Virus record (IMG/VR): IMGVR_UViG_3300013902_000267
Length of the DNA: 64,000 nucleotides
Strand: one strand, 5' to 3'
Source: a virus
Lineage: Duplodnaviria; Heunggongvirae; Uroviricota; Caudoviricetes
This document shows positions 1-64,000 of the stretch, piece after piece. Numbering within the stretch: position 1 is the first letter of the stretch; every line of letters begins with the position of its first letter. Made by a program: the position numbers and the translations under genes. Below the pieces are notes generated by a model that saw only the letters and a program-made list of their open reading frames with translations, did not search any database and was not told the origin of the DNA.

Positions 1-739
1 GCTTTCCACATACCGGGCATGTACCACCTTTCATTAAATAATGTCCGAACTAATCTATTCCAGAAGCTAATCCAATTGCTGCTTCCAATGTACTCTTTTT
101 CTTTTTATTTCCATCGTCATCTATGGAAATTTCATCATTAACAGCCTTAATTGTATCATCATCCTCAGCGTTCTATACAGAAGAACTCGCTAATGTGGTA
201 GTATCTTCTAATGCAACTGTATCTTTTATTTTACCATTTAAATCTGTATCATCTCCCTAATGATACTCATCATTAGAAATTTTTACGCCAAATGTATCTT
301 CTTCTATAATATTAGATTCATCAAATATAGAAGCACCTGTATATTCTTCAAGGTCTTCATCTGTTTGCTCTGTATGCCCTGTTGTATTTACAAATTCTTC
401 CGATGAATTATCATTTTGATCTTCTAACTGTTTCTATGTAAAAGAATTTACATATTTTTCCAATTCATCAAATGATAAATTTCTCTTAACTTCATCCGTT
501 GTTTTATTTGTAACATTATATGATAAATCAACCTATATTTTTGTATTTGTTAAATTTCCGTTCTAATCAACTTCATAATAATCATGCCAAGAAACAAATA
601 TTTCATTTCTAGGTTCACCGACATAATATGTTTTATATCTTAAATTCTATCTATAATATTTTTTGTTTGACTCAATCTAAACATCATCGTCATCATACTC
701 ATAATATATAGTTCCTGATTTTGATGTAATCGTATTCAT
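1..739 (-). CDS. Hypothetical acidic protein, runs off the window end; CxxC (CPVCGK) at the edge
   Basis: ATG at 739; open frame to position 1 if TAG=Gln; starts 2 nt after the TGA of the upstream gene. Confidence 0.75.
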
Positions 740-741
740 TT

Positions 742-1455
742 TCAAATAATTAAGTTTTCAATATTTCCTAAATATTCAACATCATTTAAGTTAAATCTCT
801 ACTTTATGTTGTTATCAAACTTAACAATACATGTATTCATTTTTTCTTGTATAGAATGTAATGTACCAAATTTATCTTTAGATATAATATAAACTTTATT
901 TTCCTATAATTTATTTTGTTTAAATTTATTATAGTTTTCCTATGTTAATGGATATTTGGTTTTCTTATTCTACTTATTAGCGATAATTTTACCAAATACT
1001 CTTGGTACACCATCGAATGTTTTAATATTGTTAAAGTTAGCATAGAGATTTCCATGTATAATATATGGGAATGCAGTCCAATCAGGTAAGTTATTTCCTG
1101 TATAGTTACAAGAGCCATCTACCTCATCGAATTTAAATAACTGCATTCCCATTCTATTTAATCCTTTATTAGAAAGGTATAAATTATCATGGACATCCAC
1201 CAAAATACCATGACCTGTACATTTAATCTCATAGTTCTCTACATCAAGTTCATCTAAAATTCGTTCGACTCTTGGTTTTATTTCTGTTTCTTCATATTCT
1301 GATGATATGTTGTCTGACAGTGTTGTATCACTATCAAGCCCTAAAAAATCATCATCTTCATCATCAAAATCATCAAACAGAGATTCATTCAACTTTGAGA
1401 TTTTTGTGTTGTTATATTTTCTTATTTTCTTATATTCTGGAACTGAAATAATCAT
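742..1455 (-). CDS. Hypothetical protein, 237 aa, LRR-like repeats, N-terminal LNESLFDD
   Basis: Track ORF 970-1455 continues through 4 TAGs to TGA at 742, abutting the next ATG. Confidence 0.75.
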
Positions 1456-1495
1456 AATTAAAAAATAAATAATATTTTATATTATTTATTTTTGT

Positions 1496-1948
1496 TCATT
1501 TATCATCATTCATTATTAGAGTTGTTTTTCCTCTATCATCTTTTTTAATTCCCTAACATTCAATTATCTTATTCTTATAAAAACGTTCATAAAAAAATAC
1601 TTCTTCACACAAATCGTACAAGTCTGTATGTTTTGGCAATATTCCATTATCCAAAAGTACAATCTTGCTAATTTCCTTAATCTATTTAAATTTAGACGAG
1701 ATATTAAACAATAAATTTTCATCTAAATTTTTATTAATATAAATAATCCCCTGATATTTCTTTAATTTAGAAGCTTGCTAAATAGCGTTTAGAATTTCTG
1801 TATTAACGAAATATATATTTGACTATTTGTTTAGATCCAGTTTAAAACTATTTACGAACGACTATACATCAAGAATAAAAAAACTTTTAATGTTAGTGAA
1901 TAACATTCTTAGTTTATTTTCAGATTCAGTTGTTACGTATATATTCAT
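1496..1948 (-). CDS. Hypothetical protein, 150 aa
   Basis: ATG 1948 to TGA 1496, open only with TAG=Gln. Confidence 0.7.
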
Positions 1949-2002
1949 TAGAGTTATTAAATGGTTAGTTTTTAATTAAAATTACCAAATATTTATTAAC
2001 AA

Positions 2003-3121
2003 TTATTCAGTACTTTGATTTTTATTATCTGACAATGAAGTCTCATAATAATCAGTTAAACCTTTTGCTAACGCTTCCTTTAACATATTATTATCAACTC
2101 TTCTTGATATACTGGTAACAAAATGTTCTGACATTCCATCAGGATATACATCCTTTATAGTCTTGTAAACTTCCTTAGGTGGAAGTTCAAGTTCAACATC
2201 AACACCAATGGTATATACTTTCTTCTTACTCTTATCAATCATATTAGTGATAAGAATATCTTCTGTATAATTTGGATCTTCATAAGGCGAAACTTTCTTT
2301 TCAGTTTTTACTGTAACCTCATTATTTAACCTTGAAATAAATTGTTCTATAGAAAGTTCTGTTGTCTTACCATTTGATATTACATTAATCTTATCATATT
2401 CAGAATTTGAATTAATATTATCGAGATTAATTGTAATGCTTGCGTGTCGTACTGTTTCTATAACAGATGTTGTTATAGGTGAGTCTGCCTGAATTTTTCC
2501 TGTAGTTATAACTTGTTTTTCAACTGGTGCTGTAATTTCATTAACAATTTCTTTTTTATTTGCTGTAATTGTTGGTTCTGTTTTCTTTACTACAGTACCA
2601 AATGTTACATTATCAGCAGATTTATTAACTGGTTTACCACCATTCAACAATTCAGGATGTAATGAAAGTAAATAATTTTCTTTATCTTCTACCTTCGGAT
2701 TTTTCACAAAAGTAGGTGGAGTTGCATCTGTTCTTTTTCCTTCATTTCCTATTGTTCTTGATGTTGATTTGCCTTCACTATTAATTCCAACACTTATATG
2801 TTCACCATTCATTCCAATACCAGGTTGAGGAACTTCATATGGATTACCATCTTTATCATAAACAGTTTTTGTCTCATTTAAATTAAACTCATATGTTTTA
2901 AAATCCCATTTATTAAGTGGAGATGATAATTCAGACATAACAAATTGCCCATTAAACGCGTCCATATTATTGACTTCCGCAATATAAGATTCATCACATT
3001 TTGTTTGATCTTCAAACACATAAAGTGTTAACTCATCATCAGATATATCGTCGATATATTTAAGTTTTGTAATTTTACCAAGTGTATCACCTGGTTGCAT
3101 GTGCTAATAAAACTTTGCCAT
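2003..3121 (-). CDS. Hypothetical protein, 372 aa
   Basis: Track ORF extended to ATG 3121 (MAKFY-TAG-HMQPG); the ATG at 3100 is an alternative start. Confidence 0.75.
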
Positions 3122-3130
3122 ATTTCCAAA

Positions 3131-3301
3131 TTAGTTTTCTTTTTCTTTTACATATCGTACCTTTACAGATATGACATTAATATTATTTTTTTCTAAATTA
3201 TTTTCTTTATTTATATCGGTATGTTCATCCGGTATATTTTCATCTTTACTGGTAAATATACCGATGAACCAATACCAACATTTCTTAATGAATTGAATCA
3301 T
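3131..3301 (-). CDS. Small hypothetical protein, 56 aa
   Basis: ATG 3301 to TAA 3131, stops 9 nt before the next ATG. Confidence 0.55.
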   Translation of the reverse strand: MIQFIKKCWYWFIGIFTSKDENIPDEHTDINKENNLEKNNINVISVKVRYVKEKEN

Positions 3302-3338
3302 GAAGTAAATTTATCCAATATTAGTTTTATCCTTATAA

Positions 3339-3551
3339 TTAGATATTTAACTTAATAACATATATGAATTTTATAATATATGTGAAGTTAACCTAAGAAA
3401 ACTATATATGATATATAGAAAGATAATTATCTAAATCTTATCTTTTTAAAGATATGAATTAATCTAAATTTTATATACATAATTTATAAACTAAATTCTT
3501 CCGTCGACTTAATCCATAAATATTCAATATATATAAAACATAAATATTCAT
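3339..3551 (-). repeat. Dispersed ~210-bp repeat, copy A (reverse complement of 51842-52055)
   Basis: Aligned by eye, roughly 85-90% identical; includes a 26-codon ORF at 3551-3471. Confidence 0.9.
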
Positions 3552-3589
3552 TTATTATATTGGATATTATATTATTAGTTTATTAATTA

Positions 3590-3985
3590 TCATTCACATG
3601 TATCACTGCTTCCTGTATTATCTTCACCTTCTAATTGTTCTGGTTTATTTGAAGTATTTTTCTTTGGTTGCTATACAATTTCTAATTTACTCTTACCAAA
3701 TGAACTTGTAATAGATTTAATACCCATAAGACCAGCTGATACAGTAAAATATGTAATTGTTCTATCTATAAATTCTAAAATATTTGCACATTCTCCAGGA
3801 TTAATAAAATAATATCCAACGAGAATTACAAATAAAAATAAACATACGCATGATGCTATAAATCCTACTACTTTTGTTGAACTTGTCTTTCCGTTATTAT
3901 TTGAAAAGATTTCAACTGGAGAGAATTTATGAGCATTAAACATTGGTATGCCATATACATTATTTGATGCAGTTTCCTTACTCAT
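3590..3985 (-). CDS. Two-TM membrane protein, holin-like candidate, 131 aa
   Basis: Two hydrophobic segments and a charged C-terminal tail after TAG readthrough; ATAAATA upstream; holin role is inference. Confidence 0.5.
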
Positions 3986-4057
3986 TATTTAATTGTTTTC
4001 ATTTTAGTTATTTATCACTTATAAATATTATATGTAAAATTTTTATGTTAATAATAA

Positions 4058-5098
4058 ATGAAAAAATTTAGCTTTGATAAATCTATATATAAATGTTTAA
4101 ATGAATCTTTATTTGATGATACAGATGATATATTATCCAATGGAAATACAAATAGCATATCAGACTTATATATTGATGATGATTATCTATTGGAAAAGTT
4201 TAATGAATTATATAGTAGCCAAAAATTAGGTAAATATAATTTATTAGAATATCCTGTATTTAGTAAAATAGAAACATATAATATTAATGGAACTGATTAT
4301 AAATTTATAACCGAAGCATCTAAAAATGGCGGATATACAACAGGGTATCCAACAGGACTAAAATATTCTGGACTTTTCTGTTATTTTATAACAACATAGG
4401 AATTAATGGATTTCATTAATACTTATAATATTATAATACAATATCCAGTGGATGATGGTAAATATGATATTTATAATTATATAACATATATATTAAATGA
4501 TATAACAATACCACATAATTTTTTAAATAATTTCCATTTATATGAACATGAAAACGTATAGCAAAAATCATATTCAATAGGATTAATATTAAATAATTGT
4601 AAAGTTATAGGGCATGAATTAATTTCTTTATTATAGTCGGGTAATCATAATTATTTAAATATCAAATATGTATTATTAAATAAATTACATATTAATTCAT
4701 TAAATTTACCAAATATGACATATGGTTATCCATTAGAAATAACAAATTGTAATTAGTTAACAGATTTAAATATAAATTATAATATTAATAATTATACAGA
4801 AGGTTCATTATTAATAAAAAGTTGCAAAAAATTATCAAATATAGAAATTAATGATAATTCAAAAATGGTACAGCTATTGAAATTAAAAATAGATAAATGT
4901 CCGAATATAAATACAGATACATTAATATTACCAAATCATAATACTAAAATGTATAACGCATAGTTGTTTAATGATAAGACAAAATAGAGAAAAATAAAAT
5001 TCAGAGGCGATATAGTAAAACAATTTTATACAGAATTACATCCTGATTATAAATATAAATATTATCAATCCGGTTATAAAAATATGTACTGGTTATAA
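4058..5098 (+). CDS. Hypothetical LRR-like protein, 346 aa, N-terminal LNESLFDD
   Basis: Track ORF extends through several TAGs to TAA 5098, followed by a terminator. Confidence 0.75.
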
Positions 5099-5103
5099 AA
5101 TAA

Positions 5104-5136
5104 AAGGTGAATAACAGATTTGTTGTTATTCACCTT
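5104..5136. terminator. Bidirectional intrinsic terminator
   Basis: aaggtgaataac / gttattcacctt inverted repeat between convergent genes. Confidence 0.8.
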
Positions 5137-5142
5137 CATTTA

Positions 5143-5325
5143 TTAAAATAAGTTATTAATTCTGTTAACTATATTTTTCCGTATTTTATAAAATATTTTA
5201 TACATAGTCCAAACTTTTGGACGGAACAAATACAGGTAAAACTTATAAAGCTTCTTAATTTCTTTATAAGAGTATATATGAATTCCATCTGAATTCGTAC
5301 TTAAAATATTAATAAACGTAAACAT
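5143..5325 (-). CDS. Small hypothetical protein, 60 aa
   Basis: Track ORF ending at the terminator; no motif. Confidence 0.35.
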   Translation of the reverse strand: MFTFINILSTNSDGIHIYSYKEIKKLYKFYLYLFRPKVWTMYKIFYKIRKNIVNRINNLF

Positions 5326-5533
5326 AGTATTTAGAAAACTTATTTTAATTATTATATAATATTTATTGTAAAATGTCTAAAATAAAAAGAGAGACGATAC
5401 ATCACGTACAGTCTCTCTTAAATCTAAATAATTTAGAAAAATGAAAACTAATTGAAAAACGAGCAAACGTTTTTTCTTAGTTTTTTTCTATATCTATATA
5501 TTTATCTAATTTTCAAAAATAATTTTTTACAAA

Positions 5534-7741
5534 TTAATTTCCACCGAATAACTTATCTAATTCTTCTTGTGACATTGCATCTACTGCATCATCACCATTT
5601 GTAGATGGTTCATCGTCTTTCTTATCATCTGATTTATCTTCATCAGAATCTGAATCACTATCATCTGAAGAATCACTGTCATCTGTTGAATCAGAATCGT
5701 CATCAACAATTTGTCCACCAATCATATCTTCAAATTCTTCTTTAGTAATACCATATTCGTTATTCAAAACATCTGCAAGATCATTTACATAATCTGTATT
5801 TGTTAAAACAACTTTAACTGGTTTATCATCACCATCTGCATTATCATCTGTTGAATCATCTGCATTTGCATCATCAGAATCTGAATCACTGTCGTCTGAA
5901 TCATCTGCATTTGCGTCATCAGAAGAATCATCATTATTATCTTCAAGTAATTTCTTGAACTTATTATAATGTAAAGACTCATTTGAAGCATTATCATCTG
6001 TATCAGAAGAATCATCTGAATTTTCATCATCAGTAGATGTATCATCTGCATTGTCATCTGTTGACTCACTATCATCTTTAGAATCATCAGTTTCATCATC
6101 TTCATCTTCAAACTCAATAGCATCATCTGGAACACCAGCATCTACAAGAGATTGCTTAAGCTCATCTGCTGCTGCTTGATTTGCAACTGTAATTACAACA
6201 CGTGATAACTCAACTTCTTCATCTGTATCTGGATTTTCATCTGTAGATGAATCATCAGCTTTATCCGTTGAACTATCATCTGCATTATCAGCATCATCAC
6301 TTGCATCATCTGAACCTGTTGGATCTACTGGTAATGGTTCCAATGGATTATCTTGTGTTTCTTCATCCTCATTCAACTTAAGACCTTTAGCTTTAATTAA
6401 TTTCTTATATGTTAAACGGTATGTAAGTTCTTCATCAAGAATATTCATTAACTTTTCTTTATTAAGAATTGAATCACGAAGTTCTCTCTTTGTTGATTTA
6501 GAAGCAGACTCATTCAAAGACTTATAAGATTTCATAAGTTTTGTATGCTGTGCTTTAACAGTATTTAACAATTCAAGAAGTTCTTTTGCTGTATATTCTG
6601 TAATATTCTTACCATTAATAGTTTTCTTCTCATAAAGATTCTTCTTACCAGACTTCATTGCTTTACGAATGAACTCAAACTTCTCTGAACCAATTGATTC
6701 CTTTAATGCAAGAAGTTCTCTTCTTTTCTGTTGAAGTTTTGCGTTTTTATTAACAGGTTCACTCTTAGCTTTATTAATTGCACGATTAATAATAGATTCA
6801 TTAAGTGTTGTTTTCTTTGCAGATTTTACAATATCCTTTGTGGTAAGTCCATTCTTTCTCATCTTCAATGCTTCAGAAAGATTTACAAGACGTTTACCAT
6901 TTCTTCTCTTTCCTGGACAACATCCTTTCTTTTTCTCAAGAAGCTTCTTTCTTTTTAAACGACGATCATTCTTTGATTCATAGCACTCAAACTCTTCATC
7001 TTCCATGCATTCATCAAATTCATCATCTGAATCATTCAAAGAATCTTCATCTGCAAATTCTTCATCTGCATCTTCATATGTCTCATCATAAAGATCATCA
7101 TCATCATCAAGTTCACCTTCTGCATCCATATCTGCATATGCATCATCTCTTGCATCCAATGCATCTGGATCATTAGGATCTACCTCATCATAATCTGGAA
7201 TCATATCATCATAATCATCTTCGTCATCAAGATAGTCATCATCAATAGACTCATCCATATCTACATAATCATCACCATATTCATCCTTCATATCATCAAT
7301 AGCTGTATCTCTTGCATCATCATCTTCTGGAATATCAAGCCATTCACCTTCATCATCAAGGCCATAGTCTTCATCCATATCTTGATAATCATCACCATAC
7401 TCATCTTCCATATCTGCTTCAGCTGCAGCACGTGCATCATCATCAGACTCTACATCGTCAAGTTCATCATCTGCGTCGTCATATGTAAAATAAGTATCAA
7501 CATCATCAATATTATATTCGTCTTCAAAAATATCAATAATATCATCTTGTGTAAGTCCGTCAATTACCATATATACGGTATCTCCATCCTCTTCCTTTGA
7601 TACTGTAGCGTCTGCATTCGTATCTTCAATATGTGTAGCCAAATCATCCATATTACCTTGAAGTTCAGGATAATCATGAACAAGCTATACAACATCAATC
7701 TTTACAGGAAATGCATAACTTTCATTAAGTTTTCTTTTCAT
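5534..7741 (-). CDS. Very acidic D/E-rich protein, 735 aa; candidate prohead core/scaffold
   Basis: Start MKRKLNESY at 7741 with one TAG at codon 19; internal DDDAR..DM.DEYGDDY repeats; several LNE motifs; function inferred. Confidence 0.7.
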
Positions 7742-7801
7742 ATTATATAAATAGAATTATTTTCTTTTTTATTATTTATCTTATTGAAAAATTACTATAA
7801 A

Positions 7802-8425
7802 TTAACTTAAATTAATTAATTTATTATAATATTCTTTCAATAATTGTTCACTTATTATATTATTACTCAACATATTGATATATGAAGTTTTAAATTCTTC
7901 ATAATCTTTATGTTTTATATCATTTCTTATCACAGTTGATGAAACACATTCATTATTATATTCATCATCTCTATTTATATAATGAATTGGTTCTATATTT
8001 GCATTTATATATATAGTTTTAATACCTATATCTTTATTATAATATTTGCCATTAATTGAATAAAGATTACAAAATTCTTCTTTACGTTTTATATCTGTTC
8101 CTTTATCTGATGTAACTAAACAGAATTTATCATTGTTCAAAGAATTTCCAACATCATTATAACATTTTCTAATAGGTGCAGGATATTCAGATATATTCAC
8201 TTTTATTTCTGTATTATATAAATCTGATAATTTATCTTTTATACTATTTAAAAACCAAAGACTAGAATCTGCTGTTATTGAATCTCTATCTTTATATGAA
8301 ATATAAATACGTGCTTCATCAATATGAACATTATCTGTATTAAAGATATGTGACCTTAATATAGATAAATGTCCATCATGAAATGGTTTAAAACCACCCG
8401 GAAATAATAATATATTTTTACTCAT
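7802..8425 (-). CDS. HxGH-class nucleotidyltransferase (cytidylyltransferase-like)
   Basis: LLFPGGFKPFHDGH motif and a C-terminal VSST. Confidence 0.8.
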   Translation of the reverse strand: MSKNILLFPGGFKPFHDGHLSILRSHIFNTDNVHIDEARIYISYKDRDSITADSSLWFLNSIKDKLSDLYNTEIKVNISEYPAPIRKCYNDVGNSLNNDKFCLVTSDKGTDIKRKEEFCNLYSINGKYYNKDIGIKTIYINANIEPIHYINRDDEYNNECVSSTVIRNDIKHKDYEEFKTSYINMLSNNIISEQLLKEYYNKLINLS

Positions 8426-8437
8426 TCATTTAATTTT

Positions 8438-11002
8438 TTAAATACCACGTTTACCAAATTTAGAAGTATCAATACCAATTAAATTCTTTAATGATATACC
8501 TCCTAATTTCTGCATTTCTGCAAAAGTCTTTAATATAAACTTGACATTTTGATTAAATACAACAAAAACAACATCTTTTCTTATTTTTGATGGAATTAAT
8601 TTAAGTTGTTCCCAACCTGTATCTTCACCATCTGTAAATACAATTATTGTTGTATGTTTCTCTCCATTATCGTAATAATATGGTTTCTTAAGTTTTGTAA
8701 CACTTATAGTATTACCAGGAATATCTGTACCACCAGAACCACCACGATCTCCAAGAAGTTCAAGACGTTTCTTTATAGGTGTCTTAATATTCCACATTGC
8801 TACATTTTCAGGAAGAATACGGCCTGTTGTAAAATATGCTCTGGCAGAATTCAATACCTTACATGTTTTCTCCATTGTACAAATTTCCTTGAATATCTGA
8901 TAGAATATTCCATTTCCATTACCATACATAGAACCTGAATTATCTATAAGATAAAATATATTAGCCGCATTGTTTTCTTCAAATGGAACTTTCTTATATG
9001 GATTGAATCTATCATCACGCCATGATTGTGACATTGTTCTTTTCGAACGTTTCATTTGTGTTCCCGCTTCCATTGCAGCTGTGAAATGTTTTCTTAACTT
9101 TTGTTTCCAGTTAGCCAATGATTGCATATTCTTTAATTTATCTGCAATATCATTAAGTTTGTTTGCTAAATCAGGAGAAATATTTCTTAACTGATCCATG
9201 TGTTCTTCATTATACTTTCTTGATAATTCTTTAGGATCACATGTTAATTCTTCAGCTGTATAAGGATCACCAGATTCTTTTGCAATTTCTGCCATTTGTT
9301 CTTGTGACAACATATCAGCGCCACCGAAGGTAGAAGACGTAGTAGTATCAAATTCTTTACCTTCCAATTGTTTCTGAACTTCATCTTCATTAGGTCCCGC
9401 TTGCATATCTCTATCGATTTTATTTTTCATATCATCAATAGCTTTCTTGACATCCTTACGCGCTTGTTCACGTGCAGCTTTTTCTTCTGCAGACATTTGT
9501 CCAGAATTTCTACCGGATTTTGAATTGCCAGTTGAACCTTGATCAGACATATCACCATTCATTGATGAACCATCATTATCAGACGAACTATTACCAGATT
9601 GAGAATTACCTCGTTCATTTCCTTGTTCTCCTGATTGATTTCCATTACCAGTTTGTGAATCATTTTCTGAATTATCTCCTTCTTGATCATCACCTGAACC
9701 ATTACCATTCTGATTATCATCTGAATCTTCATCACCGTTACCAGAACCTTTACCCATTGCTTTATCTAATTCTTTCTTTACTTCATCATTATAAGCATCT
9801 TGATATTCACTAGATTTATTTGTATTATCAGGCATTTGATCCATACCATAATCAGACATTGTATCTGGATCAGCTGCACTTAAATCTGTATCATCATAAT
9901 TTGATGAACCTCCTTGTTGACTACCGTCGTCAGATTGCTGTTGTCCAGATTGACCTGACTGATTTCCAGAATCACTTTGACTTCCAGACTGACTGGATTG
10001 TTCACTCTGACCTTGTTGTCCTGATTGTGATTGACTTCCAGATTGTCCTTGTTGACCATCTTGCTGTCCGGATTGTCCACCTTGTCCTTGTTGCTGTTGT
10101 GAACTACCACTACCTTGACCTTGTTGTCCTTGCTGTTGTTGATTATTAACAGGATTTTGATTAATAGGTTGATTTGGTGTAGAAACCTTATTATAGAAAT
10201 AAGCATCAAAAATTAATTGCCATGGTTCCATTCGGAATCTATCATCAAATATACCATCACATTCTGCAGTTGCACCTGCAAAATATTTAGGAATTTGTTT
10301 TTCAAGATCTCTATTAATCTCTGCATCCATGGCAATATTTGCCAATTGATGATTCTTTCCTCCTTGTGTTTCTGTTTTTCTTTCAGCTTGTTCTCTATGC
10401 CTATATATTTGATGATATGCCTCATGACAAATAACATATAATACTAAACGTGCCATAGTAATAATTCTATCATTAGACGACATGCGTTTACCTTGTGCAA
10501 GCATTTCCTTTACTTGTCCTTTTCCTTTATATAAAAGTTGTTCAGCAAATATAGGATTAAACGCAATACGGACACCATCACTGGCCGCAGTATCAATATT
10601 AAATGTCCATAGAATAGGTTTATTAAATCGTCCAAGAATTGGTCCTAATTCCCTTGTACTTGCAGCTTGCGTCTTTGCCATTTCGCAAAATTGAGCAATC
10701 TCTGCAGGAACTATTTCCTCTTCTGTTTGAACACCGGTTATTGCATCAGTTATCTTCACTTTTACAGGAACACGCATTTTAGCAACAGGTATTGCCATAC
10801 CCATATCTGCCATTGTTTTCCCTTTATATAACTTTCGTATATCAATACTCTTCTTTTTCATGAGTCTTCCCCATAATCCTTGAAGTTCTCGTTGTTTTTC
10901 TTCAGCAGTCTTCAACTTAATACCCATTGTTTGTTTAACAGTATTATTTGAATATGCTTCATATACTCGAGTTTTATTAGTTTTTAACTTTACTTTTACC
11001 AT
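8438..11002 (-). CDS. VWA-domain protein with N-terminal HExxH metallopeptidase-like domain and Q/G/S-rich linker, 854 aa
   Basis: CHEAYHQ; MIDAS LIDNSGSM, GGT and FTDGED. Confidence 0.8.
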   Translation of the reverse strand: MVKVKLKTNKTRVYEAYSNNTVKQTMGIKLKTAEEKQRELQGLWGRLMKKKSIDIRKLYKGKTMADMGMAIPVAKMRVPVKVKITDAITGVQTEEEIVPAEIAQFCEMAKTQAASTRELGPILGRFNKPILWTFNIDTAASDGVRIAFNPIFAEQLLYKGKGQVKEMLAQGKRMSSNDRIITMARLVLYVICHEAYHQIYRHREQAERKTETQGGKNHQLANIAMDAEINRDLEKQIPKYFAGATAECDGIFDDRFRMEPWQLIFDAYFYNKVSTPNQPINQNPVNNQQQQGQQGQGSGSSQQQQGQGGQSGQQDGQQGQSGSQSQSGQQGQSEQSSQSGSQSDSGNQSGQSGQQQSDDGSQQGGSSNYDDTDLSAADPDTMSDYGMDQMPDNTNKSSEYQDAYNDEVKKELDKAMGKGSGNGDEDSDDNQNGNGSGDDQEGDNSENDSQTGNGNQSGEQGNERGNSQSGNSSSDNDGSSMNGDMSDQGSTGNSKSGRNSGQMSAEEKAAREQARKDVKKAIDDMKNKIDRDMQAGPNEDEVQKQLEGKEFDTTTSSTFGGADMLSQEQMAEIAKESGDPYTAEELTCDPKELSRKYNEEHMDQLRNISPDLANKLNDIADKLKNMQSLANWKQKLRKHFTAAMEAGTQMKRSKRTMSQSWRDDRFNPYKKVPFEENNAANIFYLIDNSGSMYGNGNGIFYQIFKEICTMEKTCKVLNSARAYFTTGRILPENVAMWNIKTPIKKRLELLGDRGGSGGTDIPGNTISVTKLKKPYYYDNGEKHTTIIVFTDGEDTGWEQLKLIPSKIRKDVVFVVFNQNVKFILKTFAEMQKLGGISLKNLIGIDTSKFGKRGI

Positions 11003-11112
11003 ATTAAAATACGTTAAAAATTCTTTTTATTATTTATTGTAAAAAGAAAAGAGTGAATATAATTCTAATAAATTATACTCACTCTCTTTATATATTGTTT
11101 ATTTATCTAATA

Positions 11113-13902
11113 TTATTTCTTTGCTCGTGATTTAGCGTTTGAACGAGTCTTATTAAATTCATAAGATTCAGATCTTGCCAAAATATTCATCGCAGGTAAA
11201 ATTGGAACTTTAGATTCTTCTACTTGATTTTCATGTGCAATAGATTTAAGATCAGAAGATTTCTATTGTCTAGCATTCTCTAACGCAATTTTTGTCTTTC
11301 TAATAGCTACTGTATTAATGAATTCCTTACGAAGATCTGTATCAATATTATTAATACTATCAAACAATGTTGTATTCATATTATGAGCGATACTACCAAT
11401 TTCCGTTTGAATGCTAATCTTAGCAATCCATGATGCAAAATGTGCATAAAGTTGAGCAACACGAGAATTAACCAATGAATTAACCTTATTACGTAATGTA
11501 TCCATATCTGCTAATTCATTCTCATCAAATAACAAATTAATAGATTTACCATTAATATTAAATGAATATTCCTTGATAAGATTCTGTGCTTCAGCAGCAA
11601 CATCAGAATCTGACATTGGTTTTGCTTTCTTTAATGCTTTCAAATCTGCTGCAACATCATCTTCAAGATTACCTGGATAAGATGCGAATACTTGTATTGG
11701 TAATTCCTTTGCAATACTAGAAATACACTTCCACTTAGAATATTCCGAAGTTGCATATTGATCAACAGATAATGGTTTTCTATCATCATCATCTTGATAT
11801 TCCTTAGGCATACTACCAGTTTCCCAAATAGTATCCATAACATCTGGTGTAAATACCTTAGCATATTCATTATATGTTTTCCATGCACTCATAACAGGAC
11901 CGGTTGCTGTAGCACCATTTGTACCTGTATCATCACCAACCATATCTCTCATGTTATCAGTGAAATAATTCATGAAGATATTATAACGTCCACGAATACC
12001 TGTTGCAGTTCCAGCAGGATCTAAGTCATCAATACCACCATGTTCTTCTACCCAATAATTCCAATAATCATCATCAAGACTATTCAATGCATCTTGAAGA
12101 ACATTAGGAAGAATACCACCATAATATTCCTTGTATGTATTACCTTCATCATCAGTCTTTTCTTCTACAGATTGATCAATTAATTTCTGATAATATTCTT
12201 TACCTGAAATACCATCAGGATTTTCATCAAATAATTCAATTAATTCATTCTTATAGAATGGACCTACTGTATTAGCCCATGTACGAGGAGTAACCATTCT
12301 CTTAGTACGAAGAATAACTTCCTAATTAAGAACATCCTGTATAGATGATAAAGAATCTTCATTTTCATGTGCCCTCTTATCTGCCTCTGGATTCTCAAGC
12401 ATATCATCATAACCACCGTTTGCAATAGTAGAATACCATACATAATCAGGAGATGCTTCAATGAAGTCTACAATAAATGGAGGTACATTTGCCTCATGTG
12501 TCAATGGATCAACTGAACGTGCCCAAGTAATCCATTCGTCCTTAGAAGGAACATATGTATAATGGATAAAACGGTTTGTCTGCGCAGCAGTTGGGAAATA
12601 TCTCTTATCTTCTGAATCTGCTTCACCTTCATCAATAGATCTATTAGAAGCAAGAACAAATCCCCATTTAGATGCAACAACATAATTATCACCAAACTTA
12701 TGATCATTTACGATACCCATGATAATATTCTGAACATTAGGTTCAACACGTGAATATTCATCCATAAATACAACGCCACCTTCAAATGGATGTCCGTTAG
12801 ATGCAGTGATTTCACCATCATCATCAGTTGCAAGGAACTTACATGTATTACAGAAATAATCGCGACGTTTCTTTTCCTCTGGATCAGAAGTATTAAGATA
12901 TACTGGAAGCCAGTTCTTAGGAGTATCAGTAAATCCTTCTCTCTTATATTTCTTAGGAACACTTGTTCTATCTCTCTTCTAACCAAGTTCTACACCATAA
13001 TCAATTTCACGTGTAGAGTCACGAGGTAATGTCCAGTTTTCAATAGTATAGCCAGCAAGCATAATAACTTCAAGATTCAAGTTAATTGCCTTATATTTAG
13101 CATTAGCCATATCTTTGATAGTTTGCTTAATAATTGCAGTTTTACCAATACCTGGAGCACCCCAAATAAGGAATGGTACAACATCTGAGTGTCCGCCAAG
13201 AGGCCCAGAAATTTGATTCTTAATATTAGTCTTAAGCTTAGCGATTAATTGTTTTGAATTAACAGCGACGCCGAAATGACTAAACCCTTTACTGTCCTTT
13301 ACTGCATCATATGAATAAACTGCTTCATTCAAAGCCTTATGTAATTTAGATTCTTTATAATATGTTTCATTTACATACTTAATAGATTCTGTGATAGTCT
13401 CATCTGTTGTACCAGCACGCTTAATAACACGACTCCAATAATTAACAATATTTTTCTTATCATTAGCAATACCTTCTGCGAATGCTTGATCAATAGATAA
13501 CCCACCAACTCCAGCGGTAGATTTAAGAGAAGCAGATGGCGCGAAATAAACACCTTTAGGTAATTGATGTTTCTATGCCATGATAGCAAGATTACCGACA
13601 TTATTAAGAGACCAATTAATAACAGCATCTGTTGTCTCATCAATAAGTGCAATAAATCCCTTTACTTTATCTGTAATATATGAAGCTACTTTCTTTCCGT
13701 ATTCCTTAATCTTATCTAAGAAACCTTCATTAATTAAAATCTTATTTAATGGAATATTGTTCTCTGTGTAATTATCATCAAAACGCATTGAACAAGTATC
13801 GTTAGACTCGTTAATCGATAAAAGAATACCGTTAATCTTATACTATGTACCATTTACACAATGTACAAGAGTAGCAGGTATATTTAACTTAGTTTTTACC
13901 AT
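11113..13902 (-). CDS. MoxR-like AAA+ ATPase, 929 aa
   Basis: Four track ORFs in one frame joined by 5 TAGs; Walker A GAPGIGKT, Walker B VFMDE. Confidence 0.85.
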
Positions 13903-13945
13903 ATTTTGAAAATCAAAAAATTATTTTTTATATTTATTATAAAAA

Positions 13946-13975
13946 AATGGATAGTATTTTGTAATACTATCCATT
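13946..13975. terminator. Intrinsic terminator
   Basis: aatggatagtatt / aatactatccatt hairpin. Confidence 0.75.
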
Positions 13976-13992
13976 TAATATTATTAATATAA

Positions 13993-14532
13993 TTATTTCT
14001 TAAAAATATCTATATCATTATCAATTCCAGTTTCCATAACAGCTTTTGATTTACTTGATGAAACAACCGTATATTCAATATCCGATGTATTACTGATAAA
14101 CCATCTACCAGGATAACGTGCACACAAATCTTTATGTTCTCTTACAATATCAAGCATTCGTTCCTGACTCTTCTGAAACTCACTTCTCAATACTTCAACA
14201 CTTTCCATAATATTCTTATAGAGAGATGAATCAAATTGAGGATTTGCCTCGATAATCCACTTCATAAGTGAGCCATCATTTGCATCATAACGTTCACTCA
14301 TAATATGTGTATAAATACTATCAAAACTCTCTGCATACTTATCACTAATTTGTGCTTGTTGAGAAATAGTTTTCCACATACGATCATGCATGCCTTCAAT
14401 CTTACCTCTCTGTGCTTCAGCTTCATTTCTCAATGAAATCTCCTGATTATTATAAGAGAAATACATTGATACTCCAGAAATTACAAAAATTCCAATAATA
14501 ACTGAAACAATAATAATTGCAATCTTTTTCAT
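13993..14532 (-). CDS. N-terminally anchored membrane protein, LemA-like
   Basis: N-terminal TM helix then a helical domain; the family call is tentative. Confidence 0.55.
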   Translation of the reverse strand: MKKIAIIIVSVIIGIFVISGVSMYFSYNNQEISLRNEAEAQRGKIEGMHDRMWKTISQQAQISDKYAESFDSIYTHIMSERYDANDGSLMKWIIEANPQFDSSLYKNIMESVEVLRSEFQKSQERMLDIVREHKDLCARYPGRWFISNTSDIEYTVVSSSKSKAVMETGIDNDIDIFKK

Positions 14533-14565
14533 TTTTCTAAATTATTTATTAAGTTAAATTTATTA

Positions 14566-14709
14566 TTAATTACCATAAACTAATGTATGAATATCTTCAT
14601 ATGTAAAACCATTTGTTGATATATTATTTAATGATGGTTTTACTTTTCTAAAATCTATTTTATCCATACATATAGTAGAATAATTTATACCATTATAACT
14701 TCTATTCAT
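14566..14709 (-). CDS. Small hypothetical protein, 47 aa
   Basis: ATG adjacent to the upstream stop. Confidence 0.45.
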   Translation of the reverse strand: MNRSYNGINYSTICMDKIDFRKVKPSLNNISTNGFTYEDIHTLVYGN

Positions 14710-14710
14710 T

Positions 14711-14974
14711 TTACATCACTTTTCTATAAAATACATTTCCTTCTTCTTCAAATCCTTCAATAGAAGAAATATCATAATCAGTATATTCTTTTCCATCAGA
14801 AAAATCTGTTAACTTTCCATTTTCTGATTTAATAAACCCAGATACTGTCTCATCACCACATGGATGAATTTCAAATACACCATTAATTTCTTTAATATCA
14901 GAAATACTTCTAACTTTATCGCCTAAAAATATTTTATTATTCTTGCGTGATATATTAACATTATTAAATTCCAT
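14711..14974 (-). CDS. Hypothetical protein
   Basis: Track ORF in an operon. Confidence 0.65.
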   Translation of the reverse strand: MEFNNVNISRKNNKIFLGDKVRSISDIKEINGVFEIHPCGDETVSGFIKSENGKLTDFSDGKEYTDYDISSIEGFEEEGNVFYRKVM

Positions 14975-14985
14975 ATTACTTCTAA

Positions 14986-15354
14986 TTAAAGTTTCTCAAC
15001 AATTACAGTAGGATTAATAACAAAATCATACAAATCTGTCTTAATCTCAGTATTATTAACTTCAGTAATAGTTAATATATTATAATCATAATATACTTTA
15101 TCACCAACTTTAAGTGTTGACGCAAGAACTTTTTCAGATTCACCATAATTAAAAGTATCTCGCTCAAATTGATTCATTCCATCTGTAGGAATAGGACAAA
15201 TTGCATCAAAATTATCAATCAACCATTCTTTTGATACATTACCTGAGACAATCTGAGGTCCACCAAGCTTAGAAAGTCCAAGATATGCCTTTACTTTAGA
15301 CATCTTATCTGCATACTCAGAAACACTATACCATTTAATATTATTGTTATTCAT
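14986..15354 (-). CDS. Hypothetical protein
   Basis: Track ORF downstream of a TAnnTTTG promoter. Confidence 0.7.
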   Translation of the reverse strand: MNNNNIKWYSVSEYADKMSKVKAYLGLSKLGGPQIVSGNVSKEWLIDNFDAICPIPTDGMNQFERDTFNYGESEKVLASTLKVGDKVYYDYNILTITEVNNTEIKTDLYDFVINPTVIVEKL

Positions 15355-15401
15355 AATTGTATATCTTTTTAATTGTTCAACTTATTTGTTTATTAACAAT
15401 A

Positions 15402-15409
15402 CAAAGATA
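15402..15409 (-). promoter_or_regulatory. Bacteroidetes sigma-70 type -7 element (TATCTTTG)
   Basis: Matches TAnnTTTG; same flanking context as the other copies. Confidence 0.75.
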
Positions 15410-15433
15410 CACAATTATTTCCAAAATAAAAAA

Positions 15434-16690
15434 TTATTCATAAGAATTTTCATAATCTTTTAATTTTTCTTTCGCATATTCTATAGTTATATGAAATTCT
15501 TTTTCATTAGACGCCGGTAAATTATACATTGCATCATCCATAAGATTCTCTACTATTCCTCTTAACCCCCTAGCGCCTAATTTATTCTTAATAGATAACT
15601 TAACTATATAATCATAAACTTCATCATCTATTATAAGTTCAATACCATCTAATTTAAACAACTTCTTAAATTGTTTAATAATAGCATTTTTCGGTTCTGT
15701 AAGAATTCTCTTCAAATCATCTTCAGTTAAAGGATTAAGATATGTAATAATAGGAAGTCTACCTATTAATTCTGGAATCAAACCATAATTCTTTAAATCT
15801 TCCGCATTTACATATTTAAATATGTTTTCTTTATTATCAGAAAAATCTTTCTTATCCTTTGATACAAATCCTAATGTAGATTTATTAAGTCGTCTCTCTA
15901 TAATTTTATTCAAACCAACAAAAGCACCACCACAAATAAATAAAATATTTTTTGTATCAACCTCTACCATTTTAGCATCCGGGTGTTTTCTTCCTCCCTT
16001 TGGTGGAACATTTACAACAGAACCTTCAATTATTTTAAGTAATGCTTGTTGAACGCCTTCACCTGAAACATCTCTTGTTATAGATGGATTTCCTCCGGAT
16101 TTCCTTGCAATCTTATCAATCTCATCAAGAAATACTATTCCGTGTTCTGCTTTCTTAACATCATAATCACATGCTTGGAGAAGTCTTGTGATTGCAGTCT
16201 CAACATCATCACCAACGTATCCAGCTTCAGTGATAGAATTAGAATCCACTATACTAATTGGTACATCTAACATTTTAGCAATAGACTTAACCAAAAGTGT
16301 TTTACCAGTACCAGTGTCTCCCAAAAGTATACAGTTACTCTTCTCAATCTCTACATCATCAAATCCTTTTTGCTTAATTCTCTTATAATGATTATAAACT
16401 GCAACTGCTAACCTTTGTTTCGCTTTATCCTGACCAATTACATATTGATCCAAAAATTCTTTAATCTCTGTAGGTTTTTTTACATCATCCTTATGGAAAT
16501 TATCATCTGGTGATAAAAACTGTGTATTATGATTTACTATACTCAAATTCATATTGTAAATCTGGTCACAACATTCATTACAAATACTTCCATATTCACC
16601 ATTAAAAAGTAATGCAACTTGGTCTTTCGTCTTACCACAAAATGAACACTTATTTTCTTTTTTATTTGTATCTTTCTTTTTTTCTGCCAT
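15434..16690 (-). CDS. clpX: ATP-dependent Clp protease ATP-binding subunit ClpX
   Basis: CSFCGK zinc finger, [36 protein letters not shown]. Confidence 0.97.
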
Positions 16691-16793
16691 ATATCTTTTA
16701 ATTAAAAAATCTTAAATAACAACAATAATTATACCATAATATTATAATATTGTTTACATTTATAAATAATAAAAATAACCGGTTAATTAATAT

Positions 16794-16991
16794 ATGAAAA
16801 CTATTAAAAAGTCTTCAGTTAAAAATAAAAATATAAAAGGTAAAATAGGATAGGATGGTGGTTATTATGTTGATAATTGTCCAGTCTTAATCCCTAAGGA
16901 AAATATTAAGTTTTTCACTGCTATGCAAAAAGCATGTTCAATAAATCCATATGGAAAATATGGTAATGCATGTAATGTTAAATTATTGTGA
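16794..16991 (+). CDS. Small hypothetical protein, 65 aa
   Basis: ATG to TGA with one TAG; ATAAATA 26 nt upstream. Confidence 0.55.
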
Positions 16992-17140
16992 TAATAACTA
17001 ATAAAACATAAAACTCGAAATTTGATACAATATCTCTCCTGCATCGCGTCAAAATCTCTTTACCTTATAGTTATTAGTCTTAATTAAAAATAATGTGATA
17101 CAGAGAGAATTTTATTAAATAATAATTTTCATAAAATAAA

Positions 17141-17182
17141 AAAGAGATTAATAAGTTTTGTTTATTGCTTATTAATCTCTTT
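17141..17182. terminator. Bidirectional terminator
   Basis: aaagagattaataag / cttattaatctcttt. Confidence 0.8.
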
Positions 17183-17206
17183 ACTTTTCTATTTAATATA
17201 ATTTCA

Positions 17207-17260
17207 TTAAAACTTCAAACCATGTATCATTTCAAAAACCTTAATCTTATTATTTATGCC
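17207..17260 (-). repeat. Copy of the last 18 codons of the UvsY-like gene (direct repeat of 18552-18605), in the TnpB guide position
   Basis: 49/54 nt identical; all 5 differences synonymous (GINNKIKVFEMIHGLKF*). Confidence 0.95.
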
Positions 17261-17409
17261 AATATTTGTGTTTATATACTAATATATAAACAATTATTTC
17301 TTGTTTCATAGACACTCTACTTTTTAGTATAATCATTAGTAATGATTTAGTCATCCATAGTTGGTATCTCCGCAAGCGTAAATTCGGGTAAATATACACC
17401 TATTATATT
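17241..17409 (-). ncRNA. Putative TnpB omega-RNA (scaffold plus ~20-nt guide)
   Basis: Directly 3' of tnpB; IS605-like right-end sequence (cccgaatttacgc..ctatggatgac..aaaaagtag) and subterminal hairpin tgtttatat/atataaaca; ends approximate. Confidence 0.7.
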
Positions 17410-18543
17410 TTAATAATTTATTTGTTTTAATCCTTCTGCTAAAATATTTAATGAAGCATTATAATCTCTATCAATCTCTTTACCACAATGTGGACATATC
17501 CATTCTCTCTAACTTAATTTTAAATCTTTATAAATATGTCTACAATTATGGCAAGTTTTAGATGAAGGATAGAATCTATTTATTATAACCAGCTATTTTC
17601 CATACCATCTACATTTATATTCTAACTATTTTCTAAATTCAAATAAAGATAACTCTTGAATAGATTTAGCAAGTTTATGATTAGACATCATTCCATTTAC
17701 ATTTAAATCTTCAATACAGATAACTTGATTTTCATTAACTAGTTTTGAAGTGATTTGATGTAAATATGTATTTCTCTAATTTTTTATTTTCTCATGAACT
17801 TTTGCAATTTTAATTCTAACTTTATTCCGATTATTACTTCCTTTCTATTTCTTACTTAACAACCTCTATAATTTCTTTAATTTCTTTTCTTGATTTCTAT
17901 AGAAATGTTTATTTTCATATCTATTTCCATTAGAATCAACGATAAAATCTTTTATTCCTAAATCTAAACCTATTACGGTATCTAATTTTTCTTTTTGTAT
18001 AATATTATAATCTATTAAAATAAACAAATAATATTTTTCTGTAGAAGTTTTAATAAGCGTAATTGAATGTATTTTATTTTGATTATGATTTAAATATATT
18101 TCATCTTTTTTAGAACATTTAAATAATATATTCTTTAACTATTTAATTAATGTTATCCTATTACCATTAATTTTCTTCTTTTTAAATTTAAATATAGTTC
18201 TTGTAAATCTACAACTTTGCTTAATATCTTTCTTTGATTTGAATTTAGGATAACCATTATGTAATTTAAAGAAATTATCATATGCTTTAATTAAATCCTA
18301 CATTGATTGCTATAAACACATAGCATATACATCATTTAAAAAAGTATATTCATCTTGTTTTTTTAAATTAGTCAAATATTTACCTAATTGTGTCCATGAT
18401 ACAACTTGTTTATTCTACTCATACTATGACTTCTTATAATCCAATAATTTATTATATATAAGTCTACAACAACCTAACTGTTTAGAAATAAATTCTTTCT
18501 AAACATTATCAGGATATATTCGTATTTTAATATATTTTAACAT
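17410..18543 (-). CDS. tnpB: RNA-guided endonuclease TnpB (IS200/IS605 family), 377 aa
   Basis: About 12 in-frame TAGs; N-terminal IRIYP..Q..FI..QLGCCR, RuvC GLDLG / IEDL / DRDYNA, CxxC..CPxC; absent from the track. Confidence 0.93.
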
Positions 18544-18551
18544 AATATTTT

Positions 18552-19082
18552 TTAAAATTTTAAACCATGTATCATTTCAAAAACTTTAATCTTATTGTTT
18601 ATACCGTAAATAATATTATCAATAGTTGAGATGGTATCTTTCATATACTTACAGAAATTATCCAATAAATCAACTGATTCTTTTTCTGCTGATAGTTGAG
18701 ATTCAATCTGTAAATTAATAGCACTTTCATTCGTATATCTAATTCCAGATGAACCAGATTTTAAAGCTAAATAAATTCCTGATGCTTTAGACTTATAATC
18801 TCTCGTTTGCTTTTGTAATATCTTTGCTGTTCCATAAAATAAGTCTATTGCTTCTTGCCTCTTTAAATAAACTTCATTCATCAAACCATCAATAGATTTC
18901 AAATCTTTCATTCGTTCATTTAAATTCTTAATAATATCTGTCCACTTATCTTGAAGATTACTCAATGAATTTTCCAATGAATTTTGTTGTGAATTAATAT
19001 TATTATTCTGATTAGTTTGTTGAACTTGATTATTATCTATAGAATTATTATTTTCTGTTACTACTTCATTTTCTTTATCCAT
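18552..19082 (-). CDS. Helical protein, UvsY-like recombination mediator candidate
   Basis: Intact track ORF; size and C-terminal pattern resemble T4 UvsY (inference). Confidence 0.5.
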   Translation of the reverse strand: MDKENEVVTENNNSIDNNQVQQTNQNNNINSQQNSLENSLSNLQDKWTDIIKNLNERMKDLKSIDGLMNEVYLKRQEAIDLFYGTAKILQKQTRDYKSKASGIYLALKSGSSGIRYTNESAINLQIESQLSAEKESVDLLDNFCKYMKDTISTIDNIIYGINNKIKVFEMIHGLKF

Positions 19083-19751
19083 AAATCAAAAGTTTATAAT
19101 AATACTTTATATATTATATCATTTAATAAAAATAAAGTTTTATTCTCAAAAAGAATTTCAACCAATAAAAAGAAAGAGTCAAAGAAAAAGTTTTCAAAAA
19201 GAAATCATAAATTAAACTTAAATAAAAATTGATCCTACAATATTTATCTCTCTAAAAAACTATGTTCAAAAAGAAAGTAGGCAAAGAAAAAGAACCAAAA
19301 AGAAATTAATTTTTCAAATCTAAATTTAATTTTCTTTATTTAATTTCTTAAATATCTATCATTACCTTAATATCTTAATATTAATTATACTTCACTTTTC
19401 AAAAAAAGTCTACTTTTTGTTTAAATATTTTTAATAATTTTTAAAAATAATTTATAACTTATTGATAATCAATATATAATTTTTATTAATTTATACAAAT
19501 TCTAAATAATATTTAATTAAAATAAAATATTTTTACAATTCTCCATGACTTACCTTACTAAATATTAAAAATAAATAAAAAAATTAATTTTAAACTAATT
19601 TTCTTTATATAATTTCTTAAATATCTTAGATTCTCAAAATACCAGTATTTATTTTACTTACTTTTGGAGAAAAAGTCTACATTTTTAAGAAATATTTTTA
19701 ATAAAAATTGAAAAAAGTTTATAACTAATTGAAACTAAATAATTTAGATAT

Positions 19752-20522
19752 ATGGCAGATAGTAAAAATAATACAAAAAAGGTAAAAACTGGTGTAGTTG
19801 AGTCTATTGATGATCCAACATGTTCAGGAAGAGTAAAAGTTAGGGTTGCAGGTTTACATGATAACATATCAACAGAGAATTTACCATGGTGTAATTACGC
19901 GGGAAGTGGTATGTTTTCAGGTTCAGGTGGTGGATAGATTTCTATACCACGTGTAGGAACAAAGGTAAGAGTTAGATTTGCATAGGATGATGTAAACTCC
20001 ATGGAATGGTATGGAACAAATACATTGGACAGAAAACTTTCAGAGGAATTGGCGTCTGATTATGCAGGTTCATAGGTTCTTCTTTATGACTCGGAATATG
20101 ATTTGTCTATTAAGTTTCAACCAGGTTCTGGTTTAGCTTTATATTATAAAGGTTCTTATATGTAGATGACACCTGATAATACTATAACTATTCATTATGG
20201 TCCTGACGAGACAACAGGTGTACAAATATAGTTAACAGACGGTAAGGTTTATATATAGGCACCATAGTAGATTAATATAACATCAGGTAATGAAGTTAAT
20301 ATAGAGGGAAAGGTTATAACATTAAATGGAACATCCGCTGTCCGTATAAAAGGAACAACACCTAATACATGCGCTGTTAATGCTACACAACTTATGACAT
20401 TGTTATAGACAATGGCTGCTAATATTGATACAAAATTAGGTTAGTCAAAATCTGGTATATGCGCTGCTACTGTTTCAGGTTCTAAGGAGAAAATAATGAA
20501 TCAACATATCCTTTATATTTAA
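19752..20522 (+). CDS. Baseplate hub/spike, T4 gp5/VgrG-like OB-fold, 256 aa
   Basis: GVVESIDDP..SGRVKVRV..LPW and SIPRVGTKV; 10 TAGs including a tandem TAG-TAG. Confidence 0.85.
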
Positions 20523-20699
20523 TAATAATGTACGCGCGTTATAACGTGTTTAAATAGACATTTTCATTCGTTACAGTATAGATGTATTGGTTGAGAAAAA
20601 AGTTGAAAATTTTGCAAGTTTTCTTATGTTTTTCTTAAGAATTTTGAAGAAAAATTGAAGTTTTTCTTAGAAATATTTTTTATTTCAAAAAATTGTGTG

Positions 20700-20707
20700 T
20701 ATCTTTG
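20700..20707 (+). promoter_or_regulatory. Bacteroidetes -7 promoter element TATCTTTG
   Basis: TAnnTTTG about 50 nt before the ATG at 20757. Confidence 0.75.
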
Positions 20708-20756
20708 TAATAACAAATAAAATAACAAAGTAACAAACAATTAAAAAATAAAAATT

Positions 20757-21413
20757 ATGGATATTATTGATATTTTCAACGGTACAAGTAGTTCTTCAAT
20801 TAAGATAGAGAATGATGTAAGAAATATGTTCATTTTTCTTAATAATAAGAACACCACATATAATTTGGGTTATAAGGGTATTCAGCAGTTTTTGTTTACT
20901 ACTCTTTGTAATGTATTGAAGAAACATTTTTCATATAATGAGCTATATTCATTTTTGAAGACTTATGATATTCAATCATCGGAGAAGTTGACAGATGCTA
21001 TTATAGATAATATGGATTATCTTACTGCTGTTGTGAAGTTGGATCTTCATAATTTTACATATACAAAGAAGATGACAAGTCGTGAGCGTTTAGCAAAAGA
21101 AATCTTTGATTCATATGATGGACATGGAGAAAATCCTTATAAGGATGAAGTTGATAAAGATAAGAAAGAGAATATTCTTGTTGTTCGTACACATTATGGA
21201 ACTCATAAGCCATTAATGTATACATTTGATGGCGAACTTACAGAAGATAAACGTCATCAGATTCGTATGATGTATTATTACGAGACAAAATGTAACTATT
21301 TTGAAACTCGTGATATTCTTTATTCTAATTGGATTAATCTTCCTGAAGAGTATCAAATGGCATCGGCACCTTATGAAGAAGAAATTGAAGAACTTCATTT
21401 TAAGGTTAAATAA
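20757..21413 (+). CDS. Hypothetical early protein
   Basis: TAG-free track ORF behind a host-type promoter. Confidence 0.75.
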   Translation: MDIIDIFNGTSSSSIKIENDVRNMFIFLNNKNTTYNLGYKGIQQFLFTTLCNVLKKHFSYNELYSFLKTYDIQSSEKLTDAIIDNMDYLTAVVKLDLHNFTYTKKMTSRERLAKEIFDSYDGHGENPYKDEVDKDKKENILVVRTHYGTHKPLMYTFDGELTEDKRHQIRMMYYYETKCNYFETRDILYSNWINLPEEYQMASAPYEEEIEELHFKVK

Positions 21414-21507
21414 TAAAATACATAATTTTCATATTTTTAAATTTTTAATTTTTAGACAAAGTGAAACGTTTGAAGTATAAATATTTCAAACGTTTCTTTT
21501 TTATTTT

Positions 21508-22029
21508 ATGAACAATAGAAAATATCTTAAATATGTAATTGATGAAGTTGTATTCAGAGAGTTTCCAGATGAAGTTACTCTTGCATTAAATATATCAGGC
21601 TGTCCAAATCATTGTATAGGTTGTCATTCATCTTATCTTGCAGATGATATAGGTGAAGAATTAACAGAAGATGTATTGGATAAACTTATAGATAAGAATA
21701 AAGGAATTACATGTGTAGGATTTATGGGCGGCGATAATAATCCTCAGGAAGTTGTTAGATTATCTATGTATGTGAAAGATAAATATCCAAATTTACATAC
21801 AGGGTGGTATTCGGGAAGAGAAGTATTTCCACTTCATCATGGTACATTTGATTATATTAAATTAGGTCCGTGGAAAGAAGAATGCGGACCATTAACATCA
21901 GAAACAACAAATCAAATCATGTATCAGAAGGTAGATGGAGGAATTGATAATCCTACGTTTATGGATATAACAAAGAAAGCATTTAGATCTCATAAACCTT
22001 GGGAAACTGAATCATTAAATGATGATTAA
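21508..22029 (+). CDS. nrdG: Anaerobic ribonucleotide reductase activating protein (radical SAM)
   Basis: NISGCPNHCIGCHS CxxxCxxC, GG, DYIKLGPW. Confidence 0.9.
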   Translation: MNNRKYLKYVIDEVVFREFPDEVTLALNISGCPNHCIGCHSSYLADDIGEELTEDVLDKLIDKNKGITCVGFMGGDNNPQEVVRLSMYVKDKYPNLHTGWYSGREVFPLHHGTFDYIKLGPWKEECGPLTSETTNQIMYQKVDGGIDNPTFMDITKKAFRSHKPWETESLNDD

Positions 22030-22274
22030 TGTAAATTTTGGAACAAAATGATACAATTTAACAGATCTAGATCAGAAAATGTTATAATTTTATGTTATAA
22101 AGCATATTTTTTGAAAACAATTAGATAAATAAAATGTAAGATAGTTATAAATTGATTAGTTAAAGTAAATTATAATATAAAAAGAAATTAAAATACGGTT
22201 TTCACAAACAGTATCTTAACGATGGTTATGTTATAAAGATAGTTAAAATTAAAAATAAATTTACGTTAAAGATT

Positions 22275-22379
22275 ATGAAAACAATTATTAATGCAGTTAA
22301 ATATGCATGGAATGCATATTGCAATGGAAGCTACATTATGAATAAATCCGTTTATGAAGCTGGACTTATTCCAATGTAA
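22275..22379 (+). CDS. Small peptide, 34 aa (AYCN motif)
   Basis: MKTIINAVKYAWNAYCNG..; upstream acgttaaagattATG shared with the next peptide. Confidence 0.6.
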   Translation: MKTIINAVKYAWNAYCNGSYIMNKSVYEAGLIPM

Positions 22380-22450
22380 TTTTCAAAATTTGATAGTTAA
22401 AAATTAGATGGTTAAAAAGAAGTTTTAAAATTAAAGTTACGTTAGAGATT

Positions 22451-22585
22451 ATGAGTAAAATTATTAGTTTATTGAAGCGTGCTGGTAAAGCATACTGTAA
22501 TGCATATGCTGAAGCAAATACTATTAAGATGGGTGATGGTACTGTTGCCTATATTGGTACTAGCGGAATGGTATATGTAGCTTAA
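22451..22585 (+). CDS. Small peptide, 44 aa (AYCN motif)
   Basis: MSKIISLLKRAGKAYCNA..; upstream acgttagagattATG. Confidence 0.6.
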   Translation: MSKIISLLKRAGKAYCNAYAEANTIKMGDGTVAYIGTSGMVYVA

Positions 22586-22905
22586 CCAAAGTTAAGTTTA
22601 ATTAGATGAAGTATGAAATTATTAACACACATCAAATGGCAATACGGCCATTTGATTTTGATTGTAATGGATAATAAATAATGTAAATTGTTAATGTGTT
22701 AATATTATGTATTCATCTTTATTTTTAGAAACAATGGCAATCCTAAAAGGATATATTTATAATAAACAAGATATGATTTAGAATTACTATGATCATATTA
22801 ATGTCAATCAAAAAGAGGAAATAGTTTAATTTTTGTTAAAACTATTTCCTCTTTTTCTTATATAATAATTAATAACTATTTTTTAGAAACATAAATTATT
22901 CTTAA

Positions 22906-24024
22906 ATGACAACAACAAAGAAAACAATATAGATAAAGGCAAATAAATGTTTATTCTTAGCAGATATTCACTTAGGTGTTAGATCTGCATCAGAAGAATG
23001 GCAAGAAAATATATCATCTTATTTTTATAATTGGTTTATTCCTTATGTTAAATCATTAATAGCAAATGATCCTAATTATTTTTTAGCAGTATTAGGAGAT
23101 GTTTATGATGATAGAAAATCTATCGATATTAATGTAAATGATTTAACTATTGATATATTTGAAGATTTAGGTAAATTATTACCTGTTTATATTATCAATG
23201 GAAATCATGATTTATCTAAGAGAACGAATAAAGGTAATACATCATTAAGAAGTTTGGAAAATATTCCTAATGTTACTGTTATAAAAGAACCGACACTTAT
23301 TAAGATTAAACCATCAACTAAAATATTATCAAATATCATTGCGATACCTTATTTAGGTTCACATGAAGAAGAAAACAAAGTATTGCTAGATTATTCAGGA
23401 AAAGCTAATTACGCATGGATGCATACTGATATTTCACAAATGAAATTTGATAATGGCATGACAATTATAGGTGCAGTTGATTCAAATATATTTAAAGGAC
23501 GAATCTTTTCAGGACATATACATAAACGTCAAGAATTAGGAAATGTTATTTATGTAGGCTCGCCTTATCAATTAAGAAGATCAGATATAGGAAATACTAA
23601 AGGAATTTATAAATTAGATTTTTCCAATAATGAATTATCATTTGAAGAAAATGCTTATAGTCCAATATTTCATAAAATAAAAGTTGAAGATTTTTTAAAG
23701 TTATCAGTAAAAGAAAGAGATGAATTTCTTGATAATAATTATAATGATATTATTATAGAAGAATCAGATTTAAGAAAATATAAGTCAGGAACTATTTATG
23801 ACATGGCAAATCTCTCTAATGCAAAGAGAGTTCAGATTATAGTTAATAAGTCACATCATGATTTAGATAATATAGATGATGAAGAATATAAAGAGTTGTC
23901 TATTGAAGAACTTATAAATGAATCAATATCACAATTGGATGTTGATGATGATACTAAAGAAAGATTGAAAAATATAAGTAGGGAAAGACTTAAACAAGCA
24001 GAAAATGAGATGAATGAAGTTTAA
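22906..24024 (+). CDS. sbcD: SbcD/Mre11 (T4 gp47-like) metallophosphoesterase nuclease, 372 aa
   Basis: DIHLG, GDVYD, GNHD, GHIH motifs; needs TAG readthrough at codon 9. Confidence 0.9.
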
Positions 24025-24113
24025 CATAATAAATAAATTAATTATTATAAAGGATATAGCATTTATTTGTTATATCCTTTAATTATAATTAAAAATGTTA
24101 AACAAATAATTAT

Positions 24114-24311
24114 ATGGATAATATAATATTCATAGTAGTATATGTTTTAATAGGATTAATAACATATGGATATTTTTTATATATAACAAAAGATAATGAA
24201 AATATAGATAGAAAATATAAGATAAAAATGTTTATTATTTCATTAATTGCGAGTCCATTGATGATCCTGTTTGAATTATTTCTTTTACTATTAAATAGAT
24301 ATGATTACTAA
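24114..24311 (+). CDS. Small two-TM membrane protein
   Basis: Two hydrophobic stretches. Confidence 0.55.
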   Translation: MDNIIFIVVYVLIGLITYGYFLYITKDNENIDRKYKIKMFIISLIASPLMILFELFLLLLNRYDY

Positions 24312-24314
24312 AAT

Positions 24315-25991
24315 ATGAAGATAGAAAAAATTGAATTTCGTAATTTATTTTCTTATGGTGAGTAGGTATAGGAAATTAATTATGATGATACAGGTAAGTT
24401 AATCCTATTGAAGGGACAAAGTGGCGCTGGAAAGTCAGCCATTCTTTCATTACCATGTTTATTGTTATATGGAAAGTTGGAGAAGGTTCCAAAGACTTCT
24501 ATAGCAAATCGTATTAATAAGAATGGTTGGATGCGAGGAACAATTAAACAAGGTTAGCATACTTATGTGATAGAAAGAAAATTTTCACCCAATGGTGTAA
24601 CTGTTTTTAAAGATAATGAGAATATAGAGAATTACGGTACAAAAGATGCATAGTCATTTATTGATTCTGAAATTATCGATATTCCACAAGCAACTTATTC
24701 AAATATGATTTCTATATCTATGAAGTCGTTTAAGTCATTCCTTAAAATGTCACCAGCAGATCGAAAACAAATCATTGATAGAGTTTTTGATTTGGAAATT
24801 ATTAATGTTGTTTTTGAGAATCTTAAGAAAGATATGAGAGATTTAGGTTCATCTATTAACGCTGATAATTCTACCATATTTTCTTTAAATTAGACTATTC
24901 AAAACGCTAATAATGAGTTAATTCAAATTCAGTAGAAAGTATAGTCAAAAGAAAATCAAGATAAGATATAGGAAAATAATTTAATGATAGAAGAAAATAA
25001 TAAGAAATTAAAAACATTAAATGATGGATATAACCAATATGTTTAGAAACAATAGGAAATATCAAATCAATTTAATGTTATTAAGAATAAGCAAATTGAA
25101 AATTCTGTTAATATAAGATAGATTCAAGAGAAGATAAATCTATTTAAATAGGAAAAGTGTCCAACATGTGGATGTTCATTTTCATCTGAATAGTTTAATG
25201 AATTAAGAGAAAACCTTAATAAGTTAATGCAAGATAAAATGAATATTGATACTACATTACAAGGATAGATGAAGACACTTACTGATAATAGTAAAGTTGT
25301 TACAGATTATCTTAATAAAATTACGTCTGCTGTATCAAAAATTAATTAGAGTATAAATACACTTAATTCCGAAAATCTTGTGATACAAGAGAAATTAAAG
25401 TCTAATTCTGAATATAAAGCTGTATAGAATATTATAAAGAAAACAACAGATCAACTTAATGTAATTAAGAAAAGTATTGAAGATAAAAATCAATAGATGT
25501 TGGATTTACAGAATTTATCATTAGTTTATTCTATAGATGGTGTAAAACAAAAGGTAATTAATAATTATCTGCCTTTATTAAATAAAGAGATAGAAGATAA
25601 TCTTATATTATTAAATGTTCCTTATGGATTAGAATTTGATAGTAAGTTTGATCCTCATCTTAAAGATTTAGGAAATGAATTAGATCCAGTTACATTAAGT
25701 GACGGTGAGATGACACGTGTAGATATTGTTGTATTATGTAGTTTGTTTAAGTTACTTAAGCGCAGATACCCATCTATTAATACATTTACGTTAGATGAAG
25801 TAATATCTACATTGGATAACTCAAATTCTGGAGCTGTATTGGAATTCCTTAAGAATTTTGCAAAAGACAATAAGTTGAATTGCTTTGTTGTTTCACACAC
25901 TGATTTATACCTTGAGAATTTTGATGAGATAATAGAGGTTGAGAAACATAATGGGTTTTCTAGATTTTCTGTTATGTTAACTTCACAATAA
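24315..25991 (+). CDS. sbcC: SbcC/Rad50 (T4 gp46-like) ATPase, 558 aa
   Basis: Walker A GQSGAGKS, CPTC hook, LSDGE signature, LDE Walker B; many TAGs. Confidence 0.9.
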
Positions 25992-26086
25992 AATAAAAAT
26001 GTGAAAAGAATAATTACTATAAGTTATTCTTTTCACATTAATTATTTTTTAACAGAAAACATATAATTTGATAAATTTATTTTCTA

Positions 26087-26512
26087 TCATCTATCATATT
26101 TTCCACCAAAAATTTTTGACATATATTCACATAAACTTGCATATAAATCTGCATTTGGTGATTTTACTTGTTTATATGTAAAGAAATAATATTCATTTTT
26201 TTCTACTAATATATTATTTAATTTTCTTAAAAAATTAATATTAGTATCAGGTGAAACTGTTATTACCCATGCGGTAAATTCATCAAAGTAATATACTCCT
26301 TTTACACGATTTCTTAAAAATTCCTCATATTCTTCAAATGTATTATTTGAAATTAAATATATATAATCGTCTTTACTTGTTTCTTTACATAAATATGTTG
26401 CTTCGTTCTCATCATCTTCATCAACATAATCTTCATTAAGTTTTCCTTTTACTGTTTTAGAAATACTTTTCATTATTGACTCATAAAGTCTTTTCTTTTG
26501 TATTTTATCCAT
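26087..26512 (-). CDS. Hypothetical protein with N-terminal LYES/LNED
   Basis: Track ORF; ATAAATA upstream; convergent terminator near 26000-26040. Confidence 0.7.
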   Translation of the reverse strand: MDKIQKKRLYESIMKSISKTVKGKLNEDYVDEDDENEATYLCKETSKDDYIYLISNNTFEEYEEFLRNRVKGVYYFDEFTAWVITVSPDTNINFLRKLNNILVEKNEYYFFTYKQVKSPNADLYASLCEYMSKIFGGKYDR

Positions 26513-26811
26513 AATAAAATTTATATTTTTATTATTTATTATTGAAATATAAATTTAAAAATATTACTTACTATACAATATATTATTTTACATAACTATA
26601 TTTTATTTTTCTTCTTTTAATTTCCAACACCAACAACCATGATCATTTGCATATGTATGTCCGAATAAACCTGATTTACATTCATTCCAATTTTCATCAG
26701 GGTTATAGAAAATACAATTCTTACAATAACGCTGGATATAATTATTCTCTTCCATTTATTAAAAATTTATTTTTATTACTATATTTATTTTTTTATTCCA
26801 AATATTATGTG

Positions 26812-26819
26812 TATCTTTG
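26812..26819 (+). promoter_or_regulatory. Bacteroidetes -7 promoter element TATCTTTG
   Basis: TAnnTTTG before the ATG at 26856. Confidence 0.75.
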
Positions 26820-26855
26820 TATCGTTAATAAAACAATAAACAATTAAAAATAAAA

Positions 26856-27176
26856 ATGAATATGAAAAAGATTAGTTCAAATGCAGTTCATAACTTTACT
26901 GTTCGTCTTCGTGTTGTTTCTGAATTTATCGACGACCAGAGAATTTCTGATGTACGTAAAGTAATGAGTACACAGTTGATTTTACCGCTTGGTACAGATA
27001 ATACTGTATTGAAGAGAGCATACGCATATAATAATGATAAGGACGAAATTAATTTTAAGATTTGGTTCTTGAATACTGTTAAGCAGTGTTGCCCATCAGA
27101 TATGAGTATTTCTTTTGATGACGCTATGGAGATGACATGGTGTATGTTGCTTCAAGCATGTGGTATAATTTATTAA
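26856..27176 (+). CDS. Hypothetical early protein
   Basis: Track ORF. Confidence 0.7.
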   Translation: MNMKKISSNAVHNFTVRLRVVSEFIDDQRISDVRKVMSTQLILPLGTDNTVLKRAYAYNNDKDEINFKIWFLNTVKQCCPSDMSISFDDAMEMTWCMLLQACGIIY

Positions 27177-27198
27177 TCTTTAAAAAATAGAATACATC

Positions 27199-27729
27199 AT
27201 GGAATATAAGAATAAGAAAATTCGTATTGTACGTAAACAAAAGGATGGAATTACTCTTCGCGTAAAGGGTAATGAAGTTAAATTCTCATGGGAGGAATTT
27301 AATTCTGGATATAATATTGTTGATAACGTTTATGCTGTTATGAATGATACTATGGTTGAGCGTATGAATAAATTGGATGATTTGATTTCTACTGCAACCA
27401 CTGCATTTTTCATTGTTCAGAATTCTGTTCCTGATATTAAGCAATTGAGTTACGCAGCTGTTCTTACAAATACAATTGAGGAAATTCAGAAACTTCTTAA
27501 TTGTACAGGACTTGAAGCTATCCAACTTGTTCGTAAGAATATTGATTCAATGAATAGTATGTTCAAATCAGATAAGTCTTCACATACACGTGAATATTAT
27601 AAGAAGCAAAAAATGGAAATGAATAGAGATAAATTTCCAAAGCGTGTAGAAACGCCAGTGAATTCAACATCATGTGTATTAGAAGATAATCCTGCATTGC
27701 TGAAGTTGAAAGAGAAAATGTGTTCATAA
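27199..27729 (+). CDS. Hypothetical protein
   Basis: Track ORF followed by a hairpin terminator. Confidence 0.7.
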   Translation: MEYKNKKIRIVRKQKDGITLRVKGNEVKFSWEEFNSGYNIVDNVYAVMNDTMVERMNKLDDLISTATTAFFIVQNSVPDIKQLSYAAVLTNTIEEIQKLLNCTGLEAIQLVRKNIDSMNSMFKSDKSSHTREYYKKQKMEMNRDKFPKRVETPVNSTSCVLEDNPALLKLKEKMCS

Positions 27730-27888
27730 TAAATAATATTTTTAATTGTTAGACTGAAGTGAGATTAGATAATATTTTTAATCTCACTTTTCTTTTAATT
27801 CGTTTAACATTTATTAATATCATGATTATAAACAATAAATGTAATACTTTGTATACTATATAAATTTTATTTTTAATTTAAATTTAAT

Positions 27889-28371
27889 ATGGTAAAGAAA
27901 TACGACGAAAATGCATATGTGGAGTTGATGAATACACTTAATAAACATATTGATGGTGGAAATTCACTTCCTGTATTTACAAAGATGATTAATGAAGTAA
28001 ATGAACAATTTCCTGGTTTGAAGGATAATTTTATTCATGATATGGGAAAGTTCTTGACACATTGGTTTGAACTTGTTAATGATTGTAAATCATGTTCATT
28101 GAAGCTTCAGGCAAAGATTTTGAGTATTGATACAATTTCAGAATATAGCGATTTTAATAGATTTGTTTCTTTTTGTTATGATGTAATAGATCAAACAATT
28201 AATCCACATACAAATAGATTATATGCATCTGACTTGACTAGTTATCTTGCATGCATTGTTAAAGCTGTTATTCAGACGACACGTAGAGCAAAGGGATTGG
28301 ACTTAAACAGTAAGAAGTATGGCAACACAACTAAGGATGACACAACAGCAACTGGAACAGCTGAAGCATAA
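27889..28371 (+). CDS. Hypothetical protein
   Basis: Track ORF. Confidence 0.7.
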   Translation: MVKKYDENAYVELMNTLNKHIDGGNSLPVFTKMINEVNEQFPGLKDNFIHDMGKFLTHWFELVNDCKSCSLKLQAKILSIDTISEYSDFNRFVSFCYDVIDQTINPHTNRLYASDLTSYLACIVKAVIQTTRRAKGLDLNSKKYGNTTKDDTTATGTAEA

Positions 28372-28609
28372 AAATATTAGTAATTTTCCAAATGGTGTTG
28401 TACGATTAATTAAAAGGAATAATAATGAGTTTCTTGTAGTAAACATATTTAAATTATGTAATATAAGTGGATGTACTCGTGCAGAATTTTTAGATTTTAT
28501 TATGCAATATGAAAAGATAGGATGGAAGTTCTATACGAGTTTTTCACAATATGTTTATTTTAAGAAGAAACAAACATTAATAGAAAAAATTAAAAATATA
28601 TTCAAATAA
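28319..28609 (+). CDS. Hypothetical protein (start uncertain)
   Basis: Track ORF overlapping the previous gene. Confidence 0.55.
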   Translation: MATQLRMTQQQLEQLKHKNISNFPNGVVRLIKRNNNEFLVVNIFKLCNISGCTRAEFLDFIMQYEKIGWKFYTSFSQYVYFKKKQTLIEKIKNIFK

Positions 28610-28695
28610 AGTAGACAATTTGAATTATTTTTAATATAGTTTAAAGATTTTTGAATAAAGATTTTTTAGTAACAAATATTTAATGTAATTTTGTA

Positions 28696-29361
28696 ATGAA
28701 TAAGACAAAGAAGAATGAGTTTAAGCCTGAGTATAAGTACGAAACGCTTACAGGCAAGTTTACTGATTATCGTGGAATGGTACGTGATTTTACAATGGTT
28801 GCAGTTTCAATTCCCATGAAGAATGATGATGCAGTTGTAACACGTCCAATTGAAGTTGAAGATGAATATGAGATTCCTTCAAAGAATGTATTGGACCCAG
28901 AAACAGGACAGATCGTTTATGTACCTGAGTCTACTGAGAAGTTTGTAGATGAGTATGATGAGCTTCTTGCACCTATTACTAAGATGCTTTCCGTTGGTGT
29001 TGCAACACGTTGTGTACGAGATACACATGATGCAGACCTAGGTGTTCGAATTGCATATGGTAAGGCATTGAAACTTTGGGACCATACATTGTATGTTTCA
29101 CATCCTGGTATGATTAATACAAAGATGGTTAAGGCATTGCTTGAGCAAGAAGCAGAGCATTTTAAGAAGGACCCAGGTTCTTATCTTGTAGGATATAATG
29201 ATGCTAAGGCACGTTATGCAAAGGATGGTAAGATTGCAGAGGTCGAGATGACAGATGAGGAGATTGCTGATACAAAGAAATCAGAAAAGAAGAATTTTCC
29301 AGTTAAAGCAACAGATGTAAAGAAGAAGTTTTTGAAGGAAGCTGATGAGAATCAGAAGTAA
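28696..29361 (+). CDS. Hypothetical protein
   Basis: Track ORF followed by a hairpin terminator. Confidence 0.75.
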   Translation: MNKTKKNEFKPEYKYETLTGKFTDYRGMVRDFTMVAVSIPMKNDDAVVTRPIEVEDEYEIPSKNVLDPETGQIVYVPESTEKFVDEYDELLAPITKMLSVGVATRCVRDTHDADLGVRIAYGKALKLWDHTLYVSHPGMINTKMVKALLEQEAEHFKKDPGSYLVGYNDAKARYAKDGKIAEVEMTDEEIADTKKSEKKNFPVKATDVKKKFLKEADENQK

Positions 29362-29505
29362 TAATAAAAACATATTAAATAAATAATTTTACGATAGTCA
29401 TAGGTGATAGAGTTCTTCTATTACTTATGACTATTTTTACATATATAAATATTAACTAAGATAAATGATAACATAAAATATTAATAATTTTAAATAATAA
29501 ACATT

Positions 29506-30048
29506 ATGGATAATGAAGTTTTAACATTAATGAATATGCTTAATGATAAGTATGTTCATGTATATAGAGATGAAAATAATAATATTATAGTAGATGGATC
29601 TATTATAATATTTGATAAGCAATATGATGAGTTTCCTGTAAAGATTCATCAGATAAATGGTTCTATTAATTGGTATGGTAATATATCGGATGATTCACAT
29701 GGTTCATTGAAATCGTTAAAGAATTTTCCTGATATTGTAAATGGAAATGTATATATATTTAATAATCCTAAATTAACATCATTAGATGAATGTCCAAAAG
29801 AAATTTTAGGTTCATTGGTATGTGATCATTGTAATATTTCTGATATATCAGGAATTGCGAAGAGGATCAATAATTGCTTTATTGCTTCACATAATCCCAT
29901 TTCTGATATTAGCGTATTAGAAAATGTAAATATTGGAGGTAATATAGAGTTAATAGATACAATATGGAGTAAAACACATAAAGAAGATACATCTATTAAA
30001 GATTCATCTGTTATCGTACATGAAGATAATACACCTAAATTATTTTAA
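29506..30048 (+). CDS. LRR-like repeat protein (LTSL..CP..I.G type)
   Basis: SLKNFPDIVNGN / LTSLDECPKEILGS repeats, similar to the 742-1455 product. Confidence 0.7.
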   Translation: MDNEVLTLMNMLNDKYVHVYRDENNNIIVDGSIIIFDKQYDEFPVKIHQINGSINWYGNISDDSHGSLKSLKNFPDIVNGNVYIFNNPKLTSLDECPKEILGSLVCDHCNISDISGIAKRINNCFIASHNPISDISVLENVNIGGNIELIDTIWSKTHKEDTSIKDSSVIVHEDNTPKLF

Positions 30049-30091
30049 CAATTTATAATAAATAATTTAAATTTATTATAAATGAGTTATT

Positions 30092-30730
30092 GTGCATACA
30101 TTTGATGAAGTCTTTGATGACGAATTTTATAATATAATAGATGAAAGCTATGATGATAGTATATACAATATAATAAAACCTAAATTTGGTGATTTAGTTG
30201 TATATAATTATGAAACAAAATAGTTTGATACGATGTCTAAAGAAAGATGTGGTATTGAAGATGATAAAGCTATAGTAGGTATAGTTGTTTAGGTAAATGA
30301 TGATATGACGATGGATGTATTAATGAAGAATTATTTGACAACTGAATCTTTATTAATACCGTATAGATATGTATAGAATCCTGGTTTTATACCTGCATAT
30401 TTAAAAGATATGTTTGATAGATATTGTAATAAATATTAGAGAACATCTGTTATAGATTTAAGTTCATTTAGGTATAAAATTCCTTAGATTGCTCTATTAG
30501 ATTTTGTTAATAAAAATTTATATACATTATTAGATATTATTAAAACAATATGGGGCGATGATAGACATGATTAGTTTATAGAAAGACTTTATAAACATGG
30601 ATTATTATCGCAACATAAAGGGAAATATTATCGATGGATTCCTAAAATAAATGAAAAACGAAAAATAGAGAATCTTTTAGGATTAACAAGAATTGAATTT
30701 TTACCAGTGTTCACATTAAAATACAATTAA
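30092..30730 (+). CDS. Hypothetical protein, ~212 aa (GTG start)
   Basis: Open frame with TAG=Gln; start uncertain. Confidence 0.6.
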
Positions 30731-30740
30731 CTTAATTTAA

Positions 30741-31427
30741 ATGGAAGAAATGTAGGATAATAATATACATAAAAATCTTTATAATAAAACAAGAGAATAT
30801 GACATACGTGGTATTATGATACCATGTATAGGAGATATTTTATATTATGATACAGTAGATATGCAAGCTATCATTTAGGAAGTTAATGATGACAGATATA
30901 TAAATCCTAGATTTTTACCAATTGGTGTTATTGCTGATATATCAACAGATTTAAAAACAATAAAACTTATAACTCCATATCTTATTAAAGTTTCATTAGA
31001 CATGAATGAAAGAATATCTGAGAAGAATATAATGAAAGAACTTAAATCTTTTGTTCGGACATATACAAAGGATTTATTTAAGGAAGATATAGAAGATATG
31101 AAGTTTAATATTGCCACTACTGCAGATTTACAATTATTAATTAATAATTCTGATGCAGTATTAAAAGGAATAGATTATTTCAATAAACTTAATGTTCCTG
31201 AAAATTTAGATATAAAAGAATTAATATCAGATGGAATTCTTATATATGATAATAAAGGAAACATAAAACTCACATATGGCATTAAAGATAATTTTCATAT
31301 GGAATATAATAAGAAAGATGATGATACTGCATGGAATAATGTTAAGACATTAAAAGATTTTAAAGAAACTAATATGGAAATATTAGATTGTTATATTATT
31401 CCAATGGCAACAATTAAATTAGATTAA
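30741..31427 (+). CDS. Hypothetical protein, 228 aa
   Basis: Track ORF 31002-31427 extends to ATG 30741 through 2 TAGs. Confidence 0.7.
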
Positions 31428-31531
31428 TATAAATATGAGATTATTACTTTAATGTAGTAATCTCTTTTTAATTTATAAACTTTATCTATTATTTTATCTA
31501 TAAAATTATAATAAACTATATTTAACAATAT

Positions 31532-32377
31532 ATGAAAGATATAAGGAAAATTATTGAAGATAAGAATAATTAGATAAAGCAAGAATATAAAGGTTGTGTA
31601 TCTGTTTCAAAACTTTGTAATGAATATATAAAGAAAAAATTTGATGATCAAGTGCAAGCAGAAATATGTGCTAAGAAAGGTTTGAATGATCCGAATTATA
31701 AATATGCTGGTATGGATGCAACTCAAATTCTGGAAGCATGGCATGCAAAATCATCTGAATCAAAAAGGTATGGTTCACTTCTTGATGATTATGCAGGGAT
31801 GAATCTTAATAATGAAACAGATAAATTAGAATTATGGAAATTAGATAATGGTTATGATTATGATGATAGATTGAAATCTATTTGTAAAGGATTTGATGAT
31901 TTTTATAATTATATATTAACAAAGACAAATTATAAGTATGTAGCAAGAGAATTACCATTATATTGCAAGACACCAAAAGATGGATTAATTAATGGTAGAT
32001 TTGATTGTTTATTCTATGACGAGAATACCGATGCATATATTATTATAGATTGGAAAACAACGGATGGAATAACGACATCATCTAAATACGGAAAGAAACT
32101 TCAAGGACCTGCATATATGTTAGATGAATGTGATATGAATACATATACAATTCAATTACATATTTATAAGAAAGCATTGGTTGAAACATATGGATTATCT
32201 TCATATGATAAGATAAGTGTTTATGTATGTAACTTACTTAAACAACCAAATGAACAAGGATTAAATTTTAAATTATTTAAACAAAATTTTGATTTTGATG
32301 TTAATAGATTAAATTCATTTATTGATTTTGGAAATCAAAAGTTTAAGTTAATGAAAACAATTCAAGAATCATGTTAG
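31532..32377 (+). CDS. PD-(D/E)xK exonuclease (RecB/Cas4-like fold), 281 aa
   Basis: GRFDCL..IIDWKT and Y..QL..Y; one TAG at codon 14. Confidence 0.8.
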
Positions 32378-33081
32378 AAGAATCAAACAGTATAATTGAT
32401 ATATTATCTACAAATGATAATGATGTTATTTTAAATAAAGCAAAAGAGTATATATTTAAAGTATTTCATAATAATGATATTAATCCACATAATTTATTTT
32501 GTGGGTGGTTTTTATTTACAAAGACATGTAAACATTATTTTGTTGATTATACTTGGAAAGAACCAATACAAAATAAAATATTAAAATTTTTTAATATTAA
32601 AATTAATGAGCATTCATATATTGATGACGAATTAACAAAAATGTTTTGTATATATGTATATTCTCTTAAGTATAAAAGAAAAATAACAGATTATGATAGA
32701 TTGACCCCAATTGCTGAGACTCTTTCTAATCTGTTGATTAGAACAGAAGAGACTTACTATGGAATAAGAAAATTACTTAGAGATTTATGTTTAGGTTTAA
32801 TATGTAAACCAAAAGGAATAACAACATATAATGTTATCGAACATTATGAAGATATGATTACTTATAAATTAAATAATGTTGCATATCATTGTTATAGTTG
32901 TAAATTAGATGTAAAAGTAGATAATGAACAAAATAAATTAATAGTGAATATTAACTTTATTAAAACAGATACATATTCTAGATATATGAATTTATTTGAA
33001 CAAGTGGAACCATTATTTAATTTATTGCAAGAAGATTTAGCATATTTTAATACATATGGATATTTCTATGACATGAAATAA
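32371..33081 (+). CDS. Hypothetical protein
   Basis: Track ORF. Confidence 0.7.
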   Translation: MLEESNSIIDILSTNDNDVILNKAKEYIFKVFHNNDINPHNLFCGWFLFTKTCKHYFVDYTWKEPIQNKILKFFNIKINEHSYIDDELTKMFCIYVYSLKYKRKITDYDRLTPIAETLSNLLIRTEETYYGIRKLLRDLCLGLICKPKGITTYNVIEHYEDMITYKLNNVAYHCYSCKLDVKVDNEQNKLIVNINFIKTDTYSRYMNLFEQVEPLFNLLQEDLAYFNTYGYFYDMK

Positions 33082-33114
33082 ATAATGTAAATATCAAATT
33101 GTTTATTTGAAATT

Positions 33115-34551
33115 ATGATAATTAAATCACTATATGAATCATTGGTAAATTGTTTGAATGAAGCACGTGTTTAGAGAACTATAGATAAGAAACTTTGGTT
33201 AAGTATAGCATCTACATGTTCACGAAATAAATCAACTGAAGCTGAAAATATTAAACCACGATCAACATAGACGAAAGAATAGTTGTTACCGAGATATGTA
33301 GCTGCTCTTCTTATAATGAAGAAGCAATGTCCAGAAAATGAATAGGATATTGATGATATAAAGACATTTAAATTAGTCGGTAAACGTTTACTATAGTTAG
33401 GTTGCACAATAGATGAAATAAAGCAAGAGTATATTAATAACGGAGGTAAATTAGTTACTAATACAATTAATGTAAATTCTTAGAAAACTACATAGGTTAA
33501 TCAAAAACTTAATCAAGAAGTAAAGAAAGAAGATTAGGTTAAAGTTGATAAAACAAAAGAAGTAAAGAATTAGAAACCAAAGGTATAGAAACAATTACCG
33601 CCAGGTATTAAATCTTATGATGAAGTATATGATTTTGTAAAACGTTCATATAATGATTTATATGAAATCTGCAGTGAAATATATGATATTCTTGATATGA
33701 CATATTTTACATTAAAGAAATCTTTTTATAAGATAGAAACTCCTAAATATAAATTGTATTTCAGAGATGTTACAACAGATGAGAATCAGAAACTTTATTA
33801 CAATGATAAACATTGTGTTTATATAACATGGATAAAAATTGTTAAAACTAAAGTAGTTGAAGGTACATTTTGTATATTAACTAATAATATGACAATTAAT
33901 GATGACCCTATTGGTAATACTATATAGTTAGATGATAATACAGTAATTACTAAACAATAGTTATATGAAATATGTTTAACTATATTAGCAAAATTAAGAT
34001 ATGCTACATAGAGTAATTATAATAATCCATTATTACCTAAAATAAAAGAGAAAACAACTTCATTCGGTATATTTGGAAATAAATCACGTGATTTTAATTC
34101 TATAATAGATAAAGGTGAAATTGAAAAGATATTACCATTTGTAATTAAGAAATATAATACCATGAAAAAATGTAATGATATTCTTGAATTATTTTTATAT
34201 AAAGCAAGGATGGGTAATAGAAATAGTGGTAAAGTATTAGAATTAGATGAACCTATATATACAGGTAAATTCTTTAATTCATAGGAAACTTTTGATTTGA
34301 TTGGATATGGCTTTAAACCAGCCGCATAGTTTATTATTCAATTTAAGTATGATGATAAATATACGACACAAATAATATATGGATATGAAGCTAGAGAATA
34401 TGGACCTCCAGCAAATATTGCATCGTATTATACATCTAACAAAGATTTTTCAGCATATAGGGTAGATATGAAAGAATTACAAAAAGCTTTATGGTATACT
34501 ATAGCTGTTTTATTATATTATAAAAATAATTATAGTAATGTAATTAAATAA
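33115..34551 (+). CDS. Hypothetical protein, 478 aa, N-terminal LYES..LNEA
   Basis: Open frame only with TAG=Gln; ATAAATA upstream; ends at a terminator. Confidence 0.75.
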
Positions 34552-34590
34552 AATAAAGGATAGAGAAATACATCTCTATCCTTTTATATT

Positions 34591-35046
34591 TTAAATACCA
34601 ACAAAAACTAATTGATTTTTCTTTTGTATATTTTTTGTATGATTTACACTTATATGAATCCACTTGGGACCTAATTTTTTATTACCATATTCCCAAATAA
34701 TCTATCTACATGAAATCTTACCTTTATTCTTTAAGGTGATAATTAAATCCCATAATTTTTTGTTATCTTCATATGTGTTAGAAACTGTATGTATATCAGC
34801 AGCAGCACCAAATAAATGATCCGAATTTCTTGCGCCACCAACCTTTGAATTTAACTATGAACAACGGTAACCAGAACTTATGATAATAGGTTTACCATAT
34901 GCTTCACGTATAGGTTGTAAAATTTTAGTTGCAAGATTTTTTAAATTGGTTAATTCCAATTGATTTGGATTATTTTTAATTCCACATTTATTAGCTGTAT
35001 CTGATTTGATAAGTTCCTCTAAAGAAAAATTATTACTTAATTTCAT
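34591..35046 (-). CDS. Peptidase M15 family endolysin, 151 aa
   Basis: NFSLEEL, SSGYRC, SDH..G.AAD, WIH; two TAGs. Confidence 0.85.
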
Positions 35047-35134
35047 AATATATAATTTATATATTTAAATATTTATTAATAATCTATATTTATAAAAATA
35101 GACTAAAAAGAATATACATTGTATAAATGTTAAT

Positions 35135-36265
35135 ATGGATAGTAATATATTTGATACATCATCTTTGACAATTAAGAATATGTCGGATGATGAGTTTTAT
35201 GAAGAGACAACATCAAAATTGTCTGAGATATTACAACATGAATTTAGAGGAATTCCATATAAGCAACAAATAAAGAAAACCGTAGATGGCTTAAATTTTG
35301 CATGTCCATTTTGTGGTGATTCAGCAACAGATGTAAGAAAGAAAAGAGCTCATTTCATTCTCAAAGGAAATTGGTCTGGAAATTTCAAATGTTTCAATTG
35401 TGGAAAATTTATGAAGATTAATAATTTTTTCAGAGCATTTGATGTTCCGATGTCATTATCCGCAATATCTTATGTTAATGAACATGTAACTAATTTAACA
35501 CCATTCCATACGAATTCAAATGAAGTTACATCAGAAGTTTTAGATAAATCTTCTGTTATACAATATTCTGTAAAGAAAGAATATATTAAAAAATATTTAG
35601 GATTATATGAGATTGATAAGAATAATATAAATTCTGTAGAAGGATATAATTATTTAATAGATAGATGTCAATATAATTTTAATAATTTTTTATATGATCC
35701 AAGGGGGAAATATATAGTTATTTTAAATATAGTTGATACAGATAAAGTATTCGGTATTCAAATAAGAGATATAACAGGAAAGAAAAAAGCGAAGTATCTT
35801 ACTATGTCTTTATCAAAAATTCATAATAAGATATTAAAAGATGATATTGAAATACCGTCAAATGTAGAAGCATTATCAACTGTATTTAATATATTTAATA
35901 TTGATTTATATAGGCCTATTCTTGTTACAGAAGGTCCATTTGATGCATTTCTTTTACCAAATTGTATAGCAACGTCAGGAGCCTCTAAATCCATAGGAAT
36001 TGATTTACCATTTTGGTTTGTATATGATTCTGATAAAACTGGAAATGAACATGCGATGAAAATGTTAGAGAAAGGATATAATGTTTTTATGTGGGAGAAA
36101 CTAAAGAAAGATTTAGGATTACCAAATAAAAATCCATATTCATCTAATAAGTTTAAATGGGATATTAATGACGTGATTAAATGGTGTCGTGATAATAATT
36201 ATACACAAAAGATATATTGGTCTAAATATTTTTCTAATGATATGTTAGATGGATTAGACATTTGA
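35135..36265 (+). CDS. DNA primase, T4 gp61-like
   Basis: CPFCGDS..CFNCG zinc finger; TOPRIM VTEGPFDA and YDSD. Confidence 0.88.
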   Translation: MDSNIFDTSSLTIKNMSDDEFYEETTSKLSEILQHEFRGIPYKQQIKKTVDGLNFACPFCGDSATDVRKKRAHFILKGNWSGNFKCFNCGKFMKINNFFRAFDVPMSLSAISYVNEHVTNLTPFHTNSNEVTSEVLDKSSVIQYSVKKEYIKKYLGLYEIDKNNINSVEGYNYLIDRCQYNFNNFLYDPRGKYIVILNIVDTDKVFGIQIRDITGKKKAKYLTMSLSKIHNKILKDDIEIPSNVEALSTVFNIFNIDLYRPILVTEGPFDAFLLPNCIATSGASKSIGIDLPFWFVYDSDKTGNEHAMKMLEKGYNVFMWEKLKKDLGLPNKNPYSSNKFKWDINDVIKWCRDNNYTQKIYWSKYFSNDMLDGLDI

Positions 36266-36323
36266 TAATAATTATTATATAATATTTAAAAGTAATAACA
36301 TAAATTTTTAAATTGAATTAATT

Positions 36324-37346
36324 ATGAAGAAAGAGAATATTTCAGAACTCTTGTCTAACGCGGATCAGAAGTTGTTGAAATCTGTTAAGGATGAATTTGG
36401 TAAGTTGTCTAATGTAGACAAAAAGAAAGTTATCGATTCTACTAATAGTATTATGGATTCATTCTGTGATGTATTGGGTATAGAGAATAAGTATAAGGTA
36501 ACAGAAGATATGTTTACTGATTGTAAGGATAAGTGTAAAGATATTAAGTCTAAACTTAAGAATAAAAAAGAAGATCTCAAAGATCTTGCATCAGATACAC
36601 TTTCAAAACTTGGTATTTCTGATGAGTTTATTAAGAATTGGAAGATTGATGGAGATAAGATTTACATTGATGTTCAAATGCCTATTGAAGATGATAATGT
36701 TACAGATATTGATTTGAATGTTGATGATGGAGGAGTTTCTTATGATGATTCACTTTATACTAATATTAATAAGGATAATGATCCTGAATATGATGAAGCT
36801 GTAAAGCACGGAAAGATTAAAGAGGAAGATCATCCAGAATATTTTGATACTATAGGCGATGACGTAAATATTCCTAAGTATACACGTAAAAATAAAGTAA
36901 AGGATAAGAAATCTCGTAAGATTAAGTTTAAGAATAATCTTAATATGCAACAGGTAAAACCTGTAGTAGAGCAAGAACAAGTTAAACCGTCTGTTCTTGA
37001 TAGACTTAAATCTGAAGCAAAACCTGTTGAAAAGAAGAAAGAGATTGATTGGAATGAAATTAAGAAAATTCTTCTTGATAAGATTTGCGCAATTCTTGAG
37101 GATGAAAATACTCATGATTATGTTGTATATCCACGAGAAGGTAATATTCCTGCATCTGTTCAGGTTGATTTACATGAAGTTTGTTCATGTGTAGTGGATA
37201 ATTATAAAATTCTTGATGATATTGCAGAAGCACTTAAAGAAAAGTATGATTTTCCTGATGTATATATTCATGCAACAGAAGTAAAGGATTCATGTGATAA
37301 AGATTCAACAGTAACATTATCAGTGGTAATGACATTGGAAGATTAA
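36324..37346 (+). CDS. Hypothetical K/D-rich protein
   Basis: Track ORF. Confidence 0.75.
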   Translation: MKKENISELLSNADQKLLKSVKDEFGKLSNVDKKKVIDSTNSIMDSFCDVLGIENKYKVTEDMFTDCKDKCKDIKSKLKNKKEDLKDLASDTLSKLGISDEFIKNWKIDGDKIYIDVQMPIEDDNVTDIDLNVDDGGVSYDDSLYTNINKDNDPEYDEAVKHGKIKEEDHPEYFDTIGDDVNIPKYTRKNKVKDKKSRKIKFKNNLNMQQVKPVVEQEQVKPSVLDRLKSEAKPVEKKKEIDWNEIKKILLDKICAILEDENTHDYVVYPREGNIPASVQVDLHEVCSCVVDNYKILDDIAEALKEKYDFPDVYIHATEVKDSCDKDSTVTLSVVMTLED

Positions 37347-37491
37347 ATTCTTTCATACTATAATAATTGATGAGTTTAATGCTAACCTATTTTTATAGGT
37401 TAGCATTTTTTATTTTATACTGTTTTACTATCTTATAAATATAAAAATGTTTATAGTTATTATTCTAAATTTATTCAGTTAAGAATAATAG

Positions 37492-37498
37492 ATAAATA
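37492..37498 (+). promoter_or_regulatory. T4-like late promoter motif ATAAATA (representative copy)
   Basis: 33 nt before the sheath ATG; recurs 21-33 nt upstream of more than 10 genes. Confidence 0.6.
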
Positions 37499-37530
37499 AT
37501 AAAAAGAAAATTTATTTAATAAAACATAAT

Positions 37531-40500
37531 ATGGGAAAAATTTCTATTGACTTATCTACTATAAAATCAGCTGGTATTTATACTATAGAAATCGATAACT
37601 CACAGAGAGAAGTAACTAATCCTACTTCACTTCGTTTGTTACCTGGTTTTAATAACAAAGGTCCATTCAACCGTCCTGTATTCATGCAATATGAATCTGA
37701 ACGTCAGAAGATCTTTGGTGATATTGACAGTAAGCTTGAGTAGAAAGGTTGTTTCTTTAATAGAATGGCATAGACTATGCTTAAGGAAGGCCCTGTATTA
37801 GCTCTTAATTTATTGAAGGTTGATGAATCAATTGATGGTCCTGATTAGGTAAACTATGCAACTATGTCATTAGACTCATGTAAACCTAATCCTAAAGTTG
37901 TTAATGCAGGAAAGACATATGGTGAATACGATTATTAGGCGGAAACTATTGATAATAAGTTATATGGTACAACACAAGGTGCAGTAATTCCTTATGTAGG
38001 TAAAACTCCATATGCAAGTTTGTTTGACCGTGCTAGATTCTGGGTTCCTTCCAAGAATAATCTTCAAGGTGTTGCAGCTAATGGATTGTTAAGTAATGAT
38101 CAAGGTTCATATGAACATACGAACTTACTTAATTTTGCTAATACCGGTACAGATGAAATTTCAATTCTTGTTTATAAGCCTGAAAATATTACTGGTTATG
38201 ATGTAACTGCTAAAGAATGGTGGGGTGGTGATGAGAACATCCCTTATGGATGGATTCGTCCATCAGATTATATTTCTGATTATTTTATTCGAGTTGTTGC
38301 TATTAAAGGTAACTGGACAAATTATCCTGTTCTTGCGAGTGATCCTATTTGGAGTAAATATTTTGACAAAACAGGTGTAATTAAATCAAAAGTTTCATCT
38401 TTATGTTCAGCAGAAGGCGTAACATTTATTGGTTCTTGGACAGGTACTATTATTCCTGATTTTACTGATAAACAAGGTAATTACATGTATATTGAATCAA
38501 AGGTAAATGCTAATACAGAACGTACTGGCCTTTTGATGTCTGTTAATGAAGATGCTCTTCAAGTTATTTCATATGATAAGAATGGCGTTGATGTTGAGAC
38601 AGGTAATGAAAACGGTACAGGTACATGGGTATTTGATTTCGATGGAAATAAACAAGCAGAATCAGAACTTGGAGAAAGTGAGATTAACGAGTCAGGGTAT
38701 CTTGTTGATATGGTTGGACATAATCTTCAGACAGGTATTTATTCAGATAATTATTATTTGAATCTTGCACATCCGCAAAGCGATATGAGTGCGTCAGATA
38801 TAGAAAATGCAGGTATAGTTGTACCTTCATATTATTTCCAAAAGACACAAGCATTTGATCCAGACATTAAAGACCCTACGTTTAATAGTCAGAAAGCATG
38901 GTGCTTATCATTTAATGGTAGAGAAACTGCAAATTTAACAGATGATGTAGTACCATCAGCATTAGTTAGAGTTTTATATGCAAACAATGATAAACCAATG
39001 AAGGCATTTGCCATTTATAATACAAAAACTAATTAGCCAGTTAAAGCAAAAAATAGCAGATATGGAGCGAACTTTTATATTATATTAGACGAAAATAGTA
39101 TAAATAAGTTTAAAACATCCACTGGTGATACATTAACAAATTTAATAAAAGACAAGTTTGTTTATGCGCAACCAAATTTAAATGTTTCATATAATATAAA
39201 AGATAAAGTTTATAAATTAGATTCAACAGGAAAGAAATTTACAACAAATCAAGCTATTGTTTCTGATGTTATATCAACAGATGATAAATCATTATTTATT
39301 AAGGAAGTACCAGTCGTAAAAGATACTAATGATATTTACGTATATGAAGATAAAACTTTGTATTATGGTACATATGCAATTCCTTCTGTTGAAAATGAAT
39401 CAGTACAATTATTTGCTGTAATTGGCGGTAATAAAGCTAATGCTTATGCAGTTATCAGAGATATTGATACAATAACAACAAGTACACAAGGAAATAAATT
39501 AGAAAAAGTTTCAATTACTAATTTTAAAGATCATAAAACAGATTCATTTACAAATGCAACAGCTGGAGGATATACTTTCAGTTATGGTGGTAATGATTAC
39601 TTCATTAGAGGTTTGGAGCAAGTGGATACATTATTCAATAATAAGAATCTCATGTATAAACTTGTTAAATCTGATACTCCTACATATTTCGGTGTAAACT
39701 TCTTATCATATAATTATATAACAGAACATATTAATGAAGTTGTTTCTAATGTATATCATGCATGTTATTTCAATGGTTATACAAATAATTCTGAAACTTC
39801 TGAAAAAATTAATTTGGTTTATAATGATTTATATGATAATGATGCAGTTCCTGTAACAGATACTAATTTAAATTCATTTATCATTACGGATGATAATGAA
39901 GCAAGTAATATTTCAGTTGGTGATTACGTTAATAACATTTCATTCTATAATAATCAAGGTGAAGCAGAAAAATATAATTTGATTCCAGGTATTACAAGAG
40001 TTATTACAAAAGTATTTATTAACGTTGATGCTCGAAATGAATTTAATTATAAAGGTACTAAATATCATATTAATGTTAGTAAAACTAGTGACGGTAATTT
40101 GATTGAAACAAAATCTGGTAAACGCGGTTTCTATTTGTTCACTACATTAGACCCTGTTTATATTAGTAAGACTAATTATGTTATTCGCTAGAAAGCTATT
40201 ACAAATGATGTGATTTCACATAACTTAAAGTTTATTCCACTTAAAGGTTTACATATTTCTGCTAAGCACCGTCCAGGTTTTGATGAATATGGTAAACTTG
40301 ATATTGAAGGAGGTATTGAGAAGATTTATTCAATGCTCGAGGACGACGGAATTCACAGAGGTCTTTGTAATCCTAATATGGTTGATTATCGTTATATCGT
40401 TGATTCAATGTCATATGGTTTATCAAATGAAATGGGTGGTAAGAAATACCTTGCAATTCTCGCTAAAGATCGTATGAAGACAACAGCATTGCTTAATCTT

Positions 40501-41292
40501 CCATCTAAGAGACAGTTTGAACTTTCTATAGATCCATGTTTCTGCGATACTTATGATTAGGGTGTTTATACAAAACCTTCATTCGATACTAAGTATATTC
40601 CTCAAGGTGGTAATACTGATATGTATTCAACTACAATGTTTACACTTCCTACAGAAGATGATGGTTCTAAGTTCGCAGCAGCTTTCTGGCCTCACTTAGT
40701 ATATAATGTAAACGGTAGAAAGATTAATGTTCCACCAGCAGCTGATGTATGTAACGTGCTTATCCGTAAGTTCAACGGAGGTGATCCTTATGTAATTGCA
40801 GCTAATAGAAACGGTATCATTAGAAATTCTGATGTTTCTGGTATTGAGTTTAATGCAGATACTACAGATAGAAATTATCTTGAACCATTCGGAGTTAATA
40901 CAATTATTCAGGAAGGTAATAATATACTTATCTACGGTAATCAAACATGTTATCAAACAACAAAGAGTGATTTCAATAAGTTACATGTTCGCGAGAACCT
41001 TAATACTCTTGAAATTGCATGTGAGGATGTTCTTAAGCAATATAACTTCTTGTATAACACTCCAGCAGTTCGTGCTTCAGTTGTTACTGCGCTTACTCCA
41101 ATTCTCGAAACTATGAAATTGTCTAATGCGATTGAAAGTTATGAAATCGTATGTGATGAGTCAAACAACACACCGGACATCATAGCAGAAGATTTTGGAA
41201 TAGTGGACATAAGTGTTATAATGTCACATGGAATGGAACGCATTGTCCAAAGAATTACGTTGAATCGTAGAGATACATTACAAAATTCATAA
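37531..41292 (+). CDS. Tail sheath protein (gp18-like), 1253 aa
   Basis: Five track ORFs in one frame joined by 7 TAGs; SAGIYTIEID N-terminus; PPAA, NRNG, GNQT, LHVR C-terminal sheath motifs. Confidence 0.88.
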
Positions 41293-41298
41293 TATATT

Positions 41299-41331
41299 TA
41301 AATAGGTTAGAATTATATATTCTAACCTATT
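41299..41331 (+). terminator. Terminator after the sheath gene
   Basis: aaataggttagaat / attctaacctattt. Confidence 0.8.
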
Positions 41332-41398
41332 TTTTATTTTTAATCTTTTTATATAACTTTTTCCATAATTTATTATATAATATATAAATATTAAAATT

Positions 41399-43222
41399 TT
41401 GTCAATGAATGATAATTTAATAATACAGCGATTTATAACAAGTAAAGATAAAATTAATCCTCATTATAAACAAATTATAAATAGTAATCAAGAAATAAAA
41501 AATTATTTAGATAATCGTTATACTGATGGTAATGATGATTATTGCGAAACATTATATAGAATTCAACATCATATAGAAACACATCCAGTATGTCCAAATT
41601 GTGGGAAATATGTTAGATATATAAATGGAACGGGCTATAGAGAATCATGTTCAGTAAGTTGTAGTAAAAAATATATAAAAGAAAAAAGTAATAATATTAT
41701 TACAGATGATATAATTAAAAATGATTATTTAGAGAATAATAAGATAAACACAAATAAATTACAAATTAAATATATTAAAGAACATGGATATGAGAATTAT
41801 TTATTAAATAGATATAAAGATACTAAAAATTTTGGGGAAGTAATTTATAGAATATGTAATAATATATTTGAAATACCCAAGTGTAAAGTATGTAATAAAC
41901 AAGTAAAATTTTTAAGTTTAATAAATGGTTATGATGATGTATGTTCAGATAGATGTAAAAATATTTCATTATTACCAGAAATAACTGATGATTATATAAA
42001 ATCATTAGATAAGAAAGGCGGTTTATTTAAAGGTATATGGTATGGTCATGATAAAATTGAGGAATATTTAAAAAATAAGTTTAAAGAAGAATATAGGTCA
42101 TATGATGAAGCAATTTATATGGTATTAGAAAATTTAAAACATATTCCAAGATGCCCAGTTTGTGGGAAACTTTTAATGTTTAAAAAAGATAGATCTCAGT
42201 TTAGTAGTAGATTTATGAAATATTGTTCACATGAATGTCAATCAATAGGTAAACGTTTAAAAACAATTAATAAGATAAAAAAATTAACAGGGTTTAATAT
42301 TGAGTTAATTAATAACAATCAATATAAATTTATTAATGTATGTGATATTCATAAAGAATTCATTTTAACACATGATCAATTTCATAATAGGTGTTCAACG
42401 ACAAGATATATGTATGGAGTATTATGTCCAATTTGTAATCCTGAAAGAAATCCACAAACTTCTATTGAAACTATTATGAAAGATATATTAGATAATTTAA
42501 AAATAAATTATATTCAACATGATAGAAAAATAATAGTTCCAAAAGAATTGGATTTTTATTTACCTGATTATAAAATAGGAATAGAATGTAATGGCACATA
42601 TTGGCACAGTACAGATAAAAAAGATAAAGATTATCATATAAACAAATATAATTTATGTAAAGATAAAGATATACAATTATTATCGTTTTGGGAATATGAT
42701 ATTAAACATAATGAAAGTTTTATTACTAATATTCTAAAGATATATACAGATAAAATAGATAATTATATTATATTAAATAATAATTATGAAATTAAGTCTA
42801 TTGATAATAAAACATATAAGAATTTTTTAAAAACTTATGATTTGGATAGAAATAATAAAAGAGTTTCTGAAAAGTATGGATTATTTGTAAATGATAAATT
42901 AATATATGTTATAGGATTTAATTATAATAAAACAAATATGCATATTATTAAAATATGTTCAAGGTATAATTATTATATAAATGATATTATATATTATTTT
43001 ATAAAGTTTTTAAAATATGATAATAAAATAATTATAGATGTTAATAATGATATTGGTGATATTTATAATATAAAGAAATATAGTAATTATTTAAAAACTG
43101 TTGATAATTATACAGAATTTAAAGTTAAGAAAGATGATACAGTATTAGCAAAAAAGAATGATAAATTTATAGTAAAATGTTATGGTAGTGGAATAATACA
43201 ATATGAATTTAATAAATGTTAA
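41399..43222 (+). CDS. Free-standing homing-endonuclease-like protein (repeated CPxCG zinc modules plus Vsr/PD-(D/E)xK domain)
   Basis: CPNCGK, CKVCNK, CPVCGK repeats; LDFYLPDYKIGIECNGTYWH. Confidence 0.7.
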   Translation: MSMNDNLIIQRFITSKDKINPHYKQIINSNQEIKNYLDNRYTDGNDDYCETLYRIQHHIETHPVCPNCGKYVRYINGTGYRESCSVSCSKKYIKEKSNNIITDDIIKNDYLENNKINTNKLQIKYIKEHGYENYLLNRYKDTKNFGEVIYRICNNIFEIPKCKVCNKQVKFLSLINGYDDVCSDRCKNISLLPEITDDYIKSLDKKGGLFKGIWYGHDKIEEYLKNKFKEEYRSYDEAIYMVLENLKHIPRCPVCGKLLMFKKDRSQFSSRFMKYCSHECQSIGKRLKTINKIKKLTGFNIELINNNQYKFINVCDIHKEFILTHDQFHNRCSTTRYMYGVLCPICNPERNPQTSIETIMKDILDNLKINYIQHDRKIIVPKELDFYLPDYKIGIECNGTYWHSTDKKDKDYHINKYNLCKDKDIQLLSFWEYDIKHNESFITNILKIYTDKIDNYIILNNNYEIKSIDNKTYKNFLKTYDLDRNNKRVSEKYGLFVNDKLIYVIGFNYNKTNMHIIKICSRYNYYINDIIYYFIKFLKYDNKIIIDVNNDIGDIYNIKKYSNYLKTVDNYTEFKVKKDDTVLAKKNDKFIVKCYGSGIIQYEFNKC

Positions 43223-43274
43223 TTTATGAACTATTGTATATTTTTATTATATAGTAATATAGAGTTATTAAATA

Positions 43275-43751
43275 ATGAAGGTTATGAAGACAAATATTAA
43301 TATAAAGAATAAGAAAGCATATTTTGATTATACTTTTATAGAGACATTTATAGCAGGTATTATATTAACAGGAACAGAGATTAAATCTATAAGGCAAGGT
43401 AAAGCATCTCTTGTAGATACATTCTGTTATGTTAAAGATAATAGGGAAGTATGGATGACAAATTCTTATATAGCACCATATGAAAATAGTGGATATATTA
43501 AACATGAAGAAAGACGTCAGAGAAAACTTCTTCTGAATAAGAATGAGATTAAAAGATTATATAGAGAAACAAGAATTCCGGGTATTACAATTGTTCCTGT
43601 GAGAATGTTTATAAATGAAAGAGGATTATGTAAAGTAGAGATTGCTTTATGTAAAGGTAAAAAAGAATATGATAAGAGAGATTCTATTAAGGAAAAAGAT
43701 AATAAGAGAAATCTTGATAGAGTTATGAAGAATTATACATATGTTAATTAA
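43275..43751 (+). CDS. smpB: SsrA-binding protein SmpB
   Basis: [35 protein letters not shown]. Confidence 0.97.
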
Positions 43752-43821
43752 ATTATAGAATATCATATTGTAATATTAGTTAATTGATAAATATATTAAA
43801 GTATATTTTTCTAATCTAATC

Positions 43822-44727
43822 ATGAAATATATAAAATTATGTGGTACTAAAAAAGCATTAGACGAAACAATATGTTCAATTAAACATGGAGATGGCGCTT
43901 ATGTATTTAATGTAAAGAATACATTAGATAATTTAACATTTTATAATGAAATACATCCAGGACCAAACTGTATACATGTTGAAAATATAAATATGAAGCC
44001 ATTAAAGATTGATTCATCATCAATTAAATAGAATTTTGAAATTGGAGATGTTTTATATTCAACACTTGATGGTAAATTAACATTAGATGAAACAACAGAT
44101 GATAAGAAAAATATAGCTATTGCTATTTGTGTAATTCCTTCTGTTTTGGAAAATTTTGAAAAAGGTGATCAATCAGATGACGCTGTTGAAACTGCACGAT
44201 TTATTGCTCTTGAATATATGACATATGATATAGAGCATCTTGAGTTAACAAGAAATACTGATTAGGAAAATCGAAAAATAATGTTTGGTAATTATAGTGT
44301 AACAATAGGAAATAGATATGGAGATAAAACTTCATGTGTTGGTGGTAAAATAAATACATAGAAATGTTTAGATAAGTCATATAATTAGGATTCACGTTTA
44401 TGTAATGGAATTACTAATAATCCTGGTGCTGGATATTGTCCAGCAGCATGTTCTTGTGTTGCATATTCAACAATAGGTACAAAACCAGGAGATTGGTATT
44501 TACCTTCACCTGGTGAAATGACAGCGTTTATTAATAATAAAACACTTATAAATAATAAGAAGAAATAGTTAAACGGAACTACATTTGGTAATTATTATTA
44601 TTGGACTTGCTTAGAGTATAATAATAATTATAATTATTATGTACATTTTAGTGATCCAACGCCACGCTGGCAAGGTGCGAAAAATGTAACTGCACATGTT
44701 ATTTCTTTTTTATCAGTTTCATTATAA
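43822..44727 (+). CDS. C-type-lectin-fold (DUF1566-like) protein, 301 aa
   Basis: DWYLPSPGE..YYWTCLE motifs after TAG readthrough. Confidence 0.65.
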
Positions 44728-44805
44728 TATAATTTTATGTAATATATTAAAACTAAAATCTAATTTTACAGTATAAATTATTGTAAAATTAGATTTTTTA
44801 TTTTT

Positions 44806-45696
44806 ATGGAAAAGTATAATGTATTCCTTGGAGGAACATGTGCGGAATCTACATGGAGAGATTAGTTAATACCTATGTTGGATTAGTATAACATAACATA
44901 TTTTAACCCTGTAGTTGATGATTGGACAGAAGAATGTCAGGTAATCGAGAATTGGCATAAAGAGAACGATGATTATAATTTGTTTGTAATTACGAAAGAA
45001 ATGCAAGGTTGTTTCTCCATTGCAGAAGTTGTTGATTTATCTAATAAGAAACCCGCATAGACTTTATTCTGCGTCTTATATGATGGAATGGAAAAGTTTA
45101 TGGTTAAATCATGTAAAGCTACATCTGATCTTGTTAAAAAGAATGGAGGAATTATATTAGATACATTGGAAGATATTGCAGATTATCTTAATGGGAAGAT
45201 TAACCAAACAACAGATAATGATATGTTTGAATATACTAATATACAAGAGATTAAACCAGATTCCGAGGTTCAAGATATTAATGATGAATTTAATGATGTT
45301 CCAAAGATATTTCTTGCAGGAACAATAGATATGGGAAATTCAGTAGATTGGTAGAATTATCTTTGTAAATTCCTTGATGAACATAATAAGAGATGCGTGA
45401 TATTTAATCCTCGAAGAAATGTTTGGTCTGATAATAAATCGGATGAATTCGAATATCAAGTTAATTGGGAATTAAATCATCTTGAAGAATCTGATATTAT
45501 ATTGATGAATATTTTAGGAACAAGTAAATCTCCTATTACATTATTGGAGATGGGATTGTTTATGAAATCAGGGAAGTTGGTAGTTATATGTGAAAAAGAT
45601 TTTTATAGATATGGTAATGTTGAAATAACATGTCATAAATATAATGTTCCGTTATATAATAATTTAGAGGAATATCTAAATAATAATATAAATTAA
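44806..45696 (+). CDS. Tandem nucleoside 2-deoxyribosyltransferase-like domains, 296 aa
   Basis: VFLGGT..WR..FNPVV..W and IFLAGT..W..FNPRR..QVNWE..SPITLLEMG; joined by TAG readthrough. Confidence 0.75.
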
Positions 45697-45698
45697 TT

Positions 45699-46724
45699 AT
45701 GAAAAAACTTAATATTAAGAAGATATTAAAGAATACATGGTTATGTATTAAATATCCATTTTTGTATCCAAGAAATAGATTTACAGATGAACATTATAAT
45801 AATAGAAAAATATCAAATAAAATTTGGGATTTAAGAAATAATGGTATTAAAACAATATCAATAAAAGTATTAAAAGAAGATGATTTTAATAACGAATTAA
45901 AATCATTATTAGCAAAAAAAGATAATGTTGATAGGAAAACTACAATATCTTTTGATTATAAAGGTTCCAATATAACATTAAGACATCATAATATTCCAAA
46001 TTGTTCTATAGAGTTAACAGTAATTCGTGATGGTAAAGAAATATATAATACTATATATAAGTTAGATGAATATCATATTATATATAATGCATTATTTTAT
46101 ATAACAACAAGGAAAACATTATCAGGTGATATTATAAATCCTGTTATATATGTTTCAGTTAAATCAATAGATGATGCAAAAGATAATCTATTTAAATATG
46201 TAACCCTTAATATAATTAAATATGCAAATATTAAATTATATCTATATAAAAAATTAAATTCATTTTTAGGATTATTCCATATATTACCATCTTATACAGA
46301 ATTAGATTCATTAGATAAAGGATGGAGAATAAGATTTGGTGAAGATATATGTAAAGACATAAGGAATAGTTTATTGCATACATATACTAAAGAAATTAAA
46401 AATAAAATTTCTATTTCTTATATAATAGCATATGTAAAAGGAATACGTATGTTATTGAATTACAGGATTGAACAGATTAAAGAGAAATACGGAGGTCTCC
46501 GTTGGTATTCTAATGGAGATACAGAAGAAATACATAATATTATAAACAAATATGAAACTATTTCTTATAATACATGTATAGTATGCGGTAAACCTGCAAA
46601 ATATATAACTAAAGGATGGATTTGTCCTTATTGTGAAGAACATGTTCCAGATAAAGATAGAGCAAGTTTAATAAAAAAAGGTGAAACTCCATATGAAACT
46701 ATTAATAATGAAAATCCTTTTTAA
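45699..46724 (+). CDS. Hypothetical protein with C-terminal CxxCG..CxxC
   Basis: Track ORF. Confidence 0.7.
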   Translation: MKKLNIKKILKNTWLCIKYPFLYPRNRFTDEHYNNRKISNKIWDLRNNGIKTISIKVLKEDDFNNELKSLLAKKDNVDRKTTISFDYKGSNITLRHHNIPNCSIELTVIRDGKEIYNTIYKLDEYHIIYNALFYITTRKTLSGDIINPVIYVSVKSIDDAKDNLFKYVTLNIIKYANIKLYLYKKLNSFLGLFHILPSYTELDSLDKGWRIRFGEDICKDIRNSLLHTYTKEIKNKISISYIIAYVKGIRMLLNYRIEQIKEKYGGLRWYSNGDTEEIHNIINKYETISYNTCIVCGKPAKYITKGWICPYCEEHVPDKDRASLIKKGETPYETINNENPF

Positions 46725-46726
46725 TT

Positions 46727-47284
46727 ATGAGTAATAAGATTTTAAAATTACCGGGAAATGTATATTATGAAGTTGTTTCAAATAATGAGAAAAACTGTGA
46801 TAATTGTTCATTTGCTGGAAATTGTGGAAATTGTTGGTTAACATGTAACGGTTATCAGTGTGATATAGATAATAAGAAATTTATATATCGACGATTACCA
46901 GATTTATTTAGTGGTTATCAAAATGATGATAATTATAAACAGATATTAGATATTGTAGAAAATACAAAGGTAAATGATTTTCTATCAGAACAAGAACAAG
47001 ATATGATTAAGTTGGTTATTAATACATATCTTAAACATGATGAACATTATCTCGTGAAAGATGGTAGAATTCTCTATAACAAGACTTTTGCATTGAGGCT
47101 ATATAATTTCTTATCTGATATAAAATCGGATGATACAGAAGAAATAAACAAGCTTAATGGAAGTGTTTCATTTGCTAAGGGATTATTGAATTTACAATTG
47201 AAAACTTGTACAGATGAAAAAGAGTTTGATTATTTCAAGAATGTTGGGTTGTGTGATGAGAATAATAATGTTAAATTAGTCTGA
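46727..47284 (+). CDS. Hypothetical protein, Cys-rich N-terminus
   Basis: Track ORF. Confidence 0.65.
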   Translation: MSNKILKLPGNVYYEVVSNNEKNCDNCSFAGNCGNCWLTCNGYQCDIDNKKFIYRRLPDLFSGYQNDDNYKQILDIVENTKVNDFLSEQEQDMIKLVINTYLKHDEHYLVKDGRILYNKTFALRLYNFLSDIKSDDTEEINKLNGSVSFAKGLLNLQLKTCTDEKEFDYFKNVGLCDENNNVKLV

Positions 47285-47290
47285 TATATT

Positions 47291-47428
47291 ATGGAAGAAA
47301 TAATGGATGCATTACGGATAAAGGATAATAAATCCGTAAAGGTTAAAAGAATGTCAAAAATTCAATGGATTGATATAGAAACAAATGAAACTTATTTGCT
47401 TCATATAGATATTGAGCTTTTATATTGA
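47291..47428 (+). CDS. Small hypothetical protein, 45 aa
   Basis: ATG 6 nt after the upstream stop. Confidence 0.5.
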   Translation: MEEIMDALRIKDNKSVKVKRMSKIQWIDIETNETYLLHIDIELLY

Positions 47429-47590
47429 AAAATATTTTAAAAAAATTATTGATAAAAATCAAACTTTTGAATATTTTATCAATAAATATTATAATCAATA
47501 ACGTAATTTAAAATTTATTTTAACTATCTGGTCCTGTCTGTTTGTGAAAATCGTCAGGACTTCTTTTTATTTAACATAACTCATATTATT

Positions 47591-47884
47591 ATGCAAACAT
47601 TAAAAATTAAATATAAATCAGATAATATAGATATAATTAAAAAATATATACAGTAGTATAATTCTGTATATAGGGTTGCATATAATAAATTAAATAATTC
47701 TGAACATGTTTCTTATAAAATATTATTAAAGTTGAATAATATAGAATTATTAGATAGTTGGTTTATATTATCTGCATTAACTGATGCTAAAACATTATTA
47801 TCTATTATTGGTAAAGGTAATCGTAAATTTAAATTAAGCTATAATTTGACATCAGTTATTTTAAAGTTAAAAGATAAAAAATAA
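47591..47884 (+). pseudogene. Probable truncated TnpB-like (OrfB) N-terminal remnant, 97 aa
   Basis: MQTLKIKY..QQYNSVYRVAYN..LNNIELLDSWF..SA..DAK..GNRKFKL pattern recalled from phage TnpB-like N-termini; no RuvC. Confidence 0.45.
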
Positions 47885-47920
47885 ATTTTAAATTGATTTT
47901 TTAATTCCAAAAATTATGTG

Positions 47921-47928
47921 TATCTTTG
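47921..47928 (+). promoter_or_regulatory. Bacteroidetes -7 promoter element TATCTTTG
   Basis: TAnnTTTG before the ATG at 47979. Confidence 0.75.
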
Positions 47929-47978
47929 TATTGTTAATAAAATAAGATAATAAACAATTAAAAATAATATAAAGAATT

Positions 47979-48545
47979 ATGGCACAGAAATCATCAATAG
48001 AAAGACAGCATGAATTTGATATTGCATATATGAACATGGCTCTCGCTATGAGTAAACTTTCATATGCAATTAAGAAACAAGTAGGTTGTATTATTGTATC
48101 TAAGGATGATCAGGTAATTTCCCAAGGATTTAATGGTATGCCTATTGGAATGCCTAATATCTGTGAGGAAATCTATAATATCAATACAGGTGAACATACA
48201 ACACTTGAAACTCCTGAATCATATCATGATAAGAAGAAGCAAGAGGAAATTCTTGTACAGTACCGTAATATCAATAAAGGTATGATGCCAGGCTTTCGAC
48301 TTATTACAAAGGATATTACCTTGCATGCTGAAAGCAATGCAGTAACGAAACTTGCTAAGTATAATTCATCAGCAAAAGGTGGAACCGTATATGTAACACT
48401 TTCTCCTTGTATTCATTGTGCTAAACTTTTGGTACAATCAGAGGTATCTCGTGTTGTTTATCTTAATAATTATAAGAGTGATGCAGGTATTAAACTTTTG
48501 GAAGAATGTGACATTGTAGTAGAGAAACTTAATATTGATGAGTAA
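47979..48545 (+). CDS. dCMP deaminase
   Basis: QVGCII, GFNG, HAESNA, SPCIHC. Confidence 0.92.
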   Translation: MAQKSSIERQHEFDIAYMNMALAMSKLSYAIKKQVGCIIVSKDDQVISQGFNGMPIGMPNICEEIYNINTGEHTTLETPESYHDKKKQEEILVQYRNINKGMMPGFRLITKDITLHAESNAVTKLAKYNSSAKGGTVYVTLSPCIHCAKLLVQSEVSRVVYLNNYKSDAGIKLLEECDIVVEKLNIDE

Positions 48546-49462
48546 TGAATATAGATAAATTAAAAAAAGATATATCAATATCTATTAAAGATACATTAAA
48601 AAAATATAATTTTAATGATTCCAAAATTAATGATATTTTGGAATCATTAAATTCATATATGGATGAAGGAATAGAGTTTGATGATGAAACACATATTGTT
48701 TCATTCAATCCAAATCATCAAGAATATGTAGATACAAATGATCCTTGGAACCCGAAACCTATATATAATGAAGTAGAAGGTTATAAGGTAATTTCGATAT
48801 TTAAACGTAAAGAAACAGAAGATAGATATGATGGTAATCCATTAATTTATGCATTAAAAGGTTTGCATGGATGGAAATTTTCAAATCCATCATATGATAT
48901 ATTTGCTTTATTACGTAGATTCGTTGCAGTTACAAAAGAATTAAAAGAAAAGTTTGATGTAATTATTACTATACCTTCTTCAAATAAATTAAATACAGAA
49001 GTATTATATAGAGTTAAAAAACTTATTACGTGCGAACATACATATACTGATTTTTTCCAGAAGCTTGATGCAAATGACGTATATGAAGGTTTTTTAAATA
49101 CTGATTGGTTTGATACTCATTGTAAAAATAAAGAAGAGGAAGAAAAAATACATAAGTTAATATCAAGATCAATACGGCATATGAATTTACCAAAAAATAA
49201 AAATGGCAATGATGGAATATTTTCATATAAATTTTTAGGTAAACCATTAAGGAATGCAATTATTCAATCTATGTATATTAATGATATATATAAAGATGAA
49301 ATTACATATGGAAAATATCTTAATGATAAGAAGATATTGGTTATAGATGATACAGTTACATCAGGTAAAACTATATCAGATTCTGCTGATGCTATATTGG
49401 AAACTTATGCACCAAAATCAATAACATTTTTAACTTTATTTTCTCCATTAACAAAAAATTAA
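48545..49462 (+). CDS. Phosphoribosyltransferase-domain protein (ComF-like)
   Basis: PRPP-binding ILVIDDTVTSGKT; TIPSS. Confidence 0.8.
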   Translation: MNIDKLKKDISISIKDTLKKYNFNDSKINDILESLNSYMDEGIEFDDETHIVSFNPNHQEYVDTNDPWNPKPIYNEVEGYKVISIFKRKETEDRYDGNPLIYALKGLHGWKFSNPSYDIFALLRRFVAVTKELKEKFDVIITIPSSNKLNTEVLYRVKKLITCEHTYTDFFQKLDANDVYEGFLNTDWFDTHCKNKEEEEKIHKLISRSIRHMNLPKNKNGNDGIFSYKFLGKPLRNAIIQSMYINDIYKDEITYGKYLNDKKILVIDDTVTSGKTISDSADAILETYAPKSITFLTLFSPLTKN

Positions 49463-49555
49463 TATTTTTTTGAAAAAAAGTTTCAAAAATGAGAGACTTT
49501 TGAAAAAAATTTAGATATATATAATAAAGAAATAATTTTTAAAAACAAAAAAACT

Positions 49556-49669
49556 ATGAAGCAATTTAATAACATATATAAAAATAACGTTGATATTTAT
49601 GCCGATTCATTTAATTGGTATGAACAAGATTGTTATGCAGATATGTTACGAGATATTGTGATTAGTTAA
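49556..49669 (+). CDS. Small ORF, 37 aa, before the tRNA cluster
   Basis: ATG to TAA. Confidence 0.4.
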   Translation: MKQFNNIYKNNVDIYADSFNWYEQDCYADMLRDIVIS

Positions 49670-49778
49670 TACGTTTATAAATAAAGAAATAATAGTAAAA
49701 CGATTAATATATTTTAAATCTTGAAACATTCTGCAATAAACAGAGAGTTTCAAGATTTTTTTCATTTATTATAGAAAT

Positions 49779-49869
49779 ACACAGATGTGCGAGTGGTTGA
49801 TGCAGTTGGTCTCCAAAACCAATAACGGTATATATGTACTGTTCGAGGGTTCGAATCCTTCTCTGTGTG
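49779..49869 (+). tRNA. tRNA-Trp(CCA) with a long variable arm
   Basis: acacaga/tctgtgt acceptor; ttggt-CTCCAAA-accaa; 7-bp V-arm; TTCGAAT T-loop. Confidence 0.8.
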
Positions 49870-50061
49870 CAAATTAAAAATTTATACAAATAAAATAAGA
49901 ATAATATGACAAAGTTAATACGACATATACATAAGCATCGAATACAGTTATAAATTGTTGATCTTATATTATACATTATTATATATAGGATTGACATAAG
50001 AAATCATGTTCCTATATGTTTAATGATATATTGTTGTATTATATTTAGGAACACTCCATAG

Positions 50062-50136
50062 TGGGGTGTAACTCAAAGGTCAGAGTGGTATTCTTAATAA
50101 GAATACTGGTAGTGGGTTCAACTCCCACCACCCCAA
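50062..50136 (+). tRNA. tRNA-Ile(AAT)-like, 6-bp anticodon stem
   Basis: tggggtg/cacccca; gtattc-TTAATAA-gaatac; anticodon register ambiguous. Confidence 0.6.
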
Positions 50137-50160
50137 CTAAAAATAAATTAAATTAGAAAA

Positions 50161-50409
50161 ATGGAAAAGATTAATTTAAAATCTTTAGTTAAGGGTACAG
50201 CAGACATTGTTTGTGTAAATTCAGGTGGTATTGTTGTTTATAACATTACATCAGATGATAATCATATATATTAGTTAGAAATAGATTTATCAGATAAACA
50301 TGATGTAGGTGAAACAGCAGCATTCTTGCCACATTATGATAGAGCTCTTATTCTTATGAGATGGATTAGACGTTCTATAGATAATGATACTATAATAAAG
50401 ATTAAATAA
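50161..50409 (+). CDS. Hypothetical protein, 82 aa
   Basis: Open with one TAG; C-terminal LMRWIRR. Confidence 0.7.
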
Positions 50410-50461
50410 AAATATTTTTGATTTTTTATCAGACAAATTTTTTTATTTGAAATATATTATG

Positions 50462-50624
50462 TATCTTTGTATTGTTAATAAAATAACAAACAAAAATTGT
50501 TCTTTGAAATATTGATAACAAAATAAGAAAATAAAAATCTTGAAATTTTTTCTTAGAATATTTTTTTAATTCAAAATAAAGATGTATCTTTGAATTGTAA
50601 TTAAAAAATAAAGTTCTTTGAAAT
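50462..50624 (+). promoter_or_regulatory. Tandem TATCTTTG promoters, each followed by a boxA-like GTTCTTTGAAAT
   Basis: Promoter elements 50462-50469 and 50585-50592; boxA-like 50499-50510 and 50613-50624. Confidence 0.7.
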
Positions 50625-51065
50625 TTTGATAGACAAATATAGAAATTATTCATATAATATATGTTATGTTTAATGTTACTGAGAAGTTAATCAGATATAA
50701 TATTGAACTTCAAATTTAAAAGTAACTTCATAAATAATTTAATTATTGTTTATGTGAGGAAACAAACATAACTATATGAATTTATAATAATGATGCTGCC
50801 AAAGAAAAATATGATTGAAAAATATCAGGCTCTATATAAGATTTCTTATATTAGACTGCTTGTCCAAAGTGCATCAGGAGATATATATAGAATATTAAAG
50901 TCCTTTTAATATTGCTATTGCTTTCAAAAAGATATATCTCCACGAGCTGAATAGAACAAATGAACGACTCAAGCTAATGTTTGGTTATATACATAAATCT
51001 TATAAGAATAAGAAGTGTCACTGTAACGGTCGGATGTGTAGTTAACTGACTTTAAAGTTATATTT

Positions 51066-51136
51066 GGGTATTTAGCTGGAAGGTCAAGCATCTGACTGTT
51101 AATCAGAAGACGTGGGTTCGATTCCCTCAGTACCCG
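51066..51136 (+). tRNA. tRNA-Asn(GTT)
   Basis: tctga-CTGTTAA-tcaga; cloverleaf. Confidence 0.85.
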
Positions 51137-51484
51137 CAAGTTAAAAACATAACATTTATATATGAAGGCTCGTACCTTTCAAATTCAGATGATACCGTCA
51201 AGGCGGAGATATATAATGTTTCTGAATATGTTTTTGATGATTGATTAAATAATAACGTAGTTTAACGGTAAATGAAGTCTTACGTTAAAGTAAGGGTTAA
51301 ACAATTTAAGAAATAAAAACAGCGCTATTTCTTTTATTTCTTAAAAAGAAGGGTTCATCACTGCGTATTGCAACTATGAAGTAAGGGAAGTGCAACTCCA
51401 CCCTGTTAGTTATTTAATCTTATTTTTAATTTAAATTAAATTTTTATTATAGTATACCACTTGTGAAAGCAGTATACTAGATTT

Positions 51485-51557
51485 AGATGGTTAACTCAGT
51501 GGTTAGAGTTCTCGGCTTACATCCGAGCTGTCAGGAGTTCGAATCTCTTACCATCTA
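51485..51557 (+). tRNA. tRNA-Val(TAC)
   Basis: ctcgg-CTTACAT-ccgag; cloverleaf. Confidence 0.92.
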
Positions 51558-51841
51558 CCTTTTGGGTTTGTCTTTCGTATAGACATGGTATTACTATGGT
51601 CCTAAAGAAAAGAGAAGTAACGAGGTATGAAAATGAAATATAGATAAGGGGAAAGGAGCATTAACTGCGAGTGCAGTGTGCAAAATGGAACTGGAGTGAA
51701 AGATGATTAGTGAAGCGAAAATTGAAGTATGTATTGTAAGGATAAAGGTGTGTTCGAATCCATCAAGACAACTAATAAAAATATTTATAATTTAAATAGA
51801 CTTTTATATGTTTATTCAATATAAATATTGAATCATAAAAT

Positions 51842-52055
51842 ATGAAGATATTTATGTTTTATATATTGAGTATTTATGAATTGAGTCGTTAGAAGAATTT
51901 AATTTATAAATTATGTATGTAAAAATTAAATAAATTCATATTTTTAAAAAGATAAGATTTAGATAATTATTTTTCTATATAGTTAATATATAGTTTTTAA
52001 GGTTAACTTCATATATATTATAAAATTTATATATGTTATTAAGTTAAATATCTAA
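51842..52055 (+). repeat. Dispersed ~210-bp repeat, copy B
   Basis: Matches the reverse complement of 3339-3551; 26-codon ORF at 51842-51922. Confidence 0.9.
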
Positions 52056-52111
52056 ATATTGTTTTTAACTCAAAAGAATTTTATAAGGTATTATCTAAAT
52101 CTCTATAAATT

Positions 52112-52185
52112 GGGGGTATAGCTCAGTTGGCTAGAGCATCTGCTTTGCACGCAGAGGGTCATGGTTTTGAGTACCATTATCTCCA
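52112..52185 (+). tRNA. tRNA-Ala(TGC)
   Basis: G3:U70; tctgc-TTTGCAC-gcaga; T-loop TTTGAGT variant. Confidence 0.9.
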
Positions 52186-52515
52186 CGCTAGGTGTGAAAC
52201 ATTACAGTAATAAGGATTAAACTATATTATTAGGCAATATACTTAATTACTTATTAAATAAATGAATTAAAGTAAACATGTAGGATATATTATTAAGTCT
52301 AAATATAAAATATATTTGAAGGCGTATCTTAAATTCATTCTGGTTAGAACCTATTTTAAATCCTATAGGTGAACGGGCAGCGGTGAATGTTTCAGGTAAA
52401 ATTTAATGAAATATATTATCCCACAGGGCAAGGGCGTGCTATTAAAATACCGTAAAGCCGGTAAGCTATAAGAGTATTAAAAGGTTCAATTCCTTTTGTA
52501 TATTTCATTAATTTT

Positions 52516-52598
52516 GGGTGAGTGTCCCGAGTGGCAAAGGGGGCTGACTGTAAATCAGCTGTCATTTGACTTCGTAGGTTCGAGTCCTACCTCACCCA
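52516..52598 (+). tRNA. tRNA-Tyr(GTA)
   Basis: gctga-CTGTAAA-tcagc; long variable arm. Confidence 0.95.
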
Positions 52599-52603
52599 CA
52601 AAT

Positions 52604-53020
52604 ATGTCAGAATTAAAAGAATATATATGTGAATCTTGTAATAAAAAGTTTTATTCTACTAAGACTTTTAGAAAAGATAGACATATAAAATGTGATGAAT
52701 GCAAACAAAAACGTAAACATTCTAAAGAAAATGAATTAAATAGTATATTAGATTGTTCTAAAAGAACAATATCTAAAATATTGAAACGTTCAAAAATAGG
52801 ATGTGCAATATGTGGGTGGAATGAATCTACTTGTGATATTCATCATATAATAGAAAAATCTAATGGTGGAACTGATGATATTTCTAATTTAATTATTGTA
52901 TGTCCAAATCATCATAGAATGATACATACGAATAAATGCTATTCAATAGATTATTTACAAAGTTTATCTATTAAAAATACATTTAATAATTGGAAAGATT
53001 ATTATCATCCAGAAAGATAA
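52604..53020 (+). CDS. HNH endonuclease, 138 aa
   Basis: CAICG..DIHHI..GG..NL..CPNHH; ATG 5 nt after tRNA-Tyr. Confidence 0.85.
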   Translation: MSELKEYICESCNKKFYSTKTFRKDRHIKCDECKQKRKHSKENELNSILDCSKRTISKILKRSKIGCAICGWNESTCDIHHIIEKSNGGTDDISNLIIVCPNHHRMIHTNKCYSIDYLQSLSIKNTFNNWKDYYHPER

Positions 53021-53042
53021 TTAGTTATGTAAGTTAAGATAT

Positions 53043-53117
53043 GGTGCGTTAGTTCAGTTTGGTCAGAATGCTACACTGTCACTGTAGAGGTCACGGATTC
53101 GAGTTCCGTACGCACCG
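53043..53117 (+). tRNA. tRNA-Asp(GTC)
   Basis: ctaca-CTGTCAC-tgtag. Confidence 0.93.
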
Positions 53118-53126
53118 CAAAAATTT

Positions 53127-53362
53127 GGTTATATAGTTCAAAATAGGTGGAGTAGTTAATAACTGGTAATTGACATGAATATCTATTGGAAGTAATATAA
53201 AAACTAATATGAGATGTTTGCGGATCAAATGGTATTATTCTTAAGCTCTTTTACCGTTATTAGTTTTTATATTATGAGTAAGTAGAGAATACAATAATTA
53301 TCGTTTACTCATAGAATACCCTGGGTCGAGGGAGATTAATGGTTCGAATCCATTTATAACCG
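53127..53362 (+). ncRNA. tRNA-like RNA with a ~170-nt structured insert in the D-loop
   Basis: ggttata/tataacc acceptor; aatgg-TTCGAAT-ccatt; gttc/gaat D-stem; anticodon unclear (Pro-like). Confidence 0.6.
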
Positions 53363-53396
53363 CTATGAATATTATTAGATATGTTTATTGAAACAT

Positions 53397-53467
53397 TGGA
53401 CTATAGTATAATGGTAGTACAGAAGATTTTGGTTCTTCTAGACTGGGTCCGAATCCCGGTAGTCCAA
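53397..53467 (+). tRNA. tRNA-Gln(TTG)
   Basis: gaaga-TTTTGGT-tcttc; tggacta/tagtcca. Confidence 0.85.
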
Positions 53468-53507
53468 CGATTTTAGTGAATATTTAAAAATAATAAAAAT
53501 ATTATAT

Positions 53508-53580
53508 TGCGGGATGGAGCAGTTGGTAGCTTGTCGGGCTCATAACCCGAAGGTCGTGTGTTCGAGTCACACTCCCGCTA
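53508..53580 (+). tRNA. Initiator tRNA-Met(CAT)
   Basis: 1:72 mismatch; GGG/CCC anticodon stem. Confidence 0.92.
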
Positions 53581-53589
53581 CTATTAAAT

Positions 53590-53664
53590 GGACCTTGCGT
53601 ATGGCTGGTGCCTGTACATCGGACTGAAACTCCGGGGGTGGTTGTTCGATTCAACCAGGGTCCA
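53590..53664 (+). tRNA. tRNA-Phe(GAA)
   Basis: tcgga-CTGAAAC-tccgg; atypical D-arm. Confidence 0.82.
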
Positions 53665-53995
53665 CAAGTTATTAGAAATATACTTTACAGTTTTAATGTC
53701 GTATATTATCTAATAATGATATAAACAAGTATAGACTTCCAAGTAGAATAATGAGTAAGTTTATAATTATATGCTAGCTAATTTATAGACAGAAGAACTG
53801 ATAAGGGTTACAGGTCAATTATTGAAAGGAATTGGTTTGAACATTAGTTCATAGATGTGAAGAGCAGCAGATTTCGTAAGAAGCCATAAGTTGACACACA
53901 ACAATTTCGTAAAACAGCGCAAGTGCCTAATAGCGAGTATTCCTTTATATAAAGGGTGAAAAAGTCTGTGTCTCGTAAATCTACTTGTTTAATTT

Positions 53996-54069
53996 TGGGT
54001 GGTAGTTCAGATGGTTAGAGCGCATCCCTGATAAGGATGAAGTCGTGAGTTCAAGTCTCACCCACCCAA
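53996..54069 (+). tRNA. tRNA-Ile(GAT)
   Basis: catcc-CTGATAA-ggatg. Confidence 0.92.
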
Positions 54070-54257
54070 CAAATATTTAATAAAAAAGTTGTTAATAATA
54101 TAAACTTTTAAATATTATATTCATATAAGATTATGAATTTAGTTCTTTGAAATATGAAAGAAAATAATTTATAAAATATTTTTTAATTACAAATAAAAAT
54201 AAAAGATGTATCTTTTTAATGTAATTAAAATAGTTATGTAAATTAAAATATAGAGTT

Positions 54258-54330
54258 GTTCCGTTAGCTCATCTGGCAGAGCACGATACTTTTAATATCG
54301 GGGTAACGAGTTCGAGTCTCGTACGGAACA
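54258..54330 (+). tRNA. tRNA-Lys(TTT)
   Basis: cgata-CTTTTAA-tatcg. Confidence 0.92.
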
Positions 54331-54422
54331 CTATAACTTGATTAGTATATCTAAAATTAATTTATTAAAAAATATAAACATTTACTTATAAATTGAATAT
54401 AATATAAGAGTTTAAAAATTAC

Positions 54423-54496
54423 ACTACAGTAACTCAGTCGGTTAGAGTTCCAAGCTTATACCTTGGCGGTCGGGGGTTCAAGTCCCTCCTGTAGTA
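54423..54496 (+). tRNA. tRNA-Ile(TAT)
   Basis: ccaag-CTTATAC-cttgg; actacag/ctgtagt. Confidence 0.88.
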
Positions 54497-54692
54497 CAAA
54501 TTGTAAATGAATTAAAGTATTTGACTTATGATGAGACTTTAATTAGTAAGAAATATAAGTGTTTATGAAAGTTTATTTATGATGATGGAAGTCAATACAG
54601 CAAACATATATAATTATGATAATGTTTACTAGAAAAAGAAAACTCAAATACTTAAAAATAAATGACTTCTGATTTTTATAATTTTGGTGAAT

Positions 54693-54766
54693 GGTTCTGT
54701 AGCTCAGTTGAACAGAGCAGTGCTCTTCTAAAGCACGGGTCGTGAGTTTGATCCTCACCAGAATCA
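54693..54766 (+). tRNA. tRNA-Arg(TCT)
   Basis: gtgct-CTTCTAA-agcac. Confidence 0.88.
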
Positions 54767-54811
54767 CATAATGGATTAAAGATAAATATATGAAACAATT
54801 AATTTTTATAT

Positions 54812-55108
54812 ATGATTAATCCTGAAGTAATTATCAGTTAGGAAGACGTGAAAATAATTGATAGTTATAAAATAAAATCTATTAAAAACATGAAATGTGT
54901 TATTAATAGTATACGTGAAAAATGTGATAAAACTTATGTTATTCATAAAAGGAGTATGTATAGTTTAATAAATGAATGGAGATCACATAATCTTCTTTAT
55001 GATTTGCATATAAAAAGGGAATAGACAAAAGATGTGGATTTAGATAATGAAACATTATTCAGAAAAATATGTTATTCAATATTATCTATATTTTATCTAC
55101 ATTTTTAA
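54812..55108 (+). CDS. Hypothetical protein, 98 aa
   Basis: Open with 2 TAGs; EWRSHNLLY motif. Confidence 0.65.
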
Positions 55109-55443
55109 TATATAACGAGAGTTAGTAGTATAGCATTGTCCGGACCATTATTAAAAGTTTTAATTATTTCTTTTAGTAATGATATGCTGATTTAAATTAT
55201 AAATAAATAGATTTAAAAAATAATTATGAATATAAGTAATTTAACCTTATATTTAAGAGAGACTGAAAGATTATTTTAATCTATTGATAATTAGTTTCAG
55301 GAGTTGAATATAGTTTTAATCATGATATGTAGTTCTATTAAAATAAACTTCATGATATAGGAAGTATATGTTTTCTCGGTAAAGTATACGCCTGAATATT
55401 AGAATAAAAAGAATAGTGTCCGTAGATAAACTATTCAAATTTT

Positions 55444-55658
55444 GCTTCGATAGTTCAGTTGGTTAGAACGTCTGACTGTATACAGGAAACAACCTGATTA
55501 AATTAAACTACATAATGCTGTTAGGTATCAGACTTGCGGACGCAATATTGATTTATAACTATTATAGTAATAAATTTAAATCGCTGAAAGTTTAGTTGGT
55601 TCGAATCCAATTTATGTAGCTAATCAGAAAGTCGTAGGTTCGAGTCCTACTCGAAGCG
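55444..55658 (+). tRNA. tRNA-Asn(GTT) interrupted by a 141-nt anticodon-loop insert (55480-55620)
   Basis: gcttcga/tcgaagc acceptor; tctga..tcaga stem; loop CTGT|TAA; G73. Confidence 0.8.
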
Positions 55659-55663
55659 CAAAT

Positions 55664-56320
55664 ATGAGAGAAAAAGAATGTCGTATATGCCATATTCATG
55701 GTAATACATTATTTTCTTTATATACATATAATAATAAAATACATTGGGTATGTAATAAATGTTAGACAGAATATGTATAGCGACGTCGAGAACATTTAAA
55801 ATTATTATCAGTTGCATATAAAGGAAATAAATGTCAATGTTGTGGATATAATAAATGTATATCTGCATTAGAATTTCACCATATAGATCCTAATAAAAAA
55901 GAGTTTGGAATAGGATATGCAGGTTATACACATGGATGGAATGATGTTAAATTAGAATTAGATAAATGTATTTTAGTATGCGCAAATTGTCATAGAGAAA
56001 TACATGCTAATATAATAAAATGCCCAACTGAAATTATAAAAGATGAAGAAAATGTTAATATTTTATTAAATAAATTTAAATTTGATTCTATAAATAGGAA
56101 TAATGATTATAAAAAATTAGTTGAAAAAATAGAACCAATTAAAAATTATACAATTCCTACAAAAGAAGAATTAATACAATTATTTAAGAAATATATTACA
56201 TTTGAAAATATTGGTAGATTATATGGTATTACAGGAAATGCCATTAAAAAATGGTGTAAAAAATATGATTTACCATATAAATCAAAAGAATTAAAAGAAT
56301 ATATAAATAAATTACCATAA
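55664..56320 (+). CDS. HNH endonuclease with C-terminal HTH, 218 aa
   Basis: CQCCG..LEFHH..KCILVCANCHREIH; 2 TAGs. Confidence 0.85.
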
Positions 56321-56464
56321 ACGTCATGAGCCTTCTTAGAAAAAGGCGGTTTTAGTAACTGTACGAAGTATGTTAATACACGTGGTTAATATATATTTCA
56401 ATAAGGGAAATTATAATGGATGTTGGCTAAGCAACTTCTTATATACGGTAATTTTTTAATATTT

Positions 56465-56568
56465 GGGAATATCTTCTCGTTGGTATGAGAACTCTACGGT
56501 AAGTAGAGTGCATTTGCAAACCGGTTGAAATGATCTTGCTTCACAGTGTTCGAATCCTGTTGTTCCCA
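56465..56568 (+). ncRNA. Atypical tRNA-like RNA, 104 nt
   Basis: gggaata/tgttccc acceptor; TTCGAAT T-loop; ctcta-CGGTAAG-tagag; enlarged variable region. Confidence 0.5.
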
Positions 56569-56668
56569 CAAATATTTTGAAAATATTTTTGATAAATATA
56601 TAGACTTTACTATAAAGATTACATATAATAATTATGAATTGAAAATAATTAAGATACGCAAATTAACT

Positions 56669-56740
56669 GGTGGGTTCGTATAGCGGTTAGTACTAGAGAT
56701 TTTCATTCTCTAAACAGGAGTTCGACTCTCCTACCCACTA
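56669..56740 (+). tRNA. tRNA-Glu(TTC)
   Basis: agaga-TTTTCAT-tctct. Confidence 0.9.
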
Positions 56741-56752
56741 CTAATCAATAAT

Positions 56753-57748
56753 ATGAAATAGAATTTAGAATTTTTATCAGATGACGAATTAATATAGGAA
56801 TATAGAAATTGTAATTATTCTTTAAAAGCAGTTGATAAGAAATATAATAAATCTGGAAATACTTTATTACGATTATTTAGAAAACGTAATATAGATTATA
56901 ATAAGATAAAGAATGATTATTTATTACAATAGAAACAATTTGAAGAAAGTAAAGTTTTATATTGTGAGAATTGTGGTAAAGTAATAGATGGTTATTATGG
57001 TTCTGGAAGATTTTGTAATAGATATTGTGCAACTGCATATGGCAATTCACATAGAGCAAAAAGAACAGAAGAATCAAAAAAGAAAACATCTATTAGTGTA
57101 AAAAATTCTATTAAATGTTAGATAGCTGCTGAACGTTCAAGAAAAATATATTAGTGCAAATATTGTAATAAAGATTTTTCTGTGTTTGATATACGCAATA
57201 TTAGAGGAAGAACATATTGTTCAAAAGAATGTAAACACAAATATTTATCTGCACATACTGGTGGTTATCGAGAAGGTTCTGGAAGAGGCAAACAAGGATG
57301 GTATAAAGGAATTCATTGTGATAGTTCATGGGAATTAGCATTTCTTGTTTATTATAAAGATCATAATTTAAATATAGAACGTTGTAAAGAAAAAAGGTCT
57401 TATATTTGGAATAATGAAGTTCATTCATATTATCCTGATTTTATAACAGATGACGGGATAATAGAAATAAAAGGATATTCTACAGATTAGTGGAAATTAA
57501 AAGAAAACTAGAATCCGGATGTAAAAGTTTTATATAAAGATGATATAAAACCATATTTAGATTATGTAATAAATACATATGGTACTGATTTTATTAAATT
57601 ATATGATGGTTATAATCCAAAATTAGATTTGAAAAATTATACTTATGTATGGGTTCATAATGAAAAAGAGAATCATATGATTAGAACAGAATTATATGAT
57701 GAATATATAAATAATGGTTATATAAGAGGAAGAAAAACTTTTAAATAA
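56753..57748 (+). CDS. TnsA-like PD-(D/E)xK homing endonuclease with zinc modules, 331 aa
   Basis: CENCGK..GSGRFC; DSSWELAF..YYPDF..IEIKGY; several TAGs. Confidence 0.8.
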
Positions 57749-57825
57749 AAAATAGTTAAAAATAAACAAGATTTTAAATTTACGTTATTAAATTAAAAAG
57801 TTTCTTTATGAAATTAATTTTAAAT

Positions 57826-57906
57826 ACTCCTATAGGCGAATTGGTCTAGCCACTAGATTAAGGATCTAGGTTTAATTACGTCTCGGTTCGAGTCCGAGTA
57901 GGAGTA
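57826..57906 (+). tRNA. tRNA-Leu(AAG)
   Basis: ctaga-TTAAGGA-tctag; class II; actccta/taggagt. Confidence 0.85.
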
Positions 57907-57987
57907 CAATAATAATATAAAATATTTTCTTATTTTATTATCAATTTCAAAAATAAATTAGATAAATAATAAGTTGAAATAATTTAT

Positions 57988-58060
57988 GCTGGATTAGCAC
58001 AGTTGGTAGTGCGACGCACTTGTAATGCGTAGGTCGTTGGTTCGAATCCGACATTCAGCT
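57988..58060 (+). tRNA. tRNA-Thr(TGT)
   Basis: acgca-CTTGTAA-tgcgt. Confidence 0.93.
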
Positions 58061-58401
58061 CAACATAACTTAATAATGTTTTTATATTGCTGAATAATTT
58101 GTTAGCAGTAAATAAGGCATTTAGGTTATATCTGAAAAGATATGATTTAGAGTAATCAATATTAAGAAGCATAAAGTTGAATTAGCCACAGTTGGCCAAC
58201 TGTGAGTGACGTAAGAAAGGTCAAATCGTTTTAATGGAATGATGCTTGTAGCCTTTGAAGGTAATCAATCCTTCCTACATAAGAAGTTAGCGTCATGAAC
58301 TAACTTGTAGTGACTGAATAATGTGCTTAATATGTAATGAGGTTTGATGGTAGTCAGGAATCCATCTATGAATTCATTATTATTTTTATGTTTTTATATA
58401 T

Positions 58402-58475
58402 CGCGCCTTGGAGCAGTTGGTAGCTCGCCAGGCTCATAACCTGGAGGTCCCTGATTCAAGTTCAGGAGTGCGCAA
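58402..58475 (+). tRNA. Second initiator-like tRNA-Met(CAT)
   Basis: C1:A72; ccagg-CTCATAA-cctgg; imperfect acceptor. Confidence 0.75.
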
Positions 58476-58597
58476 CTAGTATGATGCATTTATTTTATGA
58501 ATATAGATAACTGTTCGCGATTGTGTATCTATAAAGTAATATTATAAATGAGGAAATATGAATGACAGTGATAATAATTGTACAATAAAACACTGCA

Positions 58598-58667
58598 TCC
58601 TGTTTGTTGTAACGAAAGCATTTTCTCTTGAAAAGTGAAGGTTACGGTTTAATTCCGTAGACAGGAA
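58598..58667 (+). tRNA. Degenerate tRNA-Lys(CTT)-like
   Basis: tcctgtt/gacagga acceptor; tacgg/ccgta T-stem; weak D-arm. Confidence 0.45.
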
Positions 58668-58808
58668 CAAATTTTAATAGTCTATATTTAATTATATAGA
58701 ATCGTAACTACAAGAACATTAAATATTTTTAGTGGAAAGCCTTGGAGACCATCGTATTGGTACTGAGTTATAAGGTTCTCACAGAATATAAACCTTAATT
58801 TTTTGTTT

Positions 58809-58894
58809 GGAAAGGAAATTGCGACGGCTCGCAAGCTTGTCTTGAAAACAAGTCGTACAGTGAAATGTATGGGGATCGACACCTCTCCTTTCCG
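58809..58894 (+). tRNA. tRNA-Ser(TGA)
   Basis: cttgt-CTTGAAA-acaag; long V-arm; 6-bp D-stem. Confidence 0.85.
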
Positions 58895-58988
58895 CATTTT
58901 GTTTTACATATTTAAAAGCATTATATATATTATAAATATATAATGCTTTTAATTTTTATATAAATATTGAAATTTATTTTATTCACTT

Positions 58989-59981
58989 ATGAACAAATAT
59001 ATAAAGCAATTAGTTGAATATTATTTTCATAACGAAAAAGAATTATATGAAAACAATTATAGAAAATTTAGAGAGAATTTTAATTGGTCTTATGAAAGAC
59101 GATTATTATATCAATATAATAATGATGTAGATTTTGATAATATAGTAAATGAAGAATATCATATAAGTGATGTTTTTGATGATGTTATAGATGTTATAGG
59201 AAATATTTATAAGGATAATATAGATATAAGTAATGATATAAAAGTATATACAGGATATAATTTTAATATAAAAGATTCTTTATGTAAAAAACTAGATAAT
59301 GAAAATATAAAATATCCTATATATGTTTATATATTAAACGATACAGAATCAACTTCATATTCATATATAAAAAGTGAAGATAAGAATAATAATGAAATTG
59401 TTATATATTTAAATTCATATATGATATAGGATAATATATAGTTATTACGTGATTCATGTAAACATGAGTTTTTACATATTAGAGAAATGTATGCATTAGA
59501 AGATAAAGATGTTTTATAGTCTAATAAAAATAAATTACCTGATGATGAAAAAAATCCTTTTAACTGGGATAATCCAAATTATTTTGATAAAAGTTTAAGA
59601 TTATGTTATATATTTAATAAGTCTGAAGAAAGAGCAAGATTAAATGCAGTATATGAACATATTAAATCAGAAGATGAAGATATTGATTCATTAAATAATA
59701 TAACGTTATTAAACGAAATGAAATAGTGTATAAACACATTAAGAACTATTTTTATTTCTAATAATTATGGACCTATGGAAATATATAATTACTCATGCTA
59801 TAAATATCATTTGATAAAATATAAGTTAAACAAATATCATTTTGATTATAGACCAAGATTATCTGAATATTCATAGGATGACAAAGATAAATTTCAGGCA
59901 ATGATATTTGAGTTACAAACAAATTATAGAAAATTCAAATAGGATATAAAGAAAATAATTTATAATAAATTTCATAAATAA
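58989..59981 (+). CDS. HExxH metalloprotease-like protein, 330 aa
   Basis: Track ORF extends through TAGs; KHEFLHI then a downstream EERAR. Confidence 0.7.
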
Positions 59982-60012
59982 TTATGGATAGTTTTGATAA
60001 AGAAATAAAGAT

Positions 60013-60786
60013 ATGAATATAATAGGAAATTATATATATGGTTCAGAAGATTCAACTGATGTAGATATTGCATATATAGTTGATGAATTACCATCATTAC
60101 AAGAATGTAAAAAGTTTTGTTCGGCTGATAAGAATGAAAACAGAAACTTAATAACGATAAATAACGGTATTATAACTAATTGTTATAAAGGAACAGTTGA
60201 TGAATTAAATAATGCGATATTAGATACATATAAGTTACATGAACAAAATACAGAATTACTTATTAATAGAAAGGTTGGTAGAGATATACCATTGAAACTT
60301 ATTAGAGCAATACGTGCAATGTTATCACATCTTTCTAGATCGCAATATAGAAAAGAAATAAAATTAGCATTAAGAAGTAATTGGTATAAGAGGTTAGACG
60401 TATTATTAAGTATTAATTTAGAATATATTGATTTTGATAAATTAAACAATAATATGTCAAGAGAAGATATATTGAAATTATTTGCATTTCAAATAGGTCA
60501 ATGCATGGGACTTATATATGCAAGAAAAGAATTATATACAAAAAATGATGTTATTACATGGATAGGCAGTAATCTCGGTTATTGTCTTGATGATTATTTA
60601 AAACGAAAATATACAAGTTTAAATATATTAAATTATTTAAAAGATAAATTAATCTACCAGATTCGTTATAATTTTCCAGCAATAGAGTGTGATAATAATA
60701 TAGTAAAATTTTTAAAGGATGGACATAATAAATATTATGATTTAATGCAGGAATGTCAAATAAATATTGAAAATAAAGATATTTAA
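60013..60786 (+). CDS. Pol-beta-type nucleotidyltransferase-like protein
   Basis: N-terminal YGS..TDVDI motif. Confidence 0.55.
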   Translation: MNIIGNYIYGSEDSTDVDIAYIVDELPSLQECKKFCSADKNENRNLITINNGIITNCYKGTVDELNNAILDTYKLHEQNTELLINRKVGRDIPLKLIRAIRAMLSHLSRSQYRKEIKLALRSNWYKRLDVLLSINLEYIDFDKLNNNMSREDILKLFAFQIGQCMGLIYARKELYTKNDVITWIGSNLGYCLDDYLKRKYTSLNILNYLKDKLIYQIRYNFPAIECDNNIVKFLKDGHNKYYDLMQECQINIENKDI

Positions 60787-60789
60787 TAT

Positions 60790-61176
60790 ATGAAGTTGAT
60801 TTATAACAATATTATTCCTCCACATGGATTTATAGCTATTAATATTTTTGGAAATCTTTTTGTAAGGAAAGAATATGAATATAAATTAAAGAATGATAAT
60901 TATAAGAAAAGAGTATTAAATCATGAATCTATCCATACAGAATAGATGAAAGATTTTGCAAGTTTTTTACCAGAATGTGTATAGCAATATATAGGTGGCA
61001 TAATATTCTATATAATATATTTCTTTGAATGGTTATGGAGAGTCTTGTTTACAAAACATAGATTTTCACATTAGGCATATAGAAATATAACATTTGAATA
61101 GGAAGCCTTTGCAAATGAATCAGATTTAGAATATTTAAGTAAACGAAATCATTTTGATTAGTGGAAAATATATTAA
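60790..61176 (+). CDS. HExxH-containing small protein, 128 aa
   Basis: NHESIH..Q, FY..Y..EW, AY.NI.FE.EA; needs TAG=Gln. Confidence 0.7.
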
Positions 61177-61231
61177 TATAAAAAGGATGTTAATTAAGTT
61201 TAACATCCTTTCTTTTTTCATATAAACAATG

Positions 61232-61239
61232 TATCTTTG
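61232..61239 (+). promoter_or_regulatory. Bacteroidetes -7 promoter element TATCTTTG
   Basis: TAnnTTTG before the ATG at 61285. Confidence 0.7.
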
Positions 61240-61284
61240 TAACTGTATAAATGAAGTAATAATTAATTAAAAATTATAATAATT

Positions 61285-61641
61285 ATGGTAGATCGTTTAA
61301 ATCAAGAGTTAGAGCTGGATGACTTGGTACTTATTGCGCATCCAAAAGTTTCAACATTGCTACGTTGCATTGTTACCAAGATCAATGCAAAGACAGTCAC
61401 AGTAGCAGCACTCCCCGAGAATGACAAAGAGAATGAGGCTGCACAATATTGCCAACATAATATGGCTGCTATAGGCGATCACAAGTTTCATGGAAACTAT
61501 TTCAGAATAACAAAAGGATTCAATCGTCGTCCTGAGGAAGTTGTGAAGATTGGTCATTATCAAACAGTGCAAGACAATGGCAAAGATGTTCATTACTCTA
61601 TTGTTGAAGTTGGTGATGAAGAACTTTGGCCAACTGATTAA
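61285..61641 (+). CDS. Hypothetical early protein
   Basis: Track ORF. Confidence 0.75.
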   Translation: MVDRLNQELELDDLVLIAHPKVSTLLRCIVTKINAKTVTVAALPENDKENEAAQYCQHNMAAIGDHKFHGNYFRITKGFNRRPEEVVKIGHYQTVQDNGKDVHYSIVEVGDEELWPTD

Positions 61642-61657
61642 TAATTAAATATAAATA

Positions 61658-61909
61658 ATGATTATGCAAAATATAGCAAATGAAATAAAAAATAGTAGTA
61701 TAAAATTTCATAGTAATAAATTAAATGGATTAGTAGATATGGTTATGTCTAATAATTCTAGTAATAAAATAGAATTACTACCAATTAATGATAGAGCATT
61801 AATTTATACTATGTATTGGTGTACATCTGAACATAGTAATCTATCAAGATATGAATTTGATAGGCTATTAGAAATGTCAAGGAAATTACGTAACTATTTA
61901 AATGAGTAA
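61658..61909 (+). CDS. Hypothetical protein
   Basis: Track ORF. Confidence 0.6.
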   Translation: MIMQNIANEIKNSSIKFHSNKLNGLVDMVMSNNSSNKIELLPINDRALIYTMYWCTSEHSNLSRYEFDRLLEMSRKLRNYLNE

Positions 61910-62222
61910 AATAATGGTAATAAATAATTCAAATATAAATACTTATATTAAGTTCGCAAGTGAGAAAGTATTGAATTACATTAAAGATTTTAATTCATAC
62001 TTTGATGCTGATGAAGTATATGACATTTTAAAAGAGTTATCTGAATATGATGTGAATATTATGAAATTTAATAAATATATCGGATTTCTTGTATGTCAAG
62101 TGTATAAGGATTTTATTAATAATGAGATGATTATTGAAAAAAACACAGATTTTCAAAATTTCATTATTCCTATCATTATTAATATAAGTGATAATATTTT
62201 AAAAGATAAGATTGAACTATGA
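61902..62222 (+). CDS. Hypothetical protein
   Basis: Track ORF, coupled to its neighbours. Confidence 0.65.
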   Translation: MSKIMVINNSNINTYIKFASEKVLNYIKDFNSYFDADEVYDILKELSEYDVNIMKFNKYIGFLVCQVYKDFINNEMIIEKNTDFQNFIIPIIINISDNILKDKIEL

Positions 62223-62365
62223 CGGACGAACAATTAAAGAAGATATATGATAAGATTAATGAGTTGGTAGACACTGTTAATAAATTAAAAAGTATTATTG
62301 CAACTCAAGATAATAAGATAAGAATATTAGAGATTAAGTTAAATAATGTAGAAAATATATTGTAA
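62219..62365 (+). CDS. Small coiled-coil protein, 48 aa
   Basis: ATGA overlap upstream and TAATG overlap downstream. Confidence 0.6.
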   Translation: MTDEQLKKIYDKINELVDTVNKLKSIIATQDNKIRILEIKLNNVENIL

Positions 62366-62727
62366 TGATAAGTAGTATAATTTTAATGTTATGTTTTTAT
62401 ATGTTTATTATTTCATTAACATATCATAGAGATATTCAGGTAATAAACATATTTAATTTTTTTGGACCCATAGAATATACTATAAGATATATTGAAGAAT
62501 TTGACAATGATTCAAAAATATCAAGAAAATACTATAAAATTTATTGGAATTACTTCAGTATTTTGCCATTTTTTCACAATTTTTTGAGTAAAACTGATAA
62601 TCAGATAGTATATACTGTAAATGATGAAACTGAGTTAATTTCCAACTATTTTGTAACATATGAGTCCGCTAGAAATTTCTTATATAAGACAAGAGATTTC
62701 ACTAAATTTATATTAAATGAAGAATGA
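62365..62727 (+). CDS. Hypothetical protein, N-terminal TM
   Basis: Track ORF. Confidence 0.6.
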   Translation: MISSIILMLCFYMFIISLTYHRDIQVINIFNFFGPIEYTIRYIEEFDNDSKISRKYYKIYWNYFSILPFFHNFLSKTDNQIVYTVNDETELISNYFVTYESARNFLYKTRDFTKFILNEE

Positions 62728-63110
62728 AAAATATATTTAAAATAATTAAATTACTTTTCTCTTCAAAATAGTATGTAATATATGCTGTTGATAAAAAGGG
62801 AGAACAAGTAAAAGAATAGTCTAGCAATATTAATGAAACGTTTTGTCACCATATATATGATGATGCAAGATAGACTTTAATTAATACTGTTGGTGAACAA
62901 ACATATGGTGAAAAATTAGAATCATATGAACCAGATTTATTTAACGCATATAAAGAATCAGATTATCAAATAGCAAAATCTGAATATTTGCAAGCAGAAT
63001 TAGATTACTATAAATTAGTGAATAACCCGATGAGTGGTGACGCTAATATATTATTCACAAGTTATTAGCGATTACAATAGCTAAAGAAGCAATATGAAAA
63101 TTTTTAGTAA
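62724..63110 (+). CDS. Hypothetical protein, 128 aa
   Basis: Open with TAG=Gln; ends TAG-TAA; overlaps neighbours at both ends. Confidence 0.7.
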
Positions 63111-63475
63111 TGATAAAGTTTAAACATAAAAAGTATAATAAAACTAATTTTGATACTATTAATGTAAAAACAGCTAAAGAAGTTTGTGATATAATAATTA
63201 ATAAGAAAACACAAGAACTTATTAAGAAATGTCCAAGAACATTTAATTATATTAATAATGCAATAAATGAATCTATACGTTTATATTTTACATCATGTAT
63301 TATTTACAATAATATATTAGATTATAATATAACATTAGATTTAAGCTGTATAAATTTTGATTTTATGAAAAAATCAAGATTTGATGTTATTAGCGATATA
63401 TTAGAAGTGTATAGAAATAAAGGATATAAAATAATTCATAATGATAAAGATAAAATAACTATGTATTTTAATTAA
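63110..63475 (+). CDS. Hypothetical protein
   Basis: Track ORF. Confidence 0.6.
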   Translation: MIKFKHKKYNKTNFDTINVKTAKEVCDIIINKKTQELIKKCPRTFNYINNAINESIRLYFTSCIIYNNILDYNITLDLSCINFDFMKKSRFDVISDILEVYRNKGYKIIHNDKDKITMYFN

Positions 63476-63522
63476 TATATATAGACTTTATTAAAATTAT
63501 ATTATATAAATATATAGTTAAT

Positions 63523-63607
63523 GGAGAGTTAACCTAACGGGGTTAGGGACAATCTGCTAAATTGTTCGTCCATGTATGTGGATGTGGGTCGGGACCACAG
63601 CTCTCCG
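63523..63607 (+). tRNA. tRNA-Ser(GCT)
   Basis: acaat-CTGCTAA-attgt; long V-arm; atypical T-loop GTCGGGA. Confidence 0.8.
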
Positions 63608-64000
63608 CAAAAAATCCACAACAGATTTAAAGATGTAGTGGTCTATAAGTTCGTTCCTTAATGAGAGATTATCACATTATATATGTGCACAAAAGAAATA
63701 ATGTGATGGACCATAATGAATAGATTATCTTAATTTTGGTATCTTCTGCAAGATTCTGATTATTGATAGAAGGTAGTTAAGCTAATTTCATATTCATTTC
63801 TATTACAGACGAAGAAAGAGGAACATTGTTTACAAGTAATAAAGAGTAACCAAATGTTATTGTTATATAGAACTGATATAATAATAGGTGAATGAAACGC
63901 TTGGCGCCAATATTAATAAAAGTGGTTGTTTATGAAAGTAATGTGTTTGATATAAAGATCTGATTAGCTCATAAAGTCAAACCGGTATATATTAAATTTT

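Follow-up and report, generated by a model that had tools for sequence, protein, structure and literature searches.

The tnpB gene described here, found in a 64,000-nt stretch of Lak megaphage DNA (the window), rather probably belongs to a derivative of the IS200/IS605 elements that has neither left end nor transposase and whose guide would be aimed at the uninterrupted allele of the gene it occupies, with homing or loss of a competitor as the predicted consequence of cutting. On the minus strand, the host gene is followed by an 8-nt spacer, tnpB, an omega-RNA scaffold, a second 54-nt copy of the host-gene end and a terminator (Table 1). The upstream, translated copy of the gene end is called X' below and the downstream copy X.

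Table 1. Position of each feature of the tnpB locus within the 64,000-nt window
Feature	Position	Strand	Remarks
Host gene	18552..19082	-	176 aa, without TAG codons
TTTAC, directly 5' of the upstream copy	18606..18610	-	Includes TTAC, the motif preceding canonical paralogue insertions
Upstream 54-nt copy (X')	18552..18605	-	Translated 3' end of the host gene
8-nt spacer, host stop codon to tnpB ATG	18544..18551	-	Matches the final bases of the canonical left end
tnpB	17410..18543	-	377 aa; 12 in-frame TAG = Gln; no other stops
Omega-RNA scaffold	17261..17404	-	Core conserved; two hairpins, one variable and one terminal
Downstream 54-nt copy (X), displaced native gene end	17207..17260	-	First 16-20 nt in guide position
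Native host-gene terminator	17130..17182	-	15-bp stem, 12-nt loop, T-run; -14.8 kcal/mol (folding)

Results

Organization of the locus and its host gene

Coordinates, translations and folding all agree with the order of gene, tnpB, scaffold, duplicated gene end and terminator that a preliminary description of this DNA had given. X runs on directly into the native flank downstream and is itself immediately preceded by the scaffold end (...AAATATT). The native terminator is now the element that closes a transcription unit comprising the gene, tnpB, the omega-RNA and the guide; a consensus terminator scan was blank here because its loop limit is 8 nt while the hairpin has a loop of 12 nt. The same arrangement with identical copies was found in Lak-B1, Lak-B3, Lak-B6 and Lak-B9, in assemblies from IMG/VR, JGI and ENA and in another 35 contigs, and this recurrence rules out an assembly artefact.

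Across 20 homologues, the host protein shows high conservation of its C-terminal 17 residues, with I154, D155, N156, I158, G160, N162, K164, K166, E169, G173 and K175 being invariant, so that truncation of the protein would probably be costly. The host protein itself gave no match in Pfam, PHROG or PDB. Its designation as 'UvsY-like' is weakly supported by sequence comparison, in which PF11056 (UvsY) was touched by 2 of the 20 homologues (best E-value 5e-4) and one Atlas feature match (score 0.93) pointed to a cluster with UvsY as 21% of its members.

Two synonymous copies of the gene end

The cassette lies between the two copies of an imperfect 54-nt direct repeat, of which empty sites carry a single copy. 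X' and X are translated into the same 17 residues followed by a stop codon, and codon comparison confirmed the five differences reported earlier, at repeat positions 3, 9, 21, 45 and 48, each of them in a third codon position and synonymous. Given that synonymous changes account for just 17% of the possible single-base changes in the 54-nt repeat, finding five out of five to be synonymous has a probability of about 1.4e-4 by chance. By contrast, the idea that the recoded end was the element's own invention did not hold, because the first 33 nt of X' are identical to a natural allele of the more distant lineage L071, and X' is one base apart from L072 over the first 22 nt. This resemblance to alleles of more distant Lak lineages indicates that X' is imported natural variation and not a new recoding.

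The downstream copy occupies the guide position of the omega-RNA

A scaffold of about 145 nt is common to 11 paralogous copies, and its conservation stops at 17261/17260, where X begins. In these copies the final scaffold hairpin is always followed by 8-9 unpaired nucleotides and then by a copy-specific flank. The conservation boundary thus places the downstream copy exactly at the guide position, as had been proposed. Pairing in two of the scaffold hairpins is kept despite different sequences in the paralogues. RNAalifold applied to the scaffolds recovered the conserved core and missed the variable hairpins, and single-sequence folds were used for the hairpins. No family was matched in an Rfam scan of 16500-19500 with E-values up to 1.

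X is untranslated, yet Lak-B and L085 differ at only 5 of its 54 sites, where about 21 differences are expected at the synonymous rate (P = 6e-7). A 151-nt contig from an RNA library (depth about 2) covers 17389..17239 across the boundary between scaffold and guide with no mismatch; this is weak evidence, since DNA can occur in an RNA library. The four public runs used were all read as contigs, from which RNA ends or levels are not readable, and stretches that no RNA contig covers are uninformative.

Left end, transposase and insertion motif

Canonical Lak tnpB paralogues have a common left end of about 190 nt, of which the window copy keeps the last 8 nt or so and lacks the other 180 or so, and this comparison bears out the earlier claim that no IS left end is present. 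The claimed absence of tnpA from the phage was upheld by the PF01797 (Y1 transposase) profile, which had no match in four complete Lak genomes (Lak-B1, Lak-A1, Lak-A2 and Lak-C1), with 6 of 14 controls positive.

When copy L010 was compared with the empty sites of Lak-A2 and Lak-C1 (99-100% identity), the empty site was resolved as ...ATTATTAC|AACAATG..., and in the independent copy L006 TTAC precedes the same left-end start as in L010. TTAC is therefore the insertion motif of these two canonical paralogues, with confirmation by near-identical empty sites in the case of L010, and from such paralogues, which are 78-84% identical, we infer by analogy that TTAC would also be the TAM of the window TnpB. 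The Lak-C1 empty site consists of TTAC plus a perfect match to the L010 flank, indicating that matched guide/target pairs exist in this phage group. The paralogues L009 and L013 have empty sites in distant clades that end in ...ATATG and ...CAATG and not in TTAC; these ends match the right-end terminus CTATG, and extra DNA lies to the left of their left ends.

Empty and occupied alleles across Lak lineages

The site is polymorphic, with three occupied and about ten empty lineages, so that empty alleles do exist as had been predicted. In the nearest empty lineage, L087, the gene body is 94% identical, the downstream flank is identical, and the allele matches X at all five diagnostic positions (3, 9, 21, 45 and 48). 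The empty allele of this nearest lineage thus resembles the guide copy, as had been expected. Derivation of the empty allele by a deletion between X' and X was considered and ruled out, because L087 is of X type beginning with position 3, a pattern that could not result from a deletion of this kind. The further expectation of an empty allele with TTTAC and a perfect guide match failed: none was found, as every empty allele carries TAT instead of TAC (within TATAT in L087 and TTTAT in Lak-A) and mismatches the guide at one or more of its first 16 nt. The guide has one mismatch to the nearest empty allele, and that allele lacks TTAC; the resident X' has TTAC with mismatches at positions 3 and 9. 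All of the sampled empty alleles are predicted from their sequences to be poor substrates.

A contig from a public DNA run joins 17252 directly to 18598; the empty allele that it represents has about 92-94% identity with the window and a junction that fits an L087-like allele. Pattern scans for all junction alleles in IMG/VR and JGI metagenomes returned Lak-B occupied and distant empty alleles only. The lineage of L080 and L093 is occupied at the same site by a tnpB only 74% identical to that of the window; its exact junction pattern had no matches in IMG/VR, and the best full-length protein was 76% identical. The insertion of a 460-aa ORF in Lak-A1 and Lak-C1 had no Pfam or PHROG match.

Flank trees rejected monophyly of the occupied alleles (p-AU 0.024 for the left and 0.0015 for the right flank) and grouped occupied L085 with empty L082 (support 95/95). 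The divergence of tnpB between occupied lineages is close to that of the flanks (87.7% versus 82-90% identity; dS 0.57 versus 0.43), and this parallel divergence fits long vertical descent as well as it fits spread. The element is fixed in all of the Lak-B contigs read, so that no ongoing spread is visible. The low divergence of the element between the window and Lak-B1 was rejected as evidence of a recent sweep, one difference in 1.7 kb being only the 5th percentile of 1.7-kb windows.

These allele data raise the possibility that the repeat is a scar of integration, left behind when a cassette without a left end entered the gene either by Campbell-type homologous integration of a circle or by unequal recombination after an ordinary insertion. 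TnpB would then be kept for another role, such as the cutting of other targets or rival phages via other guides or some general benefit, and no homing would occur at this site today. A second left-end-less copy, L017, is flanked by a 46-nt imperfect repeat in non-coding (intergenic) DNA, suggesting that the duplication may stem from cassette integration and not from selection for gene rescue, which may be a by-product. The parallel divergence of element and flanks, the fixation in Lak-B and the failure to find a cleavable empty allele among the sampled alleles agree with a scar as well. However, a scar does not predict that X should be conserved far beyond neutral sequence, nor that flank trees should reject a single clade of occupied alleles. 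It also leaves aside the TAC at the junction, a rare codon (4.6% of Tyr codons) that creates TTAC and is restricted to occupied alleles, being present in two occupied lineages (Lak-B and L080) and in 0 of 15 empty alleles. Finally, guide position 9 distinguishes X from X' in each of the two full-length occupied lineages, the bases of the copies being exchanged between the lineages. We judge a mere scar with a retained nuclease to be unlikely.

Transposition in trans and decay as alternatives

We also considered whether an ordinary IS200/IS605 insertion is still mobile through a host-encoded TnpA acting in trans, with the duplication being incidental. Canonical copies with full left ends are present in the same genomes, and L010, lying between 99-100% identical flanks, is a recent gain, indicating that some source of transposition or transfer is active. 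However, Y1 transposases need a left end with a stem, as in IS608 and ISDra2, and the window copy has neither the left end nor its covarying stem. The phages have no TnpA of their own, and the 54-nt duplication seen here is at odds with the insertion of IS200/IS605 elements, which makes no target duplication (review PMC13565253). Such mobility in trans is accordingly quite improbable for the window copy.

The tnpB product matches three Pfam families above their curated cut-offs, HTH_OrfB_IS605 (E 1e-16), OrfB_IS605 (RuvC; E 1e-25) and Cas12f1-like_TNB (zinc-ribbon; E 3e-25), as well as PHROG 506 (E 4e-123), and residues 5-372 align end to end with ISDra2 TnpB (E 4e-61). Acidic residues are found in the conserved motifs DLG (D194), IEDLN (E279) and DRD (D358, D360), the third RuvC acid being one of D358 and D360, and the zinc finger is kept with the CxxC pairs C331/C334 and C350/C353. 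The same motifs can be aligned with a TnpB-like nuclease of solved structure and are also kept in the L085 orthologue. The intact RuvC acids and roughly 12 TAG codons noted earlier were both recovered, the TAG count being exactly 12. Comparison of the window tnpB with the L085 orthologue gave a dN/dS of 0.12 at a dS of 0.57, with no stops and with catalytic and zinc motifs kept, a pattern indicating that purifying selection acts on tnpB. Within the Lak-B genomes, L078 has 3 synonymous changes and no additional nonsynonymous ones. A remnant of an old insertion that is immobile, decaying and now functionless would suit an element that is old by its dS and fixed in Lak-B, but this already disfavoured reading is contradicted by the low dN/dS, the open frame with motifs conserved in both lineages, the pairing kept in the scaffold hairpins and the L078 changes, and we hold it to be very improbable.

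Discussion

A model for the element

The preliminary description had read this locus as a homing element. Its anatomy, the guide position, the existence of empty alleles and the X-type allele of L087 support that reading, while no perfect target was found among the sampled alleles and the new recoding had to be given up. In the model that we propose, the element consists of tnpB, the scaffold of its omega-RNA and, on the 5' side, a copy of the final 18 host-gene codons that belongs to the element itself. It sits after TTAC within ...TTTAC|GG... of a conserved phage gene, so that the host gene remains complete, its end being read from X' on the element, and tnpB, which starts 8 nt further on, would be co-transcribed with it. 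The native end X, now displaced, lying directly 3' of the scaffold with the native terminator, would serve as guide, and this position of X would program the TnpB-omega-RNA complex against TTAC plus the native gene end in co-infecting related phages. Cutting of an empty allele could lead to repair from the occupied genome, that is, homing with co-conversion of X', or to loss of the competitor.

The resident allele would be protected in Lak-B by mismatching the guide at its positions 3 and 9, and in L085 by TAM loss (TAC to TAT) together with a mismatch at position 9. In Lak-B, just two mismatches are predicted to shield X'. Cleavage by the window TnpB, protection through mismatches and homing are what we infer for this locus of the Lak phages, which are uncultivated. 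The arrangement is likely to have arisen by either of two routes: an ordinary TTAC insertion whose left end was later exchanged, through recombination, for the gene end of another lineage, or integration of a circle carrying tnpB, scaffold and X by homologous recombination.

In its most far-reaching form, which we put forward tentatively, the model would make the locus a gene drive of the home-and-rescue type, guided by RNA and acting naturally among megaphages. Such an element would have abandoned transposition, taken the wild-type gene end as its guide and carried a cut-resistant replacement. It would spread or exclude rivals by cutting the uninterrupted alleles of co-infecting relatives, with its guide reset to the sequence of each new host lineage.

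Comparison with known systems

In ISDra2, IS608 and Geobacillus elements, the TnpB of IS200/IS605 elements and its omega-RNA work as a homing nuclease through which the transposon is retained (PMC8612924, bioRxiv 10.1101/2023.03.14.532601). The window TnpB resembles these proteins in family and domain order, in the scaffold that follows the gene, in a guide taken from the right-end flank and in a putative target made up of the TAM and the uninterrupted site; the insertion motif TTAC is that of IS608. Unlike canonical IS200/IS605 elements, the window element has no TnpA and no left end, so that no excision arises that would call for repair and its 'empty site' can only be another genome. It also differs in replacing 54 nt of a host-gene end and in its flanking duplication, which canonical elements never make.

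In the laboratory, a gene drive powered by TnpB has been obtained for complete IS elements on multicopy plasmids (PMC11870625), and 'transposon non-restorative homing' has been discussed for co-infecting phages and plasmids, with the phage case only theoretically possible (review PMC13565253); a host-gene rescue copy or self-protection by mismatches appears in neither work. Like the plasmid drive, the window element is predicted to spread independently of TnpA and to cut element-less copies of the replicon. Both require a polyploid setting, which a phage burst or co-infection supplies.

The free-standing homing endonucleases SegF, SegB and Mob of T-even phages carry out intronless homing with co-conversion (summary in PMC13565253). 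Here too, a nuclease gene lies between or within conserved phage genes with a patchy distribution, and it is predicted to cut the allele of a co-infecting relative while nearby sequence differences protect the resident one. Unlike in those systems, recognition would depend not on protein contacts but on an RNA guide in which a copy of the target survives as a fossil, and the nuclease is a RuvC-type TnpB.

A mobile endonuclease element in the mitochondrial atp6 gene of Allomyces, attributed to Paquin et al. in 1994, reportedly introduces a foreign version of the C-terminus of that gene. The window element is similar in sitting in the 3' end of a gene (an essential one in the case of atp6), in supplying a foreign replacement C-terminus and in leaving the original end downstream. 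The atp6 element differs in that its endonuclease is protein-guided, it resides in an organelle genome and the remnant has no role, whereas in the phage the remnant would be the guide.

In synthetic home-and-rescue and cleave-and-rescue CRISPR drives, a recoded rescue copy cannot be cut by the guide. The proposed phage element likewise would target an important gene in its wild-type form while carrying a cut-proof rescue version of it. In contrast to these drives, which are engineered, use Cas9 and operate in diploid animals, the phage locus is natural, its 'recoding' is borrowed variation and its activity is predicted.

Implications

It is established that TnpB restores its own transposon after excision and can drive IS elements through plasmid populations (PMC8612924, PMC11870625), while TnpB homing between co-infecting phages has so far been proposed merely as a possibility. 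The locus described here illustrates what a natural phage-homing TnpB element could look like, with no transposase or left end, a nuclease inside the host transcription unit, the target as guide and a rescue copy that has diverged naturally. Were it active, the element would parallel engineered rescue-type gene drives in nature and would account for the persistence of transposase-less tnpB genes in large phages. It would also, if active, mark a route from a transposon nuclease to an inter-phage weapon or drive, with a bearing on the origin of type V CRISPR.

Anatomy of the locus

The preliminary description reported two copies of a gene end differing by five synonymous third-position substitutions, and both are present in the window. 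The upstream copy (X', 18605..18552) completes the reading frame of the host gene, and the downstream copy (X) follows tnpB and its conserved non-coding stretch. X and X' encode an identical peptide and differ at repeat positions 3, 9, 21, 45 and 48, all five sites being synonymous third positions (P about 1.4e-4 by chance). The window and Prevotella phage Lak-B1 share 98.9% identity, and the same arrangement with identical copies recurs in every Lak-B-type assembly examined, indicating that it is real and fixed in the Lak-B lineage. The spacing between the host gene and tnpB leaves no space for a promoter-bearing left end, and the scaffold and X are placed ahead of the host gene's own terminator. 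This order before one terminator would therefore fit a single transcription unit running from the host gene through X. Elsewhere, two patches (14800-15400 and 16600-16950) diverge from Lak-B1 by up to 55-64 differences per 200 nt over a background of 1.1%, and look like mosaic exchange.

Features of the tnpB locus (window coordinates)
Feature	Position	Strand	Remark
Host gene, 176 aa	19082..18552	minus	final codons encode GINNKIKVFEMIHGLKF
tnpB, 377 aa	18543..17410	minus	start 8 nt past host gene end
Conserved non-coding stretch, about 145 nt	between tnpB and X	minus	
X, second copy of host gene's terminal 54 nt	17260..17207	minus	
Strong hairpin and T-run	17182..17130	minus	

An intact nuclease, TnpB domain for domain

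The nuclease was said to have intact RuvC acidic residues and about 12 TAG codons; we counted 12 in frame, and reading TAG as Gln leaves the gene free of other stops. The protein carries all three TnpB Pfam domains and two CxxC pairs, aligns end to end with ISDra2 TnpB, and has its acidic residues in the conserved RuvC-type motifs DLG, IEDLN and DRD. Compared with the copy in L085, an occupied relative, dN/dS is 0.12 (dS 0.57) with the frame open and the motifs preserved, pointing to a selected gene and not to a relic. The window also holds 19 tRNA genes arrayed on the plus strand (49779-58668), and since none has a CUA anticodon, a TAG suppressor is not in the window.

Complete Lak genomes carry three or four related tnpB copies each, with more in IMG/VR. 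The scaffold was defined by aligning the 3' regions of these Lak and IMG/VR copies, which revealed a conserved scaffold and two hairpins whose stems are preserved despite differing sequences, always followed by 8-9 unpaired bases; beyond these the copies are unrelated. Scaffold conservation at this locus ends at 17261/17260, and X thus begins exactly at the guide position, as had been proposed. The scaffold region gave no match to an Rfam family. An identical RNA-library contig (17389..17239, 151 nt, depth about 2, DNA carry-over possible) crosses the scaffold/guide boundary; the read evidence consists of assembled contigs, from which RNA ends and levels are not readable.

Missing transposon features and the insertion motif

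A left end of about 190 nt, lying upstream of the tnpB ATG and containing a long-range covarying stem, is common to the canonical Lak copies; only its final ~8 nt are found here, separating the host stop codon from the start of tnpB. Y1 transposase (PF01797) is not encoded in Lak-B1, A1, A2 or C1, while control genomes were positive, in agreement with the earlier view that tnpA and an IS left end are absent. With no left end, no TnpA and a target duplication present, the cassette fails three defining IS200/IS605 features; its nuclease is TnpB, but the cassette is not a canonical IS. Among the left ends compared (L009, L013, L006, L010, L048, L049, L056, L057, L059), stem arms about 90 nt apart change together, for example GGCCGGTTAA/TTAACCGGCC compared with GGTAGGTTGG/CAACCTACC, a strong covariation. 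The stem may act as a TnpA substrate, in control of a promoter or as RNA.

The flanks of the paralogous copy L010 (MK250015.1 169406-170533, Lak-A1) share 99-100% identity with the corresponding empty sites of Lak-A2 and Lak-C1 (L063, L064), which makes the ends of L010 base-exact. The empty site reads ...ATTATTAC|AACAATG..., with the element placed after TTAC, and the Lak-C1 empty site has TTAC and a perfect match to L010's flank. L006, an independent copy, has TTAC ahead of the same left-end start. L010 is a recent canonical insertion that removes the final 10 codons of a gene, and 8 nt of its left flank (ATTATTAC) are repeated at its right end. At the present locus TTTAC lies directly before X'; just 4.6% of the window's Tyr codons are TAC. 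The suggested TTAC motif thus holds as an insertion motif in L010 and L006, but because two further copies, L009 (MK250020.1 230749-231876) and L013 (324456-325580), do not settle it, for this copy we infer it. The right ends of L009 and L013 terminate in CTATG; in L009 the ATG occupies the position of the downstream gene's start codon in empty genomes. The L013 insertion, together with a GNAT-like gene that the compared Lak-A/C genomes lack, stands in place of a small gene's first 25 codons.

Alleles with and without the element

Lak-A1, A2 and C1 have empty alleles, as do contigs from IMG/VR and JGI and closer relatives traced via protein clusters. Occupied lineages are Lak-B, L085/L086 (531-kb genome, DNA identity 87%) and L080/L093 (Logan ERR2145019, ERR2145015), whose contigs end within a tnpB of only 74% DNA identity. 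The L080/L093 host gene is 94% identical to that of the window, with TTTAC and an X' copy, 13 nt, and then tnpB; this would mean either that the same site was occupied independently or that conversion came from a paralogue. In Lak-A1 (L002 2899-4343) and Lak-C1 (L003), a 1.44-kb insertion lies 0.4 kb downstream of the empty site, flanked by a ~80-bp duplication (equivalent position in the window about 16698-16778) and encoding on the other strand a 460-aa product with 8 TAG codons that matches nothing in Pfam or PHROG.

Among empty lineages the closest is L087, whose gene body is 94% identical; it carries the base of X at each of the five diagnostic positions, and its downstream flank is identical to that of X. 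Allele comparison thus indicates that X is, in each host lineage, the native end of the gene. By contrast with the recoded C-terminus first proposed, X' carries foreign or ancestral-type bases, clearest at its 3' end next to tnpB: its first 33 nt are identical to the allele of the distant L071, and its first 22 nt are one base apart from L072. The predicted empty allele, TTTAC followed by the guide, was not found. Empty alleles exist and L087 agrees with X as predicted, but the junction codon is TAT in 15/15 empty alleles, TAC being limited to occupied Lak-B and L080, and no empty allele matches the guide's first 16 nt perfectly, the best having one mismatch. Occupied L085 has TTTAT at its junction, and its X' and X differ at position 9, each with the base that the other copy has in Lak-B. 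A contig from one public DNA run joins 17252 to 18598; this empty allele has about 92-94% identity to the window and fits the L087 type.

Untranslated X differs between the window and L085 lineages at 5/54 sites, against about 21 predicted from the synonymous rate (P 6e-7), suggesting that X is either constrained or lost its coding role only recently. A single clade of occupied alleles is rejected by the flank trees (p-AU 0.024 for the left 615 nt, 0.0015 for the right 1200 nt), in which occupied L085 adjoins empty L082, indicating that gains, losses or recombination have occurred. Two results count against recent spread: the element and its flanks have diverged to a similar degree, and the low-divergence tract around the element, window versus Lak-B1, is unremarkable.

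A candidate homing or exclusion element

Taken together, the anatomy and comparative data bear out the preliminary interpretation in part and fit, somewhat better than evenly in our judgement, an RNA-guided homing or exclusion element. The main rival, which we consider rather unlikely, reads the duplication as a scar of integration, with the nuclease retained for some other reason. In its favour, L017 (MK250020.1 217349-218476, minus; also L050/L051), a second Lak-B tnpB copy lacking most of the left end, is flanked in intergenic sequence by a 46-nt imperfect direct repeat that is single-copy at its empty site in Lak-A/C genomes (L038-L040), indicating that duplication can arise without gene rescue.

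As a homing or exclusion element, the cassette would be transcribed and processed to an omega-RNA with the first 16-20 nt of X as guide, and TnpB would cut TTAC+X alleles of co-infecting relatives. Repair of the broken allele from the occupied genome would then add X', tnpB and the scaffold, and only products inheriting the protective differences of X' or losing the TAM, the motif expected 5' of the target, would escape further cutting. The cassette may have arisen by ordinary insertion at TTAC with later replacement of the left end by another lineage's gene end, or by integration of a tnpB-scaffold-X circle through homologous recombination.

The logic of the cassette is similar to that of the Allomyces atp6 element and of engineered rescue drives. 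In the literature searched, no TnpB cassette is described whose host gene end is duplicated and bears mismatches. The proposed working would be like that of TnpB-mediated homing (PMC8612924; 10.1101/2023.03.14.532601), a TnpB plasmid gene drive (PMC11870625) and the intronless homing of phage endonucleases (PMC13565253). In these phages, the TAG codons would limit production of TnpB to the late, recoded phase of infection.

What the first reader, a model, noticed from the sequence alone, without database searches (positions are those of the whole stretch)
55444..55660. Russian-doll tRNA: a tRNA-like element inside the anticodon of tRNA-Asn
Seen: the outer tRNA-Asn is split at CTGT|TAA by 141 nt. 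The insert has a 29-nt leader with a cagg/cctg hairpin, then a second scaffold: 7-bp acceptor tacataa (55509)/ttatgta (55618), D-arm ctg-ttaggtat-cag, T-arm gttgg-TTCGAAT-ccaat, G73-C74, and a swollen anticodon arm. The inner C74 (55620) is exactly the last base of the insert. It is too short for a group I intron and lacks the terminal G. An intact tRNA-Asn exists at 51066, and an HNH gene follows 5 nt after. Inference: tRNA-processing enzymes could excise the inner unit and define the 3' exon, giving a processing-driven splicing route; or this is a tRNA decoy. I recall tRNA introns being noted in Lak phages but cannot verify details.
Basis: partly seen in the sequence, partly recalled or inferred. 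Interest (0 to 1): 0.75.

Follow-up and report, generated by a model that had tools for sequence, protein, structure and literature searches.

The report
tRNA-shaped intron in megaphage tRNA-Asn
A Lak megaphage asparagine-tRNA gene is split inside its anticodon by a small mobile insert that is itself folded like a tRNA; the insert was already listed in 2019 as an "enigmatic intron", and its 3' end falls exactly where this phage and its host seem to trim ordinary tRNAs, which suggests how one of its two ends is cut.

Summary
Window 55444-55659 is a tRNA-Asn(GUU) gene split between anticodon bases 35 and 36 by a 141-nt insert (55480-55620). Lak-A1 and Lak-C1 carry the same gene and HNH neighbour without the insert.

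The window is a Lak-B-type Prevotella megaphage. Devoto et al. 2019 (PMC6784885, Table S6) already list this insert, mis-typed as "tRNA-Tyr(GTA) intron".

- Lak-A/C carry a 93-nt version at the same loop position in the other tRNA-Asn paralogue, which is intact here at 51066. The element has therefore moved between paralogues.
- Five Lak host tRNAs (Asn, Gly, Thr, Phe, Met) share one design: WUA start, leader hairpin, A/U linker, 8-bp helix, GG loop, T-arm, one final C.
- The 3' splice site is always 9 nt after the T stem. "Helix, C, then A/U" is also how nearly all Lak and Prevotellaceae tRNA genes end.
- The phage encodes RNA ligases and a CCA-adding enzyme, but no RtcB, EndA, RNase Z or RNase P RNA.

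Best reading: a protein-spliced, tRNA-shaped mobile intron. The 3' cut is explained by tRNA 3' processing; the 5' cut is not.

No RNA evidence of splicing was obtained. This scan has noted tRNA-shaped phage introns on other DNA before.

The parts
55444..55479 (+). Exon 1 of tRNA-Asn(GUU): acceptor 5' strand, D-arm, anticodon stem 5' strand, and loop bases C32 U33 G34 U35
   Evidence: ARAGORN on the joined exons. Alignment with the uninterrupted Lak-A1/C1 alleles (A1).
55480..55620 (+). The 141-nt insert (intron), between anticodon bases 35 and 36
   Evidence: Exactly absent from the Lak-A1/C1 orthologues. 99.3% identical in Lak-B1, B3, B6 and B9. [quoted passage not shown]
55480..55507 (+). 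28-nt leader: AUA, then hairpin CAGG (55483-86) / loop AAACAA / CCUG (55493-96), then A/U linker ending AAAUUAAA (55497-55507)
   Evidence: Predicted in the minimum-energy folds. The same layout is found in the Gly, Thr, Phe and Met introns. Identical in the 93-nt Lak-A/C version.
55508..55515 (+). 5' strand of the 8-bp acceptor-like helix (CUACAUAA)
   Evidence: 8/8 pairs with 55612-55619. Across five families 40/40 pairs form, and every position covaries.
55516..55531 (+). D-like arm (CUG / UUAGGUAU / CAG) carrying the GG dinucleotide
   Evidence: Read from the sequence. A GG lies between the helix and the T-arm in every family member.
55532..55594 (+). Expanded anticodon-arm position. The stem ACUU/AAGU encloses a 51-nt lineage-specific segment (55536-55586), which is replaced by 3 nt in Lak-A/C.
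   Evidence: Comparison of the 141-nt and 93-nt versions.
55595..55611 (+). T-arm: GUUGG / UUCGAAU / CCAAU
   Evidence: Canonical T-loop. The T stems form 25/25 pairs, with compensatory changes across families.
55612..55620 (+). 3' strand of the 8-bp helix (UUAUGUAG), followed by a single unpaired C at 55620, the last base of the insert
   Evidence: The distance from the end of the T stem to the 3' splice site is 9 nt in all five families.
55621..55659 (+). Exon 2 of tRNA-Asn: U36 A37 A38, anticodon stem 3' strand, variable loop, T-arm, acceptor 3' strand, G73, C74
55664..56320 (+). Free-standing HNH endonuclease gene, read with TAG = Gln, starting 4 nt after the tRNA
   Evidence: phrog_2255 HNH endonuclease, E = 2.5e-31. 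Weak Pfam HNH match. Homologues lie next to uninterrupted tRNA-Asn genes in Lak-A/C and in a distant phage, L143.
51066..51137 (+). Intact paralogous tRNA-Asn(GUU). Its orthologue in Lak-A1/C1 carries the 93-nt version of the same insert at the same loop position.
   Evidence: alignment A4.

Best explanation
**What it is.** A member of a Lak-megaphage family of small, ORF-less, mobile tRNA-gene introns whose RNA mimics the acceptor/T-arm/elbow half of a tRNA.

**Proposed route.** The gene is transcribed as one pre-tRNA, and the outer cloverleaf and the inner L-shape fold side by side. Four steps follow:
1. The enzyme that trims the 3' ends of ordinary tRNAs in this host (RNase Z-type) reads the inner helix and T-arm. 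It cuts after the single C that follows the 8-bp helix. This is exactly the intron/exon-2 junction and leaves 5'-phosphate on exon 2.
2. RNase P probably cuts at the 5' end of the 8-bp helix and frees the tRNA-like body.
3. A further endonucleolytic cut at N|WUA, about 3 nt upstream of the leader hairpin, removes the 28-nt leader from exon 1. The enzyme is unknown. An RNase E/G-like enzyme or a hairpin-guided nuclease are the candidates.
4. One of the phage's ATP-dependent RNA ligases joins exon-1 3'-OH to exon-2 5'-phosphate, and the phage CCA-adding enzyme finishes the 3' end.

**Spread at the DNA level.** The element moves among alleles and between the two tRNA-Asn paralogues. The free-standing endonuclease genes that crowd the tRNA cluster probably help.

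**Shown here:** the anatomy, the exact boundaries, the mobility, the family-wide geometry, the match to local tRNA 3'-end style, and the enzyme inventory.

**Inferred:** that it is spliced at all, and every enzymatic step.
For: **Boundaries and mobility.**
- The insert is precisely present or absent at two orthologous loci, in opposite senses in Lak-B and in Lak-A/C.
- The shared parts of the intron are 96-97% identical between clades. The flanks are about 84% identical.
- The tRNA-Phe intron, together with a 288-aa endonuclease-like ORF, is present in other Lak-B genomes and absent here. Exon 2 differs between those alleles.

**Family design.**
- Five host tRNAs (Asn, Gly, Thr, Phe, Met) share the same order of parts.
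- The 8-bp helix forms 40/40 pairs and covaries at every position. The T stems form 25/25 pairs. A GG loop and a UUCGWWU T-loop are always present.
- In Phe the helix has shifted register by one base, yet '8 bp + one C' and the 9-nt distance to the 3' splice site are kept.

**3' splice site matches tRNA 3' ends.**
- N73-C74-nonC ends 18/19 window tRNA genes, 48/51 in other Lak loci, and 36/41 in Prevotella sp. 885 plus Leyella stercorea.
- Two non-Lak recoded phages encode CCA in 36/41 genes.

**Exons stay tRNA-shaped.**
- Intron-bearing alleles keep fully paired stems through compensatory differences from the intron-less alleles (Asn; Phe).
- Lak-A1 and A2 have no tRNA-Thr gene other than the intron-bearing one (PMC6784885 Table S2A).

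**Enzymes.**
- Present in Lak-B1/A1: several PF09414 RNA ligase ORFs and a PF01743 nucleotidyltransferase.
- Not found: RtcB, EndA, an RNase Z-type fold, RNase P RNA.
- So cutting must use host enzymes that leave 3'-OH and 5'-phosphate, the ends an ATP-dependent ligase needs.

**5' splice site.** All five introns start W-U-A, and 4 of 5 have a purine at -2. This resembles the RNase E RN|WU preference; that comparison rests on my own knowledge and was not tested.
Against: - No RNA evidence. Only assembled contigs could be laid. The one 'joined' form seen belongs to a divergent relative that probably lacks the insert in its DNA.
- The 5' splice site is not an RNase P or RNase Z site of the inner unit, and I found no conserved pairing that defines it. 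A leader:exon-1 pairing that fitted four families fails in the Met intron. An exon-2 pairing holds only in Asn, and weakly in Phe.
- Canonical RNase Z cuts after N73. Here N73 is paired and the junction lies after position 74. Cleavage after C74 is inferred from gene-end conservation, not measured.
- Every Lak clade keeps one intact tRNA-Asn, so this copy could be dispensable.
- The five families share ancestry. Conservation of short motifs such as WUA may therefore be inheritance rather than constraint.
Confidence: 0.5

Rival explanations
1. Unspliced selfish insertion. The element disrupts this tRNA-Asn copy for good. The phage relies on the intact paralogue at 51066 and on host tRNA-Asn. 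The insert persists because it is mobile, or because it breaks the recognition site of a neighbouring homing endonuclease. tRNA-processing enzymes merely release the inner tRNA-like RNA and two dead halves.
For: - One intact Asn paralogue is kept in each clade.
- An HNH gene sits 4 nt downstream, and other endonuclease-like ORFs lie beside intron-bearing tRNAs.
- No RNA evidence of a joined product.
- No enzyme found for the 5' cut.
Against: - All five families sit only in anticodon loops, at 35|36 or 36|37, in genes whose exons remain perfect cloverleaves with compensatory changes.
- Lak-A1/A2 have only the intron-bearing tRNA-Thr.
- The same HNH lies next to the uninterrupted allele in Lak-A/C, so the insert is not needed for self-protection there.
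- The exact '8 bp + C' geometry is conserved at the exon-2 junction, which a dead gene would not require.
Confidence: 0.25
2. A new, very small self-splicing or self-cleaving RNA. The leader plus the tRNA-like body catalyse their own removal, or cut themselves with a host ligase sealing the exons.
For: - Sequence and structure are highly conserved without any ORF.
- The leader hairpin with its conserved A-rich loop has no assigned role.
Against: - Members of 79-141 nt are far below any known self-splicing core.
- No match to any Rfam ribozyme or intron at E <= 10.
- The conserved parts are exactly the parts that tRNA-processing proteins read (helix, T-loop, GG elbow), not a novel core.
- The first and last bases do not fit group I or group II rules.
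Confidence: 0.07
3. A DNA-level hairpin transposon (a non-autonomous IS200/IS605-like element) that inserts 3' of a short target without duplication and excises precisely. On this view the tRNA likeness is incidental.
For: - Insertion and loss are precise, with no target duplication.
- Hairpins lie near both ends.
- The element has moved to a second site that shares only GACTGT|TAATC with the first.
Against: - Targets differ among families (CTGT, TTCC, TTGT, TGAA, TCAT), yet all lie in tRNA anticodon loops.
- The GG elbow, the T-loop and the match to tRNA 3' ends are RNA-level features.
- No search for a Y1 transposase gene was made.
Confidence: 0.04
4. The main role of the insert is to supply a tRNA decoy or small regulatory RNA. 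The released tRNA-like RNA would, for example, soak up a tRNA-binding host defence factor. Its position inside a tRNA gene would only provide transcription and processing.
For: - The inner RNA keeps the elbow and the acceptor helix.
- Phage tRNA clusters are commonly discussed as counter-measures to tRNA-targeting defences; this rests on my own knowledge.
Against: - The anticodon arm, the usual target of anticodon nucleases, is the least conserved part.
- There is no CCA and no recognisable identity elements.
- Nothing explains why such a gene must sit inside an anticodon loop at an exact position.
Confidence: 0.04

Closest known systems
'Enigmatic' tRNA introns of Lak megaphages (Devoto et al. 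2019, Nat Microbiol, PMC6784885; Fig. 4, Table S6)
   Same: It is the same object. [quoted passage not shown] The paper also notes that a sibling intron (in 'tRNA-Thr') may itself encode a tRNA.
   Different: - The paper types the host gene as tRNA-Tyr(GTA), because eukaryotic tRNAscan settings assume a 37/38 intron. Comparison with intron-less alleles shows tRNA-Asn(GUU) split at 35|36.
- It reports no Rfam hit and no fold for this intron.
- It does not note that the B and A/C copies sit in different paralogues.
- It does not describe the shared leader / 8-bp helix / final-C design, or the link to tRNA 3'-end style.
- It proposes no mechanism.
tRNA-shaped mini-introns ending in CCA in other large phages
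   Same: Both sit in an anticodon loop, have an acceptor plus T-arm look-alike, carry no ribozyme core, occur in phages that encode ATP-dependent RNA ligase, and are present or absent among relatives.
   Different: - Those inserts are said to run exactly from a tRNA 5' end to CCA, so RNase P alone could define the 5' splice site.
- The Lak family has an extra 27-31-nt leader with a hairpin, an 8-bp rather than 7-bp helix, and ends in a single C.
- I did not examine any CCA-type example myself.
Group I introns in bacterial and phage tRNA anticodon loops (e.g. cyanobacterial tRNA-Leu(UAA), Azoarcus tRNA-Ile; some carry homing endonucleases)
   Same: Both sit in a tRNA anticodon loop, are mobile, and are associated with homing-endonuclease genes.
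   Different: This insert has no P3-P9 core, no terminal G, and a 5' exon that does not always end in U. It is 79-141 nt against roughly 200 nt or more (size range from my own knowledge). Rfam gives no match.
Archaeal and eukaryal bulge-helix-bulge tRNA introns, cut by the EndA/Sen endonuclease and joined by RtcB or Trl1
   Same: In both, a protein-dependent route removes a short intron from the anticodon loop and a ligase joins the halves.
   Different: No bulge-helix-bulge forms in the predicted folds. Neither EndA nor RtcB is found in the phage. The expected ends are 3'-OH/5'-phosphate rather than cyclic phosphate/5'-OH.
Collaborative homing of an ORF-less intron with a free-standing endonuclease (cyanophage psbA intron and F-CphI; cited from my own knowledge)
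   Same: An ORF-less intron lies next to a free-standing endonuclease gene, and exon sequence differs between intron-plus and intron-minus alleles (Phe locus).
   Different: The HNH here also sits beside the intron-less allele in Lak-A/C. Its target is unknown. Nothing about it was tested.

Membership tests
Lak megaphage tRNA intron family (leader type) | Insertion inside a tRNA anticodon loop, precisely absent from an intron-less allele | tested here: met
   Alignments A1 and A4.
Lak megaphage tRNA intron family (leader type) | W-U-A start, a 4-6-bp leader hairpin with an A-rich hexaloop, and an A/U linker ending AAAUUAAA | tested here: met
   Asn, Gly, Thr, Phe; Met.
Lak megaphage tRNA intron family (leader type) | 8-bp closing helix, a loop containing GG, a 5-bp T stem with a UUCGWWU loop, and one final C lying 9 nt after the T stem | tested here: met
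   40/40 helix pairs and 25/25 T-stem pairs.
Group I intron | Conserved catalytic core (P3-P9), detectable by the Rfam group I intron covariance model | tested here: not met
   No such match at E <= 10 in 55380-55720.
Group I intron | The last intron base is G, and the 5' exon ends in U paired to a G of an internal guide | tested here: not met
   The last base is C in all five families. The 5' exon ends in U, C, U, A and U.
Bulge-helix-bulge tRNA intron | Two 3-nt bulges separated by a 4-bp helix at the two splice sites | tested here: not met
   The minimum-energy folds of six precursors show a multibranch loop and no bulge-helix-bulge.
Bulge-helix-bulge tRNA intron | A splicing endonuclease (EndA, PF01974) is available | tested here: not met
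   None found in Lak-B1 or Lak-A1, while the archaeal controls matched. The host genome was not searched.
Genuine tRNA gene (the inner unit) | Scores as a tRNA with standard detectors | tested here: not met
   ARAGORN at default settings finds none. Rfam RF00005 gives no hit to the inner unit at E <= 10. ARAGORN calls it only at a relaxed threshold and with an assumed intron.
Genuine tRNA gene (the inner unit) | A 5-bp anticodon stem with a 7-nt loop | tested here: not met
   That position holds a 63-nt expanded arm here, a short ACUU/AAGU hairpin in Lak-A/C, and nothing in the Gly and Phe members.
Substrate of tRNA 3'-end processing (works-like claim) | Acceptor/T-arm stack with an elbow, followed by the same 3' context as the local tRNA genes | tested here: met
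   Helix + C + A/U matches N73-C74-nonC in 18/19, 48/51 and 36/41 tRNA genes.
Substrate of tRNA 3'-end processing (works-like claim) | Actual cleavage at that bond by RNase Z | not testable with these tools
   This needs an enzyme assay or RNA end mapping.

The most novel reading that the evidence does not exclude
Bacteria and their phages have a protein-only tRNA splicing route that needs no dedicated splicing endonuclease. The intron disguises itself as a tRNA, so the housekeeping tRNA end-trimming enzymes cut it out, and a phage ATP-dependent RNA ligase reseals the anticodon loop. A ruler measured from the intron's own T-arm sets the 3' splice site (8-bp helix plus one base). The style of the intron's 3' end co-evolves with the host's tRNA 3'-end style: a lone C in Prevotella phages, CCA elsewhere.
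Probability: 0.4. Interest if true: 0.85.

Novelty: already known. Interest (0 to 1): 0.55.

Why it matters
**The open question.** Bacteria are thought to remove tRNA introns only by self-splicing (group I). These Lak inserts have no ribozyme core, and neither the phage nor typical bacteria have a tRNA-splicing endonuclease. If they are spliced, the route is a third kind of tRNA splicing. It has been open since the 2019 report.

**What this analysis contributes.**
- It corrects the host tRNA to Asn, not Tyr.
- It shows the element hops between paralogues.
- It defines a family-wide design.
- It gives a concrete, cheap test: the 3' junction should be cut by the host tRNA 3'-processing enzyme after the single C, at a position set by the length of the inner helix.

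**A side result.** Prevotellaceae and their megaphages appear to keep C74 in tRNA genes. That points to 3' processing after position 74 in this group.

Tried and rejected
**RNA evidence.** The one run search and the one read-laying run gave assembled contigs only.
- DNA runs X1 and X2 hold the insert.
- RNA-labelled run X20 has a divergent relative with a 140-nt shorter stretch. That is best read as an intron-less DNA allele, not as splicing.
- Nothing can be said about expression.

**Leader:exon-1 pairing.** I proposed that the 5' strand of the leader hairpin pairs with C32-U33-N34 and so defines the 5' splice site. It fitted Asn, Phe, Gly and Thr but fails in the Met intron. Three-base matches are expected by chance in A/U-rich leaders. 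Dropped.

**Leader:exon-2 pairing.** GAUUA:UAAUC gives 5 bp in Asn and 4/5 in Phe, and nothing in Gly and Thr. Dropped.

**Alternative helix at the 5' end.** An alternative helix using the intron's first bases, which would make the 5' splice site an RNase P site, gives 6/8 pairs in Asn and only about 4/8 elsewhere. Dropped.

**A shared ruler for both cuts.** I considered a symmetrical '13 layers from the elbow' ruler for both cuts. The distances vary (35|36 against 36|37), and the geometry argument is speculative.

**Collection scans.**
- One search found only more Gly introns.
-, a guess at a CCA-type Asn mini-intron, gave two chance hits.
- The single metagenome scan gave more Gly copies and one new Met family.

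**Covariance model.** Not built. MAFFT placed the stems of the variable middle and the shifted Phe helix in different columns (A2, A3), so pairs were counted with a script instead.

**Phage-encoded enzymes.** RtcB, EndA, an RNase Z-type metallo-beta-lactamase and RNase P RNA were not found in Lak-B1/A1. The T4 Rnl1 family search had a silent control and so says nothing.

**SmpB.** I considered phage SmpB as a partner of the anticodon-less inner RNA. The phage has its own tmRNA, so no such link is needed.

Full report
**What the window is.**
- The region is 99.7% identical to Prevotella phage Lak-B1, B3, B6 and B9.
- The ORF after the tRNA has in-frame TAG codons. That fits the TAG = Gln recoding of Lak megaphages.
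- The finding lies inside a cluster of 19 tRNA genes.

**Check of the observation.**
- Joining 55444-55479 to 55621-55660 gives a canonical tRNA-Asn(GUU).
- ARAGORN's intron mode shifts the insert by one base and calls the gene tRNA-Ser(GCU). Comparison settles the point: Lak-A1 and Lak-C1 have the same gene, the same flanks and the same downstream HNH gene, with an uninterrupted CTGTTAA loop (alignment A1).
- The insert is therefore 55480-55620, 141 nt, between U35 and U36. No other placement is possible.
- The insert folded alone gives the leader hairpin and a cloverleaf closed by an 8-bp helix, with the last C unpaired (z = -2.15).
- A descriptor of 7/7 acceptor, 5/5 T stem and a TTCRANY loop gives 0.64 chance hits per 64 kb on both strands. 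In the real window it picks out the tRNAs and this element.
- Standard detectors do not call the inner unit a tRNA.

**It is already in the literature.**
- Devoto et al. 2019 (PMC6784885) report "tRNAs with highly conserved introns" in Lak phages.
- The Tyr call comes from eukaryotic tRNAscan settings, which assume a 37/38 intron.
- They noted a possible tRNA inside a sibling intron ("tRNA-Thr(TGT)", Fig. 4), but not in this one. They proposed no mechanism.
- Literature searches found nothing later that explains these introns.
- Earlier notes of this scan describe tRNA-shaped introns ending in CCA in many other large phages. One note covers this same insert in another window. I treat all of these as leads only.

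**Mobility.**
- Lak-A1 and Lak-C1 carry a 93-nt version of the insert. It is 96-97% identical over the leader, the helix and the T-arm, and 3 nt stand where the 51-nt middle segment lies here.
- That version sits in the other tRNA-Asn gene, the orthologue of the intact window gene at 51066, and again at CTGT|TAA (alignment A4).
- The two target genes share only GACTGT|TAATC around the site in Lak-A/C.
- The flanks of the 55444 locus are about 84% identical between clades, so the insert is better conserved than its surroundings.
- The tRNA-Phe gene of Lak-B1 and of two IMG/VR Lak-B contigs carries an 86-nt relative of the insert, followed by a 288-aa zinc-ribbon, restriction-endonuclease-like ORF. 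The window has neither, and its exon 2 differs at many positions while staying fully paired.
- A DNA run holds a relative about 5% diverged that also contains the 141-nt insert.

**The family design.** I compared seven sequences from five host tRNAs: Asn (two versions), Gly (two), Thr, Phe (two), and a newly found tRNA-Met(CAU) intron in a metagenome contig. All share this order of parts:
1. The 5' splice site.
2. W-U-A.
3. A 4-6-bp hairpin with an A-rich six-base loop.
4. An A/U linker, mostly ending AAAUUAAA.
5. An 8-bp helix.
6. A hairpin or loop containing GG.
7. An optional arm at the anticodon position.
8. A 5-bp T stem with a UUCGWWU loop.
9. The 8-nt return strand of the helix.
10. One C, then the 3' splice site.

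Further points on the design:
- The helix forms 40/40 pairs, against about 22 when partners are swapped between families, and it covaries at every position. The T stems form 25/25 pairs.
- In the Phe introns the helix is shifted by one base relative to its homologues. An extra A restores "8 bp + C" and the 9-nt distance from the T stem to the junction.
- The conserved parts are the ones that RNase P, RNase Z and CCA-adding enzyme read on tRNAs: the coaxial acceptor/T stack and the G18-G19/T-loop elbow (my own knowledge). The anticodon arm is the free-to-vary part.

**The 3' splice site looks like a tRNA 3' end.**
- In the window, 18 of 19 tRNA genes end N73-C74 followed by a non-C base. They do not end in CCA.
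- The same holds for 48 of 51 tRNA genes in other Lak loci, and for 36 of 41 in Prevotella sp. 885 and Leyella stercorea.
- Two unrelated TAG-recoded phages encode CCA in 36 of 41 genes.
- Such conservation of C74 suggests that 3' trimming in this host leaves C74, or needs it.
- The intron ends with a helix, one C, then A/U-rich exon 2. Its 3' junction was fixed independently by the intron-less alleles, and it falls on the bond that would be the 3'-processing site of a local tRNA.
- If the earlier notes are right that introns in CCA-encoding phages end in CCA, the intron end tracks the tRNA-end style of its system. I could not check a CCA-type example.

**The 5' splice site is unexplained.**
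- RNase P acting on the inner helix would leave the 27-31-nt leader on exon 1.
- The junction lies about 3 nt upstream of the leader hairpin in all families and is always followed by W-U-A. Four of five have a purine two bases upstream. This resembles the RNase E preference (my own knowledge) but is weak evidence in A/U-rich, related sequences.
- Three pairing schemes that could have defined the site did not hold across families (see Tried and rejected).

**Enzymes.**
- Lak-B1 and Lak-A1 encode several PF09414 RNA ligase ORFs, one about 10 kb from this tRNA cluster, and a CCA-adding-type nucleotidyltransferase.
- They show no RtcB, EndA, RNase Z-type fold or RNase P RNA, although the controls for those searches matched.
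- Cutting would therefore fall to host enzymes. RNase P, RNase Z and RNase E all leave 3'-OH and 5'-phosphate (my own knowledge), which is what an ATP-dependent ligase joins.

**Is it spliced at all?**
- For: the inserts sit only in anticodon loops; the exons stay intact and show compensatory changes; Lak-A1/A2 have only an intron-bearing tRNA-Thr; and the geometry at the exon-2 junction is conserved.
- Against: there are no RNA data; one intact Asn copy is kept in every clade; and the 5' cut is unexplained.
- I put about 0.5 on protein-dependent splicing that uses the tRNA disguise, and about 0.25 on an unspliced selfish insertion. The rest is spread over a new ribozyme, a DNA-only hairpin transposon and a decoy role.

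**Verdict.**
- The object was published in 2019 with the wrong tRNA identity and no mechanism.
- The question is now sharper and testable at the bench.

Noticed in passing
window 43275-43751 (+); Lak-B1 414201-414610 (L283): The phage encodes a full SmpB (Pfam SmpB, E = 2.7e-55), 59-66% identical to Bacteroidales SmpB. Lak-B1 and Lak-A1 also carry a tmRNA gene at about the Rfam gathering score, so these megaphages have their own trans-translation pair.
   Followed up: partly
window 49779-49870 (+): tRNA-Trp(CCA) is 92 nt long and has a variable arm with an 8-bp stem. That is a class II-like shape, which is unusual for tRNA-Trp. It is conserved in Lak-A/C (L005, L006).
   Followed up: no
window 53590-53665, compared with L139:6921-7083 and 7134-8000, and L014:1481-1566: Other Lak-B genomes, including Lak-B1, have an 86-nt intron of the same family in tRNA-Phe, followed by a 288-aa zinc-ribbon, restriction-endonuclease-like ORF. 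The window has neither, and its exon 2 is diverged. Devoto et al. list only one intron for B1, so the Lak-B Phe intron appears to be unreported.
   Followed up: partly
L156:9450-9545 (- strand; contig JAEIGA010000865.1): A fifth host for the family: tRNA-Met(CAU) is split at 36|37 by a 94-nt intron with the same design of leader hairpin, 8-bp helix, T-arm and final C.
   Followed up: partly
all 19 tRNA genes of the window; L250-L279 (Prevotella sp. 885, Leyella stercorea): tRNA genes of Lak phages and of Prevotellaceae almost always encode C74 but not C75-A76. Two unrelated recoded phages (L141, L143) encode full CCA. This hints at 3' processing after position 74 in this bacterial group.
   Followed up: partly
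window 52496-53020, 55664-56320 and 56753-57748 (+): At least two HNH genes and one further endonuclease-like ORF lie interspersed among the tRNA genes. The listed TTG start of the first ORF overlaps tRNA-Tyr (52516-52599), so its true start probably lies further downstream. An HNH homologue also sits just after tRNA-Asn in a distant phage (L143).
   Followed up: partly
window 47979-48545 and 48545-49462 (+): A cytidine/deoxycytidylate-deaminase-fold protein (possibly TadA-like) and a phosphoribosyltransferase-like protein lie immediately upstream of the tRNA cluster.
   Followed up: no
PMC6784885 Table S2B, Lak-B2 and B4 (130852-131026 and 130755-130929): The paper's table lists a 175-nt 'Pseudo GTA' at the position of this gene in B2 and B4. 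This may be a third length variant of the insert, or it may be truncated coordinates. Those records were not retrievable here.
   Followed up: no
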